A DNA stretch of 63,978 bases, filler included, from Chloroflexota bacterium (GTDB taxonomy: Bacteria > Chloroflexota > Chloroflexia > QHBQ01): NCBI GenBank assembly GCA_043754535.1. It is 3 parts of 3 records of this genome, joined end to end, with 100 filler letters (N's around TTAATTAATTAA, not from the genome) between each part and the next. Parts side by side here need not be neighbours in the genome. Positions count along the whole stretch, not along the records: positions 28,358 to 55,819 come from JAYUUN010000107.1; 2 more parts are not named here. One strand, written 5' to 3'. Numbering within the stretch: the stretch's first letter is position 1; the number at the start of each line of letters is the position of its first letter. Made by a program: the position numbers and the translations under genes. A model generated the notes under the pieces. That model ran no database searches and had not been told where the DNA came from. It saw only the letters and a list, made by a program, of their open reading frames with translations. This document shows, piece by piece, positions 1 through 63,978 of this stretch.

Positions 1-569
1 CCGTCAGTTAGCTGGCTAGAGCGGAGCAGCAGGGTGTAGCTGTCGGTGCTTGCGTCGTAGCGATCCAGCCGCCAACCGGGTTGACCGAGGTTAGCTGCCC
101 CCAGCGTCAGGCGATAGTGACCAGCCGGGCTGTAGCGGGCGACCAGGCCGAAGGCACCAGCGGCAGGCTGGCCGTAGGCGGTGGCCTCCACCCGGTAGTC
201 GCTGCCAGCGTCGACGCGCGGCAGGGCGAGGGTGTCGAAGTAGCCAATGGCGTAAGATGCCGTGCCAAGCAAGGTCAGTGCGCCATCCTGCACCTGCCAG
301 GCGGCGGGGAACTCTGCCTCAGGGCCGTGGCCGACGTTCACGAAGTCGTAGCTGGCGGCAGTGGAGGGATCGCTGAAGTCGGACTGGTAGTAGGTAGTTG
401 CGCCCGCAGCCAGGGTGGGGAGGGCGGGGGCGGCAGGGATTGCCGGGGTGCGAGCGGCAAGTTTGCTGCCCACTGGGGCTGCTGTCACAGCGGTGCCACC
501 GAGGGGGGCGACCAGGCACGTGAGGACGGCCAGGGTAAGCAGCAACCGCCGCAGTCTTGGGTTGAACAT
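1..569 (-). CDS. Secreted protein (signal peptide, Pro/Ala linker, beta-rich DUF1080/ConA-like domain); 3' end runs off the window
   Basis: Manual translation MFNPRLRRLLLTLAVLTCLVAPLGG...YYQSDFSDP...AWQVQDGAL...FGLVARYS; SD GGAGAAAAGGA upstream; absent from ORF track because it is open-ended. Confidence 0.65.
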   Translation of the reverse strand, partial: MFNPRLRRLLLTLAVLTCLVAPLGGTAVTAAPVGSKLAARTPAIPAAPALPTLAAGATTYYQSDFSDPSTAASYDFVNVGHGPEAEFPAAWQVQDGALTLLGTASYAIGYFDTLALPRVDAGSDYRVEATAYGQPAAGAFGLVARYSPAGHYRLTLGAANLGQPGWRLDRYDASTDSYTLLLRSSQLTD

Positions 570-658
570 TCCTTTTCTCCTGCTGACTAGGCGCAAGGTG
601 TAGCCCAGCGCACGGCTACGACGACCCAGGCCGCCGCAGTATTATGTTAATCTGCCTC

Positions 659-688
659 ATCATACAGTAGCTACCGCCGCCCTGTCAA
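659..688 (-). promoter_or_regulatory. Sigma-70-type promoter TTGACA-N18-TATGAT
   Basis: Near-consensus hexamers upstream of the 569 start. Confidence 0.55.
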
Positions 689-740
689 CTGTGGGGCAGT
701 TAAGCAGTACCAATGTACCATAGCCGATAGGATGACTGGC

Positions 741-926
741 TCAACCTGCGAGGGGACGCTTGAAGTAGGCGATGCCACCATCTACATTGACCAACTGCCA
801 GCCATTGCGGCTAGCATACGTCCAGCACTCCTCTGGGCTGCCCTCGAACAGGCGCGTGCCGCTCATCAAGTTGTAGATGATGCGGATACGCAGGTAGCAG
901 TATTCCCAGCGTTGTTCGTCTGCCAT
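741..926 (-). CDS. Small DUF4177-like protein (61 aa)
   Basis: WEY...GWQLV...YFKRP pattern; SD GGAGG. Confidence 0.65.
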   Translation of the reverse strand: MADEQRWEYCYLRIRIIYNLMSGTRLFEGSPEECWTYASRNGWQLVNVDGGIAYFKRPLAG

Positions 927-1054
927 GCTTGCCTCCCCTGTACTTGTTTTCTGCCATTATACAGCATAGTCAAAGGGCGGCCATTGTCTTGTTTCTGCCA
1001 CAAAGCAAAAGAGGAGCGTAGCCACAGCCACGCTCCCCCGTCGCTTGCGTACGC

Positions 1055-2557
1055 TTACTTAGCCGCCACTGCATACTGCGGGTTGCCCACTTCGGCCCGA
1101 TTGTTGCGCCGAGCCTCGAACAGATCCATGATCTGCTCAATGATCGTCAGACCCTCGTTAAGCTCGCTGCGGCTGATCACTAGCGGTGGGCAGAGGCGAA
1201 GCACACTCTTGCCTGCACCCAGCAGCAAGAGGCCACGCCGAAACGCCTCCTCTACAATGTCGTCGCGCAGTTGCGAAGCGTACTCCTTTGTCTGCTTGTC
1301 CTCGACCAGTTCGATGCCAACCATCAGGCCTACCCCGCGCACGTCGCCGACGAACGAATAACGCTGCTCCCACTCCTTGCAGCGGGCCAGCAGGTAGTCG
1401 CCCTGGTAAGTGGCGTTCGCCATCAGGTCTTCTTCAAGCAACTTGAGAGTAGCAAGGGCCGCTGCCACCGCCAGGGCGTTGCCGCCGAAGGTGTTGGCGT
1501 GTGCGCCGCTGGGCCAGGTCATCAGGTCTTCGCGGGCGATCACCGCACCGAGCGGTACGCCGCTAGCAATGCCCTTAGCCAGGCAGATCACGTCGGGGGT
1601 TACGCCAGTGTGTTCGATAGCGAACATCTTGCCGGTGCGCCCCATGCCGCTCTGCACTTCATCCACCACAATCGGGATATCGTAGCGGTCGGCCAGGTCG
1701 CGCAGCTTGGGGAAGTAGGCGGGCGGCGGCACAATATAGCCACCCTCACCCTGCACTGGCTCGACTACCAGGGCGGCTACTTCCTTCGGCTCAACATGGT
1801 ACTTGAAGGTAGTCTTCTCAATGTAGTCCACGCAGGCAACGTTGCAGCTAGGATAGGTCAGGTTGAGCGGGCAGCGATAGCAGTAGCCATAGGGTACTTG
1901 CTGGATGCCTGCCACCAGGGGGGCAAAGCCGGTTTTGTGCAGAGCCTTGCTCTGGCTCAGGCTCATGCTGCCATAGGTGCGGCCATGAAATGCGCCAAAG
2001 AAGCTGATCAGCACGGGGCGGCGGGTGTGGTAGCGGGCCAACTTCATCGCGGCCTCGATACTCTCGGTGCCAGAGTTGGTGTAGAAAACCCGCTTGCCAA
2101 AGCTGCCAGGGGCGTGGGCGATCAGCTTCTCAGCCAATTCGACTGGCTGCTCCATGTAGAAGTCGGTACCCGCCATGTGGATGAACTTCTCGGCCTGCTC
2201 CTGGATCGCCTTGACCACCGCCGGGTGTGTGTGGCCGGTGGAGAGGACGGCCACCCCAGCGTTAAAGTCAAGGTAGCGGTGGCCGTCTACATCCCAGACC
2301 TCGCAGCCCTTGCCGTGATCCATCACGAAGTCGTAGCTGCGGGTATAGGATGAGGAGATCACCTTGTCGTCACGATCAATAGTGGCGCGGGCCTTCGGGC
2401 CAGGGCGAGTGGCGGGTTGATCGTGGTCGGCGTGGCCGTTGCCATTCGGCTGGCCGTTGCCAGCAAAACCCGCGCCTTGGTGTGGGCCGTGACCGCCAAT
2501 CTCAGTGGCAGCGTCATCATCGTCGCTCATCAAAGCCAGTTCCTTTACTTCGTCCAT
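1055..2557 (-). CDS. Class III PLP-dependent aminotransferase (4-aminobutyrate/acetylornithine aminotransferase family)
   Basis: NSGTESIEAA, FHGRT, EPVQGEGG, DEVQSG, AKGI motifs; low-complexity N-terminal extension. Confidence 0.9.
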   Translation of the reverse strand: MDEVKELALMSDDDDAATEIGGHGPHQGAGFAGNGQPNGNGHADHDQPATRPGPKARATIDRDDKVISSSYTRSYDFVMDHGKGCEVWDVDGHRYLDFNAGVAVLSTGHTHPAVVKAIQEQAEKFIHMAGTDFYMEQPVELAEKLIAHAPGSFGKRVFYTNSGTESIEAAMKLARYHTRRPVLISFFGAFHGRTYGSMSLSQSKALHKTGFAPLVAGIQQVPYGYCYRCPLNLTYPSCNVACVDYIEKTTFKYHVEPKEVAALVVEPVQGEGGYIVPPPAYFPKLRDLADRYDIPIVVDEVQSGMGRTGKMFAIEHTGVTPDVICLAKGIASGVPLGAVIAREDLMTWPSGAHANTFGGNALAVAAALATLKLLEEDLMANATYQGDYLLARCKEWEQRYSFVGDVRGVGLMVGIELVEDKQTKEYASQLRDDIVEEAFRRGLLLLGAGKSVLRLCPPLVISRSELNEGLTIIEQIMDLFEARRNNRAEVGNPQYAVAAK

Positions 2558-2769
2558 CGCAGGGTACTACTCCTTCCGTTGCATAAACAAGGTTGACGGT
2601 GGCGGCAGGCGCATGGTATAGTGCCTCGTGGCAGGTGAGCCAGCACCAATGCTATTCTAGCACAATTTAGCCCGCTTGCCAACAGTTTTGCTGCGAATTG
2701 CCCCTTTTTCCGTAAATTGTTCGCCAGAGGACAGTGAGATGGGGATTTTATTCGGCAGAGGAGAGGATA

Positions 2770-3063
2770 ATGATCATTGCAGCCTGCCGTGTGTACCTGG
2801 TCATGTCGGCCAGCGATAGCGTGAAAGAGAAACGCGGGGTGGTCAAGGGGCTGCTAACCAAGATACGGAGCCGCTTCGCCGTCACCGCCGCCGAGGTAGA
2901 AGACAGCGACGACCCCACGCACTCTACCATCGGCTTCGCGGTGGTCAGCAACTCATCCGCTGTCGCCAACGCAGTGTTGGATAAGGTGCTGGCCTTCATC
3001 GACAAAGAGCAGGGTGATTACGAGATGTTGGACGATCAGACCGAAATCTTGCGCCCTTTTTAG
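2770..3063 (+). CDS. DUF503 (YlxP-like) family protein
   Basis: [10 protein letters not shown]...RF.V..AEV pattern; GGAGAGG SD before ATG 2770. Confidence 0.85.
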
Positions 3064-3100
3064 CGTTGCTCCTGTACGGCAAGAGGAGTATAATAGAGCA

Positions 3101-4696
3101 GTGAGTACAAGAGCAACATTCAGGTGGAGCAACCTTAACGCACAAGCCATCATTGGCATCGTGGGTCGTTTGCTGCTGAGTGTCGTTGCCATCCTATCCT
3201 TCTTTACCTTTCGGGTGCAACCGGGTAGCAACGGCCAGGCGTGGGTATCCGCCGCACTCTGGCTAATGGGCTTGCAGTTCATTATCGCCCCGATCACAGT
3301 GCTACTGACCGTGCGTGGCTACGGTGGCTTCGCCGTGACCGCTTCGATCATCTACGACACGGTGGCAGTGCTGATCACCGCTCACGCCGCCGGGGGGATG
3401 AACACACCCTATCCCCTACTGCTGGCGACCACGCTGGTCGGTGCCGGGGCCAACATGCGCCGCCATCCCCTCTCACTGATCGCAGTCGGCCTATTTGCCA
3501 TCAGCCTCTATTTCTTCTTTGCAGTGGTTGAACACGTACCTGCCCTGTTTGAGGGCGCGTTGCTGGTCAACGGAGTTGGCATCGGCATAGACACCGAGTG
3601 GCTCTACAGCATCTTCTACTTGCTGAGTTTCGCTTTCATCATCACGGTGATTGCTGCTGCCAACTTGCGCTCAAACCACCTGATCCGCACTGTTGCCGAA
3701 CAGAGTGCCGCCCTGAGCGAGGCCAACGCCGCCCTGACCCGCAGCGTGGCGACCCAGAGCCAGATCGCCAGCCAACTGAACGTGGCGGCGGGCGTACTTG
3801 CAGATGACGCGGGCGAACAGGTGGGTAGTTCCAACGAGCAGGCGACTTCGGTGATGGAGGTGAGCGTGACGATTGAGCAGTTGAGCCAGACTGCCCAGCA
3901 GATTGCTGACGCTGCCCGCGCCGTGTCGCAGGCTGCCGAGCAAGCAATGAACAGGGCGCGTAGTGGGCAGGAGGCAGTGCGCGACAGCATCATCGGTATA
4001 GCAGTGATCCGCGGCAAGGTGAACGACATTGCCACCCGCATCCTGGCCCTTTCTAACCGGGCGCAACGGATCGGTGAGGTGATCGATGTGATCAACGACA
4101 TTGCGGCCCAGACCCACTTGCTCTCGCTCAATGCGGCTATCGAGTCGGCAGAAGCAGGGGCAGAGGGCAAACGATTCGCGGTGGTGGCCGCCGAGGTGAA
4201 GAAGCTGGCGCAGCGAGCCAGCACCGCCGTGCGCGAGGTGCGTGGCCTAGTTACCGAGTTGCAGGCGGCTAGCAATACCGCAGTGATGGCAACCGAGGAC
4301 GGCATGAAGGAGACAGAGAAGGGTGTACAACTCGCCCACCTCTCTGGCGACGCGAACGAGGATATCATGCAGGTGGTTGACCGTACCAGCCAGCTTGCGG
4401 CAGCGATCAGACTGGCTACCCAGCAGCAGCGCACCGCCAGCGCGCAGGTGGCAACCACGATGCACCAGATCGCCGAGATCAGCGTGGCCGCCACCGCCAG
4501 CAGCCAACGGGCCGCCGCTGCTGCTGCCCGCGTCAGCGAACTCGCCAGCCAGCTACGCAACCTGCAAGGGCGCAGCCTCGCACTCGATACTGACAGGCTC
4601 AATCTGTACTCGCCTGCCGAGCAGGTCGCCGACAGCAGTCAGTCTATTACGCTGGAGACGAGCAGCCAGACTTCGGCAATGCGGTTGGTTGATTAG
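3101..4696 (+). CDS. Methyl-accepting chemotaxis protein with multi-TM N-terminus
   Basis: [35 protein letters not shown] signalling hairpin; about 6 hydrophobic segments; GTG start inferred from GAGGAG. Confidence 0.9.
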
Positions 4697-4720
4697 GCTA
4701 GCGAGGAGCTACGACTAGCT

Positions 4721-5308
4721 TCAGTGGGCGGCACTGGGCATGAGGGTAGGAACAGGGGTGGCGGCTAGCGGTGGTTCGATCAGCCAGTAGGTGGCCGAGC
4801 GCACCGCGTTATCGAGATTGGTAGCAACCGTGTTCGGGCTGGCTGCGTCGGCAATATACGCACCAGTGTCGTCGCCCTTGCTGCTAGCCAGGTTGTCACC
4901 CACCAGCACTGCTGCCACCTGACCGCTGAACAGGGTAAGTGAGATCACAGCACGGGGGGCGGAGATACCCGCCAGCCCATACTTGCTCAGGTCACCGCTG
5001 ACAAACTTGCTGGCGGTGGTCAGCTTCAGCAGCTTCTTGCTTGTTGCGCCAACCGCGTTGCTGTCCAGCAGCCCGGTGGTGCCGGTGACCGCCTCCCAGA
5101 CGGTGCTGCGGTGGCGCAGTTCCAGGGTCTTGCCGTTGTACTGGCGGATGGTAATCAACTCCACGTCTTCACCGCTGTAGTCCCAGAGGTAGGCTTGCTG
5201 ACGCAACTGCACTTGCTGGGGGTCGTCGCCCTTGACCAACAAGAAGGTGGCCGCGATCAACAGCAGCAGCACCCCCAGCAGGATGTATGTAGTCCGACTG
5301 TTGCTCAT
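4721..5308 (-). CDS. DUF4340-like membrane-anchored protein
   Basis: N-terminal TM, DLSKYGL motif, last gene of a Gld-type ABC operon. Confidence 0.7.
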   Translation of the reverse strand: MSNSRTTYILLGVLLLLIAATFLLVKGDDPQQVQLRQQAYLWDYSGEDVELITIRQYNGKTLELRHRSTVWEAVTGTTGLLDSNAVGATSKKLLKLTTASKFVSGDLSKYGLAGISAPRAVISLTLFSGQVAAVLVGDNLASSKGDDTGAYIADAASPNTVATNLDNAVRSATYWLIEPPLAATPVPTLMPSAAH

Positions 5309-5310
5309 CG

Positions 5311-7029
5311 CTATCGCCTCCGCCACCAGATTACGCCGCCGAACAACAAGACCAGAGCGGGCAAGAACAGGGTGCTGACGTAGAAGATCAGTGAGGCCTG
5401 TGCCTGGTTGATGCTAAGGGCGCGGAAGTCCTCCGTCTTCGCCTGGATGCCGCTCAAGGTCTCGTTCTGGGCCAGCCAGTTGATCGAGTTCAGCACCAGG
5501 TCGAGGTTGTAGCTACGGTTGCCAAAGTTCTGCACGTCAATCGTCGCGTTGCTGACCAACCGTGAGTTGCCCAGGGCAACCAGTCGGGTTGCGGAGAAGG
5601 TAGCACTGGCCGGTTGTTCGATAGCCACCCCCAGGATGTACTTGCCGCGCTGCTCCCCACGGTTGCCTAGCTCGGTTGTGGTGCTGGCTACGCTGGCCTG
5701 GGTCAGCAGCGTGGTGGTAGATTTCAGGTAGGCGGTTTCGTTCGTCTGCAAGAGAACCGACTTCACTACCCCCGTGCCAGTAACGACCGGCTGATTGGTA
5801 AGGACAGCGGTGGCCGCGTTGAGGACATTGGGCAGGGTAGTGCCGTTGGTCTTGAAGGCGCGGGTGATTGAGGCGAACGAGTAGTCTGTAGCGCGAAAGA
5901 CGTTGTAGGGGAAGCCTTGGATCGCCGACTGCGGGCCGTCGTCCACCAGCAAGCCGTCAGCAAAGCTAACCCCAAAGGGGGCGAGTAGCTGATTGGTGCT
6001 GCTCAAGGCCGCTGAGCCGTCGCGCAAGATCAGAGGTGCATCCAGCATCACCAGCAGGCGACCGCCAGCCCGGTTGAAGCTCTCAATCTTTTGGCGGTCG
6101 CCTGCGCTGAAGGCGATCTCTGGGCCGGGGATTACCAGCACGCTGATGCCCGTGTTGGTGATCACTTGCAAGCTGTCGAGGTTGATCGTGCTGACCAGGT
6201 AGTTATTGAGCTTGAGGGCCGCCGCCAGGGTGCTGTAGCCGCCCACCCCACTGTCGCCCAGTTCGTGTTCGAGGTGGCCGCTAAGGAAGTAGACGGTCGA
6301 AGGGGTGGGATCGAGCAGCCTGATCAGCGCGCCTGTCACCGTCCCCTCATCGGGCTGCTCCGTCACCTGCTGCTTCGCATTGGAGCCACCGCGCTTGGTT
6401 TCCAACACGATGCCGTCCCCTGGCAACCCACTCTGGCGGCGGCGCACCGGGTCCTGGTCGCTGTCTACCACTTCGTAGACAAAGTTGGGGCTGGCAGCGC
6501 GGTAGGACTCCAGGAGGTCGCGAGCCTTATCGTGGTTGATACTGTTCTGGCTGTAGTAGGCGGTCGCCCGCAACTCGTCCTGGAACTGGCCGAGGATGGT
6601 GCGGCTCTGGTCGGAGAGGCTGAACTGGCGGTTGGTGGTCAGGTCGGCGCGGGCGGTCAGGTAGCGGCCAGCCAGCAGGTTGAGGACGATCACGATGCCA
6701 ATCACCGCCGCGATGGTCACGAAGGCATTGCCGCTGTTGCGCGCTCCCCGACTGCTGAACAGGCCCCCTAGCGTAGTGGGGTTGAACCAGAAGAATACGC
6801 CGATCAACAGGATGCCAGCCGCCGCCAGGTAGCGCGGCACGGTATCAAACTGGCGGCTGATCAGCCAGTAGCCGAGGGCAAAGAAGACCAGGGCCAGGCC
6901 AAAGATGCCGATGATGTGCAGCAAGCTAAAGCCCCCGGTGTCCAGTTCCTGGTTGGGGTTGCGCGTACCACGCGCGGCAGGGCGAGGCGGGGCGGGCGAG
7001 TTGCGGGGGATTCGCGGTTTCTGGCTCAT
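5311..7029 (-). CDS. GldG-like ABC transporter auxiliary component
   Basis: DLT.NRQFSLS, VYFLSGHLE, GGRLLVMLD, N.DLVLNSINWL, terminal WWRRR; TGATG overlap with upstream gene. Confidence 0.85.
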   Translation of the reverse strand: MSQKPRIPRNSPAPPRPAARGTRNPNQELDTGGFSLLHIIGIFGLALVFFALGYWLISRQFDTVPRYLAAAGILLIGVFFWFNPTTLGGLFSSRGARNSGNAFVTIAAVIGIVIVLNLLAGRYLTARADLTTNRQFSLSDQSRTILGQFQDELRATAYYSQNSINHDKARDLLESYRAASPNFVYEVVDSDQDPVRRRQSGLPGDGIVLETKRGGSNAKQQVTEQPDEGTVTGALIRLLDPTPSTVYFLSGHLEHELGDSGVGGYSTLAAALKLNNYLVSTINLDSLQVITNTGISVLVIPGPEIAFSAGDRQKIESFNRAGGRLLVMLDAPLILRDGSAALSSTNQLLAPFGVSFADGLLVDDGPQSAIQGFPYNVFRATDYSFASITRAFKTNGTTLPNVLNAATAVLTNQPVVTGTGVVKSVLLQTNETAYLKSTTTLLTQASVASTTTELGNRGEQRGKYILGVAIEQPASATFSATRLVALGNSRLVSNATIDVQNFGNRSYNLDLVLNSINWLAQNETLSGIQAKTEDFRALSINQAQASLIFYVSTLFLPALVLLFGGVIWWRRR

Positions 7030-7748
7030 CAACGCCACCTCCTGCTCTGCAACGACTGGATAGCCATGAAGACGAAGACGACCGTGATGCTGAGGTAGTA
7101 GAATACATCTTTGGTGTTGATCACCCCCTGAGTGAAGCTGCCGTAGTGGGTGAATAGAGCCATCTGGCTGATGAAGGAGCGGATGTTGGGGTTGTCAACA
7201 AAGAGTGCGACCCGCTCGGCCAGCCACAGCACAAGGGTGATCGTCAGGGCGATGAAGGCGGCCACTGCCTGGTTTGCGCTGAGCGAGGAGGCGAACAAGC
7301 CGATTGCCAGGCAGGCCGCCCCCACCAGGGCCGCCCCCAGGTAGCTGCTGAGGATTACACCCCAGGCTGGATTGCCAAAGAAGGAGAGCAGCAGCCCGAA
7401 CACCAGGCTGAGGGCTAGCATCGCCAGGTAGAGCAGGAAGCTGGCAAGATACTTGCCGACCACCACCGCGCCGTCGCCGACTGGGGCGGTCAGCAGCAAC
7501 TCAAGCGTACCGCTGCGCTGCTCGTCAGCTAGCAAGCGCATCGAGAGGATCGGGGCGATCAGCAGCAATAGCACTGGCAGCGGGCTGAAGAAACCGTCCA
7601 TGCTAGCGGCCTGCGGGCCATTGGGGTCAGTGGCAGCCCCTGCAAAGAGGATGCCGCCCAGCACCAAAAAGGCAGCCATGATGATGTAGGCGAAGGGTGA
7701 GCCAAAGTAGCTGCGTAGCTCCTTGTTCAGCACAGTCAGGGTGTTCAA
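7029..7748 (-). CDS. ABC-2 type permease (GldF-like)
   Basis: KELRSYF.SP.AY, E.RSGTLELLLTAP, GKYLA. Confidence 0.9.
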   Translation of the reverse strand: MNTLTVLNKELRSYFGSPFAYIIMAAFLVLGGILFAGAATDPNGPQAASMDGFFSPLPVLLLLIAPILSMRLLADEQRSGTLELLLTAPVGDGAVVVGKYLASFLLYLAMLALSLVFGLLLSFFGNPAWGVILSSYLGAALVGAACLAIGLFASSLSANQAVAAFIALTITLVLWLAERVALFVDNPNIRSFISQMALFTHYGSFTQGVINTKDVFYYLSITVVFVFMAIQSLQSRRWR

Positions 7749-8803
7749 GAAGCCACCTCCTCGTCGGCGGTCTCAGCAGTGACCTCGGCGATGGTTGGAT
7801 TGTGGTCGGGAGCGGTGGCGGGGTCGTAGTACGCGTCGTCCTGCGCGTCGTCCTCATCGCGGGCGGTGGCGTTGATGAAGATGTCCTCCAACGTCAGGCG
7901 GCGGGTCTTCAACTCCAACAATGCTGTCCCCCCAGCGACCAACGCCGCCGCCAGGTTGGCCCGCAGGTCGCTGCCAGCGGCTGCCTCCACCAGGAAGCGG
8001 TATTGGTTGGGGCGGTCGCCGGTTAGCGGGGTCAGCAGTTCCAGCGATTGTACGCCCTCTACCTGCGCGATGGTAGACTTGAGCGGGGCAAGACTACCCT
8101 GAGCCAGCACTTCCAGGCGGTCGGTGCTGGTCAGGCTGCTCTCCAGGTGCGCCAGGGTGTCATCTACTGCAATTTCGCCCCGGTTGATGATGATTACCCG
8201 CTGGCAAAGCATACTCACTTCTGGTAGGATGTGGGTGCTGAGGATGATCGTGTGCGTCTTACCCAGTTCGCGGATTAGCTCGCGCACTTCGATGATTTGG
8301 CGCGGGTCGAGGCCAACTGTTGGTTCGTCGAGGATCAGCACTTCAGGGTTATGTACCATCGCCTGGGCGATGCCCACCCGCTGGCGGTAGCCGCGTGAGA
8401 GCTTGGCTATTAGCCGATTGCTCATCTCGCTGATGCCAGTGACCGCCATTACGTCCTCTACCCGCTGCTTGCGCTTGCCACTGTCGTTCATGCCCCGCAG
8501 CTTGCCCATGTAGTGCAGGTACTCGCGGGGGGTCATGTCGGTGTAGAGCGGCACGGTCTCTGGCAGGTAGCCAATCCGCTGGCGCACGGCCAGAGATTGG
8601 CGCACCACATCGAAGCCACCCACGCTGACCGAGCCGAGCGTGGGCGGGATGTAGCCGGTGATCACCTTCATCGTCGTGGTCTTGCCCGCCCCGTTTGGGC
8701 CGAGGAAGCCGACAATCTCGCCGTCGTTGACGTTGAAGCTGATGTCGTTGATTGCCCGATAGGGGCCGTAATACTTGGTAAGCTGCTGAACCTTGATCAT
8801 CAC
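7745..8803 (-). CDS. ABC transporter ATP-binding protein (GldA-like)
   Basis: GPNGAGKTT, LSRGYRQR, ILDEPT, STH. Confidence 0.95.
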   Translation of the reverse strand: MMIKVQQLTKYYGPYRAINDISFNVNDGEIVGFLGPNGAGKTTTMKVITGYIPPTLGSVSVGGFDVVRQSLAVRQRIGYLPETVPLYTDMTPREYLHYMGKLRGMNDSGKRKQRVEDVMAVTGISEMSNRLIAKLSRGYRQRVGIAQAMVHNPEVLILDEPTVGLDPRQIIEVRELIRELGKTHTIILSTHILPEVSMLCQRVIIINRGEIAVDDTLAHLESSLTSTDRLEVLAQGSLAPLKSTIAQVEGVQSLELLTPLTGDRPNQYRFLVEAAAGSDLRANLAAALVAGGTALLELKTRRLTLEDIFINATARDEDDAQDDAYYDPATAPDHNPTIAEVTAETADEEVAS

Positions 8804-8907
8804 AACCTCTCTCCCCCACCCTGCGGTAGGCCAGGGTGGGTGCTATGCCCCTTGCCGCACACCAGACGGTCAGCACACAACTTGTGCAGGATGCTACAAG
8901 CGTTGCT

Positions 8908-8937
8908 ATTCTAGCTAAGTAGGCGGTGGCTTGTCAA
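8908..8937 (-). promoter_or_regulatory. Sigma-70-type promoter TTGACA-N18-TAGAAT for the ABC operon
   Basis: Near-consensus hexamers. Confidence 0.55.
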
Positions 8938-8989
8938 GCCGTCAGCCCCAATTAGCCCGGTTAAAGGGTGATTAGAAGTGACTCCGCTC

Positions 8990-10366
8990 CTACTGCACTG
9001 CCTGCTGCGCTGCCTCAATCAGGCGTTGGAAGCCGGGGAAGGGGTAGGCTCCGGTGAGAGTGTAGCTGTTGATTACGAAGAAGGGGGTGCCTTGTAGCCC
9101 TGCCGCGTTGCCCAGCTTGAGCGACTGCTCTATCGTGCTGTCGAACCGCTTGCTGCTGTAGCACTGCTTGAACTTGGCGAGATCGAGGCCGAGGTTGGTG
9201 GCGTAGAGGGCGTAGAAGCTGTCCTCCTGGCCCTCAACCCACTCCTGGCGGTTCTGGAACAGGCGGTCGTGGTAGGGCCAAAACTGGCCCTGCTCGTTGG
9301 CGCAGAGGGCGGCGTTGGCGGCGGAGCGGGCTTTGGGGTGGACGCTCTCCAGGGGATAGGGGTGGTAGACAAGTAGAGCCTGACCACTGTCCACGTAGCT
9401 CTTAATTACCTGCGGCAGCGCATCGTCAAAGGCGGCTTTGCAGGCGGGACACTGGAAGTCGCTGAACTCTACGATTACCACGCTGGCCTGGGGGTTACCC
9501 TTCGTGATACCGTTCTTGCGAAGCTGACGCGCGTCAAGCAGCGCGTCTGCTACCCCATCCACGCCCAGTTCGGCGGCAAGGGTAGCTGCAGGGATGGGGG
9601 TGCGGCCTGCTAGCACTGGGGTCACTGCGACGGCTGCGCCGTCGGTGATGACGGAGGCGGGAGGCGGGGTGGTGCCTTCACTGGGGTCGGTGATAGTAGG
9701 CGCGACCACCTGATTGCCGCTCGGTTCGGTCAGCTTGAAAGGCTCGTTGAAGCGCGAGTAGTTAAAGCTGGCTTGCAGGTCACTGGTCGTCCCCTCCACC
9801 TTGAGCAGGTTGTTGTCGCTATCAATCCACAGGCTGAAGCTACCCTCGCCAGTGCTGAGGCGTAGGCGGCGGCTGGGTTTGCCGTTGAGCGTCTCGCCCG
9901 GTAGCGACTCTACCTTCGCCTTGTCGGAGAACGACCGCCAGATGTTGGACATGGCGGGGTTGGCCCCAGTCTGCGCTTCGCTGGGCTGCCAGCGGTCGGC
10001 GGCAATCTTCTGGTAGGTGCGCGAGCCGACGGTCAGGTACTCGCGCTGCTCGCCGCTAACGTAGGTGATGTTCAGGTTGCCACTGCCGGGCGGCACAATC
10101 CAGCCGTGGATGGCCTTAACATCGCTGGCGGTCATGTTGGCTGGCTTCTTGTGGCTAGCCTGAGCGTCGACATAGTAAGTGGTGAGGCTGTCCATGCGCG
10201 TCTGCATCGCCTTGAGCAGCGCGTTGGGGTCGGCAACGGTCGGTTGGCTGCCAGCGGAGGCGGTGCTGGCGAGCGGGGTGGCTGGGCTGGGGCTGGCTGT
10301 GCTGCTGTCGCCGCCGCAGCCAGCCAGCAGCAGGGTGAGGATTGCCAGAGTGATGAGCTTACGCAA
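8990..10366 (-). CDS. Lipoprotein: LppX/LprAFG-like domain fused to DsbA/thioredoxin_4 domain
   Basis: Lipobox LLAGC; LolA-like beta region ending FNYSRFNEP; EFSDFQCPAC and GTP cis-Pro loop. Confidence 0.8.
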   Translation of the reverse strand: MRKLITLAILTLLLAGCGGDSSTASPSPATPLASTASAGSQPTVADPNALLKAMQTRMDSLTTYYVDAQASHKKPANMTASDVKAIHGWIVPPGSGNLNITYVSGEQREYLTVGSRTYQKIAADRWQPSEAQTGANPAMSNIWRSFSDKAKVESLPGETLNGKPSRRLRLSTGEGSFSLWIDSDNNLLKVEGTTSDLQASFNYSRFNEPFKLTEPSGNQVVAPTITDPSEGTTPPPASVITDGAAVAVTPVLAGRTPIPAATLAAELGVDGVADALLDARQLRKNGITKGNPQASVVIVEFSDFQCPACKAAFDDALPQVIKSYVDSGQALLVYHPYPLESVHPKARSAANAALCANEQGQFWPYHDRLFQNRQEWVEGQEDSFYALYATNLGLDLAKFKQCYSSKRFDSTIEQSLKLGNAAGLQGTPFFVINSYTLTGAYPFPGFQRLIEAAQQAVQ

Positions 10367-10496
10367 ACAGTTTCTCCTCTTGGGTCAGGTTATGCAAGGT
10401 TTGTAACGCCGCCTATGGTCTTTGCGTATATTATAATGGAAAGGGCAAGCGGCTTGCCGATACCCTGCCCCAGGCGGGTGAAGGAGGGGGGAAGCG

Positions 10497-11138
10497 ATGT
10501 TGAACCACAAGCAGAAGGCGGGTCGGGCAGCGAACGGGGTGCTGGTTGGGGTGGCTGTGCTGCTGGGGCTGGCGGTATTGGTTAGTGCTGGGTTGCTGCT
10601 CGGCTGGCTGGCTTTCGGTTGGCTGCCCGACTACCTGGTGGGCGTGGCGATGCTAACTTTCGGCCTGGCTCTGCTAACCAGCGACTTGTTTGTGGCTGGT
10701 CACGGTCTGCCTGCCAGCGTCGGGGTGGTTGCGCTGCTGCTGGGTGGGGGGCTGCTGTTCAGCACGGGCGGTGGCTGGCTGGCGGCGATAGGGCCGCTGC
10801 TACTTGGCCTGTCGCTCGTCTTCAGCCTCTTTTGTGCCTGGCTGGTAGTCAAGGCGGTAGAGGTGCAGCGGCTGCCCGCTAGCAGTGGCCGCGAGACGCT
10901 AATCGGCCAGTTGGCTGAGGTGCGGGTTGCCCTCGACCCTCAGGGCTTCGTCTATGCAGAGGGCGCGCTTTGGCGGGCTGTCTGCGCGGTTGGTTCGCTG
11001 CCAGTGGGGGCGCAGGTGCGGGTCACTGCGATCAGCGGCCTGACCTTGAGCGTCACCCCCCTGGCTAGCCTGCCTGCTGGCGGCCCTCCTTTGCCTGGGC
11101 AGCTTAGCGGCCAGTACGTAGAGCAAGATAGACTGTGA
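10497..11138 (+). CDS. NfeD family membrane protein (short form, no protease domain)
   Basis: 4-5 TM plus C-terminal OB-fold LIGQ.A.V...L.P.GFV..EGALWRA; precedes stomatin. Confidence 0.85.
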   Translation: MLNHKQKAGRAANGVLVGVAVLLGLAVLVSAGLLLGWLAFGWLPDYLVGVAMLTFGLALLTSDLFVAGHGLPASVGVVALLLGGGLLFSTGGGWLAAIGPLLLGLSLVFSLFCAWLVVKAVEVQRLPASSGRETLIGQLAEVRVALDPQGFVYAEGALWRAVCAVGSLPVGAQVRVTAISGLTLSVTPLASLPAGGPPLPGQLSGQYVEQDRL

Positions 11139-11171
11139 GAGTAAACGCGGGCGCACTGTGCGCTCAAGGAG

Positions 11172-12188
11172 ATGAAGATGAGGGATTTCGACTTTAGCAC
11201 TATCCCCTGGCAGTTGATCATCGGGGTTGTGGCGGTGGTACTGGTGCTATACGTGCTGCTCGCCGCCGTCCGCGTCTTGCAGGAGTACGAGCGCGGGGTA
11301 ATCTTCCGCCTGGGCCGCTACGGGGGCGTGACTGGGCCGGGGCTGGTGCTGATTATCCCCTTTGGTATTGACCGCCTGAAGACGGTCGACCTGCGCACCG
11401 TGACCACCGACGTGCCGGGGCAGGAGGTAATTACCCGCGACAATGTGACGATTCGGGTTAACGCGGTTCTCTACTTCCAGGTGCTTGACCCTAAACTGGC
11501 GGTAATCAAGGTAGTCAACTATGTGCAGGCGACCATGCAGATTGCCCAAACCACCTTGCGGAGCGTCCTCGGCGAGTCGGAGTTGGACGAGTTGCTGGCT
11601 AACCGCGAGCAGATCAACGAGAAGCTGCAAGTGATTATTGACCAGCAGACCGAACCCTGGGGCATTAAGGTGAGCATCGTCGAGGTGAAGGACATTGAAC
11701 TGCCGCAGACTATGCAGCGGGCAATGGCGAAGCAGGCCGAGGCCGAGCGCGAGAAGCGGGCGAAGATTATCAGTGCGGAAGGCGAGTTCCAGGCCAGCGC
11801 ACAACTGGCGAACGCAGCTCAGGTGTTGGCCCAGCAACCTGCCACTCTGCAACTGCGCTACCTGCAAACCCTAACCGAGATTGCCAGTGAGCGCAACAGC
11901 ACGATTATCTTCCCCATCCCGATTGAGTTCCTCAGTATGCTGAATGGGGCTGGCGGTAGCAACAATAGCAACAGTAATGGCGCGCAGATGATGCCGCTGC
12001 CGATGCAGCAGCCGACCGCTCCTGGCACTGCCTTGCAGCCACCGACTGCGCAGCCATTGGCGAGGCCGCTACAGCCGCTGGCGACCCCACAGCTTGCCGC
12101 GACCCAGCAGTTGCCGCAGCAGGAGCACCCTGTCAGCCGCTTCGACCCACTCACCGGCCAGCCGCTACCGCCAGAAGGCCAACGCTAA
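11172..12188 (+). CDS. SPFH/stomatin-like (slipin) protein with Q/P-rich tail
   Basis: [41 protein letters not shown]. Confidence 0.95.
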
Positions 12189-12191
12189 CCC

Positions 12192-13115
12192 TTGACTGTC
12201 CTGCCCGCCACAACCCCAGCCTGCCCCCGTTGTGGCGCAGCAAACAGCCGACCAACGGTTGCCTGCGCCCAGTGCGGGGGAGCTTTGTCACCCACCGGCT
12301 ACTCACCCTATGGCGGCTGGGCGGCAGCCCCCACCCAACCAGCTGCGCAGTGGACGACCTCGCCGCCTGCACCACTCAGTGCGCCGATCCCGCCGCGCCC
12401 CCGTTTGCGCCTGCCACGAGTGCAGATGCGCCCACCAGACCGCTTGCTGCTGCTCAGCGCAGGCCTGATCGTGCTGATGATTGGTAGCTTCGCCTTGATT
12501 GGCCTCAGCAACCAACGCAGCGGCCCATCTTCACCAGCCAGCATGGTAGCCACTGCGACCGCCTTCAGCAACTACGTGGCGACAGCAGATGCCAACTCAG
12601 CTTACTTCTCCACCCAAGTGGCAGCGATGGCGGAGACGGCCACGCCGCTGCTGCCGCCAACAACGCCCACAACGCAGCCCCCTGCCCTCACACCGACCGC
12701 CAGCCACCGCCTGACCCTGACCACCACGCAAGGGGTAATTACCGCCGATCTCTACCAGAACGTGGCACCGCAGGCGGTGGGCTGGCTGGTTGAGCGGGCG
12801 GTGGTGTGGCAGGGGCAAGGCTTCACCCTGGCAGCGGGTATGGTGCAGCTACGCCCGCCTAATCCGCCGCTAGTGACGGGCGCGGTGGGCAGTGCAACCT
12901 TCCAGCGCGGCACGCTGCTACTGCCGAGGGCTAGCAGCGGGTTCGTGGAAGCGACCAGCCTGACGATGCTCACCAGGCCGCCAGCGGAGCAGCTAGCCAA
13001 CCGCTACATGGCCGTTGGGCAGGTGACGAGCGGCCTGGCGGTGCTGGACAGCCTCACCGCCAGCGACCGGGTCGTTGGCCTACGCCTGGATGTTGTGTTT
13101 AGCAGCTTGCCGTAG
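12192..13115 (+). CDS. Zinc-ribbon + TM + degenerate cyclophilin-like domain protein
   Basis: CPRC...CAQC; single TM; TTTQGVITADLYQNVAPQAV and YMAVGQVTSGLAVLDSL resemble cyclophilin termini. Confidence 0.6.
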   Translation: MTVLPATTPACPRCGAANSRPTVACAQCGGALSPTGYSPYGGWAAAPTQPAAQWTTSPPAPLSAPIPPRPRLRLPRVQMRPPDRLLLLSAGLIVLMIGSFALIGLSNQRSGPSSPASMVATATAFSNYVATADANSAYFSTQVAAMAETATPLLPPTTPTTQPPALTPTASHRLTLTTTQGVITADLYQNVAPQAVGWLVERAVVWQGQGFTLAAGMVQLRPPNPPLVTGAVGSATFQRGTLLLPRASSGFVEATSLTMLTRPPAEQLANRYMAVGQVTSGLAVLDSLTASDRVVGLRLDVVFSSLP

Positions 13116-13300
13116 TGGCGGGCCGCCGGGCCTGCTCGTCAGCGGGAGTAGGCAGGGTTAGCAGCGGGCTAGTTTCCACCATGCCCAGGGGTAAGGTGAA
13201 ACCGAAACCAGAAACTAAACTCCAGCATCCATCCCCCCCTGGCGTGGTAGCGGCCACGTTCAACCCCCTGACTGCCGTAATGCTGCCCCCTAAGGGGTAG

Positions 13301-13328
13301 TTGACAACGATCAACACTGTGGTATAAT
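13301..13328 (+). promoter_or_regulatory. Consensus promoter TTGACA-N16-TATAAT with extended -10 TG
   Basis: Exact hexamers upstream of the DUF350 pair. Confidence 0.7.
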
Positions 13329-13416
13329 GCGGCGGGAACGAAGCAGGCGCACCGACAGCACACCCGCGCCCGCTAGCAGCTTCGCAGCAACCCAGGAAGG
13401 AAGGACGACGCGAGTG

Positions 13417-13818
13417 ATGCACGAACTTCTCAGCAGCACCTTGCAGCAGGGTGTCTACCTCAGCCAGCGGGTGATGGTGCAACTCAGCAGCCCCTTGCAG
13501 CAGACCGACACAACGACCTCCACAGTCGGCACGGCCCCCATCGGCGGCTTCACGCCCATTACCCCCGGAGGCACTGGCCGCAGCCTCTTTGACTTCGGCA
13601 AGTTCCTCAGCGATGCCCTCTATCTGTTTTTCTGGTCAATCGTGGGGGCGGTTGCCTTCGCCCTGGTCGCGGCCCTGGCGATGCGTATCTTCAACATCCT
13701 CACCCCTGGCATTGACGAGATGGCCGAACTCAAGCGCGGCAACATCGCAGTCGGTATCGTGATGATGGGCTTCCTGCTGACGATTGCCATTGTGGTCATC
13801 GCAGTGGTGATCAAGTAG
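13417..13818 (+). CDS. DUF350 domain membrane protein
   Basis: LTPGIDEMAELKRGNIAVGIV motif between two TMs; start uncertain. Confidence 0.8.
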   Translation: MHELLSSTLQQGVYLSQRVMVQLSSPLQQTDTTTSTVGTAPIGGFTPITPGGTGRSLFDFGKFLSDALYLFFWSIVGAVAFALVAALAMRIFNILTPGIDEMAELKRGNIAVGIVMMGFLLTIAIVVIAVVIK

Positions 13819-13835
13819 AAAGGAGGCGGTTAGGA

Positions 13836-14117
13836 ATGTACAACCTGTTCAACACTCTCGCTCAACTCAGCATCAACCAGGATGACCGCTTCAACAGCGC
13901 GCTTCGCAACGCGCTCTACGCCTTCGCCTGGACAATCCTGGGCATGATTATCTTCTCGGTAGTAATCTCTATCGCCATGCGCCTCTTTAGCGCACTCACC
14001 CCCGGCATTGACGAACTGGCCGAACTCCGCAACGGCAACGTCTCCGTCGCCCTGGTGATGTTCGCCTACCTCCTATCAGTCAGTGCTATCGTAGCGGCCC
14101 TGGTGCTGGCTAGCTGA
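13836..14117 (+). CDS. DUF350 domain membrane protein (paralog)
   Basis: LTPGIDELAELRNGNVSVALV; SD AGGAGG. Confidence 0.85.
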   Translation: MYNLFNTLAQLSINQDDRFNSALRNALYAFAWTILGMIIFSVVISIAMRLFSALTPGIDELAELRNGNVSVALVMFAYLLSVSAIVAALVLAS

Positions 14118-14244
14118 CCTGGAGCTAAGCCCAATTGGGCGCAAGCAGCCCGCTACCACTGTCACTCCGCGCAACCCATACCCTTGCCGCGAAGTGATAG
14201 TGATAGCACCCAACCCCAACCTCTACAGCTAGCCACTATTATCA

Positions 14245-14269
14245 CCAGTCTCTGCCACCGAGAGACTGG
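14245..14269. terminator. Hairpin between convergent genes
   Basis: Perfect 9-bp stem CCAGTCTCT/AGAGACTGG; no clear U-tract. Confidence 0.4.
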
Positions 14270-14287
14270 CTGTTGGCATGGGTTGTA

Positions 14288-16477
14288 CTAGCCAACATTG
14301 GGCTTGGCCTGCTCGTGGCTGCGCTCGGCGTAGTCATCGCTGGCGGAAGCCTCTAGTTCTAGCCACAGGCTGGCTGGGGGCGGAGACGGGGGCTGGTGGC
14401 TGGCAGTGAGCAGGCTAGCAAGCTCCTGCAACTGATCGGCGGCACTGCTAACCACGTGGCTGTAGCTAACCAGTTGCTGCCCAGCCGCCGCCAGCGAGTC
14501 TACTGTCTTGACCGCCACCAGGCTACCATCGCGCTGCTGGCTGGTCTCCTGCGCAATGATGCTCGCGCTGTCGTCCAACTGGCCGATAGTATCGCTAACC
14601 ACCTGCATGATAGATTGCAAGATGTTACCCTGCTGCACCCCCTCGCTAATCGCCAACTGGCCGCGCTCGGTCGCCTCTGCCGCCCTACGGATGCCACCCT
14701 GCACCTCGCTAAGGCTAGCCTGCGCGTTCTCGGCTGCCACCGCAGCAGCAGCCGCCAACTGCTGCACCTGGCGGGCGATAGCTGCGAACCGCTTGCCTGC
14801 CGCCCCCGCCCCGCTAGCCTCGATGGTCGCGTTGAGGGCTAGCAGATGAGTCTCCTCGGCGATGCGGTTCACCTCAGCAATAATCGCGCTGATTGCCCCG
14901 CTGTTGCGTACCTGCCGCTGGGTAATGCTAACCAGGCTTTCGCTCTCGGCTCGCAGCCGCTTGAGGACGCTCTGGCTCTGCTCAACCGCCAACTGCCCCT
15001 GCGCCTGCTCGCGCAACAAGGTCGCGGCCACTGCTGCCACCTGCTCGCCGTAGCGGGCGATGCGGGCCGCCGACTGGCTAAGCTGGCTGAAGGTGGCCGC
15101 TATCTCACGCAGGCTGGCAGCCTGTTCAGCGGCCAGTGCCTCCTGCTGCTCGGCACTGAGGCTGAGGCCACCCGCCGAACCCTGCAACCGAAGGCTAACC
15201 TGCTGCTGCTGGCTCTGCCGCCGCTCTCGCTCCTGCTGCAAGCTGTCCACCCGACCTACCATCTGGTTGAAGCCCTGACCCAGTTCGCCAATCTCGCTTG
15301 CGTCAGTCGGCACGCGGGCAGTGAAGTCGCCCACTGCCACCCTGCTCATCGCCTGGTTGAGGCGGCGCAGCGGACGCAGGAACAGCAGGCGGAAGATGCC
15401 GACCACCAGGAAGACAATCACTGCCCCCAGGCTGATCGAACTAAGCGCACTGTTGAACAGCAGTTGGCGGGTGCTGGCATAGGCGAAGCTGGTTGGCGCA
15501 GCCCGAACTACCCCCCAGTGCAGCCGGTTGACCGCCGCTATCGCCGCCACATCGTTGTTAGCATGAGCAAAGTCGCGTTGCAATGGCACGAACGAAAGGA
15601 CGGTCTGGCTGGGCAAGCCATTTGCGTCCTGCGCCAACTCTGCGGTCAACATCTGGCTGCTGGTCAGGTAGCTGCTCCAACTGGCGGTCAGGTTGTCGCG
15701 GATGTCAGGGCGGCTGCTGAGGATTACGTTGCCACTGCTACTAACAAGGAAGGCCTGTTCGGGTGGGGTGAGGCTCTGTGCGCCCCCCATAGTAGCAACA
15801 GTAACTTGCTCAAGGTTAAAGCCGACGATGAGCAGCCCACCATCACCAGGCTGGTCGGCGCGGGGTGGCTGCACTGTAGCAACAATCAACACCAGATTGG
15901 GGGGTAGACCAGCCGCGATGTTGTCCTCTGGGGGGATAATCGTCACTGGGGCAATGCGGGTACCTAGCGTGTAGTACCACTCGAAGGCTCGCAGGTCGAA
16001 GTGCGGCCAGGCTGCGGTAGTCAGGCCAATCAGTGGCCCACCACGCCGGGCGTAGACGGCAAATACGCGGTTGGGCAGGCGGTCAACGTACTGTCTGAGC
16101 AGGCCGCTCACCCTGCCATTGAGGTAGCTGGTGTGCAGCGGGCCGCCTGAACCCTCCTGCTCCCAGGTAGTGGCAGCCTCCTGCATGGCACTGGCATTGA
16201 GCGGGGCAAGGGCGAGGGCGTTGCTCAAGGCGGGTGCCTCGGCCAGGGTAGCCAGCCGCTCACCCTCCTCGACCAGGATAGTCGCCAGTTCGTTGGCGCG
16301 GGCAGCGGCCCAGACGCGCTGTTCGCCCTGCACCCGCGCTCGCAGGTCGTCAGCCGCGCGCTGGTAGCCAAAGTAGCCGAGGGCAAAGGAGGCAGGCACA
16401 ATCACCAGCAGCAGCAGCAGGATGAACCTGAACAGCAGAGAAGCAAAGACCCGTTGCCTGCCACTGTTACCTCTCAC
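14288..16477 (-). CDS. Methyl-accepting chemotaxis protein (TM-Cache-like sensor-TM-HAMP-signalling)
   Basis: Two TMs; HAMP LRPLRRL...GDF...EIGELGQGFNQM; IAEETHLLALNATIEA. Confidence 0.9.
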   Translation of the reverse strand: MRGNSGRQRVFASLLFRFILLLLLVIVPASFALGYFGYQRAADDLRARVQGEQRVWAAARANELATILVEEGERLATLAEAPALSNALALAPLNASAMQEAATTWEQEGSGGPLHTSYLNGRVSGLLRQYVDRLPNRVFAVYARRGGPLIGLTTAAWPHFDLRAFEWYYTLGTRIAPVTIIPPEDNIAAGLPPNLVLIVATVQPPRADQPGDGGLLIVGFNLEQVTVATMGGAQSLTPPEQAFLVSSSGNVILSSRPDIRDNLTASWSSYLTSSQMLTAELAQDANGLPSQTVLSFVPLQRDFAHANNDVAAIAAVNRLHWGVVRAAPTSFAYASTRQLLFNSALSSISLGAVIVFLVVGIFRLLFLRPLRRLNQAMSRVAVGDFTARVPTDASEIGELGQGFNQMVGRVDSLQQERERRQSQQQQVSLRLQGSAGGLSLSAEQQEALAAEQAASLREIAATFSQLSQSAARIARYGEQVAAVAATLLREQAQGQLAVEQSQSVLKRLRAESESLVSITQRQVRNSGAISAIIAEVNRIAEETHLLALNATIEASGAGAAGKRFAAIARQVQQLAAAAAVAAENAQASLSEVQGGIRRAAEATERGQLAISEGVQQGNILQSIMQVVSDTIGQLDDSASIIAQETSQQRDGSLVAVKTVDSLAAAGQQLVSYSHVVSSAADQLQELASLLTASHQPPSPPPASLWLELEASASDDYAERSHEQAKPNVG

Positions 16478-16507
16478 AAGTGTTCTCTCTCCTTCCTCCC
16501 TACCGCT

Positions 16508-16966
16508 CTACTTGATTGGCGGGCCAGCCAGCCAGTCGTAGCCAATCTCAGCGTCATCGTAGGGGATGCGCCCCTCCTCGGCAAGGTCGTAGGTGTTGGA
16601 GGTAACGTACATCAGGTGGGTGGGGCCAGTCAGGGCTTTGCAGCCATGCGCTACGCCCGCCGGTATCTTCAGCACCTTGTAGCCATGCCCGTCGCCCAGG
16701 TAGAGGGTGTCACTCTGCTTGTAAGTCGGCGAGTGGGGGCGGGTGTCGTAGAGGCCAACCTTCAGTACCCCCAGCGGCACGTACCACCAATCTATCTGCT
16801 GGGGGTGGATGTGCCAGGCCTTGATCACTCCCTGGTGCATCAACGAGTGGCTGAACTGGCCGAACCCCTCGGCGAAGAACGGGTCGTTGACCCGAATCAC
16901 TTCGCGGAAGAAGCCGCGCTCGTCGGGGTAAGTGGTCAGCTCCTTAACTTCAACGCCATCAATCAT
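16508..16966 (-). CDS. dTDP-4-dehydrorhamnose 3,5-epimerase (RmlC-like cupin) family
   Basis: MIDGV, DERGFFRE, KAWH.H, D.RPHSPTY, IPAGVAHG. Confidence 0.85.
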   Translation of the reverse strand: MIDGVEVKELTTYPDERGFFREVIRVNDPFFAEGFGQFSHSLMHQGVIKAWHIHPQQIDWWYVPLGVLKVGLYDTRPHSPTYKQSDTLYLGDGHGYKVLKIPAGVAHGCKALTGPTHLMYVTSNTYDLAEEGRIPYDDAEIGYDWLAGPPIK

Positions 16967-17059
16967 CCTGTCTCTCTCCTTCGCAATATTCCTGCCTATT
17001 ATACAGGGGGCAGTGGCAGGCGGCAAGCGGCTTGAGACGGACTATGCCTGATGGTACTC

Positions 17060-19189
17060 CTACATTCGTGTCTCCAGCCGCTCGGCAAGGTGTTGCAGTT
17101 CGTTGGCCGCGCTGCCAACCGCCTGGCTATAGCTGACCAGTTGTTGGCTGGCAGCAGCGAGAGCCTCAACCGCATTGTTGGCGGTGATGCTACCCTCCTT
17201 CTGCTGGCGGGTCTCCAACTCAATAGTCTGCGTCGAGTCGTTCAACTGCTCAATCCGCTGGCCGAGGATGAGCATCACCGACTCCAGAGTTCTGCCCTGC
17301 TGCACTCCCTCGCTAATCGCTGCCTGTTCGCGTCCTGTAGCCTCAACAGCCCTTTGGATGCCGCCCTGCACCTCGCTGAGGCTGGCCTGCGCGTTCTCGG
17401 CTGCCACCGCTGCGGCTGTCGCCAACTGCTGCACCTGGCGGGCGATAGCTGCGAACCGCTTGCCTGCCGCCCCCGCCCCACTAGCCTCGATGGTCGCGTT
17501 GAGGGCTAGCAGGTGGGTCTCCTCGGCGATGCGGTTCACCTCGGCAATCACTGCACTGATCGCCCAGCTGTTGCGTACCTGCCGCTGGGCGATGCTGACC
17601 AGGCTTTCGCTCTCGGTTCGTAGCCGCTTGAGGACGCTCTGGCTCTGCTCGACTGCCATCCGCCCTGCCTCCTGCTCGCGCAGCAAGTCGGTTGAGACAT
17701 GGGCTACCTGTTCGCCATAGCGTGCAATCCGCTCGGCAGAACGATTTAGTTGGCCGAAGGTGGCAGCGATTTCGCGCAGGCTAGCGGCTTGCTCGCTGGC
17801 GAAGGCACGCTGCTGCTGCGCACTCTGGTTCAGGTCGCCCGCCGAACCCTGCAACTGACGGCTGACCTGCTGCTGCTGGCTCTGCCGCCGCTCCCGCTCC
17901 CGCTGCAAGCTGTCCACGTCGCCCACCATCTGGTTGAAGCCCTGGCCCAGTTCGCCAATCTCGCTTGCGTCAGTCGGCACGCGGGCAGCGAAGTCGCCCA
18001 CTGCCACCCTGCTCATCGCCTGGTTGAGGCGGCGCAGGGGGCGTAGGAACAGCAGACGGAAGATACCGATTACCACAAAGATTAGCACGGCGGCCAGCAC
18101 TACCGTGCCGAGGACTGAGTTGCTAAGCTGGCTCTCCAACCCCCTGTAAGCGGCGGCAGTGGGGGTGGCTCGCACGACCGACCAGCGCAGTTCGGTCAGG
18201 GCATTGATGATCAGCGGATCAAGCTCTCCCACATCCTCATCAGAGAGCGAAAGCGAGGAGTAGGAGACGAGCGTGGGGACGGCCTGCCCTTCGGCATCCA
18301 GCGGGCTGACGAAGCTCTGGCCCTCGATAGTAGGCTGGCCGATCTGCTGCATCCACGCTGCACTCAACTGGCTGGTAGTAACGGTGGACGCTCCCCCCCT
18401 ACTTACAACCAGCCCTTCACCATCTACCAACCACGAGCTATCGCCATCGGTCGGGTCTAGCCGCAAGATGCGCTGGCTGAGGCGATCCATGTTGATGCCC
18501 ACCGCCAGCAAGCCACGTGAGGAGTTGGCGTTGATGCTAGCCACTGGCACGATCAGCACCGCTATGTTGTTGCCGATGCCCTCGATGTTCTGGTGGGAGA
18601 CGATCTCCACTGCGCCAGTAAGCGGACGCGGCCACCAGCCGAAGCCTTGCAGGTCGGCCTGCGGCCAGTAGGTTGTATTGACGGCTAGTAGTGCGCCCTG
18701 GTTGTTGGCGAGCAAGGCGAAGGCCTGGGTGTTACTGTTGGTGTATAGACTGAGGATTGTGCCTGCCCCGTTGTTGACGTAGAGTGGGCGGAACTTATCC
18801 TTGCCAACTGCGTCTTGCCGCCAGCGTTCGCGCAAGTCAGCGAAAGCAGCGGGGGTCACAGTGCGGGTTACTTCAGTCTGGATCGACGAATCGCGGGTCA
18901 GAATCCGCATACTGCGTAGCTCGCGGGTGATGAAGCCACTCATGCTGTCGCTACGACCAGCAGCCCAGGTCGCCTGCACCGAGGCCGCCTGCTTGCGGAT
19001 CAGTTCGGCCACCCTGCCGTAGCTGAATTGACCGACCGCAATGGAAATCGGCACAATAACCAGCAGCAACAGGAGAATCAGCCTGAAAAGGAGGGAGGAG
19101 GTTAGGTGGCGGGTAGCAGTGCGGGTTTGCAAGGTAGCCTCGGCTTGTCCAGGTGAGGGCGTAACCAGGCAGCCAGTTGCTCTACTCAC
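17060..19189 (-). CDS. Methyl-accepting chemotaxis protein, paralog of 14288-16477
   Basis: Same architecture; near-identical HAMP and signalling region. Confidence 0.9.
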   Translation of the reverse strand: MSRATGCLVTPSPGQAEATLQTRTATRHLTSSLLFRLILLLLLVIVPISIAVGQFSYGRVAELIRKQAASVQATWAAGRSDSMSGFITRELRSMRILTRDSSIQTEVTRTVTPAAFADLRERWRQDAVGKDKFRPLYVNNGAGTILSLYTNSNTQAFALLANNQGALLAVNTTYWPQADLQGFGWWPRPLTGAVEIVSHQNIEGIGNNIAVLIVPVASINANSSRGLLAVGINMDRLSQRILRLDPTDGDSSWLVDGEGLVVSRGGASTVTTSQLSAAWMQQIGQPTIEGQSFVSPLDAEGQAVPTLVSYSSLSLSDEDVGELDPLIINALTELRWSVVRATPTAAAYRGLESQLSNSVLGTVVLAAVLIFVVIGIFRLLFLRPLRRLNQAMSRVAVGDFAARVPTDASEIGELGQGFNQMVGDVDSLQRERERRQSQQQQVSRQLQGSAGDLNQSAQQQRAFASEQAASLREIAATFGQLNRSAERIARYGEQVAHVSTDLLREQEAGRMAVEQSQSVLKRLRTESESLVSIAQRQVRNSWAISAVIAEVNRIAEETHLLALNATIEASGAGAAGKRFAAIARQVQQLATAAAVAAENAQASLSEVQGGIQRAVEATGREQAAISEGVQQGRTLESVMLILGQRIEQLNDSTQTIELETRQQKEGSITANNAVEALAAASQQLVSYSQAVGSAANELQHLAERLETRM

Positions 19190-19298
19190 CGCTGGCTACA
19201 CCTATATGATAGCACACCCTGTCAATGCTGCTGTTTTGCTGCCCTGCAACCAAACCAAAAGCCCCCGTCCTCAGAAGAAGGACTGGCAAGCTGGCTGG

Positions 19299-20465
19299 TT
19301 AGTAGTGGACAATCACCGGGGTGCCAACATTGGCAAAGTTCTTGTAGAGCCAGGTTGAGGCCGGGGTGGTGGCATTGATGCAACCATGGCTGTGTGGCCT
19401 GCCAAAATCGTCATGCCAGAAGGTGCCGTGGATCGCTTCACCAGTCAGGTTGAAGTACTGGGGGTACGGTACATCGGCCAGCTTATAATATTCGGGCGAG
19501 AACTTGTCCACCTCGCGGTTCTCCATCGTCTGCTTCTCCAGGCGATAGTAAATCTTCCAGCGACCGACATTGGTGGTGTGCGAGATTGTGCCACTGCTAA
19601 TCAGGGTTTGCAACACAGGGTTCTGGCCCTCGAAGGCGGTGAGCGTCTGCTGCGTGAGGTTGACATCAATCCAGCGGCCCACTAGCCGTTGCTGGGGGAC
19701 TGGTATCTTGATCGGCCCGCCCAACTTGACCAGGCTAGAGTGCATATAGTAGTCGCGCTCCCGCTCTGGCTGGATGCCAACCTTGTACCAGATGTTGTTG
19801 CCGTTGATATTATCGCCAACCACCGTGCCGTAGATCATCACCACCCGCCCAGGCCGCCAAGTAGTAAGCAGGGTGCCAGTGACGCTGGGGGCAGAGCGCA
19901 CATTGCCGCCGGTGGGAGCCACGCCAAGCGAGATGCCGACCGAGTTGGTGAAGGTGAAGGTGGGGCCGGGCCTGGTCGGCGTGATTGGCCTGGTTGTGGT
20001 CGGCACTGGTTGCGCGGCCACTGCGGTCGGGGTCGCTAGGGTCACGGCGGTGCTGGTCGGCAATGGTTGTCGCTGCCCAGGCTGGTTCTCCTCCTGGTTC
20101 TCCGTCGCGGTCGGCAGGGCGGGGCGGGCAGTTGCGCTGGCCGAAGGCTGCTGGCTAGCAACACGCAGAAACTCGCCGCTAGCCCAGCCGCTCAGGCTGC
20201 CGCTGCTAAGGGGATACCAGCCAAAGCTAGCTGCCCCGGTGACGGCGGCAACTTCACCCTGCTTGAGGATGCCAAGCGATGGGTTGCTCCGGGCTGGGCC
20301 AGAGCGCAAGTTCATGTCCACAAGCGGGCTGACAAGCTGGCCGACCGCAAAACCAGCCACTTGGGCCTGGCTGGCTGGTGCGCCAAGCGTAAGCACAGCC
20401 AGCAACAAGGCCACCACTGCCAACCCCGCTCCAACCTTGTAGGTGTTCGACTTCCTATGCTTCAC
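19299..20465 (-). CDS. Secreted L,D-transpeptidase (YkuD family) with SH3b-like domains
   Basis: Signal peptide; MNLRSGP...GWASGEFL SH3b; WIDVNLTQQ, IHGTFWH, SHGCIN catalytic motif. Confidence 0.9.
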   Translation of the reverse strand: MKHRKSNTYKVGAGLAVVALLLAVLTLGAPASQAQVAGFAVGQLVSPLVDMNLRSGPARSNPSLGILKQGEVAAVTGAASFGWYPLSSGSLSGWASGEFLRVASQQPSASATARPALPTATENQEENQPGQRQPLPTSTAVTLATPTAVAAQPVPTTTRPITPTRPGPTFTFTNSVGISLGVAPTGGNVRSAPSVTGTLLTTWRPGRVVMIYGTVVGDNINGNNIWYKVGIQPERERDYYMHSSLVKLGGPIKIPVPQQRLVGRWIDVNLTQQTLTAFEGQNPVLQTLISSGTISHTTNVGRWKIYYRLEKQTMENREVDKFSPEYYKLADVPYPQYFNLTGEAIHGTFWHDDFGRPHSHGCINATTPASTWLYKNFANVGTPVIVHY

Positions 20466-20667
20466 ATTTACCTCCTGGATTGCACGTTTGTTTCATAGAC
20501 TATAACGTAGGAACAGCACAATAGTCACCTTATTATACGCTATTTGCGCACGCTTAGTTCCCCACGGGGCGGTGGTTTGTCAACTATGTAGGGCAATTCG
20601 CTTGGCTGCGCCCAACCCAGTGGCAGATCGCCCTTTGCCGCTACGCAATTACGTTGCATAAAGATGC

Positions 20668-20696
20668 TTTACAAACTAGAGAGCAGGGTATATAAT
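20668..20696 (+). promoter_or_regulatory. Promoter TTTACA-N17-TATAAT
   Basis: Near-consensus hexamers. Confidence 0.55.
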
Positions 20697-20749
20697 GTGC
20701 GTGATGCTGACGAATGCAGGGTGTCACGTGGTAGACGAGCGAGGTAGCT

Positions 20750-23362
20750 ATGGCGGAGCAGGGGGACAAGACGCTTACTTGTCTGGTGGTTGGTAGGGCC
20801 GGGGGCGAAGCAGGTAGCGGGCTAACCACGAACTTGATAGCGACGGCGCAGCAGGCAGTGGCAGCCCAGGGTGGCAAACTGCGGCTGGACGATGGCTATG
20901 CCTATGCTACCTTCGGAGGGGCTGTTGCTGGCTTGCTAGCCGCCCAGGTTATCCTACAGGCAACTAGCGAGCTAGGAGAAGGGCTGCCGCTGCTGGCCCT
21001 GCACAGTGGGCTGGCCCAGGGCGGAGTGGTGCAGAACAGCACCCTGACCTTTGCTCAAGCTACTGCTCTGCTGGCTCTCGCCAACCCCGGTCAGTTGCTG
21101 CTCTCTGGAGCAACGGTGGGTCTGTTGAGCGACGAACCAGCCGCCAACCTGCAACTGCGCGACTTCGGCGAACGGCAGGTGGGCGAATGGCTACTGCGGG
21201 TCTACCAGGCAGGCAGCCCAGGGCTGCCTGCCTTCTTCCCTCCGCTCAAGACCTTCTCACATCCACCCAACAACCTGCCTGCACCCACCAATCCCTTTAT
21301 CGGGCGTACCGAGGAGCTACAGGCAGCCTGCGCCCTCCTCAGCCGCCCTGATGTGCGCCTGCTCACCCTCACGGGGGCGGGCGGTAGCGGCAAGACACGC
21401 CTGGCCCTGCAAGTCGCCAGTCACCTGCTGGATGAGTACAGCGGCGGGGTTTGCTTCGTCTCGCTCGCCCAGGTCAGCGATACTGCCCACGTAGCCTCGG
21501 TGATCGCCCAAGGGTTGGCGGTGCAGGAGCAGGCTGGGATCAACCTCAACACTGCCCTGATTGCTCACCTGCAAGAGAAGAAACTGTTGTTGGTGATCGA
21601 CAACTTCGAGCAGGTGGTTGAGGCTGCCGCCCTGATCACCGACCTGTTGCGCGGCGCAAGTGGGTTGAAGGTGTTGATCACCAGTCGGGCTGCCCTGCGG
21701 CTCTACGGCGAGTGGGAGGTGCCAGTGCCGCCACTGCGCCTGCCCGACCTGCGCCACCTGCCGCCGCTCGCTCGCCTGATTGGGTACGAGGCGGTCGCTC
21801 TCTTTGTCAGCCGGGCGAAAGCTAGCCGCTTTGACTTCGCACTGACCGAGGAGAACGCGGCGAGTGTGACCGCCATTTGCTCGCGACTAGATGGCCTGCC
21901 ACTGGCGATAGAGTTGGCCGCTGCCCGTATCAAGCTGCTAACCCCACAGGCTATCGAGGCCCGACTGGGCAATCGGCTCAAGCTGCTGACCAGTGGTGGC
22001 CGCGACCTGCCCGCCCGCCAGCAGACCTTGCGGGCGACGATTGATTGGAGCTACAACCTGCTGGACGAGGATGGGCAGGCTACCTTCCGCCGCCTGGCTG
22101 TCTTTGTTGGTAGCTGCACCTTCGAGGCAGCCGAGGCAGTCTGCGACCTGGTGGCTGGCACTCCTATCAGCATCATGGATGGTTTGGAGGAACTGGTCAG
22201 CGAGAGCCTACTCAGCCGCGAGGAGCAGGCCGAGCAATCGCGCTTCGTGATGATGGAGACGCTGCGCGAGTACGCGTTGGAGAAGCTGGTCGAGAGCGGT
22301 GAGGCGGAGGGCTTGAGCCGCCAACATTCTGCCTACTACTTCGTCCTGGCGAAGGCAGCCAGCATCCGCCTGCGCGACCCCGACCAGGCGGCCCACCTCA
22401 GCCAGTTGGAAACCGAACACAACAACATTCGGGCAGCACTTGGCTGGCTGCTAGCCCAGGGTGGAGCCGACGGCGAGCGCGCTCTTGACCTGGCCGCCTC
22501 CCTACGCCTATTCTGGCTAATGCGCGGCTACTTGCGTGAGGGGCGCGCGTGGCTGGAGCAGACACTGGCGGCTAGCAATGGCGAAGACCAGGATGTGCAG
22601 GCCAACGCCCTCACTGGCCTCGGCATGATTACTAATCGGCAGGGCGAACTCGCTACTGCCAGCCACTGTTACCAGCAGAGCCTGGCGATTTACCAGCAGC
22701 TAGGCGACCAGCGGCGCATTGCGGCCAGCCTCAACAATCTTGGCACTATCGCCGCCGCACAGGGTGACTACGCTGCTGCTGCTGCCTTCTACAAGCAGGG
22801 AATAGCGATCCTACGCGCCCTCGGCAACCGCCGCGACGAGGCCGCCCTGCTCAACAATCTAGGTACGCTGACCCGCCGAGAGGGAGACTACGCAGCGGCC
22901 CACAGCCTGTTCAGCCAGAGTTTGGCGATTGCCCGCGAACTAGGCGACAACTGGACTGCCACCGCTGCCTTGACCAACCTGGGGCTGATCGAGGTTCATG
23001 AGGGTGGCTATGCAGCTGCCGTCACCCTGCTGCGCGAGAGTGTCAGCCTGTTCAACACCCTGGGCGACCACCTGAGCCTGTCGGAGGCGGTGCTGGGGTT
23101 GGCGCGCCTAGCAGTGAAGGGTGGCAGCTACCGCGATGCCACCCTTCTTTATGCAGCAGCCGATGCTGTGCGCCTGCTGGTCGGCTTGCAGCGACAGGCC
23201 CAAGAGCAGCAGCAGGTAACGACGGAGTTGGCCGCCCTGCGGATGCAGATCACTCCCCTAGAGTTCGCGGCTGCCTGGCAAGTAGGGGCGCGCCTGCAAC
23301 CGGACGAGGTGGCCGCCAGTGCGCTAGCCTTCTCTGCCCAATATGCTAGAGCCTTTTCGTAA
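20750..23362 (+). CDS. STAND (NB-ARC-like) ATPase with TPR repeats and degenerate N-terminal adenylate-cyclase-like domain
   Basis: NNLP...[49 protein letters not shown]-terminal LNNLG TPRs. Confidence 0.9.
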
Positions 23363-23568
23363 AAGCTAGAGAATGGTAGAAAGGGCATGAACAAAACTTT
23401 GTCCTGCCCCTAACCAGCTTGCTAGCTGCCCTGCAAGCCGTCCCTGACCACCGCAACAATCGAGCTAAGGCACCATGCCCACAGTGCTGTGCTGCAACCC
23501 CAATCGTGCGTTGGAGCCTCTCGGCATCCATGTTCTACGAGAAGACCCTGGTTCCTGCTAAGGTATGA

Positions 23569-23598
23569 TTGACAATTAGATGAAGGTTAGGTTAAAAT
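23569..23598 (+). promoter_or_regulatory. Promoter TTGACA-N18-TAAAAT
   Basis: Near-consensus hexamers upstream of kinase. Confidence 0.45.
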
Positions 23599-23685
23599 TG
23601 CGCTAGCAAGGCGTGACGATTTGGCCGCGCCGACGTATAGATATAGCGTAGAGAAAACCAAACCAGATCGTCAGCCTCCGAGGAA

Positions 23686-25260
23686 TTGATGTCACAAAGT
23701 ACCAGCCGTGCCGATGGGCCGCTAACCAACCGCATACTGAACGGACGCTACCAGCTTGAGGGGCGTGTTGGCGGCGGGGGGATGGCGGTGGTTTACCGCG
23801 CCCGCGATATGGCTCTGGGCCGCATAGTGGCGATCAAGGTGCTGCGCGAACAGTACGGCTCCGACCCCAAGTTCCTCAGCCGCTTCGTGCGCGAAGCTCA
23901 GTCTGCTGCCAACCTCGGCCACCCCAACATCGTCAACGTCTATGATGTGGGCCAGGATGGCGAAGTTCATTATATCGTGATGGAACTGATTATTGGCGAA
24001 ACTCTGCGCCAGTATGTTGACCGCAATAGCGGCAAGCTGGATGCGGACACCACTGCCGAGATTGGGGCGCAGGTTTGTGCTGCTCTAGCCGCTGCCCACC
24101 GCGCGGGGATCATCCACCGCGACGTGAAGCCGCAGAATGTGCTGATCTCCACCGAGGGGGTAGTCAAAGTTACTGACTTCGGCATTGCCAAAGGTCTCAG
24201 CGATATGTCGATGACCGAGGCTGGGGCAACCCTGGGGACGGTGCAATACTTTTCGCCAGAGCAGGCGCGGGGTGAGCGGGTCTCCGCGCCCTCTGACATC
24301 TACTCGGTGGGCGTGATGCTGTATGAGATGCTAGCAGGTCGCCTGCCTTTTGAAGCTGATAGCATGATGGGTATCGCCATCAAGCACATCGAGGAACTAC
24401 CCGTTCCCCTGCGCCAGGTTGAAGCCAGCGTGCCACGTGGCCTAGAGGCAATCGTGATGCGCGCTTTGGAGAAGAACCCAGCTAACCGCTTTGCCACCGC
24501 CGAGGAGATGGAGCAGTCTCTCCGCAACTACCGCAACTACGCTCCCCGCCGCAACACTGGCGGCCAGCAACGCCCCGCCACCGTCGGCCAGCGGGTGGCC
24601 TACGAGCAGCGCGCCCCAGCGGTCAGGAACGACTCGCGGCTGACCCCCCGCTCTAGCGCGATGTACGATGTGGAGAGAAGCGGCCCCGGCTGGGCTAGCT
24701 GGCTAATCGGCTTCATTGTACTTGCGCTACTAGGTGGCGGCCTGATCTTTGCCCTCACTGTGCTGCCCACGCTCACCAATAACACCGCGACCCCCACCCC
24801 GCAGCCAGTGGCAGAGCCAACCATCACCCCAGTCCCTGCCACCGCTACGCCCAGCACGCTGCCGCCGGTGCCGAACGTTGTAACCCTCGACTATAATGCG
24901 GCGATCCGCCTATTGAGTAATGTTGGCTACAAGATTGATGTCAAGCAGGTACCGAGTGGCAATGTCCCCTTCGGTCAGGTGATTAGCCAGAACCCCAGCG
25001 GCTTCACCGCCAACTTGCCGCGTGGCACCATCGTAACCCTGGTCGTCAGCATTGGCCCCAGCACGATCAAGCTGCAAGACTACAAGAACACCGACGCGAA
25101 CGCAGCTGTAGATCGCTTGCAGAAGGCGGGGCTGAAGGTAACATCCAATCTCGTTCCCGGTCAGCCAGCGGGCGTGGTCGTCAACCAGAAACCCGGCCCT
25201 GGTGAAGTCGTCCCCCTGGGATCAGAGATAACCCTCGACGTGACCAACGGCCAGCCGTAG
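23686..25260 (+). CDS. pknB: PASTA-domain Ser/Thr protein kinase (PknB/Stk1 family)
   Basis: GGGGMAVVY, VAIK, HRDVKPQN, DFG, SPEQ; TM; two PASTA repeats. Confidence 0.92.
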   Translation: MMSQSTSRADGPLTNRILNGRYQLEGRVGGGGMAVVYRARDMALGRIVAIKVLREQYGSDPKFLSRFVREAQSAANLGHPNIVNVYDVGQDGEVHYIVMELIIGETLRQYVDRNSGKLDADTTAEIGAQVCAALAAAHRAGIIHRDVKPQNVLISTEGVVKVTDFGIAKGLSDMSMTEAGATLGTVQYFSPEQARGERVSAPSDIYSVGVMLYEMLAGRLPFEADSMMGIAIKHIEELPVPLRQVEASVPRGLEAIVMRALEKNPANRFATAEEMEQSLRNYRNYAPRRNTGGQQRPATVGQRVAYEQRAPAVRNDSRLTPRSSAMYDVERSGPGWASWLIGFIVLALLGGGLIFALTVLPTLTNNTATPTPQPVAEPTITPVPATATPSTLPPVPNVVTLDYNAAIRLLSNVGYKIDVKQVPSGNVPFGQVISQNPSGFTANLPRGTIVTLVVSIGPSTIKLQDYKNTDANAAVDRLQKAGLKVTSNLVPGQPAGVVVNQKPGPGEVVPLGSEITLDVTNGQP

Positions 25261-25291
25261 CCGGACCAGAGTAGGCTTTAGAGGATTGCTG

Positions 25292-26146
25292 ATGCCTGAG
25301 TTGCCCGAAGTAGAGACAGTAGTCCGCACCCTGCGCCCCCACTTGGTTGGCAAGCAGATCGTGGCCGTCAGCCACCTGGATTGGCCCTCAACGGTGCAGC
25401 CAATGCCACCCGATCTTTTCCGTGAGGCAGTGCGGGGGGCGACCGTAGCTGCGGTCAGCCGCCGTGCCAAGTACATCCTGATCGGCTTGCAAGGGGGCGG
25501 CAGCCTGGTTGGTCATCTGCGGATGACCGGGCAACTGGTCTACCACGCCACGCCAACCACGCCCGGTCGCTTCACCCGCCTGGTACTCGATCTCGACGAC
25601 GGGGGGCAGTTGCACTTCGACGATATGCGGAAGTTTGGTCGCCTGCGCTATGTGGCGGCGGATGAGCGGCTGGAGGATGCCCTGCCCGACCTCGGCCCAG
25701 AGCCGCTGGCGGAGAACTTCACCGCCGCCGACTTCAGCCAACTGGTCAGTGCAAAGCTGGCTCGCCGCGCCAACCCGGTGCTGAAGGCGATCCTGCTGGA
25801 TCAGAGCTTCCTTAGCGGGCTGGGCAACATCTACGCAGATGAGGCTCTCCACCTCAGCGGCTTGCACCCCCTGCGTACCCTGCGTAGCCTCGACGAGCAG
25901 GAGAGCGGGCGGCTGTACGTTGCGATCCGCCAGGTACTCAATGACAGCCTCACCAACAATGGCACCAGCTTCAGCGACTACCGCGATGGTCTCGGCAATA
26001 AGGGTAGCAACCAGGACTTCCTACACGTCTACCACCGCACCGGCCAGCCGTGCCACGTCTGTGGCACCCCCGTGGAGAAGGTGGTAGTGGGAGGGCGCAG
26101 CACGCACTTCTGCCCCCAGTGCCAGCCAGCCGCAGCGGGAGGTTGA
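25292..26146 (+). CDS. mutM: Formamidopyrimidine-DNA glycosylase
   Basis: MPELPEVET, HLRMTG, GLGNIYADE, C-terminal Zn finger. Confidence 0.97.
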   Translation: MPELPEVETVVRTLRPHLVGKQIVAVSHLDWPSTVQPMPPDLFREAVRGATVAAVSRRAKYILIGLQGGGSLVGHLRMTGQLVYHATPTTPGRFTRLVLDLDDGGQLHFDDMRKFGRLRYVAADERLEDALPDLGPEPLAENFTAADFSQLVSAKLARRANPVLKAILLDQSFLSGLGNIYADEALHLSGLHPLRTLRSLDEQESGRLYVAIRQVLNDSLTNNGTSFSDYRDGLGNKGSNQDFLHVYHRTGQPCHVCGTPVEKVVVGGRSTHFCPQCQPAAAGG

Positions 26147-26214
26147 CCGCAAACTAGCCTGCAAAAGACACAGCCCACTCCCTGAGAGGTGAGCTGTATA
26201 CTGTGTGGCCGAGA

Positions 26215-26508
26215 CTAGCTGATGTCGAAGATTTCGCGTAGCTGGCGGTTGCTTGGCTCGGTCACGTACTGGTCGTTGATCAGCAGGGTAGGTACGGAGC
26301 GCATCCCACTGTTTACGCGTAGTACCAACTCCTCGCCTTCTTCGTCCTCGTCAATATTGATCTTGGTATAGGGGATGTCATGCAGTGCAAAGAAGCGCAT
26401 AGTGCGGATGCTGTCGCTACACCAGTCGGTGACATAGGCAATCACGCTGGGGAAGGCAGAGCTGCTGCCTGTCTGCTGGCTGTTTTCGTTTTGGGTAAGG
26501 GTGTCCAC
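26215..26508 (-). CDS. Glutaredoxin/NrdH-like redoxin with monothiol CxxS site
   Basis: WCSDS, G.RSVPTL, EPS; GTG start after AGGAG. Confidence 0.8.
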   Translation of the reverse strand: MDTLTQNENSQQTGSSSAFPSVIAYVTDWCSDSIRTMRFFALHDIPYTKINIDEDEEGEELVLRVNSGMRSVPTLLINDQYVTEPSNRQLREIFDIS

Positions 26509-26521
26509 TTTGCCAGGTCTC

Positions 26522-26848
26522 CTATGTAGATAGCTTGCGCTTGCCAATCTTGCCGAGGGCAGCGCGCAAAGGGCGACCCACCACTTCGCCAACATAAGCG
26601 CGGCGGAAGTCAGTGAAACCCACCTTGCGCGGGTCATACTCAACGATGAAGCGGTCTGGGTCAGTCTGGAAGTCGATTTTGCTCACCCCAGGCAGGTTGG
26701 CAATAGCTTTGTGGGTACGCGCTTCGCAGAAGGTGTAGCACATCAGGCCGATGGTACGCAGTTCCGCCCGATGCAGTTCGGGGCTGATCGCCTCGTCGCT
26801 GATCGGGGCAAGATCGGGGTTCACCAGGATGTTCTTGAGCGTAGGCAT
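26522..26848 (-). CDS. Heavy-metal-associated (HMA)-like domain protein
   Basis: GLMCYTFC...AIANLPGV...VEYDP; SD AAGGAG. Confidence 0.7.
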   Translation of the reverse strand: MPTLKNILVNPDLAPISDEAISPELHRAELRTIGLMCYTFCEARTHKAIANLPGVSKIDFQTDPDRFIVEYDPRKVGFTDFRRAYVGEVVGRPLRAALGKIGKRKLST

Positions 26849-26913
26849 GAGCGTCTCTCCTTAGCCTCAGCTGCTGGCCCCAAAGAGAGGGGTGTTTTGC
26901 TGGAGGCAGCTTA

Positions 26914-26960
26914 ATCCTACCAAATCCAGCATACTTTGTCAAAAATTGCACAAAGTATGC
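26914..26960 (-). promoter_or_regulatory. Promoter TTGACA-N17-TAGGAT overlapped by an 11-bp perfect inverted repeat
   Basis: GCATACTTTGT (26929-26939) / ACAAAGTATGC (26950-26960). Confidence 0.55.
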
Positions 26961-26966
26961 CAGAGT

Positions 26967-28257
26967 TTAAACCCTGAACAGCAGGGTCACGATCTCCTTC
27001 GCCCCCACCGTGAGCGGCAGCCAGCCATCGCCATCTAGCGACAGTGGCGCAAACTCGGTCTCCTCCAGGTTGCTGCGGCCCACGCTGGCGAAGGGGAAGT
27101 GGCAGCGCAGGCGACCGTCAAGCGGCGCGTCGCTGATGTTCCAGAGGCGCACGACGAGCGATGGACGGTCGCCAGCCTGTGGGGTTACGCCAACCGGCAT
27201 TGCAGACCGCTTCACTGCGCTAACTACCAGGGTGGCTGGCTCAAGCTCTAGCAGGCTGGCGGTGGCGGGTAGCGGGCCGGGGTGGATGCTGGTGGCAGCG
27301 GCCACGGGCGGGCTGACGAAGTTGTGGGCCTGCTCGAAGGCGCGGCTGCTAACCAGATCGCCGTCGTGGGGGATGAGGGCGTAGTGGAAGGTGTGGGATC
27401 CCGGTAGTTGTGCGCCAGGGGTGGGCAGTCCTGGGCCAGCGTGGCCGCGTCGCGTGGTCAGGTCAGCCCGCGATAGCCAGCCGACGCTCCGCAGCAAGGT
27501 GAGCAGGATCACGCTGTACTGCCCGTCGCTCGACACCTCGTACTCTGGCAGGCCGCGATTAGCTAGCACAACGCCGCGCCGCCCATCGCTTGCTGCGCAG
27601 AAGCTCTGCTGGGGGTGCGTTGGTTGTGGCTCCTCGATCCAACTGTCGTCGAAGGCTGGCACCCCCAGTGGGCGTGTCACAATATCGAACGCGCTCTCGG
27701 CTTGTGACGCTTGCGCGGCAAAGGGTAGACCGAACAGCATGCGCAGGCGGTGATCCTGGGCCACATTGTCCACGGTCGTCTCGAAGTCAATGCGTGGCAC
27801 GCCTGGGTAGAGACTGACGGTGACACTGGCGGCACAGGCGACCATCTCGCTGCTGCGGCTCTGGCGGTCGTCGCTGAGGCAGGCGGGTAGCTCAAGCACC
27901 TGACTGACGCGCAGGCGTTGGCTGCCCCCCACTGTGCTAACTGCGATCTGCACGCTGCCAGGCAGCGGCTGGGCGATCACCTGGTCGTCGGCTGGCGGCG
28001 AATAGTTGTACTCGTCGCCAGCATCGCCACTGTCCAGCAGGCAAATATCTTCGACCAACACATTGCCAGCCCCATCGCGCACAGTCAGCCAGCCAGTGCG
28101 GGGATCGGCCTCCACCCGGAACAGGTCGTTCTCGATCACTGGCGCGGCCAGCACCCAACCAGCCGAAGGGAGGGCGGCTTGATCCTGGACAGCGGGGGCA
28201 GGCGGGAGCAAAGCAGCAGGTGGACTGGTCATCCCCAACCCTGCGACAGCGACCGTT
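26967..28257 (-). CDS. GH38 alpha-mannosidase / mannosylglycerate hydrolase-like protein, C-terminal part (5' truncated by contig end)
   Basis: DAGDEYNYSP, DHRLR, NRGLPEYEV, LTLLRSVGWLSR.DL, LVVSAVKRS. Confidence 0.85.
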
Positions 28258-28357
28258 NNNNNNNNNNNNNNNNNNNNNNNNNNNNNNNNNNNNNNNNNNN
28301 NTTAATTAATTAANNNNNNNNNNNNNNNNNNNNNNNNNNNNNNNNNNNNNNNNNNNN
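28258..28357. other. Artificial contig-join linker
   Basis: N44-TTAATTAATTAA-N44 (stops in all six frames). Confidence 0.97.
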
Positions 28358-29301
28358 TGGCTAAGTTCGCCACTGGGCTGGACGTGGTCACCTACGAGTT
28401 CGAGAACGTGCCGGTCGCTGCCGTCCGCCACCTGGCGCAGTTCGCCCCTGTCTACCCGCCGCCCGCCGCCCTGGAGGTGGCCCAGGATCGCTTGGCAGAG
28501 AAGTCGCTGTTCCGCAAACTAGGTATCCCTACCCCCAACTTCGCAGCGGTGAACGACCGTGCTGGGCTTGACGCTGCGCTCCATGAGGTCGGCTTGCCCG
28601 CCGTCCTCAAGACGCGGCGCGGCGGCTACGATGGTAAGGGGCAGGCGGTGCTACGTACCCCCGCCGACGTTGACATGGCCTGGCAACAACTTGGCGGTGA
28701 GCCGCTGATTTTGGAGCAGTTTGTCGCCTTCGAGCGCGAGCTGTCGGTCATTGCTGTGCGCGACCTTGTAGGCAACTTCCACAGCTACGGCCTGATTGAG
28801 AACAGCCATAAAGGCGGCATACTACGCCTCTCTGTCCCAGATGCTGCCTTGACTACGGCAGCAATGGACCAGATAGCCTTGCACTTCATCAGGTTGCTTA
28901 TGCTACAGCTTAACTATGTCGGCGTGCTTGCTTTGGAGATGTTCGAGGTGGGTGGCGAACTATGGGCCAACGAGATCGCTCCCCGCGTCCACAACAGCGG
29001 CCATTGGACGATAGAGGGAGCAGAGACCAGCCAGTTCGAGAACCACCTGCGGGCAATCTGTGGCCTGCCGCTTGGCTATACCTACGCACGCGGCCACAGC
29101 GCGATGCTCAACCTGATCGGCGGCGTGCCAGACGTAGCGGCTGTACTAGCGGTAGAAGGCGCGCACCTGCACCTCTACGGCAAAGAGGCCCGACGCGGGC
29201 GCAAGCTGGGCCACATCACCTTGCGCGCGGACGACGAGGAGGAGCTAGGTGAAGGGCTGTGGCAGTTGCAGACGCTGGTTGATGCGGCGGCAGTCGGCTG
29301 A
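28358..29301 (+). CDS. purK: N5-carboxyaminoimidazole ribonucleotide synthase (5' truncated)
   Basis: VTYEFENVP, GGYDGKGQ, NEIAPRVHNSGHWT, HLYGK...RKLGH. Confidence 0.95.
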
Positions 29302-29458
29302 TCGCAGTCCTTCCCGATCAGCCGCTGTTCACTTTAGTTCAGACTGGCCCAACCACCAATAATGCCACGTATTGTTCGCTGGATGTTCACTCCTCCGCCC
29401 TCACTCAATGTGGTACAATGCTGGCACAATGCAACCGAGAGCCGGTAGAGGAGAGCGC

Positions 29459-30484
29459 ATGAAGATTGTACTGGACGCGATGGGTGGCGACAACGCCCCC
29501 AGCGAGATCGTGGCGGGCGCGGTGCAAGCAGCACGGCAACTCAACCTGACGGTGATCCTCGTCGGCAAAGAGGCTGTGATCAAGGCAGAGTTGGCGAAGC
29601 ACAACACGGCAGGCCTCGATCTGCCCGTCGTCAACGCCGCCGACGCGATCCCGATGGATGAACACGACCCCGCCGCCACCGCCCGCGCCATGCAGAAGAC
29701 CTCCTCGATGGGGGTGGGCATGAAGCTGGTCAAGGACGGTGAGGCCGATGCTTTTATCACCATGGGCAGCACCGGCGGCGCACTGGCAACCGCGCAGTTT
29801 GTTCTCGGTCGGGTGCCAGGCATCAAGCGTTCGCCGCTCGGTGCGGTCTTTCCCACCAAAGTGGCGACCAGCAAGGGCGTGTTCGTCACCGACATTGGCG
29901 CGAATGTAGAGGTGCAACCCTTCTGGCTAGTGCAGTTCGCCACCATGGGTGCTATCTACATGGAGCGCGTCTTTGGTGTGCAGAACCCCCGCGTTGGCAT
30001 CCTCAGCAACGGTGAGGAGGAGGGTAAGGGCAGCGAACTGGTACGCCAAACCTACCCCCTGCTCAAAGCTAGTGGCCTCAACTTCATCGGCAATGTGGAG
30101 GGTAAAGACATCACGGCGGGCGTGTGCGACGTAGCCGTAACCGACGGCTTCACTGGCAACGTGCTGCTCAAGACGGCGGAGGGGGTGCAGGACTTGATCC
30201 AGACCACCCTGCGCGAAGCCCTGACCAGCAGCTTCATCGCCAAGATCGGCGCGCTACTGGTCAAGGACACCCTGCGGAAGTCGCTAGCCCGCCTCGACTA
30301 CTCCGAGTCGGGGGCCGCCCCACTGCTGGGCATCAACGGTCTGGCCTTCGTTGGGCATGGGCGCAGCAGGGCGAAGGCTGTGGTCAGCGCAATCCGCACC
30401 GCCGCTGAAGCCGTGCGTCAGGATGTACTGGGGGCAGTACGCGAGGCAGGCCAGCGATTGAGCAAGGCCGACGACGCAGCATAG
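29459..30484 (+). CDS. plsX: Phosphate acyltransferase
   Basis: DAMGGDNAP, NGEEEGKG, VTDGFTGN, HGRS. Confidence 0.95.
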   Translation: MKIVLDAMGGDNAPSEIVAGAVQAARQLNLTVILVGKEAVIKAELAKHNTAGLDLPVVNAADAIPMDEHDPAATARAMQKTSSMGVGMKLVKDGEADAFITMGSTGGALATAQFVLGRVPGIKRSPLGAVFPTKVATSKGVFVTDIGANVEVQPFWLVQFATMGAIYMERVFGVQNPRVGILSNGEEEGKGSELVRQTYPLLKASGLNFIGNVEGKDITAGVCDVAVTDGFTGNVLLKTAEGVQDLIQTTLREALTSSFIAKIGALLVKDTLRKSLARLDYSESGAAPLLGINGLAFVGHGRSRAKAVVSAIRTAAEAVRQDVLGAVREAGQRLSKADDAA

Positions 30485-30497
30485 TAGTGGCTGCGGG

Positions 30498-31058
30498 CTA
30501 GCTCACCACTAACCCGCGCTGTGTCCGCCATTCCTCAACTGTCAGCCCATAGCGCAGTTCGTCGTGGTACTCACTGTTGGTCAGGGCTACGCGGCGGATG
30601 CGCCCCTCTTGCACGAAGCCAAGCGCAGCGAACAGGGCGATGGCGGGCTGGTTGAAGCTGTACACGCCAACCGTCACCTTCTGGTAGTGCAACTCCTCGA
30701 AGAAGTAGCGCAGCAGTATCTTGAGCGCATCGCGGGCGTAGCCCTTGCGCCGATGTGGTTCGTGGATGCTCAGGCCAAGCTCGAAGCAGCCCACCCGCCG
30801 ATTGCAGAGGTGGCTATCAATCGAACCAACCTGCTGCCCACGCAGATCGGTGATCATCAGGAAGTATTCGTCGTTCTTTGGCTCTTTGACCGCCTGCTTC
30901 TCAACCCACTTGCGGATGGCCGCCTTTGAGCGGGGAAAGGGTATTTGAGACAGTGTCCGTGCTGCTTCGTTGTCTTGCTCACGCTCAAACAACCACCCCA
31001 AGTCCTCCGGCTCGACCGCCCGCAGGCGCACCATTTCACCCTGCCAGTACTTGCCCAT
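30498..31058 (-). CDS. GNAT N-acetyltransferase (RimJ/RimL type)
   Basis: VRLRAVEPED, HRRKGYA, N.PAI.LF..LGF..EG. Confidence 0.9.
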   Translation of the reverse strand: MGKYWQGEMVRLRAVEPEDLGWLFEREQDNEAARTLSQIPFPRSKAAIRKWVEKQAVKEPKNDEYFLMITDLRGQQVGSIDSHLCNRRVGCFELGLSIHEPHRRKGYARDALKILLRYFFEELHYQKVTVGVYSFNQPAIALFAALGFVQEGRIRRVALTNSEYHDELRYGLTVEEWRTQRGLVVS

Positions 31059-31141
31059 TGCTTGTCCCTCCTTTGGCTTGATTGTACCATACAATTGCGG
31101 GTAGCGGTTCACCTCTTTGGCTGTAGAAACGCCAGGCAGAG

Positions 31142-31182
31142 AACAACCGCAGCCCGCGATGGTAGCGCAGGCTGCGGTTGTT
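31142..31182 (-). terminator. Stem-loop downstream of MFS gene
   Basis: 13-bp perfect stem AACAACCGCAGCC/GGCTGCGGTTGTT. Confidence 0.5.
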
Positions 31183-31240
31183 TGAGGAAGGATGTCTTTG
31201 TTACTCCCCCTCCTTGGGGGGAGGGGTTAGGGGAGGGTGA

Positions 31241-32620
31241 TCAAGCGAGTGCCTGCACCTGCTCAATCGGCTTCGCATGGCGGATTTCGTGGTTGGTCAC
31301 AGCGACGATGGCAGCGAGGAACAAGCACGCGCTGAGGATGGCGACTGTCACCTCTACCCCAGCCTGCTCAAGCATTACCCCGCCGATGGCCGCGCCGAAC
31401 GGCTGGCTGCCCCAGGCGATCAGCCGGATTGAACTGTTGACCCGCCCCTGCAACCGATCCGGGATCAGGGCCATGCGGTAGCTGAACTGGGTGATATTGT
31501 AGATTGGTGAGACCATGAACATCAGTGCGGCCACCACCCCAATCAGGATTGGGTGCGGTGCAAGCAGCAGCAACGGGAACATGATCGCCTGGACCCAGAT
31601 GGTGCCGCCGATCACTTGCCCAAAGCGGAACCGTTTTTGGATGAATCCGCCGAGGACAGCTCCTACGATGCCACCGACCGAAGCCACACTGAAGATTAGG
31701 CCAATGCCACCCTCGTTTGCTCCCAGTCGCTTCGCAAGGAGGATGATGATCAGCCCGTTGCTAGCATTGACAAAGTTGCTGCCGCCAGTCAGGAACGCTA
31801 TCGTACGGATTAGTGCGTGTGACCAAAGCCACGCCAGCCCCTCCTTAATCTCTGTGCTGAGGTTGCGCTGCTCCCCCGCCTTGCGCTCCTCCTGAAAGCG
31901 GGTGCGGATCAGCGACAGGCCGATGACCGAGGCCGAGTAACTGATAGCGTCGAAGATGAAGGGGAAGACGCGGCTGACCGATTGGTAGAAGAAGCCGCCA
32001 ACTGCGGGGCTGATCAACCCTACTATGCCGAACGCCGCCTCGTTCTGGGCCGTGGCTGCCGGGAGTTGCCGCTTGTCCACCACACGCGGGAGGGCGGCAG
32101 TTTCAGCGATGTTGAAGAAGACGAAGCACGAGCCTTCGATGAAGCTATTGACATATAGCTGCCAGACGGTCAGCCCATTGAAGTACAGCGCAAGCGGGAT
32201 CGTGGCGATGTTAATGGCCCGCACCGTGTCGCAGATGATCATCACCCGCTTGCGATCCCAGCGATCCATTAGCGCACCAACAGGGAGGCTGAAGATCACG
32301 TAAGGGACAAAGAACAGTGCGCCTGCAAAGCCTGCTGCCGCTGGTGAGTTGGTGATCGCCAGGATCAGCAGCGGCAGGACGAAGCCGCTCATGCCGCTGC
32401 CCAACGTCGAGATCACCTGGCCCGACCAGAGCAGCATATAGTCGCGGTTGAAGAACAGCGAGCGCAGCGGCGGCCCACTCTCCTCCTTCGCCAGTTCGAT
32501 TGCATCGCCCAGCCTGGCCGCGTTGCCGACCTCGACTGGGCTTGGCAAGGGGCCAGCCTGTAGCTCGTCCTCCAAATCCGCGACCCCGATGCTGCTTGGT
32601 TGCTTCTTCAACTCAGCCAC
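31241..32620 (-). CDS. MFS transporter (DHA3/MFS_3-like efflux)
   Basis: NRDYMLLWSGQ, G.LMDRWDRKRVM, 12 TM-like segments, LQGRVNS. Confidence 0.9.
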   Translation of the reverse strand: MAELKKQPSSIGVADLEDELQAGPLPSPVEVGNAARLGDAIELAKEESGPPLRSLFFNRDYMLLWSGQVISTLGSGMSGFVLPLLILAITNSPAAAGFAGALFFVPYVIFSLPVGALMDRWDRKRVMIICDTVRAINIATIPLALYFNGLTVWQLYVNSFIEGSCFVFFNIAETAALPRVVDKRQLPAATAQNEAAFGIVGLISPAVGGFFYQSVSRVFPFIFDAISYSASVIGLSLIRTRFQEERKAGEQRNLSTEIKEGLAWLWSHALIRTIAFLTGGSNFVNASNGLIIILLAKRLGANEGGIGLIFSVASVGGIVGAVLGGFIQKRFRFGQVIGGTIWVQAIMFPLLLLAPHPILIGVVAALMFMVSPIYNITQFSYRMALIPDRLQGRVNSSIRLIAWGSQPFGAAIGGVMLEQAGVEVTVAILSACLFLAAIVAVTNHEIRHAKPIEQVQALA

Positions 32621-32702
32621 AGCAAGCCTCCTCTGCTTAGAGCAATGTCTAACACATTATATACCGCCAGCCGCTTGTCCGCCTCATCCTCCAGACCGAT
32701 CT

Positions 32703-33320
32703 TTACTCCACTTGCTCCCCCTCTGCCAGCCCTGGCTCAAGCAGGCTGGGGCGGTTGGTGCGGTAGATGCCCGCGACGAAACCGTACTCCCTGTGACCCT
32801 GGCCCGGCTTGTTGCGTTGCTCGAACTCTTGCATCAGTGCCTGAAGTCGTGCGACGAACTCCACCGCTTCCTCCAGCGGGATGCGAGCGTGGTGGATGCC
32901 CATCGTACCGTCCTGCTTGCTGGGGTTGCCCTCATCAGGGTCAATCTCATTGAGAGCCTGTTGCAAGATGATCGCATTGCCAGTCTTGGGCTGCACTTCT
33001 GACGAATCTAGCTCAAACATCCGGGCGGTTGCACCATAATACTTCTCGGTGATTGCCCTCACCTGTCGCGTCCAGACGACCTTGATCAGCCCTGCTGCTA
33101 GCAACACCTTGAGATGGTGGTTGATCGTCCCCTTTGGCTGGCCGAGAACTTCGGCGATCTGGCTGGTTGTCGCCGCTTGCTCCCTGACCAGGCCAATAAT
33201 CCGCTGGCGGGTTGCATCACCAATGGCTTTGAACTGCTCTGGGCTGCGGAGCGGAAGCAGCTCATCCCGTTCGTAGTCCGTTAGTGTGGAACGTTCGGGG
33301 TTGTTGATATGGTCTGTCAT
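32703..33320 (-). CDS. ArsR/HTH_20-type winged-helix regulator
   Basis: KAIGDATRQRII, HHLKVL..AGLI, EKYY. Confidence 0.85.
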   Translation of the reverse strand: MTDHINNPERSTLTDYERDELLPLRSPEQFKAIGDATRQRIIGLVREQAATTSQIAEVLGQPKGTINHHLKVLLAAGLIKVVWTRQVRAITEKYYGATARMFELDSSEVQPKTGNAIILQQALNEIDPDEGNPSKQDGTMGIHHARIPLEEAVEFVARLQALMQEFEQRNKPGQGHREYGFVAGIYRTNRPSLLEPGLAEGEQVE

Positions 33321-33369
33321 ATATATATTATATGGCATTTCCAGACCATAGTCAGGTGGCTGCTGTTCC

Positions 33370-33579
33370 TCAACCAAGATTGGTCAGGCGTGGCGACTTC
33401 TGGTGGTAGGCAGCAAGCTGCTGGTCAATGCGCTGCTCGTGGGCAACGCGGGCAAGATGACTGGCCCGCTTCTCTGCTACGGTCGGTTGCGGGTCGTCGC
33501 CTGCGTGCCAAAGGCGCAAGCCCAACTGGAACTCAAGCCGCAAGCGGCGGCTGAAGGGGATGCTGATCTGCTTGACCAT
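33370..33579 (-). CDS. Small hypothetical protein (69 aa)
   Basis: Strong SD AAAGGAG before ATG; follows the DUF4097 gene. Confidence 0.55.
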   Translation of the reverse strand: MVKQISIPFSRRLRLEFQLGLRLWHAGDDPQPTVAEKRASHLARVAHEQRIDQQLAAYHQKSPRLTNLG

Positions 33580-33680
33580 CTTGTTGTCTCCTTTCACTAA
33601 CCTCACCTTGTTCGCCCCGCTAGTGGGGAGGGGAGCCGGGAGTTTCCCAGCCCACCTGCCCCACTCTGCGTGGCTAGGGG

Positions 33681-35402
33681 TCAACGCTCCAACTGGCTGA
33701 GCAGGCGCAGGGCTTCGTCTACGCTGATCTGCTTGTTCTCGACCGCCTGGAGGATGCTGGCCCTACTCTGTTCGCGGCTCTGACTGCCTGGCTCACTACT
33801 GCGCTGCTGCTCACGGTGACGGCGTTCCTGCTCACGGCTAGCCCGCTCCTGCTCACGGGTGGCGCGCTCCTGCTCGTGGGTCTGGCGGCGCAACTCATGT
33901 TCCTGCTGGCGAGCCTCACGTTCTTGCTGGCGGGCCTGCCGCTCGTCAGCACGTACCACAGTGTCTGCCTCGTCCGCACGCAGCGGGCGGGTGAAGTCCT
34001 GTTCGCTGATCTGCTGGCCGCTGGTGGTGGGGGTAGGCTGTGGCTTGCTGTCGCCCCGCTCGATGTTGAGGTCGCCACTGATCGTGCGGACGCGCAGGCG
34101 GGTTGCGCCCTGGCTGGCAGTGGTCGGGTCGCCGATCAGGAACTCCCAGCGGTTGCGACGGCGACGCTTGCCACCCTCTGTGCCTGGCCCACGTCGCCCG
34201 CCTGGGTACTCCCAGCGGAACCCAGGGACATCTACTTTGAGAGTGAAGTCATCGCTAGCCTCGTCATCATCGTCATCCTCCTTGCGCCCGCGTGGGTCAA
34301 CCTGCTGGTAGGGCAGGTCGCACTCGAAGTCACCGCTGATCGTGCGACCAGACATGGCGGCTGCAAACTCGCGCTGCACCTTCAGTTCAATGTCACCGCT
34401 CACGCTACGCATCTCGTACTTGCCAGGGTGGAGGAAGGCTTCAATCTCTGCATCACCGCTGGTAGTGCCGATGTAGAGGCCAGTCAGATTGCCGCGCCGC
34501 AGTTGCAGGTCGCCGCTGGTACTCTTGAGGCCAAGCTGTCCACTGATCCCCTCGATCTCGACATCACCAGTGATCGTCTGCACCACGACGTTGCCGCTGA
34601 TCCGTTCGGCTTCGATCTCGCCGCTAGCAGTGCCGAGATAGATTGCACCCTCGACCCCCTCTACCGAAATCTCGCCGCTCTGGGTGCTGAGATAGAGATC
34701 GCAGTTGCGCGGCACCGTCGCCTCAAAGTCGGCATGAAACCAGTTGCCCCCTATCTGCGTCACCGACTCGACGAGGTTGGCGATGTTGTCAAAGAAGTTG
34801 CCCCGCGTCATCTCGAAGGCTTCGCGGGCGCGGCGCACCTGCTTCTTCATGCGCTGGAGCGGCTCGACCTTGACCGTGAAATCACCGTCGGGGTTGTAAC
34901 TAACCTCGGCCACATCGGTCAGGTCTGCGTTGCGGTCGTCATCTACTGCTCGCACGCTGATGAAGTCCTGGTCGGCCCCGCGCACCTTGATGTTGCCACT
35001 GAAGTTGCTGATGCTCAGGCGCGGGGTGCGCGTGAGGCTGCCAGTTTGGAACTGGCGGCTACCGCGTGGGCCAGGTTCGCCGACCTGCTCCTGGTGCCTG
35101 TCCTTCAGCGACTCGCTCATCGGTGGCAGCGGTGGCACGGGCCTGATTGGTGAGACCGGTGGGATGGGCGACACTGGTGGGATGGGCGGCATCGGCGGTA
35201 TCGCGCCCATTGGGGGCATTGGCGGCAGCGGGGGCATTGGCGGCATTGGCTGGGTCATGTTGGACGGGTCGAACTTGGCCTTCTCCTGGGGTTGCTCGTC
35301 CTGATTCTGCTCGTTGTTCTGGTTTTCCACTGGGCTGTTCCTTTCTGTGGTTGGCTTGTAGGTTCGGTGTGGGTTATTTGCCGCTATTCGCTCGTCACTC
35401 AT
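33681..35402 (-). CDS. DUF4097 beta-strand repeat protein with Pro/Met-rich N-terminus, charged coiled coil and C-terminal SHOCT-like helix pair
   Basis: Repeated (T/S)xSGD(I/L/V) units; ILQAVENKQISVDEALRLL; alternative GTG start at 35330. Confidence 0.85.
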   Translation of the reverse strand: MSDERIAANNPHRTYKPTTERNSPVENQNNEQNQDEQPQEKAKFDPSNMTQPMPPMPPLPPMPPMGAIPPMPPIPPVSPIPPVSPIRPVPPLPPMSESLKDRHQEQVGEPGPRGSRQFQTGSLTRTPRLSISNFSGNIKVRGADQDFISVRAVDDDRNADLTDVAEVSYNPDGDFTVKVEPLQRMKKQVRRAREAFEMTRGNFFDNIANLVESVTQIGGNWFHADFEATVPRNCDLYLSTQSGEISVEGVEGAIYLGTASGEIEAERISGNVVVQTITGDVEIEGISGQLGLKSTSGDLQLRRGNLTGLYIGTTSGDAEIEAFLHPGKYEMRSVSGDIELKVQREFAAAMSGRTISGDFECDLPYQQVDPRGRKEDDDDDEASDDFTLKVDVPGFRWEYPGGRRGPGTEGGKRRRRNRWEFLIGDPTTASQGATRLRVRTISGDLNIERGDSKPQPTPTTSGQQISEQDFTRPLRADEADTVVRADERQARQQEREARQQEHELRRQTHEQERATREQERASREQERRHREQQRSSEPGSQSREQSRASILQAVENKQISVDEALRLLSQLER

Positions 35403-35799
35403 TGCCCTCCAAGAGGCGGAGAGCATCCTTTGCGCTCAGTTCGCCCTTGTTGAGCCGCGTCAGTACTTCCCGTCGCCGCTCGTCGTTGCTGACAGGGATG
35501 CGGCTGCTGTCATCGCTACCAGGGTCGCCACCGAGAGCCGCCACCACCTCGTTGAGGCGGGCCACGACGGTGGGGTAGGAGATATCCAGGGCCACTTCCA
35601 CATCCTTAATCTTGCCCTTGCAGCGGACAAAGGTCTCGATGAAGCTCCACTGCTGGGGATTGAGGTTGGTGAAGCTACCCCGTGTGAAGTGGCTCTCAAT
35701 CGTGGTCTCACAGTCGTTGCAGTTGATGCGTGCAATCTCGTAGTCGCCACCGCAGACTGGGCAGCTTGCTGGTAGCGGGTTCTGCTTGCTTTTCGCCAA
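35395..35799 (-). CDS. DUF2089 family protein (Zn ribbon + HTH + SHOCT-like)
   Basis: CPVCGG...C..C.T.I, ISYPTVVARL, GELSAKDAL. Confidence 0.9.
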   Translation of the reverse strand: MAKSKQNPLPASCPVCGGDYEIARINCNDCETTIESHFTRGSFTNLNPQQWSFIETFVRCKGKIKDVEVALDISYPTVVARLNEVVAALGGDPGSDDSSRIPVSNDERRREVLTRLNKGELSAKDALRLLEGNE

Positions 35800-35844
35800 T
35801 GCCTTAACTCCTCTCAGGTGTCATTTGATTATCTCGATGTGCCT

Positions 35845-35873
35845 ATCATAGCACACCACCTTAACTTTGTCAA
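35845..35873 (-). promoter_or_regulatory. Promoter TTGACA-N17-TATGAT (extended -10)
   Basis: Near-consensus hexamers upstream of DUF2089 gene. Confidence 0.6.
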
Positions 35874-35980
35874 TACCTAGCTTAAGAAAATCAATGGCAA
35901 TTTTGAAGATTGGACCGAATGTGGTTAGCAAGGGAGGTTTTAGGAGAGAAGGTGCTTGGTGGGGTTTAGGCACAGACGAC

Positions 35981-36012
35981 AAAAAGCACTGGCCGGTTGA
36001 ACCGATCAGTGC
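35981..36012 (-). terminator. Intrinsic terminator after tRNA-Val
   Basis: GCACTGATCGGT-TCA-ACCGGCCAGTGC followed by T5. Confidence 0.7.
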
Positions 36013-36029
36013 CTGGTACTACTATGGGG

Positions 36030-36103
36030 TGGGTTGTACTGGACTCGAACCAGTGACCTCCACGATGTCAACGTGGCGCTCTAACCAGCTGAGCTAACAG
36101 CCC
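36030..36103 (-). tRNA. tRNA-Val(GAC)
   Basis: Cloverleaf; CCACG-TTGACAT-CGTGG anticodon arm; GGTTCGAGTCC; C4.A69 mismatch; no encoded CCA. Confidence 0.93.
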
Positions 36104-36117
36104 ATGTCTGTGGCGAT

Positions 36118-36147
36118 ATTATAACCATAAACCGCCCTGCTTGTCAA
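36118..36147 (-). promoter_or_regulatory. tRNA-Val promoter TTGACA-N18-TATAAT
   Basis: Exact hexamers. Confidence 0.7.
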
Positions 36148-36611
36148 GCAGTTGGCTGCTTACCCTCGGCTTCCTGCTCTGCCTCAGTCTTCTGCTCGGC
36201 TAGCCACTGCTTGCTGGTGTTGGTGATCAGGCTGCGCGACCTGCCGATCATGGCTCGAATGCTCATGATGTAGCGGTTGCGCTCGTAGGGATCGCCGCTG
36301 GCATTGGCAGCCAGGCGCAGGAGGGCGGCCTCGGCAGTATCGGCATAGCTGAGGATGCTGAGGGCAGTGAAGCCGTTCGCCAGCCGCCCGCGCACCCCTT
36401 GCTCCACTGGCGCAAGGAAGATGTCTGGATCGTTCTGGCGCAGACTCTCGGCCAGGCCGCCCAGGTAGTGGATCGTGCGTTCGCGGATCGCCGCTACCTC
36501 GTCGCCGTCGTACAGCCCCCCAATGCTGGCGTGGGCCTCCACCGCGATATCCTGGGCCAACCCCTCTAGCGCATCGCTGATCAATTCAGCCAGCTTCTGT
36601 TCGGCAAGCAT
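36144..36611 (-). CDS. Hypothetical all-helical protein, possibly RsbRD-N/globin-like
   Basis: 155-aa ORF with SD AGGA; helical amphipathic pattern; fold guess is weak. Confidence 0.6.
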   Translation of the reverse strand: MLAEQKLAELISDALEGLAQDIAVEAHASIGGLYDGDEVAAIRERTIHYLGGLAESLRQNDPDIFLAPVEQGVRGRLANGFTALSILSYADTAEAALLRLAANASGDPYERNRYIMSIRAMIGRSRSLITNTSKQWLAEQKTEAEQEAEGKQPTA

Positions 36612-36744
36612 GATGTTACTTCCTAATGCTATGCTAGCTACCAGTCAGCCCACTTTCAGCGACTGGCTTACCGCTCTTTGTTCCAGTGGGGATAGTTGTG
36701 TTATTATAAGCCAACTATTCAGGGAAAGCAAGGGGGGTAGGCTG

Positions 36745-37497
36745 ATGGCAAAGAAGGGGTCAGTGCATTTCGATCTGCTAGAGTTGTTCAAGGGGGAGAC
36801 CTGCCCAGTCTGTCGCCTAGCCAGCCGCCACGTTGCCCGCTATCTAGACACGATCTCCTACGAGGCGGTCAATGACATTCAGACCCGCGACAAGCTGCGC
36901 GCTGCTCTGGGCTTCTGCCCCACCCACGCCTGGCACTGGCTTAACCTGCACAACGCTCTCGGCACTGCGATCATCTACAAGGACGTGTTGACCGAACTGA
37001 TCCGCCGCTTGGACAGCCTCAGCCCGCCAAAGGTCGGCGGCTTCTTCGCCGCACGGGGCCGCAAGAACGAGCCGGACATTGGTCTCTCGCCCAGTGGCCC
37101 TTGCCCCGCCTGTGAGGTGCGCGACGAGTCTTTTGAGCGTAGCCTGGACACCTTCACTAGCCTGCTGGGTGACAGCGAGTTCGTCGAGGAGTACCAGAAA
37201 AGTCGGGCTGGTCTCTGCCTCAGCCACCTGCGCGCCGTCCTCAGCCACAGCCACGAGCCGCAGTTCAGCCGCCTGGTAGCGATTGAGAAGGCGCGCTTGG
37301 AGTTCACCGTCGGCCAATTGGACGAACTAATCCGCAAGTACGACTACCGCTTCCGCGAGGAGGCGGTGGGCGACGAGGCTGGCGCACCAACCCGTGCCGT
37401 CAAGCGGCTGGCGGGCATGGAGAAGCTGTTAGCTCCTGCCACTCCGCTGGCAAAAGCAGATTGGGCGCAACGAATCAGCCGCGGCTGCGTATTATAA
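36745..37497 (+). CDS. DUF6062-like Cys/His-rich protein
   Basis: Duplicated CPxC...G(F/L)CxxH units; ELIRKYDYRF. Confidence 0.75.
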   Translation: MAKKGSVHFDLLELFKGETCPVCRLASRHVARYLDTISYEAVNDIQTRDKLRAALGFCPTHAWHWLNLHNALGTAIIYKDVLTELIRRLDSLSPPKVGGFFAARGRKNEPDIGLSPSGPCPACEVRDESFERSLDTFTSLLGDSEFVEEYQKSRAGLCLSHLRAVLSHSHEPQFSRLVAIEKARLEFTVGQLDELIRKYDYRFREEAVGDEAGAPTRAVKRLAGMEKLLAPATPLAKADWAQRISRGCVL

Positions 37498-37576
37498 AGG
37501 GAGTTATGCTATAATAGGCCCGCAGGCGGCATGGCCTGCCCCCAGCTTTAGCCGCTCGTTTGGAGGAGAACAACCG

Positions 37577-38569
37577 ATGCCCCTGCGCCTGCGCCCCATC
37601 CTTAGCCACCTCGCCCTCCTGCTGGTCGTTGCTGCCTACCTTCTCAGCTTCGCTAGCTCTAGCTATGCCCAGACCAACACCGAGGTCAACGCCGACGTAG
37701 TGCGTGGCTTGACCAACGGCAACGCCTACGTCTCGCCCGGTAGTGCCGCCCTGATCAAGGATAGCAGCAACCCTCTGGGCGATCTGCAAAAGATCAGCAG
37801 CGACCTCAAGGGCAAGGGTTACACCGTCAAGATCGCCATCCTGGACAGTGCCAGTAACATCAGTGGCGGTAAATACAAAGACGCTACTACCTACGCTGAC
37901 TATTTGCAGAGCTACATGGGGCTGGGCAAAGAGCCAGTGATCGTCCTCGACACGCGGGTGAGCCGCGTAGCCGTGCGCTCCAACAAGCTTAGTATCGATG
38001 AAGCCCAGCAGATCACTGATGCAGCCCGCGCCACGATCAGCGCACAGGGCTACATGGCTGGAGTGCGGAAGATCGCCAATGACACGGTGCAGAAGCTCAA
38101 CGACAAGGACAGCAGCAGCCGCAACACCACGGTTGTGATCATCATCGTGGTGATCGCCGCGATCTTGCTCGCTGCCTTCCTGACCATTGGCAACCTCAAC
38201 CGCAAGTGGGCTGACCGCCAAGCAAAGGCGCGTAGCCTCAGCCAGCAGCTAACCACCCAGGTGCTGGACATCAGCGACAAGATCAGTTTCCTGCGGGTAC
38301 AGAGTGCCAGCCTTGGTGAACAGGCCCAACAGTCGCTCAACGCGGGCAACCAGTCGCTCTCTACCGCCAACCAGCAACTCAGTACCCTCAAGTCGCCTGG
38401 CTTCCTGCCCCTTGCCTTCCAGTACGGCAACCTTGATCACCAACTTAGTGATGTGGAGAACCTGTTGGAGGACGCGAACAGCAACATCGGCAATGCCCAG
38501 CGCATCCTGGACGCGAACTGGTCGAGCGACACTAGCAAAGGGGAGACGGCGCGTGCGCGTAACCTCTAG
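37577..38569 (+). CDS. Signal peptide + TPM-like domain + TM + cytoplasmic coiled coil
   Basis: SD GGAGGAG; alpha/beta extracellular domain ending GYMAGV; single TM. Confidence 0.65.
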   Translation: MPLRLRPILSHLALLLVVAAYLLSFASSSYAQTNTEVNADVVRGLTNGNAYVSPGSAALIKDSSNPLGDLQKISSDLKGKGYTVKIAILDSASNISGGKYKDATTYADYLQSYMGLGKEPVIVLDTRVSRVAVRSNKLSIDEAQQITDAARATISAQGYMAGVRKIANDTVQKLNDKDSSSRNTTVVIIIVVIAAILLAAFLTIGNLNRKWADRQAKARSLSQQLTTQVLDISDKISFLRVQSASLGEQAQQSLNAGNQSLSTANQQLSTLKSPGFLPLAFQYGNLDHQLSDVENLLEDANSNIGNAQRILDANWSSDTSKGETARARNL

Positions 38570-39785
38570 CCAGTCAGCCACCCTGCGCCTGCTAGCCCTG
38601 CTGCTGCTAGCTGTGATGCTGCTCGCTGGGCAACCGGCGGCGGCAACCAGCGACGTGCAGGTGATCAACAAGGGCAACCCCTTGAGCAGCGACGAGGTGA
38701 GCCGCATCACCGCCGCCGCCCAGCGATTGCCAATCCCGGTGATCGTCTATGTCAGCAACGACTTCAGCGGGGCGAAGGTAGACTTCAGTCGCATCATCGC
38801 CAAGTATGTGACCCAGAACAACGTGGTGGTCGGCATCAACCTGCTCAAGCGCAGCGACAGCGAGAACTACCGCTATCGGCTAGTAGGGGCTGGGCCAAAG
38901 AGCGGCCTCAGTACGACCGAGATTAACGCAGCCCAGGACGCAGGGGATCGCTACCTGCGGGCTAGCGGTGGCCCCCAGGCAAGCGACGCGGTGCTAGCCA
39001 TCCTCACCTCTGTTGGCGGTTCACTCAGCGGCAGCGGTGGCGTGACCAACCCCGATACGGTGGACAACACTACAGCACCCGCGCCCAGTGGTGGCGGCCT
39101 CAACTGGGGCTTGATTATAACAGTACTGCTGGTGGCGGCTCTCTTGTTCTTCCTTGTTCGCTGGCTAATCGCTCGGCGGCAGACCAGGGTACAGGCAGAG
39201 CAGGGTGCGGGCTATTCTGCTCAGGGCAAGGATGTAGACGAGGAGCAGCGGCGGCGCAGAGGCGACGGCTACGATCCCTCCTACGGCGGCGGTGGGGTCG
39301 GCCCCTTCATCTGGCTAGGCGGTCCCAGCTATGGTGGCGGCAACTATGGTGGCGATGGTGGCGGCAACTACAGCGGTGGCACGACCATAACTCCGCCTGC
39401 CAACGTTGGTGGTAGCAGCTTCGACGCACCCGGCGGCAATGGCGGCGATGTGATGGCTGGAGTTCTCCAGGGGGGGCGCAGTGATGGTGGTAGCGACAGC
39501 AGGGGCGGCAGCAGCTTCGACGCACCCTCTGGCAGTGGCGGCAATGCGCTGTCGGGCAACATCAGCAGCGCAGGTACCTTCGCTGGCATCGCTGGGGCCA
39601 GTGCAGCCAGCGGCGGCAGCAGCTTTGACGCGGCCAGCGTCGCTGGGGGTGCAGCCAGTAGCGTAGGTGGCGCAGCCGCAGGTCAGGCAGCGGGCGCAAT
39701 CGCCGAGGTTGCGATCAACATCCTGGGCGGCATCGTCGGTGCGATCTTCTCTAGCGGCAGCAGCGGCAGCGGCCCGGACTTCTAG
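38553..39785 (+). CDS. TPM-like membrane protein with Gly/Ser-rich tail
   Basis: GTG start after GGGGAG; signal peptide; TM; three GGSSFDA(P/A) repeats; ends GPDF. Confidence 0.7.
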   Translation: MRVTSSQSATLRLLALLLLAVMLLAGQPAAATSDVQVINKGNPLSSDEVSRITAAAQRLPIPVIVYVSNDFSGAKVDFSRIIAKYVTQNNVVVGINLLKRSDSENYRYRLVGAGPKSGLSTTEINAAQDAGDRYLRASGGPQASDAVLAILTSVGGSLSGSGGVTNPDTVDNTTAPAPSGGGLNWGLIITVLLVAALLFFLVRWLIARRQTRVQAEQGAGYSAQGKDVDEEQRRRRGDGYDPSYGGGGVGPFIWLGGPSYGGGNYGGDGGGNYSGGTTITPPANVGGSSFDAPGGNGGDVMAGVLQGGRSDGGSDSRGGSSFDAPSGSGGNALSGNISSAGTFAGIAGASAASGGSSFDAASVAGGAASSVGGAAAGQAAGAIAEVAINILGGIVGAIFSSGSSGSGPDF

Positions 39786-39802
39786 ACGCACGGAGGTAGC
39801 AA

Positions 39803-40010
39803 ATGCAGTCTCACCTTCCCCGCTCCCGAACCTTGCCACCTCAGCCCGCAGTGGGTTGGACTTCGGCCAGTTCTTCATCTACAGTGCGTTGGGCGCAATG
39901 GTGATCATACTCGCCATCCTGGTCTTCCTTAGCTTGGGCCGCAACAGCAGGCGGCGGAGAACCCAGCCACCGACCGCGACAGTGACAGCCGCAATTAGCG
40001 AGCAAAGAGG
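39803..40010 (+). pseudogene. Possible frameshifted relic or small membrane-protein gene
   Basis: GGAGG + ATG at 39803 opens 33 codons; the adjacent frame encodes SGLDFGQFFIYSALGAMVIILAILVFLSLGRNSRRRR, similar to the neighbours' TM segments. Confidence 0.4.
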
Positions 40011-40019
40011 AGAGCAACA

Positions 40020-41132
40020 ATGCAGAAGTTTAGACGAATGCGCTTGGCCGCCAGCCTGCTCAGTGTGGTCTTGTTCCTTGCCGTGCTGGTCGCCCCTGCC
40101 CTCGCCAGCAACGCCAACTTGCAGGATACTGGCAAGCTGTTCGAGAGCGCGCAGAGCAGCAGCCTGCAACGCTTTGCCAATGCGATGAGTGTGCCGGTCA
40201 CGATCTACACCCAAACCGACTGGCAGGGGTCGAAGCAGGCGTTCACCGACTTCGCCAACAACCTGCTCCAGAACCGCACTGGGGTGGCGATTGCAATCAC
40301 TACCAGCCCCGGCCCGCGCTATCGGGTTGTTGTGCAGCGCAGCAGCAACTTGAGCAGCAACGATCTCTCCAATGCGACCTCGGCAGGCGACGACTTCCTG
40401 CGCGTCAACCAGTACGCTGGGGCGGTCTACAAGATGCTCTACTCGCTCGACGAGTCGCTCGGTGGGCAGGCGGCTCGCAGCCTCAACGCTGGCCCTGGCC
40501 CCAGCATCCCTGGTGGAGTCTACGAGAACCCCGGTGGCAGCGGTAGCGGCGGCAGCATCGGCAGCACTGGCGGCAGCGGTAGCAGTAGCGGCCCCGTGAC
40601 TACTACCTCAGGCGGCGGCGGCTTCGACTTCACCTTCTGCCTCTGTGGTATCCTGATCCTGATCGTTGGCATCGCTATCTTCAGCAGTGTGTTCCGCAAC
40701 AACCGGCGTGTACAGCAGCGGTCGAGCAACTGGGGCGGTTATGGCGGCGGTGGCGGTGGCTTCTTCGGCGGTGGCGGCGGTGGCGGCTTCTTCGGCGGCG
40801 GCCCCCCAATTATTATCAACAACAGCGGCAACAACTACGGTGGTAACAACCAGGGCGGTAGCAACCAGGGCGGTAGCAACCAGGGCGGTCAGTCCAACCA
40901 GCGTGGCCCCGACGACATCACCGGCGACATCTTTGGCAACCGAGGTGGCGGCAACCGCGGTGGTGGCGGCGTTGACCTTGGTAGTATCTTCGGCGGCAGC
41001 GGTGACAGCGGCAGCGGCGGCTTTAGCGGTGGCAGCAGCTTCGACGCACCTTCTGGCGGTGGTAGCAGCAGCGGTGGCAGCAGCAGCGGTGGCAGCAGCA
41101 GCGGTAGTAGCGGTGGTGGCAACGACTTCTAA
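40020..41132 (+). CDS. TPM-like membrane protein with Gly-rich tail
   Basis: Signal peptide; paralogous to 38553-39785 (RYR.V...S.LS......A..AGD..LR); GGSSFDAP; ends GNDF. Confidence 0.75.
   Translation: MQKFRRMRLAASLLSVVLFLAVLVAPALASNANLQDTGKLFESAQSSSLQRFANAMSVPVTIYTQTDWQGSKQAFTDFANNLLQNRTGVAIAITTSPGPRYRVVVQRSSNLSSNDLSNATSAGDDFLRVNQYAGAVYKMLYSLDESLGGQAARSLNAGPGPSIPGGVYENPGGSGSGGSIGSTGGSGSSSGPVTTTSGGGGFDFTFCLCGILILIVGIAIFSSVFRNNRRVQQRSSNWGGYGGGGGGFFGGGGGGGFFGGGPPIIINNSGNNYGGNNQGGSNQGGSNQGGQSNQRGPDDITGDIFGNRGGGNRGGGGVDLGSIFGGSGDSGSGGFSGGSSFDAPSGGGSSSGGSSSGGSSSGSSGGGNDF
40848..40889 (+). repeat. 15-bp tandem repeat (AACCAGGGCGGTAGC, about 3 copies; NQGGS)
   Basis: Directly visible in the coding tail. 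Confidence 0.8.
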
Positions 41133-41240
41133 CCGTAACCAGTAGCTCCCTCGCTCGTCTCATTAGTAGAGCAGACGCTTCGGAGCGATAGCTGTGGGGC
41201 GGGCAGCTTGCGCCCCCTGGTGTGGCAAGATGGAGAGCGT

Positions 41241-44039
41241 ATGGCCGCTGTGACCCCAACCAACGCTGTATCCCGGCTCACGCGCAGGCGCAAGTGGCTG
41301 CGGCGGTTGTTGGTTGCTGGGGGTGGTTCGCTGCTGCTGCTGCTAGTTTTTGGCCTCGCTGCTTACTGGTACGTTGCCCGCGACCTTCCTTCGGTGGAGA
41401 CGCTCGACCAGCCGCCCGCGCAAAGTACACGCATCTACGACCGTGATGGCCGCCTGCTCTACCAGATCGGGGCCGAGGGCCGCCAGCGCGTGGTCATCCC
41501 CTTCGCCCAGATGCCCGCCAACCTGCGCCACGCCACTATTGCTGCCGAGGATGCCGACTTCTACAACAACCCCGGCTACGATGCAGGCGCACTAGTCCGC
41601 GCCCTCTGGCAGAACCTCAGCAGTGGCGAAGTGGTCTCTGGCGGCTCGACTATTACCCAGCAGCTAGCTCGCACCGCTCTGCTGACCGACCAGGAGCGGG
41701 TTGAGCGCAGCTACTATCGCAAAGCCCGCGAAGTGGTACTCGCTGCCCGCATCACCAGCCGCTACAGCAAAGACGAAATCCTCGCCCTCTATCTAAACCA
41801 CGTCTACTATGGCAATCTTGCCTACGGAGTGGAGGCGGCAGCACGGGCCTACTTTGGCAAGAGTGTGGGCGATCTCGACCTTGCTGAAGCCGCCCTGCTG
41901 GCCGGTCTACCGCAGTCGCCTACTACCTACAACCCGCTGACCAACCCCTCGGCGGCACGGGCGCGCCAGAAGATCGTCCTCAATCTGATGGTCAAGCGCG
42001 GCTACCTCAACCAGGCGCAGGCTGACACTGCCGCCACCGAGGGTATTGGCTACGTCAGCAACCGCTATCCAATCCAGGCTCCGCACTTCGTCATGTACGT
42101 GCGCGACCTGTTGGTAGCCCAGTATGGCCGGGAGATGGTAGAGCAGGGTGGCCTCAAGGTCTATACTACCCTCAGCCTGCCGCTACAAGAGCAGACCCAG
42201 GCAATAGTGCAGGCCCACCTTGCTACTCTGCGCGATAAGCACGTGACCAACGCGGCGGTGGTGGTGACCGAGCCAGCCAGCGGCCAGATACTGGCTATGC
42301 TTGGCAGTGCCGACTACTTCGACAAGGCGATTGACGGCGAGGTGAACGTCGCCCTTGCCCCACGCCAGCCAGGGAGTAGTATCAAGCCGCTGATCTACGC
42401 CGCCGCCCTGATTAACGGCCTCACCCCCGCTACCTTGCTGCCCGATATCAAGACGACTTACGCCGACAAGGATGGTTCGCTCTATATGCCGCGCAACTAC
42501 GATGGTCAGTGGCATGGGCCGGTGATCCTGCGCAAGGCTCTGGCGAACTCCTACAACGTTGCTTCGGTCGCCTTGCTCGACAAGGTGGGGGTGAAGGAGG
42601 CCGCCAGCGTCGCCCGCGAGCTCGGCTTGACCACTCTCGACGCGGACAAGCTGGGCCTCAGCCTCACCCTCGGCGGCGGCGAAGTGCGGCTGCTCGACAT
42701 GGTGGCCGCCTACGCTGTTCTGCGTAACGGCGGCAACTACTTGGCCCCGGTCGCCATCCTGCGCGTGGAGGGGGCGGACGGCAAGCTGCTGGCCGAGTTC
42801 AAGGGGGCGACCCCCCGCCCTGTGCTAGGGCCGAACGGCCCACAGGCTAGCTACCAGCTAACCAGCATCCTCAGCGACGACGCGGCTCGCATCCCAGCCT
42901 TTGGCCGCGACAGCATCCTCAGCCTCGGTCGCCGCCCGGCTGCCGTCAAAACTGGTACTACTACCGACTATCACGACAATTGGACGCTGGGCTACACCAC
43001 TGATTACGTGGTCGGGGTATGGGCGGGCAACAGTGATAACAGCGCGATGCGTGACAGCAGCGGCGTGACTGGGGCTGCCCCGATCTGGCACGAGGTAATC
43101 GTGGCCGCCAGCAAGAACCAGCCGATCAGCCAGTTTGTGCCGCCACCCGGCCTGCGCCGCATCGAACTCTGCACCCTCTCTGGCCTGCTGCCCACCCGCT
43201 ACTGCACCGAGCGGGTCAGCGAGTGGTTCATCGCGGGTAGTGAACCGCACCTGACCGACAACTTCTACCAGGGGTTGAAGATCGATCGGCGCAACGGCTT
43301 GCGGGCCACCAGCCAGACCCCACCCACCGAAGTGGTGGAGAAAATATTCATCCAGTTGCCGCCAGAGTACAACGATTGGGCGCAGGAGCAGGGTTGGGCG
43401 CGACCGCCAACCGCCTCCTCACCGCTCGGCACTGTTGCTGGCGCAGGCAAGGCCGACAACACGGCAGTGATCACCAGCCCGCAGGAGGGCCAGTATGTTG
43501 GTGGGCTGGTGGTGGTCAAGGGGCTACTACCAGCGGGGGCGACCGACGCTGGCCTCTACGTTGGGCGAGCAGGGGCGGAGGAAGTCAGCGACCCCCTCCC
43601 CCTAGCCAGCACTGCCGAGCAGCAGGCTGGCACCCTCGCCCGCTGGGAGACGACAGGGCAGGGGGGACAGCTAGCCCTGCGCCTACGCTATCGCCTGAAG
43701 GGGGAGAGCTTCAGCGAAACAATCAGCGTGGCCGTGGACAGCTTGCCCCCACGAGCGGGCATCATCTACCCCAGCGATGCCGCAGAGTTTAGCATCAAGG
43801 CGAATGAGGGCTTGGCCGAGCCGTTTACTGCCGACGCAGCCGATAACTACGCCGTGGCCCAGGTGCAGTTCTACGCCGATGGCAGCTTGCTTGGCGTAGT
43901 TGAGGGCGATGGGCCGTACAGCCTGCCAGTCAGCCTCGCCCACCTCGGTGTCGGCAGTCACAGCCTGCGGGTGACTGTGCTAGACAAGGCTGGCAACCAA
44001 CAGCAGTCCAGGCTGGTCAACATCACGGTTGCACCTTGA
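41241..44039 (+). CDS. Class A penicillin-binding protein (transglycosylase/transpeptidase, PBP1A/1C-like) with C-terminal Ig-like domains
   Basis: AEDADF, GGSTITQQLAR, RKARE, SSIK, SYN, KTG; VQFYADG...DKAGN Ig-like tail. Confidence 0.93.
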   Translation: MAAVTPTNAVSRLTRRRKWLRRLLVAGGGSLLLLLVFGLAAYWYVARDLPSVETLDQPPAQSTRIYDRDGRLLYQIGAEGRQRVVIPFAQMPANLRHATIAAEDADFYNNPGYDAGALVRALWQNLSSGEVVSGGSTITQQLARTALLTDQERVERSYYRKAREVVLAARITSRYSKDEILALYLNHVYYGNLAYGVEAAARAYFGKSVGDLDLAEAALLAGLPQSPTTYNPLTNPSAARARQKIVLNLMVKRGYLNQAQADTAATEGIGYVSNRYPIQAPHFVMYVRDLLVAQYGREMVEQGGLKVYTTLSLPLQEQTQAIVQAHLATLRDKHVTNAAVVVTEPASGQILAMLGSADYFDKAIDGEVNVALAPRQPGSSIKPLIYAAALINGLTPATLLPDIKTTYADKDGSLYMPRNYDGQWHGPVILRKALANSYNVASVALLDKVGVKEAASVARELGLTTLDADKLGLSLTLGGGEVRLLDMVAAYAVLRNGGNYLAPVAILRVEGADGKLLAEFKGATPRPVLGPNGPQASYQLTSILSDDAARIPAFGRDSILSLGRRPAAVKTGTTTDYHDNWTLGYTTDYVVGVWAGNSDNSAMRDSSGVTGAAPIWHEVIVAASKNQPISQFVPPPGLRRIELCTLSGLLPTRYCTERVSEWFIAGSEPHLTDNFYQGLKIDRRNGLRATSQTPPTEVVEKIFIQLPPEYNDWAQEQGWARPPTASSPLGTVAGAGKADNTAVITSPQEGQYVGGLVVVKGLLPAGATDAGLYVGRAGAEEVSDPLPLASTAEQQAGTLARWETTGQGGQLALRLRYRLKGESFSETISVAVDSLPPRAGIIYPSDAAEFSIKANEGLAEPFTADAADNYAVAQVQFYADGSLLGVVEGDGPYSLPVSLAHLGVGSHSLRVTVLDKAGNQQQSRLVNITVAP

Positions 44040-44064
44040 CAGCGGGGCAGCAATTTGCTATAAT
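44036..44064 (+). promoter_or_regulatory. tRNA-Lys promoter TTGACA-N17-TATAAT
   Basis: Exact consensus; -35 overlaps the PBP stop codon. Confidence 0.75.
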
Positions 44065-44076
44065 GCTCTGGCATCC

Positions 44077-44148
<72 letters not shown>

Positions 44149-44157
44149 CCCATACAG

Positions 44158-44192
44158 ACGACCTTCCAGCAGTGGAACGGTCGTTTCCTTTT
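44158..44192 (+). terminator. Probable terminator after tRNA-Lys
   Basis: ACGACCTTCCA/TGGAACGGTCGT stem followed by T-rich run. Confidence 0.55.
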
Positions 44193-44298
44193 GCCCCTAC
44201 TTTGAGGCAGGGAATTAGGCTACTGTCGCGTTGCCCCCGATGCTGGCATTGAGCCGCCTTCACAGCCAACTTTGTCACAGGCCAACCTTGCTTAGACC

Positions 44299-45822
44299 TC
44301 AACCCAGCCGCGTGCCACAATTGGCGCAGAACTTGCGACCAGGCGTGTTAGCCGTGCGGCATACCGGACAGATCACTGCTGCTGGCTGCGGCTGTGAGTA
44401 GCCCTGTGCTGGGCGGTTAGGCTGCTGCGGTTGCGGTTGCGGGCCAGGCTGCCCAGCCAGCGGGTAGCCGCAGTTGGCGCAGAACTTGCGGTTGGCTGGG
44501 TTCACCGTGCGGCAGTTTGGACAGATCACCTGCGGCTGCTGTTGCTGTTGTGGTTGTGGCTGGCTGGGTTGCTGCGGGGGGTAGCCACCTTGCTGCGGCT
44601 GGCTGGGTTGCTGCGGCTGCGACGGGTAGCCACCTTGCTGCGGCAGCGGCTGCTGTTGCGGTTGTGGTTGTGGGTAGCCACCTTGCTGCGGCTGGCTGGG
44701 TTGCTGCGGTTGTGGCGGCTGAGCGGTTGGCGTAGGCTCGCGCTCGGTGGGCGCGGCTGGGCTGCTGGCGGGCTGGCTCTCCTGCACTGGCTGGCTGCGG
44801 GGAACAGCCGGTGACGACTCGTGGACTTCGCCGATCAAGCCGCCGCCACTCACCCCACTGATCAGCGCGTTCAGGTCGTCCACGTACTCGGTCAGTTTGA
44901 AGGCGTGGCCGCACTGGTAGCTGAGATAGGTTAGCTCCTTCTCCTTGCCCTCGTTGAGAACGAAGGTCTGCTCCGTGCCATCACGGTTGCACAGCCGAAA
45001 GATAATGAAGGGGCGCAGGCTGAGGATTGGGTCGTACTCACGGTCGGCGTTGCAGACGTAGAGCGTCTCTGGCAGCGCATCGTCATTGGTCATGATCTTG
45101 GGGTCACGGGCGGGCGCAATGCTGTCGCCATAAAGCTCGGTGTAGTAGTGTTCGTACTTCTTCTCACGACTGGCCGCCCGGTTGACGCTGTTGACGTAGA
45201 TCAGGCGGTAGCGCACCAGGAAGTTCATCTTCAGCAACAAAGCCTCGAAGCCAGGCAGCATGAAGTTGACCCGCTCCTTCTTCTGGTTCGCTCCCAGGTT
45301 GGTGCCGTGCGCTAGGCCATTGCGGTATTGCAGCATCGCGTCGAAGAAGTCGGCGATGGTGAAGACCGTTGGCACGGTGCCATCCCCCTTGCCCATCTGT
45401 TCGTTCAGCACCTCTTTGATCTTGGTGAAGCAGACGACCAGTGGCTCCTGCTCCTCCTTGCCTTTCTTGTTGTCAAAACGCAGCTTCATTGAGTAGAAGG
45501 CAGTCAGTTCGCTGACCAGCAGTGGCTTCTGCTGCTTGTCGTAATAACGGATGATATCGCGCAGCCAGCCGACCCACATACCGAGGCTGGGGCGCACCAG
45601 CCCCTGCAAACTCTGGCTGATCCGCTCGTCCACCGCGTCTGGGTCGTTGGTATATTGGGCCATGACCACAATCGCCAGGTACTTGACGGTCATCTCGTAC
45701 AAGTCCATCAGGTAGTCATGGATCAGGCTATCGTCGCGGGTCGAACGAGCGGCGCGCTGGTAGGAGCGGGCAAGAGGGTAGGGGTACTCGTCTAGGATGA
45801 TCGCATCTGGTCTGGGTGGCAT
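44299..45822 (-). CDS. Protein with HEPN-like N-terminal domain, Q/P-rich linker and two C-terminal zinc ribbons
   Basis: ExxxK (YEMTVK) and RxxxxH (RNGLAH); QQGGYP x3; two CPxC..N....KFCANCG modules. Confidence 0.75.
   Translation of the reverse strand: MPPRPDAIILDEYPYPLARSYQRAARSTRDDSLIHDYLMDLYEMTVKYLAIVVMAQYTNDPDAVDERISQSLQGLVRPSLGMWVGWLRDIIRYYDKQQKPLLVSELTAFYSMKLRFDNKKGKEEQEPLVVCFTKIKEVLNEQMGKGDGTVPTVFTIADFFDAMLQYRNGLAHGTNLGANQKKERVNFMLPGFEALLLKMNFLVRYRLIYVNSVNRAASREKKYEHYYTELYGDSIAPARDPKIMTNDDALPETLYVCNADREYDPILSLRPFIIFRLCNRDGTEQTFVLNEGKEKELTYLSYQCGHAFKLTEYVDDLNALISGVSGGGLIGEVHESSPAVPRSQPVQESQPASSPAAPTEREPTPTAQPPQPQQPSQPQQGGYPQPQPQQQPLPQQGGYPSQPQQPSQPQQGGYPPQQPSQPQPQQQQQPQVICPNCRTVNPANRKFCANCGYPLAGQPGPQPQPQQPNRPAQGYSQPQPAAVICPVCRTANTPGRKFCANCGTRLG
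44530..44725 (-). repeat. Imperfect coding repeat PQQPSQPQQGGYP
   Basis: Three QQGGYP units in low-complexity linker. Confidence 0.75.
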
Positions 45823-45870
45823 CCGGCTCTCCCGTGTAAGTCTGTAGCTTGCGGTTTGTACGATAGTTGA

Positions 45871-48852
45871 CTACGCTATTTCGGCTTGAACCAGCTTCGC
45901 TAGCGGCTCGTTGTGCAATCTGGAGGCGTACTTCTCGGTCTCGGCAGCGAAGTGGCGGGCGCGGGTGGGGTCGTCAGCGTCGCGGGCCAGGCGGGTCAGT
46001 TCGAGGTAAGTCATTGCCAGTTCGTAGCTATCCCCATCGCTGCCCAGGCGGGTTAGATTGTCGGTGAGGAACTGGCTAGCCGCCCGCCAGTCGCCCCGCT
46101 TGCGAGCCAGCGTACCGCCCAGCGTCTGGATCGCAGCACGGGTATCTGGGATGTCAGCCAGCTTGCTGTTCGCTTCAGCCAGGCTCGCCAATGCCTCGTC
46201 CAAGCGTCCCTCGTCAAGGTTGAGGCGCGCCTCTGTCAGGGCGACAAAGCCCTCGCTGTGGCTCTGCGCCTGCGGGTCACTCAGGTGGATGGCGGCTTCG
46301 CGGCTGGCAGCGAGATTGCCGCGGGCGGCGGTGTAGTTCTCGCGCAGCCGCTCCAGGTCAGCGATCTGGTTGGTCAGCTTGCTCACCAGGCCCAACGAAG
46401 GTTGCGGGTCGGCATTGACCAGGTCAAGGTCTTGTTGCAGGTAGTGGATCGCCTCCTCCACCTTCCACATCCGTGCGTACAGTCCGCCCAGGCCACCGTA
46501 AGCTGCCCCCAGGCCGTAGCTGTCGCCCAAGCCTTCCAGGACGGGGATCGACTGCTGGAAGGTCAGGGCCGCCTCCTGCTCGTGGCCGAGATTGAGGTAG
46601 GCATAGGCCAGCGTGTTGCTGATGTTCGCTTGCAGGTAGCGATCCTTCAGTTGGTCGCGAGCGGCGGCCTGGGCCTGCTTGAGGTAGGTGATCGCCTCCT
46701 CCTTGCCCTGGAAGCTGAGGCATTGGCCGAGATAGTGCTTGCCCTGCACGTTGCTGGCGGTGTCGTGCTGCGCTTCGCTGATCGCCAGTGCCTTCCGCAG
46801 GTAGCCCTCTGCTTCGCCCAGTTTACGCATCCTGTTATGCACCAGCCCTAGTTCGAGGTAAACGCGGTCAATGTCAGTCGCCTGGGCTACTTGCTGCGCG
46901 TGGTTCGCTTGCACCTCACTGATCTGCTCGGCGGTAATACCCGCCCCGGCGTAGAGGTCAAGGCAGTGTTGCAAGGCCGCGATTGCCGCCCCGTAGTTGC
47001 GCTGCTGGCTGAGGAGCGTGCCGCGGTAGACCCCCACTCGCACCATGCCGTCCAGGTCGCCCGCCAGGGTATAGATCGTCTCGCACTCGCCATAGTTGGC
47101 CTCTGCACTGGCGTAGTCGCCCAGCTTGAAGTAGAGCCAACCAAGGTGGCCGAGCATCTCCGCGAGGGCCAGCTTTGCCTGCTCCTTTTGGCCCCCACTC
47201 TCCTCTCCTTCGAGGCCGAGAGTCGCCAGCGGCAGGGCGGCTGCGAGGTCGTCGATAGCAGCCCGCGTGTTGCCCAGCGACTCGTGGGCGAGGCTGCGGG
47301 TGGTCAACACTTCGCGGCGCACCAGCAGGTTCTCGCGACTGGCAGGCAGGCGATCCAGGCTGGTAAGGGCAGCGGCGTAGACCTCTACCGCCTCACTGTA
47401 GGCCGCATCGTTGAACAGATCGCCGCCCGCAGCCAGGTAGTAGCGCAAGGCTCGCTCTGGCAGCCCCGCCGCTGCAAAGTGTTCAGCCAGGTCGAGGGCT
47501 ACCTCTTGCAGCTTGCCCTGCTCCTCGGCCAGCTTCTCCCAACTCTGGGCGATCTCGCGGTGGTCGCTGCGGGCTAGCGGGCTGGCAACGCTCTGCCGCA
47601 GGCGGTTGTAGATGTAGGGTGAAGTGAAGCTGAACATCTCAGGCTGCTTCTCGTCGGTGGCAACCACCTGTTTGCGGCTAGCCAGTTCCACCAGTTGCTT
47701 GAGCAGCAGGCGGCGACCTCCGGCCACGCTATGGTAGTCGTTGAGGCTGGGGTTGACTAGCAGATCGATGGGGAAGCGGCGACCGATCACGGCGGCGTAC
47801 TCCAGCAAGTTGTAGACTTCGGGGCTGAGAGCGGCCAGGTAGCGGCTGGTTAGCGCGCCAACGAGGGCAGAACTGCGCGGCAGGTCGCCGCTCTCACTCT
47901 CCACGTCGTTGAAGACCTGGGCATCACCGCCCTGCACGATGTACTCGATGCTGTCGCTGATCAGCCCGGGCGAACCGCCGCTAAAGTGGGCGATCTGCTG
48001 GCCGACCGCCAGGATCGCCGCGCTGAAGGGGCGGTTGCGTTCTAGTCCAGCGATCTGGGCGATCACCTGCAAGCTGGCTGCCTGATCCAGGGGTCGCACA
48101 TCTACGATCTCGCCCTGCACGCGGGCGATCACCCGCCGCAGGGTGGCTGGTATCTGACCCTGCTCACCGCTCCAACCCAACAGCAGCAGGATCGGGAAGC
48201 TGGGTGTCACCAGTGCGTCCAGCAGCTTGAAGGTCGTCTCCTTCGCGTACTGCATCTCCTCGATCACCACCAGCAGCGGGGCCTGCTTGTGCTTCCCGTG
48301 GATTTCCAACAGCTTCTCGTGTACCGCCTGGAAGGTCTTGTTGCCGCCGCTCGGTTCACCGCTCTGCTCCTTCTCCTTGCGCTGCTTCTTGGTGTACTGG
48401 TTGAGGCGCGAAACCAGTGCGCCTACACCGAGGGCAAAGCCAATTGGGTTGGGGATCGCGCTGCTGAGCAGCGAAAGCGTCTGGAAGGCTGAACTCATAG
48501 ACTCCATGCTGACGGTGATGTTCTCGCTCTGGTCAGCCCCCTGCACCAGTTCGCCCCCTTCGCCGAAGGCAAGATTGAGGGCGTTGAAGACCGGCTGGTA
48601 GGGGTTGCTATCTGCGTCCTCATCGGCTCGCCCATCGTAGACCAGGAAGCCGCGCTCTCGTGCCTCGGCGACCGCCTGACGGAGGATAACACCCTTGCCA
48701 CTCCCCTCTGCGCCGACGAGGACGAGGCAGCCATTACGCTTGCTGCCCAGGCGGTTGAGGTAATCAGTGATCGTCGCCACCTCCTGCTCACGCCCGAAGA
48801 TGACTGGCTTCTCAGCGGTCTCGCGGCCCTTGCGCTTCTGATTGGGGAACAC
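45871..48852 (-). CDS. STAND-like AAA ATPase with long TPR array
   Basis: IFGREQE, GAEGSGKG (atypical Walker A), LVVIEE, GGSPG, AAVIGRRF, LAEHF..AG, many TPRs; SD GGAGGAG. Confidence 0.85.
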   Translation of the reverse strand: MFPNQKRKGRETAEKPVIFGREQEVATITDYLNRLGSKRNGCLVLVGAEGSGKGVILRQAVAEARERGFLVYDGRADEDADSNPYQPVFNALNLAFGEGGELVQGADQSENITVSMESMSSAFQTLSLLSSAIPNPIGFALGVGALVSRLNQYTKKQRKEKEQSGEPSGGNKTFQAVHEKLLEIHGKHKQAPLLVVIEEMQYAKETTFKLLDALVTPSFPILLLLGWSGEQGQIPATLRRVIARVQGEIVDVRPLDQAASLQVIAQIAGLERNRPFSAAILAVGQQIAHFSGGSPGLISDSIEYIVQGGDAQVFNDVESESGDLPRSSALVGALTSRYLAALSPEVYNLLEYAAVIGRRFPIDLLVNPSLNDYHSVAGGRRLLLKQLVELASRKQVVATDEKQPEMFSFTSPYIYNRLRQSVASPLARSDHREIAQSWEKLAEEQGKLQEVALDLAEHFAAAGLPERALRYYLAAGGDLFNDAAYSEAVEVYAAALTSLDRLPASRENLLVRREVLTTRSLAHESLGNTRAAIDDLAAALPLATLGLEGEESGGQKEQAKLALAEMLGHLGWLYFKLGDYASAEANYGECETIYTLAGDLDGMVRVGVYRGTLLSQQRNYGAAIAALQHCLDLYAGAGITAEQISEVQANHAQQVAQATDIDRVYLELGLVHNRMRKLGEAEGYLRKALAISEAQHDTASNVQGKHYLGQCLSFQGKEEAITYLKQAQAAARDQLKDRYLQANISNTLAYAYLNLGHEQEAALTFQQSIPVLEGLGDSYGLGAAYGGLGGLYARMWKVEEAIHYLQQDLDLVNADPQPSLGLVSKLTNQIADLERLRENYTAARGNLAASREAAIHLSDPQAQSHSEGFVALTEARLNLDEGRLDEALASLAEANSKLADIPDTRAAIQTLGGTLARKRGDWRAASQFLTDNLTRLGSDGDSYELAMTYLELTRLARDADDPTRARHFAAETEKYASRLHNEPLAKLVQAEIA

Positions 48853-49031
48853 TTGCTCTCCTCCACCTTGCTGCTTGCTACCATATTATAGCACAATGCA
48901 CAAGCAGCCGCCGCCTTGCCTACCACCCCTTGACGGTGGCCCACAAGTTGGTATACATTATGGACAGCATGACTGCGCAGGCAGTCTGCCGCTAGCCACA
49001 GGTCACCTATCACTTAGCAGTGTGAAAAACC

Positions 49032-49631
49032 ATGCGCCACATCGTTGTTGACGGTTATAATGTGATCCGCCGCGATCCTGCGCTCAGCCGCTTGCTGGCT
49101 GGCACCGGTGGTCTGGAGCGCGCCCGCGAGGGGCTGCTGATTCGACTGGCTGGCTCAGCCCGCCTACAGCGCGACGAGTTGACGGTGGTCTTTGATGCGG
49201 CCAACGTGCCAGGACGTAGCAGCGACAGCATCGAGCGGCGCAGCCCTCGCCTACGTGTTGTCTACTCGGCCAGCGGCCAGATCGCTGACGAGGTGATCAA
49301 GCGGATCGCTGCCGACCTGCTGGCCGACGGCAATCGCCAGCTTGGCCTGGTTGTTGTCACCGCCGACAACGAGATTCGCCAGGCGGTGGCTGAAGCTGCC
49401 AGCTACTACGACCTTGATGCGCGCCTGAGTAACCTCGCACCGCAGGAGCAGCAGCGATCTAGCCACCGCCACAGCGTTGCCGCCAACCTCCGCAGCCAGG
49501 GTAAGGGGGGGGTGAAGGACAAGGACGAGCCGGATGAAGCTCCTGCCCAGCGTGGCACGCGCAAGCGTGGCCCCAGCCGCCGTGCCTCCAAGAGTGACCG
49601 TAAGCGTGGCCCCGGCGACCTCCGCTGGTAG
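49032..49631 (+). CDS. NYN-domain RNase (YacP/Rae1-like)
   Basis: IVVDGYNVI, VVFDA, ADEVI, VVTADNEI; basic tail. Confidence 0.85.
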   Translation: MRHIVVDGYNVIRRDPALSRLLAGTGGLERAREGLLIRLAGSARLQRDELTVVFDAANVPGRSSDSIERRSPRLRVVYSASGQIADEVIKRIAADLLADGNRQLGLVVVTADNEIRQAVAEAASYYDLDARLSNLAPQEQQRSSHRHSVAANLRSQGKGGVKDKDEPDEAPAQRGTRKRGPSRRASKSDRKRGPGDLRW

Positions 49632-49720
49632 CTGGCAGCAAAGCGTAGCGGTGGGCCAGGACGAAATGTGGTTTGTACAATTGGTGTCCCAACACAAAGC
49701 TGAAGGAGAAGGGGGAGAGC

Positions 49721-52700
49721 ATGGCAAAGAAGACGGTGATTGTTACTGGGGCGGCTAGTGGGATCGGGCGGGCCACCGCCTTGCAGTTCGCCAGTCGGGG
49801 TTGGCAGGTGTTCGCCACCGCTCGTGACCCCCGCAAGATCGACTATGCAGGCAGCGACATCACCGCCCTGCCACTGGACGTGACCAGCGAGCCGTCGATC
49901 AGTGCGGCAGTAGACGAGGTGCGTAGCAGAGTGGGGCGGATCGACGTGCTGATCAACAATGCTGGCTATGGCATCTTCGGCGCAGTCGAGCAGACTTCGT
50001 TGGACGAGTTCCGCCAGCTTTTTGAGACCAATGTGTTTGGTGCAATTGCCTGCGCGAAGGCCGTGCTAGACGCTATGCACCAGCAGGGCAAGGGCAAGAT
50101 CATCAACATCAGTTCGATAGCGGGCAAGATCGCCCCCCCGTTCTCCGGTGCTTACGCCGCCAGCAAGTTCGCCCTGGAGGGGGTGAGCGACAGTATGCGG
50201 GTGGAACTCAAGCCCTTTGGCATCCACGTCGTGCTGATCCAACCAGGGCCAGTGCGAACCAACTTCAGCACTGCTCAGCGCACGATGGAGTCCTGCTTTG
50301 ATGATCAGTCGCGCTATGCCTCCTACTTTGGCGTCTATGACCGGATGGAGGATGAGCGTCTCACCGAGCGGATGGAGCGGACGGCTGCTGCCCCCGAAGA
50401 AGTGGCAGACGTGGTATACTATGCTGCCACCCGCCGTACACCTCATCCCCGCTACGTTGCCCCCGTGCGCTACAGCCCGCTGCTGCGCCTGCTGCGAATG
50501 GCCCCAACCCGGCTGGTGGATGCGATCCAGTCCCAGATCATCGGATATGCGAGGAACAAGTTAGTGGACATTGCCGCAGTCAAGGGTTGGTTGCCCGACC
50601 TGCTGAAGAGTCTGAGCCAGGCGGCCAGCCGTGACGGGCAGCAGCCCTACATTACAGCCCTGGTCACTGCCACCCAGGGTAGCAACGTGACGGTCAATGA
50701 CCGCGAGCAAAGCGTAACAGCGCGCGACTCATCAACCGGGCTGGTGCTGCGGGCCTTTAACGGCCTCTACTTCGAGGAGTATTCAACCACCAGCCTCACC
50801 GCTGACGCAGTGCTGCGCGAGGGGCGCGAGTGGCTGGCGACCCTCCACCTGCACCAGCAGCCCCACCCTGGGGCCGCTCCCTTTACTGCACTCCCGCCGC
50901 TGGTGTGTGACTTCGTAATGCCTGCCCGCCTGCCCGTGGGTAGCGTAGACCTGCGCGACTCGCTGGCTCAGATGCAGGCGATCCACCGCCTGGTTAGCGG
51001 CAGCGAACGAGAGCGGGTGCGTGGTGAAGCGCGTATCGCCAATGTGCAGATCGTCTACTCCGAGGAGATTAGCCAGCGCATCTTTGCCGCCCCTGGCCGC
51101 CTGCTAACCCAGCTGGTGCCGCGCAGCCGCTACTACGTCAACATCTATGCTACCGATGGTGAGCAGGTACGCAGTGCCTACTACATCACCGCCAAAACGG
51201 TTGGCTACGAACTGGTCGAGGATAGCGACTGGGATTTGGCCGCCTTGCGCGAGGAGGCTTTTGCCCTGCTAGCCGCCCAGCCAATCCCCCCTGGCGAGTA
51301 CGACATTATCGGCGGCCCAGAGGTGACTGGCGTACTGGCCCATGAGAGCTTCGGGCATGGGGTAGAGACAGATATGTTCATGAAGGAACGCGCCCGCTCT
51401 GCTCACTACATCGGTAAGCAACTGGCGGCAGCGAACGTCAACCTGCTGGACGACCCCACCTATCCAACTGGCAACGGCAGCTACTTCTTCGACGACGAGG
51501 GTCTGCTGGCCGAACCAACTTACGTGATACGCAACGGCATCTTCGAGCGTGGGATCACCGACGCATACTCGGCCATGCGCCTCGGCCTCGCACGCTCGGC
51601 GAACGGGCGGCGTGAGAGCTTCATGCGGAAGGCTTATGCCCGAATGTCCAACACCTACTTTGCTGCTGGCGACCAGCCAGCGCAGGCGATCATTGGCGCG
51701 GTCGAGCGTGGGGTGTACTTGCCGCAGATGGAGAGCGGCATGGAAGACCCCAAGAACTGGGGCATCCAGATCATCCCCAGCTTTGGCCGTGAGATCAGGG
51801 ATGGCAAGCTGACCAACACCTACTACTCACCGATTGGCATGACCGGCTACGTGCCAGACGTGCTAGCGAGCATCAGCATGGTCGGTGACGACGTATCCCT
51901 GGCCGAGGGCGGTAGTTGCGGCAAGGGTCACAAAGAGTGGGTGCCGGTTGCCAGCGGTGGCCCCACCATGCGCTTCCGGGCGCGCTTGAGTTTAAGGAGC
52001 GAAGGATTGGACGACATTCTAGAGCAGGCTGCCGCCACCTTGCGGCAGCAGGGTGGGGCCGACGAGTGGGCGATCCGCCGCACCCGCAGCCGCAGCACCC
52101 AGCTATTTACCGTCGGCACCGAGCCAGAGGCCATGCGCCACAACCTGACTGACCGCCTCAATATTGACCTCTTTGTGGATCACGACGGGCGACGCGGCGA
52201 AAGTGCGTTTGTAGTCAATACGGGCGACCTTGCTGCCTTGCGCGAGGCGGCTGAGCAGGCTATCTTTGGGGCTGGGCTGGCTGGCAATGCGCCATACCGC
52301 TTGCCTGCCGCCACTACTTACCCCCAACTAGAATTGGTAGACGAGCAAATCGCCGCCAATCCTGCTGGTCTCGCTGGGCAGATCGTCAACGAGGTAGCCG
52401 CAGCGGTGGCCGCCAGTGAGGGGACGCGCCTCAGTGCCATCGAAATCTTCCTCAACTACAACGAACACAGCCTGCTGACCAGCACTGGCGCGCAAGGTAG
52501 CTATGCAGCCACTACCGTGACCCTCGACTTGACCCTGCTCACGGGGCCGCAGGGCGAGGACGCGGAGAGCCAACTACTGACCAGCCGCCGCCGTCTGGCC
52601 GACCTACCCGTAGCCGAACTGGTGCGGGCGCAGGCCCAGTACTCCGCCGACAGCCTGCGGGCTGGTCTGCCGCAGACAGGCCGCTGGCCGGTGATCTTCA

Positions 52701-53314
52701 GCGAAGTAGCACTGGAAGACCTGTTCGACCCCTTCCTCTACCGCAGTAGCGCAGCGGCGAAGTACCGTAGCCTCAGCCCCCTGTCGGTTGGCGAGCGGAT
52801 CATAGTCGGCCAGCAGCATGGCACGCCACTCACCCTGGTGAGCGACGCGACCCTGCCCTATGGTCTACTCAGCCAGCCGTTCGACGACCTCGGCATCCCC
52901 TCCCAGCGGCTTGTGCTGATCGAGGGCGACGTGTTGCGCCAGTTCAGCGCGGGGCAGCGTTATGCCAGCTACCTGAACCTGGCTGCCAGCGGCCCTCGTG
53001 GTAACACCGTATTGCCAGCAGGCGACACCGCTGCCAGCGATCTGCTTCGACCCAGCAGCGGCCTTGCCTACCAGGTGATCTCCTTCTCTGCCTTCGCGCC
53101 CGACCCTATCAGCGGCGACTTCGTGGCTGAGATTCGACTCGGCTACGAATGGCGGCCCGACGGTAGCAAGCGGCCCATTCGAGGCGGTGCCGTCAGCGGC
53201 AACATCTTCGCCAACTTCGCTAGCGCAACCTACAGCCGCGAGACCACCTTCAACGGCAGCTACAGTGGCCCCGCCTACATCCGCCTGGAGGATTTGACTA
53301 TTGCTGGGTCGTAG
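49721..53314 (+). CDS. Continuous ORF: SDR oxidoreductase (49721-~50560) + TldD metalloprotease (50564-~51991) + TldE/PmbA (52007-53314)
   Basis: SDR: TGAASGIG, NNAG, YAASK. TldD: HESFGH, FFDDEG, RMSNT, GSCGK. TldE: PFDDLG, PISGDF, G.VSGN. No in-frame stop. Confidence 0.85.
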   Translation: MAKKTVIVTGAASGIGRATALQFASRGWQVFATARDPRKIDYAGSDITALPLDVTSEPSISAAVDEVRSRVGRIDVLINNAGYGIFGAVEQTSLDEFRQLFETNVFGAIACAKAVLDAMHQQGKGKIINISSIAGKIAPPFSGAYAASKFALEGVSDSMRVELKPFGIHVVLIQPGPVRTNFSTAQRTMESCFDDQSRYASYFGVYDRMEDERLTERMERTAAAPEEVADVVYYAATRRTPHPRYVAPVRYSPLLRLLRMAPTRLVDAIQSQIIGYARNKLVDIAAVKGWLPDLLKSLSQAASRDGQQPYITALVTATQGSNVTVNDREQSVTARDSSTGLVLRAFNGLYFEEYSTTSLTADAVLREGREWLATLHLHQQPHPGAAPFTALPPLVCDFVMPARLPVGSVDLRDSLAQMQAIHRLVSGSERERVRGEARIANVQIVYSEEISQRIFAAPGRLLTQLVPRSRYYVNIYATDGEQVRSAYYITAKTVGYELVEDSDWDLAALREEAFALLAAQPIPPGEYDIIGGPEVTGVLAHESFGHGVETDMFMKERARSAHYIGKQLAAANVNLLDDPTYPTGNGSYFFDDEGLLAEPTYVIRNGIFERGITDAYSAMRLGLARSANGRRESFMRKAYARMSNTYFAAGDQPAQAIIGAVERGVYLPQMESGMEDPKNWGIQIIPSFGREIRDGKLTNTYYSPIGMTGYVPDVLASISMVGDDVSLAEGGSCGKGHKEWVPVASGGPTMRFRARLSLRSEGLDDILEQAAATLRQQGGADEWAIRRTRSRSTQLFTVGTEPEAMRHNLTDRLNIDLFVDHDGRRGESAFVVNTGDLAALREAAEQAIFGAGLAGNAPYRLPAATTYPQLELVDEQIAANPAGLAGQIVNEVAAAVAASEGTRLSAIEIFLNYNEHSLLTSTGAQGSYAATTVTLDLTLLTGPQGEDAESQLLTSRRRLADLPVAELVRAQAQYSADSLRAGLPQTGRWPVIFSEVALEDLFDPFLYRSSAAAKYRSLSPLSVGERIIVGQQHGTPLTLVSDATLPYGLLSQPFDDLGIPSQRLVLIEGDVLRQFSAGQRYASYLNLAASGPRGNTVLPAGDTAASDLLRPSSGLAYQVISFSAFAPDPISGDFVAEIRLGYEWRPDGSKRPIRGGAVSGNIFANFASATYSRETTFNGSYSGPAYIRLEDLTIAGS

Positions 53315-54077
53315 CGTTGCGGAGGGTCTCTCCTACGTCAACCTGGCCTGGGGGCGGCACGGCGTGCAGCAGGCGGCGGCCCGTGGTGATGTGATCGTGA
53401 TTGTGGATACCCTCAGCTTCTCCTCCGCCGTCGCCACCGCTATCGAGCATGGCGGCGCAATCTATCCCTGCACGCCAGAAGATGACGCAGCCGCTATCGC
53501 CCAGCAGCACTGTGCCGTGCTAGCCGTCAGCCGCCGTGCCTTGCCAGAGCGTGGCCGCTATAGCCTGTCGCCCCTCACCTATGTCGGCATGGCCGCTGGC
53601 ACAAAGGTGGTGCTGTCCTCGCCAAACGGGGCTACCCTCTGTCGGCTAGCCATTGGGGCGCAAGTGGTGATCATCGGTTGCCTGCTAAACGCACAGGCAG
53701 TTAGTGCTTATCTAAACCGATTTTGGGCTAAATCCGCGATCACCGTGGTGGCCGCTGGCGAACGTTACCGCCAGCCGACCGCCGATGGCGAATTGCGCTT
53801 TGCACTTGAGGACTTCTTGGGGGCAGGTGCGATCCTCGGCCACCTTGCTACGGGGCAGTCGGCGGATGCTCAGGTGTGCGCTGCCGCCTTCGACGCTAGT
53901 CGGGCGCAGGTTGTAGACCATTTGTGGCAGTGCGAGAGCGGTCAGGAGCTTGCTGCTCAGGGTTACGGCGACGACGTGCGCCACTCTGCCCAGGTCAGTC
54001 GCTACCACAAGGTGCCGCTCCTGGGGCCAGACGGCTGGATCAAAGAGGGTTGGCGGTACGATCCTGAACAGGATTGA
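53301..54077 (+). CDS. 2-phosphosulfolactate phosphatase (ComB) family protein
   Basis: VIVDTLSFSS, SLSP, SPNG, GCLLNA, AAGER, EDFLGAGA; SD GGAGG + TTG overlapping upstream ORF end. Confidence 0.85.
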   Translation: MLGRSVAEGLSYVNLAWGRHGVQQAAARGDVIVIVDTLSFSSAVATAIEHGGAIYPCTPEDDAAAIAQQHCAVLAVSRRALPERGRYSLSPLTYVGMAAGTKVVLSSPNGATLCRLAIGAQVVIIGCLLNAQAVSAYLNRFWAKSAITVVAAGERYRQPTADGELRFALEDFLGAGAILGHLATGQSADAQVCAAAFDASRAQVVDHLWQCESGQELAAQGYGDDVRHSAQVSRYHKVPLLGPDGWIKEGWRYDPEQD

Positions 54078-54129
54078 AGCAGGCCACCTCCCTCTGCGCC
54101 AGTTTGGCTTACCTCCCCCGCGAAGGCAG

Positions 54130-55134
54130 TTAGCGCAGGACGATCACTGTGTCTCGGAAGAAGTAGAGGATGATGCCAGCCACCACCAGCCAGGCGATGC
54201 CACCCGCGATCAGCCAGCGGTCACGGGTGAGCAGGTCTTCGGGCGCACCACCCTCGTCGCGCTGATAGATCAGGTAGAGGTAGCGGAAGATGACGAACAG
54301 GGCGAAGGGGATGGTTGCCATCATCAGGTTGTTGGCCTTCGATACCTTGTCGCCCTGCCAGGTGTAGAGCGAGTAGGAGATGATCAGGGCTGACGTGACC
54401 ATCGAACTCATCTGGTCGAGCAGTTGCGGCGAGTATTCGTCTAGAATCTTGCGGTGCTTGCCTGCGCCGCCTTCGAGCAACACCAGTTCGTGCCGCCGCT
54501 TGTTGATGCCGATGAACAGGGCGGCGAACAGGGTGCAGAGGTAGAGCCACGGCGAGATCGGGACGGCAATCACCAGTGCGCCGCCAATCACCCGCAGCAC
54601 GAAGCCCGCTGAGAGGGAGAACAGGTCGATCAGCACGATCTTCTTGAAGAAGAAGTCGTAGAGGATAGCGTTGGTGATGTAGGCGAGGATGATCGCTCCG
54701 AAGTAGAGGCTGAGGAGGAAGGCGGCTGGTACTAGCAGCAGCAGCAGCACTGCCGCCAATACCTGCGCGATCAGCGGGCGCAGCTTGCCGCTGGCGAGGG
54801 GGCGGTTGCGCTTGGTTGGGTGCCTGCGGTCGCTCTCAATATCCACCAGGTCGTTGATCAGGTAGATTGCGCTGCTGACCAGGCAGAAGATGATGAAGGC
54901 AATGACAACCTTGAGCAGCAGGCCGTCATCGGTCAGCTTGAGAGCAGCGGCGGGGGCGACGAACAGCAGGCCGTTCTTCAACCACTGCTTGGGCCGCATC
55001 GCCCGCAACAGTACGCGCAGCAGTGCCGCTCCAGTCACAGGCGGCGACGGCTGCCAGTGGTCAGCAGCAGGCTGGTCGGGCGGCAAGTGACCGTTGCTAC
55101 CCACTTGCGCCTGCTTGTTCTTGATTGCACTCAA
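54130..55134 (-). CDS. UbiA-family prenyltransferase (decaprenyl-phosphate phosphoribosyltransferase-like)
   Basis: RPKQWLKN, YLINDLVD..SDR.HP.K..RPLASG, KRRHEL, FRYLYL. Confidence 0.88.
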   Translation of the reverse strand: MSAIKNKQAQVGSNGHLPPDQPAADHWQPSPPVTGAALLRVLLRAMRPKQWLKNGLLFVAPAAALKLTDDGLLLKVVIAFIIFCLVSSAIYLINDLVDIESDRRHPTKRNRPLASGKLRPLIAQVLAAVLLLLLVPAAFLLSLYFGAIILAYITNAILYDFFFKKIVLIDLFSLSAGFVLRVIGGALVIAVPISPWLYLCTLFAALFIGINKRRHELVLLEGGAGKHRKILDEYSPQLLDQMSSMVTSALIISYSLYTWQGDKVSKANNLMMATIPFALFVIFRYLYLIYQRDEGGAPEDLLTRDRWLIAGGIAWLVVAGIILYFFRDTVIVLR

Positions 55135-55156
55135 TCCTCTGTCCTCTCTGATGAGC

Positions 55157-55185
55157 TTGACACTCTTAGCTGTTTGTGTTATTAT
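55157..55185 (+). promoter_or_regulatory. Promoter TTGACA-N17-TATTAT for the tRNA-Cys pair
   Basis: Near-consensus hexamers 11 nt before first tRNA. Confidence 0.65.
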
Positions 55186-55196
55186 ACACAACGCGT

Positions 55197-55267
55197 GGTG
55201 ATGTAGCCAAACGGCCAGGTAACTCTCTGCAAAAGAGTCTAAGGCGGTTCGACTCTGCCCATCATCT
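55197..55267 (+). tRNA. Divergent tRNA-Cys(GCA), copy 1
   Basis: GGTGATG/CATCATC acceptor, U73, ACTCT-CTGCAAA-AGAGT anticodon arm, GGCGG-TTCGACT-CTGCC T arm. Confidence 0.75.
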
Positions 55268-55286
55268 CCCAACATTCAGTAGTAAC

Positions 55287-55360
<74 letters not shown>

Positions 55361-55383
55361 GGTAACACAGCTAGCTTGTGATT

Positions 55384-55410
55384 AGGGTGGGCCACTGGCT
55401 CACCCTTTTT
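55384..55410 (+). terminator. Intrinsic terminator after tRNA-Cys pair
   Basis: AGGGTGGGCC-ACT-GGCTCACCCT + T-run. Confidence 0.75.
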
Positions 55411-55502
55411 GCTTGCCCTCTTTCTCCCACCCCAGGGAGCCGTTTGTGCTATAATGCGCCTCATAGAATCTAAACACTCAGCTACTTGAGGAGGATACAT
55501 CT

Positions 55503-55819
55503 TTGCCAATCAATCAGGAACGTCTGGTGGAGACGTTTGTTGCGCTGGTCAGTCTAGACAGCCCTTCGGGCGAGGAGGCCGCGGTTGCCCAATACTGCCT
55601 CAGCCGCCTGCAAGCTCTCGGCTTTGCGGCTGAACTGGACAGCATCGGCAACGTGGTGGCGCGCGTGGTGGGCATGGGGGTGAACGCTGGCGGTGAGGTG
55701 ATCATGCTCAACTCGCACATGGACGGCGTGCAACCCTGCCTCGGTATCAAGCCCCAGATCGCCGACGGCGTGATCCGCTCCGACGGTACCACCATCCTCG
55801 GTGCCGACGACCGGGCCGG
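55503..55819 (+). CDS. M20/M25/M40 family peptidase (peptidase T-like), 3' truncated
   Basis: DSPSGEE, NSHMD, SDGTTILGADD; SD GAGGAGG + TTG. Confidence 0.85.
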
Positions 55820-55919
55820 NNNNNNNNNNNNNNNNNNNNNNNNNNNNNNNNNNNNNNNNNNNNTTAATTAATTAANNNNNNNNNNNNNNNNNNNNNNNNN
55901 NNNNNNNNNNNNNNNNNNN
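55820..55919. other. Artificial contig-join linker
   Basis: N44-TTAATTAATTAA-N44. Confidence 0.97.
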
Positions 55920-56864
55920 GCGCACTGCGTTGAGGCTGAACTCGGCTAGCTCCTTCGCGCCAAAGCCAAACTCGCGGGCGGCGAGCAGGTACTCGTCAGT
56001 GAGAGTCGTGTTGAACATCGCTGGGTCGTCGGAGTTGAGAGTGAGCGGCACACCCGCCGCATAGAGCGTGCGGATTGGGTGCTGCTGCCAGTCGGCGACT
56101 ACGCGGGTGCAGATGTTGGAGGTCAGCGAAATCTCTAGTACGATCTGCTCCTGCGCGAGGTAGGCCAGCAACTCTGGGTCTTGCGCCGCGTTGATGCCAT
56201 GACCGACCCGCTCGGCTTGCAGCAGGCGCAGGGCAGCCCACACGCTGTCTGGCCCTGCATACTCGCCCTGGTGGGAAACGCGGTGCAGGCCAGCCTGGTA
56301 CGCGCCGTAGAACGCAGCGACAAACTTTTCTGGCTCCCCACGCTGCTCATCACCGCCCAGGCCCAAGGCCACCACGCCACGATCCTGGGCCTGCACTGCC
56401 CAGGCCAGAGTTTGCAGGGCGAGGTCGGCACTCAGTTCGCGGTCAACATCGTTGATCCAGCGCATCTTTACTCCAAACTCAAGCTCGGCCTGGGCCGCTC
56501 CTTCGTTGATCGCCGCCAGCAGATCGTCGTAGCTGACCCCCAGGCGGCGCACCGTCGTGGTGGGAGTGAAGGTCACTTCCAGGTAGCGGATGTTCTGCGC
56601 GCCCGCCTCTCGACCCAGTTCGTAGGTGATTAGGCGGAAGTCGTCCAACGTTTTGAGGGCCTGGTTGATCGTATACCAGACCGCGATGAAGTGGGGGAAG
56701 TCGGTGAAGCGGTAGTATTCGCGCAGGCCCACCTCGTCTTGGAAGGGTAGCTGCACTCCGTTGCGCTCGGCTAGCAGCAGCAGAGTGTGCGGGCGGATGC
56801 TACCCTCCAGGTGGACGTGCAACTCGGCCTTCGGCATAGCGCGAACGAAGCTCTCTAGCGACAT
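55920..56864 (-). CDS. add: Adenosine deaminase family protein (3' truncated)
   Basis: PKAELHVHLEG, HQGE, RVGHG, NSDDP. Confidence 0.9.
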
Positions 56865-56894
56865 TGCTCTCCTTCTGCTGGCTCGCTGGCCTGG

Positions 56895-59393
56895 CTACTG
56901 CAAGCCATTAACCAGGCCAGTGTATTTCTCGACCAGTGCTTTCGCCTCACCGTCCTCCTCCGCTTCGGCGTAGATGTGGAAGAAGGGAAAGTCGGGATCG
57001 GGCAGGATCAAGGCCCACTCGCGGCCCAGGTCAATCTTGATGCCGTCAATCTGGCCGCTCCCAGTGTTGCCATATTGCTCGTTGAGCAGCCGCATCACGC
57101 GGCCCTTGTCCTCCCAGCGGCAGGGAACCCGGCCTCGTGCCATTGCAAAGGTGGGCAGGCTCGCCAGTACCTCGCTGAAGCGTACGTTCTGCGCCGCCAG
57201 CATCTCGATCAGCTTAGTGATCGTGAACAAGCCGTCGGGGGTGGGGTGGAAAGCGGGGAAGAAGAAACTACCTGCGCCGTCGCCCGCCACCGTCACGCTG
57301 TTCCGCAGGGCGGTGATGCTCATCGCCTGGTTGTTCGCCTTCGTGCGGATTACCTCGGCCCCATACTGTTTGGCAATCGTCTCGATTACGCTCGGCGCGG
57401 TCACTGGCACCGCCACGATGCCGCCGCCGTTCGCCTTCAAGTGGAGGGTGACCACCGCAGCCAGGGCCGCCATGCCATGCACCTGCTGCCCCTTGTCGTC
57501 CACAAAGTAGACACGCTCACCACCAGTATCCAGGCGGGCGGCCAGATTAGCCTTCAGCACGGGGGTGATGGCAGAGAGGCGGTTGAGACCATCCTGCAAC
57601 TGCTCCTGCGCCCGCGAGTAGAGTCCTTCTTCTACGTGGGCGTTCAACTCCACCGCGTCAATGCCGAGACTGCCAAACACGCGGGGTAGTACCTGGGCTG
57701 AACTGGTGTTGGCGTAGTCCACCACGATGTGCATCTCGCCACTCTTTGCCTTCAGCACGTCGGCGTTGATATTCTTCAGGTAGCCTTCCAGGTAACGTTC
57801 AACTACGTTGTTGGCGTAGCTAATGCGGCCAATGTCGTCCAGGTAGACGCGGCGGAAGTCCTCGCGGAAGAAGACGTTTTCAATCTTGCGCTCGGTGTTC
57901 TTATCTAGGTCAAGGCCGTTGCGGTCGAAGAACTTGATATCCAGGGTGCGGCTATCGAAGGGCGAGAGGCGGACGTGGATACCACCCACTGCGTCGGTGG
58001 CCCGCACGTTGTAGCGGGCGACAGGGATTGGCACGCTAGCGAGGTCGGCCACGTTCACACCCGCCGAGGGCAGGCCGCTGATGATTGCCCGCTTGATCAT
58101 GCGCGGGGTAAAGTGCGCGTCGCGGTTGACCATCACCGTCGCCCCCTTAGCCAGGGTTGCGCCATAAGCCCCACCCAGTTTGGCGGCAAACTCTGGGGTA
58201 ATGTCCACGTTGACCAGACCGGTTACGCCAAAGCGACCAAATAGCACCTTGCGGCTCTGGCTGCCCCAGACCATGCTGGTAGCGACGGTAGAACCAGCCT
58301 CGATTTCTTTACTCGGCCAAATCTTGACGTTGGGCTGGATCACCGAACCCTCACCGATAGTGGTGTCGTCACCGATGACCGTTCCCTCAAAGAGCATCGC
58401 CCGCGCCTTGACGCTGCACTGCTTGCTGAGGATTGCCCCGCGCAACTCGGCGCGCTCACCAATGTAGCAGTTGCGCCAGATGATGCTGCGGTCAATCGTC
58501 GCCCGTGTGTCCACGATGGTGTCGTCCCGGATCACGGTCGGGCCGTGGATGGTTACGCCAGAGTTGATGCGTACGCCGCGACCGAGGAAGACCGGGCCAT
58601 CTATCCGCGCGTCGGAGGCGATAGTTACATCCTCCTCAACCCAGAGGCCGGGTCGAATCTGGGTGCCACTGAGCGGGAGATTGCATTGGCCGCTGAGGAG
58701 GTCGCCAGTGGAGCGCAGGTAGTCTGGCAGGTTGCCAATATCGCACCAGTAGCCCTCGGCGACGTAGCCGTAAAGGGGGTCGCCCCGCTGCAACATCATG
58801 GGGAACAAGTCCTGGCTGAAGTCGAATTGCTTGCCAGCGGGGAAGTAGTCCAGCACCTTCGGGTCAAGCACGTAGATGCCAGTATTGATGGTGTCGCTGA
58901 AGACCTCGCTCCAACTGGGCTTCTCCAAGAACTGCTTGATGCGCCCCTGCTCGTCGGTGATGATTACTCCATACTCTAGGGGATTCGGCACGCGCTTGAG
59001 GATCAGGGTGGCGAGTGCCTTCTTTTGCTTGTGGAAGGCGACGGCAGCGGAGAGGTCGATGTCGGTCAGAGCGTCGCCGCTGATGATCACGAACGCCTCA
59101 TCGCCGAGCATCGCCTGGGCCTGCTTGACGCTGCCCGCTGTGCCAAGCGGCGACTCCTCAATGCTGTACTGCATATTCACGCCAAAGGCCGAGCCGTCGC
59201 TAAAGTAACTCTGGATAGAGTCGGCCATGTACTGCAAGGTAGCGATTACGTCGGTGATTTCGTAGCGTTTGAGCAGGTTGATGATGTGGGCAATCATCGG
59301 TTTGTCCACCACTGGCACCATCGGCTTGGGGCGGCCCAGGGTTAGGGGGCGCAGGCGGCTACCCTCACCACCCGCCATTACTACTGCTTTCAT
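56895..59393 (-). CDS. Bifunctional mannose-1-phosphate guanylyltransferase / phosphomannomutase-like protein
   Basis: [26 protein letters not shown], hexapeptide LbH region, [12 protein letters not shown]-like half. Confidence 0.92.
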
Positions 59394-59450
59394 CGCAGCC
59401 TCCTCTTTTGCTTGCAACCTTGCTGATCAGTGTAGCTCGAACACCGCCCC

Positions 59451-59479
59451 ATTTTAGCGGGTAGTCAAGAGCCTGTCAA
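59451..59479 (-). promoter_or_regulatory. Promoter TTGACA-N17-TAAAAT
   Basis: Near-consensus hexamers. Confidence 0.55.
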
Positions 59480-59548
59480 GCGCGAACGGGGCGCAAGTGT
59501 GACTTGCTCCCTTATCGCCAGGATAGACCTACAATGCTGTGGCTTGGC

Positions 59549-59695
59549 CTACTGGTCGAGGCGCACTTCGGTAGCACCGAGGTCGAGGTCGTCGCTGACA
59601 AGCTCGCCCTCATATGTTTCGGTGTCGTTGAGTAGCAGCACGGCGGCCACGATACCCGCGAATAGGCCCATGACGAAAACGATAATCTTACCCAT
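59549..59695 (-). CDS. Small single-TM protein (48 aa)
   Basis: MGKIIVFVMGLFAGIVAAVLLLNDTETYEGELVSDDLDLGATEVRLDQ; SD AAAGGAG; TATAAT upstream; below ORF-track cutoff. Confidence 0.7.
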   Translation of the reverse strand: MGKIIVFVMGLFAGIVAAVLLLNDTETYEGELVSDDLDLGATEVRLDQ

Positions 59696-59824
59696 CTGGA
59701 AGCTCCTTTGCTTGAGGCTATGCTGCGATTATAGAGCAAGCGGAGGCAGGATGTCCAGCCCAGCAGTGTGCTTGGAACGCGACGTGCTATAATCAGGCTA
59801 GACGCAAGCCGAGGAGGGCAACTG

Positions 59825-60685
59825 ATGACCCTGAGCATTCCGCACCTGGTGGGCAAGTACGTGCAGATTGGCCGCACCCAGACCTGGTACACGGAGCAGC
59901 AGACAGCGGGGACTGGCCCACTGGCCGTCAATACTATCGTGGGCCTCAACGGGCTGGCAGGTGGGGGGGACAGCTTCTGGACGCTGCTGGACGAGCTACG
60001 GCCAGGCTGGAGGGCGATTATGCCCGACCTGCCTGGGTGTGGCAAGAGCGGGCTGCTGCCTACTCGTCATGACCTACAGGGCTATGTGGCATGGCTTGAC
60101 CAGTTCCTTGCTCGCTTCAGCCCCAACCGCCCAGTCGTCTTGCAGACGGTAGCGACTGGGGCGGCGATTGCGCTGGAATATGCGTTGCTCTACCCGCAGC
60201 GGGTGGCGGGCCTGATCCTGCACCTGCCAATGTTCGATGGCAGTGCCTTCGCCCCGCTAGCTCGTTGGCTGGTGGCTGGGCTGGTGCAGCGTGACGTGGT
60301 GCAGCGGCTGGCCGACCACTACCGCCACGACCAGCAGTTCATGCTCAAGCTGATTGCCCACGAGCCGCCCCAGGCCATTTACGAGACTGCTATGCGCGAC
60401 ATCCAGCATAAGCAGGAGGCTAGCTTGCGGGCGGTCGGTGAGTTCCTCAGCGTGGTGATGCTCAACAAGGCGCGGCCAAAGCTGCTGCGTGTCCGTAGCC
60501 CCATGCTGATGCTGGCGACCGCACATGACTTTGCAGCCCCGGTTGGCTGGCTACAAGAGGTGGCGGCTATGTACCCCCACGAACGCACGCTAGAGGTGGA
60601 GGAGGGCGGCCACGCCTGGAACGAGGAGTATGTGGGCAAGATGGTGGGGCTGGTGCGGACGTTCTTGGGCGAGTTGAACGGCTAG
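59825..60685 (+). CDS. Alpha/beta hydrolase fold protein
   Basis: LNGLAG, PDLPGCGKS, YPQRVAGLIL, HD, GGHAW; SD GAGGAGG. Confidence 0.85.
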   Translation: MTLSIPHLVGKYVQIGRTQTWYTEQQTAGTGPLAVNTIVGLNGLAGGGDSFWTLLDELRPGWRAIMPDLPGCGKSGLLPTRHDLQGYVAWLDQFLARFSPNRPVVLQTVATGAAIALEYALLYPQRVAGLILHLPMFDGSAFAPLARWLVAGLVQRDVVQRLADHYRHDQQFMLKLIAHEPPQAIYETAMRDIQHKQEASLRAVGEFLSVVMLNKARPKLLRVRSPMLMLATAHDFAAPVGWLQEVAAMYPHERTLEVEEGGHAWNEEYVGKMVGLVRTFLGELNG

Positions 60686-60706
60686 CCTGGCTTGTGGGGG
60701 CGCAAG

Positions 60707-60736
60707 AGAGCGGCACTGCCTCCGCAGTGCCGCTCT
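60707..60736. terminator. Hairpin between convergent genes
   Basis: 13-bp perfect stem AGAGCGGCACTGC/GCAGTGCCGCTCT. Confidence 0.7.
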
Positions 60737-60761
60737 TTGCTAGCTATTGCTGGCTGGCTGG

Positions 60762-62630
60762 TTACTCCTTGTACTTCGCCAACCGCTGCCGCTCGCTGTG
60801 GTCTAGAACGCGCTTGCGGATGCGGAACGACTTGGGGGTGACTTCCAACAGTTCGTCGTCGGCCAGGTACTCAATTGCATCGTCGAGCGAGAGGGTGCGT
60901 ACCGAGTTGAGAACCAACCCTTCATCACCTTGCGAAGCCCGCATATTGCTGAGGTGCTTCTTCTTGCAGACGTTGACTTCCAAATCTTTGTCGCGGATGT
61001 GCTGACCAACCACCATGCCCTCGTAGACCTCGGTCTGGGGGATGATGAAAAGCTGGCCGCGCTCTTGGGCAGAGTTGAGGCCGAAGCTGTTGGCGATGCC
61101 ACTCTCCCAGGCGATTAGCGAGCCGAACTGGCGGGTGGCTATCGGTCCTGCCATGGGGCCATAGCCTGCGAACAGGCTGTTGACGATACCTTGCCCCCGG
61201 CTTGCGCTCATGAAGGCCTGGCGGAAGCCGAGCAGACCGCGGGTTGGCACCTTGTAGACATACTGCACGCTGCCGTCGTCGCGCAGCCGCATATCTAGCA
61301 TCTGGCCGCGCCGCTGGCCCATCATCTCGACGACTACGCCCATCACCTCGGCAGCTACCTCGATTTCTACTTGCTCGTAGGGTTCGACCTTGTGGCCGTC
61401 CTCCTCGTGGTAGATTACCTCTGGCTTGCTCACCTGGAACTCGTAGCCCTCACGCCGCATATTCTCGATCAGGATGGTCAGGTGCAGTTCGCCGCGGCCA
61501 CTGACCAGGAAGGTGTCTGCACTATCGGTCTCGCTGACGCGCAGGGCCACATCGTGGTCTAGCTCGCCGAACAGTCGCTCGCGTATCTTGCGGCTGGTGA
61601 CGAAGGTGCCTTCGCGGCCTGAGAGCGGGCCGGTGTTGATGCCGAAGGTCATGCGGAGGGTTGGCTCCTCTACCTTAATCGTCGGTAGAGCCTCTGGGTT
61701 CTGTGCGTCGGTGATGGTGTCGCCAATTGTCACGTCGCTGATGCCGGTTACAGCCACGATTTCGCCTGCGGCTGCCGACTCGACCTCTTGCTTCTGCAAG
61801 CCCTGGTAGGTGTAGAGTTGGTTGACACGCCCTGTGACTTGCTCACCAGCGGCGTTGATGCGCACGATTGACTGACCCTTCTTCAGGCTGCCGCGGTGGA
61901 TGCGACCGACCAGGGTGCGCCCCTTGTACTCATCATAGCTCATATTGGTGACGAGCATCTGGGTGGTCCCGTCTACCTCGACTAGCGGGGCGGGCAGGTA
62001 CTCTATGATAGCGTCAAAGAGCTTCTCAAGGGTCGGCTCCATGTGGTTGTGGTCGGTGCCAGCCTGCCCGGTGACGGCGTTGGTGTAGATGACGGGGAAC
62101 TCGGATTGGTGTTCGTTGGCACCAAGGTCAACAAAGAGGTCGAAGGTCTCGTTGACGACGTGGTTGGGGCGGGCGTTGGCGCGGTCAATCTTGTTGACAA
62201 CGACGATGGCCTGGTGGCCGCGCTGCAAGGCCTGGCGTAGCACGAACTTGGTTTGGGGCATTGGCCCCTCTACCGCATCGACCAGCAGCAGCACGCCGTC
62301 AACCATGTTCATCACTCGCTCGACCTCGCCGCCAAAGTCGGCGTGGCCGGGGGTGTCTACGATGTTAATCTTGGTTCCCTTGTAGACTACCGCTGTGTTT
62401 TTGGAGAGGATGGTGATGCCCCGCTCGCGCTCCAGGGCGTTAGAGTCCATCACCCGCTCGGCAACCTGCTGGTTGTCGCGGAAGATATGGCTCTGCTTGA
62501 GCAGCGCGTCTACCAGGGTGGTCTTACCATGGTCTACGTGGGCGATGATGGCGATGTTGCGGATGTCATTGCGGCGAACCATCTCGCCGCTATTGCTGCT
62601 TTCTTCTCTGCTCAGGGTAGCCTGGGTCAT
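60762..62630 (-). CDS. typA: Translational GTPase TypA/BipA
   Basis: [48 protein letters not shown]. Confidence 0.97.
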
Positions 62631-62806
62631 CTAACACCTTCATTTCATAAAACAGCCTCGACCGCAAGCAAGTTGGGTCAAGGCGATATGCAATCACGGT
62701 TGGCTTGGTGATTTCTCTAATTCGCTAGTCGTATTGTACCAATTTTCACGAGGTTTGTCCAATCAGCGTACAATTGTGGCGGCTTGGCTAGCTGGCTGGT
62801 GGCCGC

Positions 62807-63787
62807 CTACAGGTTGCTGTCGTAGAGGACGAAGTCGGCGATGCCCATCTGCAAGCGAGCGGCGGTGAGAGCGTTGCGGATGAGGGCCATGTTGGTGAGC
62901 GGGCCGGTGCCGCCAGGAACGGGGCTGAGGTAGCCCGCCACCTGGCTGACCGAGGCGAAGTCTACGTCACCGAGCAGGGTGCCGTCGGCCTGCACGTTGG
63001 TGCCAAAGTCTACTACTGCTGCTCCTGGCTTGACCATGCCGCCTTCAATCAGCCCCCTGCGGCCCGCTGCGGCAATCAGGATGTCGGCCCGGCGGGTGTA
63101 GCTGGCGATATCGCGGGTGTGCGAGTGGCAGGTGGTGACGGTGGCGTTGGCGGCGAGCAGCAGCAGGGACATGGGGCGGCCCACGACATTGCTGCGGCCC
63201 ACCACGACCGCGTGCTGACCTTCTAGCGATATGTGGTGGCGGCGCAGCATCTCCAGGCCACCGCTGGGCGTGGCAGGCGTGAGGCAGGGTAGCCCCCAGG
63301 CGAGGCGGCCCGCATTGAGCGGATGTAGGCCGTCGATGTCCTTGTCGGGGCGCAAGAGGGCGACGGCGCGGGCAGTATTGAGGTGGGCGGGCAAGGGGGT
63401 TTGCAGGATGGTGCCTATCACGTCGGGGGCAGCGTTGAGGGCCTGTATCTCGGCTTCAAGCTGGGCCTGTCCAGCGTTGGCGGGGAGTGGGCGCAGGAGG
63501 CAGCGTAGGCCCACGTTCGCGCAACTCCTGGTCAGAATGCGGATGTAGCTGGCCGAGGTCTGGTCTTCACCGACCACGACTACGCCGATGGCTAGCAGCG
63601 GCGCGGCTGGGCTGGCGGCTGCGCCTGACTGGGAGGGGGTCGCTTGCTGGGGCAGATAGTAGCTGAACCGCTTGCGCCACTCGGCTTCGACGCGCACAAG
63701 GTCGGCGGCCAGTTCGCCGCTCATCACCTTCGCTACGGCGCGGCCATCCATAATCGTCGCGGTGCTACCTGCCAGTGTGCTGCTCAA
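62807..63787 (-). CDS. folD: Methylenetetrahydrofolate dehydrogenase/cyclohydrolase
   Basis: KDIDGL, VVVGRSNVVGRP, SPVPGGTGP. Confidence 0.9.
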   Translation of the reverse strand: MSSTLAGSTATIMDGRAVAKVMSGELAADLVRVEAEWRKRFSYYLPQQATPSQSGAAASPAAPLLAIGVVVVGEDQTSASYIRILTRSCANVGLRCLLRPLPANAGQAQLEAEIQALNAAPDVIGTILQTPLPAHLNTARAVALLRPDKDIDGLHPLNAGRLAWGLPCLTPATPSGGLEMLRRHHISLEGQHAVVVGRSNVVGRPMSLLLLAANATVTTCHSHTRDIASYTRRADILIAAAGRRGLIEGGMVKPGAAVVDFGTNVQADGTLLGDVDFASVSQVAGYLSPVPGGTGPLTNMALIRNALTAARLQMGIADFVLYDSNL

Positions 63788-63884
63788 GGCTGGGTGCTTC
63801 CTCCTTGCTAATCGCTGAGACCATGCTGATTATAACAAAACGAACGCCCAGCCGATAGCTGGACGCGGGTGGCGGTGGCAAGTT

Positions 63885-63978
63885 AGGGCGGGCTGGTGGT
63901 TGCAATTGGCGGCGCGGGCAAGATGGTTAACGAAGCCAGTAAGTTTCAATCCCCTCAAAGGCGGGGTGGTTGTTGCAA
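63885..63978 (-). CRISPR. Probable trailer end of a CRISPR array: degenerate repeat, 37-nt spacer, one repeat at window end
   Basis: 63943-63978 reverse complement TTGCAACAACCACCCCGCCTTTGAGGGGATTGAAAC (ATTGAAAC end, CCCC/GGGG hairpin); 63885-63905 matches 18 of its 21 terminal nt. Confidence 0.7.

What the first reader, a model, noticed from the sequence alone, without database searches (positions are those of the whole stretch)
50545..52012. Both fusion junctions are a rare TTA codon overlapping a +1-frame stop, with intact internal SD and start
Seen: junction 1 is GAGGA-ac-AAG TTA GTG (TTA 50561, TAG in +1 frame, GTG 50564). Junction 2 is AGT TTA AGG AGC GAA GGA TTG (TTA 51992, TAA in +1 frame, SD AAGGAG, TTG 52007). 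By manual scan these are the only two in-frame TTA codons in the ORF. Removing one T at each site restores three ordinary coupled genes ending at natural domain ends. Known: UUA is rare in GC-rich genomes and regulatory in Streptomyces (bldA), and hungry codons promote +1 slips. Inference: a tRNA-Leu(UAA)-dependent switch between separate proteins and fusions, or two independent single-T insertions, biological or artefactual. The near-absence of frameshifts elsewhere in the window argues against random error.
Basis: partly seen in the sequence, partly recalled or inferred. Interest (0 to 1): 0.85.

Follow-up and report, generated by a model that had tools for sequence, protein, structure and literature searches.

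The report
TTA works as a stop codon
The apparent three-enzyme fusion is most likely three ordinary neighbouring genes, because this Chloroflexia bacterium and its close relatives appear to use the leucine codon TTA as a fourth stop signal, which I could not find reported for any free-living organism.

Summary
The 1213-codon ORF (49673-53314) has exactly two in-frame TTAs, at 50561 and 51992. Each sits where one enzyme family ends and the next begins with its own ribosome-binding site and start codon. The sequence is real: a second species and four independent metagenome assemblies carry both junctions without indels.

The frameshift or insertion reading does not generalise. Across the genome TTA is the rarest codon (0.65 per 1000). 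I found no tRNA-Leu(UAA). For 222 in-frame TTAs preceded by good coding sequence, the coding signal stops exactly as it does after TAA, TAG or TGA. No other sense codon behaves this way. In 19 ORFs with family hits on both sides or reaching a profile end, TTA always falls between families or at a profile end. Homologues end within two codons of the TTA position in 22 of 28 alignments.

All five species of the family share this behaviour. They also share a family-specific RF2 change (SPF to SPY, and His to Gln in RRHTSF) that is absent from 25 of 25 outgroup genomes, where TTA is an ordinary sense codon.

Best reading (about 0.85): TTA is a termination codon here, so the locus is three genes (SDR, TldD, PmbA/TldE). 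Two caveats remain: one TTA lies at a conserved Leu position, and the sister genus keeps an odd tRNA(UAA).

The parts
49703..49718 (+). Purine-rich ribosome-binding stretch (GAAGGAGAAGGGGGAG) ahead of the SDR start
   Evidence: Read directly. Function is inferred.
49721..50560 (+). Gene 1: short-chain dehydrogenase/reductase (280 aa, ATG start)
   Evidence: Pfam adh_short 4-189 (1-193/195), E 1.3e-54. NCBIfam SDR profiles reach 271/274 three to eight residues before the TTA. TGAASGIG and YAASK are seen.
50551..50555 (+). GAGGA, likely ribosome-binding site of gene 2, 8 nt before GTG
   Evidence: Read. Identical in G001. Function is inferred.
50561..50563 (+). TTA, proposed stop codon of gene 1
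   Evidence: In frame. Conserved in G001 and in 4 metagenome contigs. Genome-wide stop-like behaviour of TTA.
50564..51991 (+). Gene 2: TldD-like metalloprotease subunit (476 aa, GTG start, HESFGH motif)
   Evidence: PmbA_TldD_3rd 243-472 (1-214/220), E 6e-42. NCBIfam TldD 437/443 at ORF residue 768. Stand-alone orthologues of 467-474 aa in G010 and G012.
51992..51994 (+). TTA, proposed stop codon of gene 2
   Evidence: The G010 orthologue ends ...ARLS-TAG exactly where the window reads ...ARLS-TTA. Conserved in G001 and in 4 metagenome contigs.
51994..51999 (+). AAGGAG ribosome-binding site of gene 3, 7 nt before TTG
   Evidence: Read. Identical in G001. Function is inferred.
52007..53314 (+). 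Gene 3: PmbA/TldE-like subunit (435 aa, TTG start, TAG stop at 53312-14)
   Evidence: PmbA_TldD_3rd 224-434 (1-220/220), E 6.8e-21. Stop read. A separate 439-aa gene follows TldD in G010.
37429..37431 (+). Another TTA gene end in the window: it ends a DUF6062 gene (ORF 36475-37494), followed by a 21-codon non-coding-like tail
   Evidence: Coding score is 1.03 before and -0.58 after. DUF6062 profile reaches 238/243 at residue 314, and TTA is residue 319.

Best explanation
In this family of uncultured Chloroflexia (five species-level genomes, two genera), the codon TTA (UUA) no longer encodes leucine and acts as a fourth termination codon. The 1213-codon 'fusion' is therefore an artefact of reading the DNA with the standard bacterial table. 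The locus encodes three separate proteins. The first is an SDR oxidoreductase ending at TTA 50561. The second is a TldD-like protease subunit that starts at the adjoining GTG and ends at TTA 51992. The third is its PmbA/TldE partner, starting at TTG 52007 behind its own AAGGAG. The shown steps are these: TTA marks the ends of coding regions genome-wide, it is almost absent inside genes, the cognate tRNA was not found in this genus, and RF2 carries a family-specific change in its codon-reading loop. The inferred step is the mechanism: the altered RF2 (SPF to SPY, plus His to Gln at the position aligned to E. coli His214) recognises UUA and releases the peptide.
For: (1) Rarity. TTA occurs 743 times in 1,149,450 ORF codons (0.65 per 1000). 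CTA is 11.3, TTG is 15.1, and the next rarest codon, AGA, is 1.7.
(2) Position. 32% of in-frame TTAs lie in the last decile of ORFs and 17% lie within 10 codons of the canonical stop. Control codons give 2-7%.
(3) Coding signal. For the 222 in-frame TTAs preceded by good coding sequence, the next 25 codons score -0.67/-0.77/-0.70 in the three frames. After TAA the values are -0.65/-0.67/-0.67 (n=542), and after TAG -0.63/-0.72/-0.69 (n=979). After CTA, ATA and TCA, frame 0 stays at about +0.5.
(4) Uniqueness. Among all 61 sense codons TTA is the only outlier, with 82% negative afterwards; AGA is next at 24%. Canonical stops give 83-90%. The median distance to the next in-frame stop is 17.5 codons for TTA and 17-21 for canonical stops.
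(5) Long ORFs. In 132 ORFs of at least 900 codons, TTA occurs only near the ends or at five mid-ORF sites.
(6) Family boundaries. I examined all 40 good TTAs with tails of at least 60 codons (38 ORFs). In 19 ORFs (21 TTAs) with informative Pfam or NCBIfam hits, TTA lies between families or at a profile end, never inside one. Examples are Def|EEP, thiamine-BP|AccC (AccC starts at 1/449 three residues later), APH|RNase PH (1/236), AsnC|LysE, thiolase (392/393)|hexapeptide transferase, and the ends of IDH, LysR, DnaB and CobW. A ribosome-binding site and start codon follow TTA in at least 10 of these.
(7) Homologue ends. 22 of 28 alignments (13 of 15 genes) have a stop within -1 to +2 codons of the TTA position. 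One gene gives 8 of 8 outgroup orthologues. Six TTA-ended ORFs of G001 align in G000 to TTA five times and TAA once.
(8) tRNAs. ARAGORN on the whole genome finds Leu anticodons CAA, CAG, GAG and TAG but no TAA. BLAST with three different tRNA-Leu(UAA) queries finds none in G000 or G001. The place that holds this tRNA in the sister genus is mid-contig in G000 and holds another gene. 15 f2 genomes and 2 f3 genomes do carry the tRNA.
(9) Clade pattern. Inner-gene TTA is 0.13-0.31 per 1000 in G001-G004, against 2.3-3.8 in outgroups of equal GC. TTA is stop-like in G001-G004 (n=37, median tail 14 codons) and sense-like in G005, G009 and G010 (n=127, tail 176).
(10) RF2. All 5 of 5 family genomes read ISPYDSQHRRQTSF, while 25 of 25 outgroup genomes keep RRHTSF. 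Only RF1 and RF2 carry an RF-1 domain. RF1 shows no change shared by the whole family. The base following TTA (G .51, T .24, C .15, A .09) resembles that after TGA, the RF2-specific stop, and not that after TAG.
The outgroup counts include the unpublished genomes G007, G012 and G015. Without them RF2 His is 22 of 22, and f2 tRNA-Leu(UAA) is 13 of 13.
Against: There is no protein-level evidence; everything is inferred from DNA. One good TTA (L031, FG-GAP repeat protein, residue 220) aligns to a CTA leucine codon in a 64%-identical G004 homologue, and coding continues after it. This is either a sense TTA or a nonsense mutation in a large paralogue family. The sister genus (G002-G004) keeps a tRNA with anticodon UAA that scores as a normal tRNA (53-54 bits). 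It shows a compensatory change in its anticodon stem and a C31/A39 mismatch. TTA may therefore still be read at some level in that genus. All five genomes are 83-89% complete MAG-like assemblies. For G001 the tRNA absence rests on BLAST only, and BLAST also failed to find a tRNA-Leu(UAA) in G010, which clearly uses TTA as a sense codon. My gene calls are a greedy longest-ORF heuristic, not a trained gene finder. The RF2 serine that is substituted in organelles with UUA stops is unchanged here. Two outgroup genomes have SPY with the normal His. 13 of the 38 long-tail ORFs had no family hit and are uninformative.
Confidence: 0.85

Rival explanations
1. This is a real three-domain fusion protein (SDR-TldD-PmbA, about 130 kDa). 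Two stop codons were lost by point mutation (TAA or TGA to TTA) or by single-T insertion, TTA is read as leucine, and the internal ribosome-binding sites and starts are relics.
For: The frame is open under table 11 and is conserved in a second species. TldD and PmbA act together, so a fusion is conceivable (general knowledge). One TTA elsewhere sits at a conserved Leu position. The sister genus has a tRNA(UAA).
Against: I found no tRNA able to read UUA in this genome. The same logic would require about 20 further fusions of unrelated proteins, such as peptide deformylase-nuclease, thiolase-acetyltransferase and kinase-RNase PH, plus about 180 non-coding-like C-terminal tails. Both junction codons are the genome's rarest codon. 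The G010 orthologues are separate genes.
Confidence: 0.05
2. This is a hungry-codon +1 frameshift. Ribosomes stall at the undecodable UUA, slip +1 onto the overlapping TAG or TAA and terminate there, so that UUA-A/G acts as a composite stop that could be regulated by a rare tRNA.
For: Both junction TTAs are followed by G or A. No cognate tRNA was found, so stalling is plausible. 60% of stop-like TTAs are followed by A or G. From recall, a -1 shift at unassigned AGA/AGG onto UAG has been proposed for human mitochondria.
Against: 39% of the 222 stop-like TTAs are followed by C or T and have no +1 stop, yet coding ends there just the same. The G-rich following base is also seen after TGA. A family-specific RF2 change offers a direct reader.
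Confidence: 0.05
3. TTA terminates translation, but the reader is not the altered RF2. It could be RF1 (loop PxTE-TK/AN-GRIHTST), or a rescue pathway acting on ribosomes stalled at an unassigned codon.
For: The two positions of the RF1 loop after PxTE differ from the outgroups (TK or AN against SQ or SG). SPY alone occurs with normal TTA use in G013 and G024. No biochemical data exist.
Against: The RF1 changes are not shared between the two genera. The His-to-Gln change in RF2 is 5 of 5 against 0 of 25. The context after TTA resembles that after TGA. I found no extra RF-domain gene. Rescue by tagging would destroy about 9% of the proteome (inference).
Confidence: 0.1
4. This is a sequencing or assembly artefact, with an extra T in a T-run at both sites.
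For: Both sites are T-runs (TT and TTT), and deleting one T gives ordinary stops.
Against: The letters are identical in a species 6-9% diverged. They are also identical in contigs of four runs from four studies at depths of 8-27, with no indel anywhere in 1801 bases.
Confidence: 0.01

Closest known systems
UUA as a stop codon in labyrinthulean (Thraustochytrium) mitochondria (NCBI table 23, table number recalled) and in the plastids of pedinophyte-derived dinoflagellates (PMC12574857, passages read)
   Same: The same codon changes from leucine to stop. It occurs only at gene ends. The change is linked to an altered codon-binding region of an RF2-type release factor.
   Different: Those are organelle genomes with a few dozen genes. 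The cited paper calls its plastid case the first sense-to-stop change outside mitochondria. Here a free-living bacterium of 3.9 Mb uses TTA for about 9% of scored gene ends (222 of 2478). The organellar RF2s substitute an invariant serine ('Ser204' in their numbering; I did not see the figure). Here the SPF serine is kept, and Phe to Tyr and His to Gln are changed instead.
UUA/UUG stops in Marsupiomonadales and Pseudoscourfieldia mitochondria via a modified mtRF1a (PMC12574857, passages read)
   Same: A leucine codon is captured by a modified release factor.
   Different: There both UUR codons change and the factor is of RF1 type. Here TTG stays an abundant leucine codon (15 per 1000), and RF1 shows no change shared by the family.
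Unassigned codons in bacteria (CGG in Mycoplasma capricolum; seen only as a citation and one sentence in PMC8629427)
   Same: A rare codon has lost its tRNA.
   Different: An unassigned codon is simply avoided. Here the codon is used positively, at more than 200 gene ends with no canonical stop nearby.
Streptomyces bldA / rare UUA regulation (PMC10732093 seen in a search listing; otherwise recalled)
   Same: UUA is the rarest codon, and its reading depends on a single tRNA.
   Different: In Streptomyces, UUA lies inside genes and encodes Leu when bldA is expressed. Here it lies at gene ends, and this genus has no such tRNA.
TldD/TldE (PmbA) heterodimeric metalloprotease operons
   Same: A TldD with HExxxH followed by a PmbA, each with the PmbA_TldD C-terminal domain. 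The gene order matches G010.
   Different: Nothing unusual remains once TTA is read as a stop. The upstream SDR is not conserved in G010, where the upstream gene is unrelated.

Membership tests
Sense-to-stop reassignment of UUA | The codon is absent or nearly absent from conserved sense positions | tested here: met
   Inner-gene TTA is 0.13-0.31 per 1000 in four relatives, against 2.3-3.8 in outgroups. None of 21 TTAs falls inside a family hit in the 19 informative ORFs. There is one exception, at a conserved Leu.
Sense-to-stop reassignment of UUA | The codon stands where homologues have stop codons | tested here: met
   22 of 28 alignments (13 of 15 genes) have a stop within -1 to +2 codons. 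G001 TTA ends align to G000 TTA five times and TAA once. TldD in G010 ends in TAG at the same place.
Sense-to-stop reassignment of UUA | Sequence after the codon is non-coding, as after canonical stops | tested here: met
   n=222, 82% negative afterwards, against 83-90% for canonical stops.
Sense-to-stop reassignment of UUA | Loss of the cognate tRNA-Leu(UAA) | tested here: inconclusive
   Not found in G000 (ARAGORN on the whole genome) or in G001 (BLAST only). The syntenic place in G000 lacks it. However, G002, G003 and G004 carry a tRNA(UAA) with a C31/A39 mismatch. The genomes are 83-89% complete.
Sense-to-stop reassignment of UUA | A release factor with an altered codon-recognition region | tested here: met
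   RF2 reads SPY...RRQTSF in 5 of 5 family genomes, against RRHTSF in 25 of 25 outgroups. 76 of 80 diverse RF2 loci keep His.
Sense-to-stop reassignment of UUA | The same RF2 substitution as in organelles (the invariant serine) | tested here: not met
   The SPF serine is retained (ISPY). The organellar change is described in PMC12574857.
Sense-to-stop reassignment of UUA | Protein C-termini end before the codon (proteomics, Ribo-seq) | not testable with these tools
   No RNA holder was listed, and no protein data are available.
Programmed +1 frameshift at a hungry codon | A stop or new frame in +1 at every site | tested here: not met
   39% of the 222 sites are followed by C or T. The +1 and +2 frames after TTA are as non-coding as frame 0.
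TldD/PmbA (TldE) protease pair | PmbA_TldD C-terminal domain in both proteins, HExxxH in TldD, and adjacent genes | tested here: met
   (HESFGH).
Short-chain dehydrogenase/reductase | adh_short domain with TGxxxGxG and YxxxK | tested here: met
   adh_short E 1.3e-54. TGAASGIG and YAASK are seen.
Multi-domain gene fusion (Rosetta-stone protein) | One uninterrupted reading frame under the organism's own code | tested here: not met
   The frame is open only if TTA is a sense codon. Genome-wide evidence says it is not.

The most novel reading that the evidence does not exclude
A whole family of free-living Chloroflexia has a genetic code with four stop codons. UUA was captured by an RF2 whose codon-reading loop carries Gln in place of the otherwise near-universal His (aligned to E. 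coli His214), plus SPY. The two genera would then show two stages of the change. One has lost tRNA-Leu(UAA) outright. The other still keeps a tRNA(UAA) with a weakened, 4-bp anticodon stem, which would make it a living ambiguous intermediate in which UUA is mostly a stop but occasionally read as leucine.
Probability: 0.35. Interest if true: 0.95.

Novelty: new variant of a known kind. Interest (0 to 1): 0.9.

Why it matters
Sense-to-stop codon changes have so far been documented only in organelles. A 2025 paper (PMC12574857) calls its plastid case the first such change outside mitochondria. My searches and the large bacterial code screen (PMC8629427) turned up no bacterial case. A free-living lineage with thousands of genes would show that a release factor can capture a sense codon without the tiny-genome conditions of organelles.

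It would also offer a natural RF2 variant for testing how stop-codon specificity is set, and possibly an intermediate stage in a sister genus. On the practical side, every annotation of these genomes with table 11 is wrong for roughly one gene in eleven, through false C-terminal tails or false fusions. Code-inference tools that only assign amino acids will not flag this kind of change.

Tried and rejected
Sequencing artefact: rejected.

RNA evidence: no RNA holder was listed for the stretch, so expression could not be examined.

Distribution of the RF2 variant: the search for related loci with RF2 in genome contigs returned one close relative (L199, whose record title names a Chloroflexia MAG) and 79 unrelated RF2s matched by short patterns. 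It did not help to map the variant's distribution.

tRNA-Leu(UAA) in genus g4: BLAST searches in G006, G008, G010 and G014 found only CAA, CAG and TAG tRNAs, although G010 plainly uses TTA as a sense codon. A BLAST negative is therefore weak evidence, and I lean on ARAGORN and synteny for G000 instead.

G016: its low inner TTA count looked like a possible second stop-like lineage. On inspection its TTAs lie inside coding sequence, so this was small-sample noise.

tRNA-Pyl: ARAGORN calls a 'tRNA-Pyl(CUA)' on C31, but it gets no Rfam match, so I dropped it as a suppressor lead.

L033: I suspected a second hidden stop between its B3_4 domain and TyrRS. There is no TTA or rare codon there, so it may be a real fusion.

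Role of the RF2 histidine: I found no text on it in the two papers searched. I saw only a reference-list title on the equivalent RF1 His197.

Tools not used: the search for homologous proteins, the search of protein representatives, structure prediction and complex prediction. The question did not turn on them.
Full report
**The observation.** The window is a scaffold of three contigs of a 3.87-Mb, 132-contig, 61% GC genome that is 89% complete. The ORF 49673..53314 (+) has 1213 codons. Pfam finds a short-chain dehydrogenase at the N-terminus and two PmbA_TldD C-terminal domains behind it. They are the only two TTA codons in the ORF. Full-length NCBIfam profiles show that both TTAs sit at natural protein ends. 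SDR models reach 271/274 at residue 288-293, and TTA is residue 297. A TldD model reaches 437/443 at residue 768, and TTA is residue 774.

**The letters are real.** A second species of the same genus (G001, 91-94% nucleotide identity over the locus) has both junctions letter for letter. Four public metagenome runs from four studies each hold one contig covering 50400-52200 with 1-4 substitutions, no indel, and depths of 8-27. More distant orthologues (48% identity; G010, G012, G014) have a stand-alone TldD of 467-487 codons. In G010 it is followed by a separate PmbA. The G010 TldD ends ...ARLS-TAG exactly where the window reads ...ARLS-TTA. The gene upstream of TldD in G010 is not an SDR.

**The genome-wide pattern.** I called 3032 non-overlapping ORFs of at least 100 codons with a greedy longest-ORF rule, which is a heuristic and not a trained gene finder.
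- TTA is by far the rarest codon: 743 of 1,149,450 (0.65 per 1000), against CTA 11.3, TTG 15.1, and 1.7 for the next rarest, AGA.
- The TTAs pile up at both ORF ends. 29% lie in the first decile, which is mostly sequence upstream of true starts. 32% lie in the last decile, and 17% lie within 10 codons of the canonical stop, against 2-7% for control codons.
- After a TTA near an ORF end, the codon-usage score and GC3 fall to non-coding values. This does not happen after control codons.
- For the 222 in-frame TTAs preceded by 40 codons of good coding score, the next 25 codons look non-coding in all three frames. They are indistinguishable from sequence after real TAA, TAG and TGA stops.
- A scan of all 61 sense codons shows that TTA is the only one that behaves this way.
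- The share of cases with a negative downstream score is 82% for TTA and 83-90% for canonical stops. The median distance to the next in-frame stop is 17.5 codons for TTA and 17-21 for canonical stops.
- On these counts TTA ends about 9% of scored genes: 222, against 979 TAG, 735 TGA and 542 TAA.

**The 'fusions'.** In 132 ORFs of at least 900 codons, TTA occurs only near the 5' end, near the 3' end, or at five mid-ORF sites. I fetched all 37 other ORFs in which a good TTA is followed by at least 60 more codons and scanned them with Pfam and NCBIfam.
- In 18 of them, plus the ORF of this finding (21 TTAs in all), families flank the TTA or reach their profile end just before it. TTA never lies inside a hit.
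- Junction examples:
  - peptide deformylase | TTA | endonuclease/phosphatase
  - thiamine-binding protein | TTA | AccC, which starts at profile position 1 three residues later
  - aminoglycoside-kinase-like | TTA | RNase PH (1-235/236)
  - AsnC regulator | TTA | LysE
  - thiolase (392/393) | TTA | hexapeptide transferase
- Profile-end examples: isocitrate dehydrogenase, LysR, DnaB and CobW.
- A ribosome-binding site and a start codon follow the TTA in at least ten of these.
- Four ORFs had hits on one side only, one was ambiguous, and 13 had no hit.
Its TTA lies 17 residues before the GH35 domain and is followed by GGAGG and ATG.

**Homologue ends.** I took the 80 residues before each of 213 good TTAs and searched them against the DNA I held from relatives. 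This gave 28 alignments that reach within two residues of the TTA, covering 15 genes. In 22 of them (13 genes) the homologue has a stop, canonical or TTA, within -1 to +2 codons. For the gene next to prfB, this holds for 8 of 8 outgroup orthologues. The 6 misses are low-identity hits, four of them in a repeat-rich paralogue family. In the reverse direction, six TTA-ended ORFs of G001 align in G000 to TTA five times and to TAA once, and never to a sense codon.

**Why not a +1 slip or an inserted T.** The base after the 222 stop-like TTAs is G 51%, T 24%, C 15% and A 9%. So 39% have no overlapping +1 stop. The +1 and +2 frames after TTA are as non-coding as frame 0. The two TTAs of this finding happen to be followed by G (the GTG start) and A (the AAGGAG site).

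**tRNAs.** ARAGORN finds 46 tRNAs in the genome, with Leu anticodons CAA, CAG, GAG and TAG and none with TAA.
- In family f2, tRNA-Leu(UAA) sits next to tRNA-Gly(GCC) in 15 of 15 genomes checked. Two f3 genomes also have it.
- BLAST with three different tRNA-Leu(UAA) genes finds no counterpart in G000 or G001.
- In G000, tRNA-Gly(GCC) stands alone in mid-contig.
- The sister genus (G002, G003, G004) does carry a tRNA with anticodon UAA. It has a different acceptor stem, a compensatory change in the anticodon stem and a C31/A39 mismatch, and it scores 53-54 bits against the Rfam tRNA model.
- Its neighbours map to G000 contig C57. There a 449-codon ORF and no tRNA occupy the place. This tRNA is the main unexplained point.

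**Release factors and clade pattern.** Each genome has one RF1 and one RF2, and I found no third RF-domain gene.
- The RF2 codon-reading loop is HRMVRISPYDSQHRRQTSF in all five genomes of the family.
- All 25 outgroup genomes examined in the order keep RRHTSF. 23 of them have SPF and two have SPY. The family has only these five genomes in the collection.
- By alignment to solved E. coli RF2, the Gln replaces His214, and SPY replaces SPF 205-207.
- Among 80 diverse RF2 loci, 76 keep the His.
- RF1 shows no change shared by both genera.
- Sampled DNA (63-100 kb per genome) shows inner-gene TTA at 0.13-0.31 per 1000 in G001-G004, against 2.3-3.8 in outgroups of similar GC.
- TTA behaves as a stop in G001-G004 (n=37) and as a sense codon in G005, G009 and G010 (n=127).
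- The outgroup counts include the unpublished genomes G007, G012 and G015. Without them the RF2 count is 22 of 22, and the f2 tRNA count is 13 of 13.

**Against.** One good TTA (L031, an FG-GAP repeat protein) aligns to a CTA leucine codon in a 64%-identical G004 homologue, with coding sequence continuing after it. It may be a nonsense mutation in one member of a large paralogue family, or a rare sense use. There are no protein or RNA data. All the genomes are incomplete.

**Literature.** Passages of PMC12574857 describe UUA stops in labyrinthulean mitochondria and dinoflagellate plastids tied to an RF2 serine substitution, and UUR stops tied to mtRF1a. The paper calls its plastid case the first sense-to-stop change outside mitochondria. 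Searches for a bacterial case found none. The Codetta screen does not mention UUA or TTA. PMC13092985 (one passage) reports that tRNAs with 4-bp anticodon stems are common in bacteria. PMC5776981 (passages) places S205 of SPF at the second codon base, and its reference list cites a paper titled on the essential role of the equivalent RF1 His197. That this histidine contacts the codon is my recollection and comes from no text I read.

**Verdict.** The locus is three ordinary genes: SDR, TldD and PmbA. The interest lies in the code. TTA acts as a terminator in this Chloroflexia family (confidence about 0.85), probably through the altered RF2 (about 0.6 given the first).

Noticed in passing
G002 L195:72-155, G003 L193:80-162, G004 L194:78-161: The sister genus keeps a tRNA with anticodon UAA although TTA is stop-like there. 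Its acceptor stem is GGGGGTA, it has a C31/A39 mismatch (a 4-bp anticodon stem), and one stem pair is compensated (T29-A41 against C29-G41). This may be an intermediate stage of the reassignment.
   Followed up: partly
L031 (G000 C62:37638-39392), codon 220: A TTA inside an FG-GAP repeat protein aligns to CTA (Leu) in a G004 homologue, and coding continues after it. It is either a sense TTA or a fresh nonsense mutation.
   Followed up: partly
It is probably two genes.
   Followed up: partly
L242, L256, L271: Three unrelated MAGs have RF2 without the conserved His. By record title they are a Lachnospiraceae MAG (GKRMTSF), a Bacilli MAG (GKRQTSF) and a Coriobacteriia MAG (SPT...RRQTTF). They may mark other changes of stop-codon reading.
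   Followed up: no
window 30510-30512 (minus strand, ORF 30501-31112): A GNAT acetyltransferase ORF has a TTA three codons before its canonical stop. It is probably another TTA gene end.
   Followed up: partly
G000 C31:4032-4124 (L125:133-225): ARAGORN calls a 93-nt 'tRNA-Pyl' with anticodon CUA, but it gets no Rfam match at gathering score. It is a doubtful tRNA.
   Followed up: partly
L033 (G000 C81:29240-32800, minus strand): After a TTA gene end at codon 500, a B3_4 domain (574-728) runs into a complete TyrRS (798-1186) through a Pro/Asp-rich linker, with no TTA or stop between. This may be a real B3_4-TyrRS fusion.
   Followed up: partly
L027 (G000 C45:29768-32437): DnaB carries an intein with a LAGLIDADG domain (residues about 262-588). 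The gene ends at a TTA with a 63-codon non-coding-like tail.
   Followed up: no
window 14628-15402 and 17295-18069: Two stretches of about 780 bp within the window are 86% identical to each other (BLAST of the window against its own genome).
   Followed up: no
L005:2853-2855 (G010): The outgroup TldD uses TTA as an ordinary Leu codon two codons before its TAG stop (CGG TTA AGC TAG). This is a neat contrast with the window.
   Followed up: no
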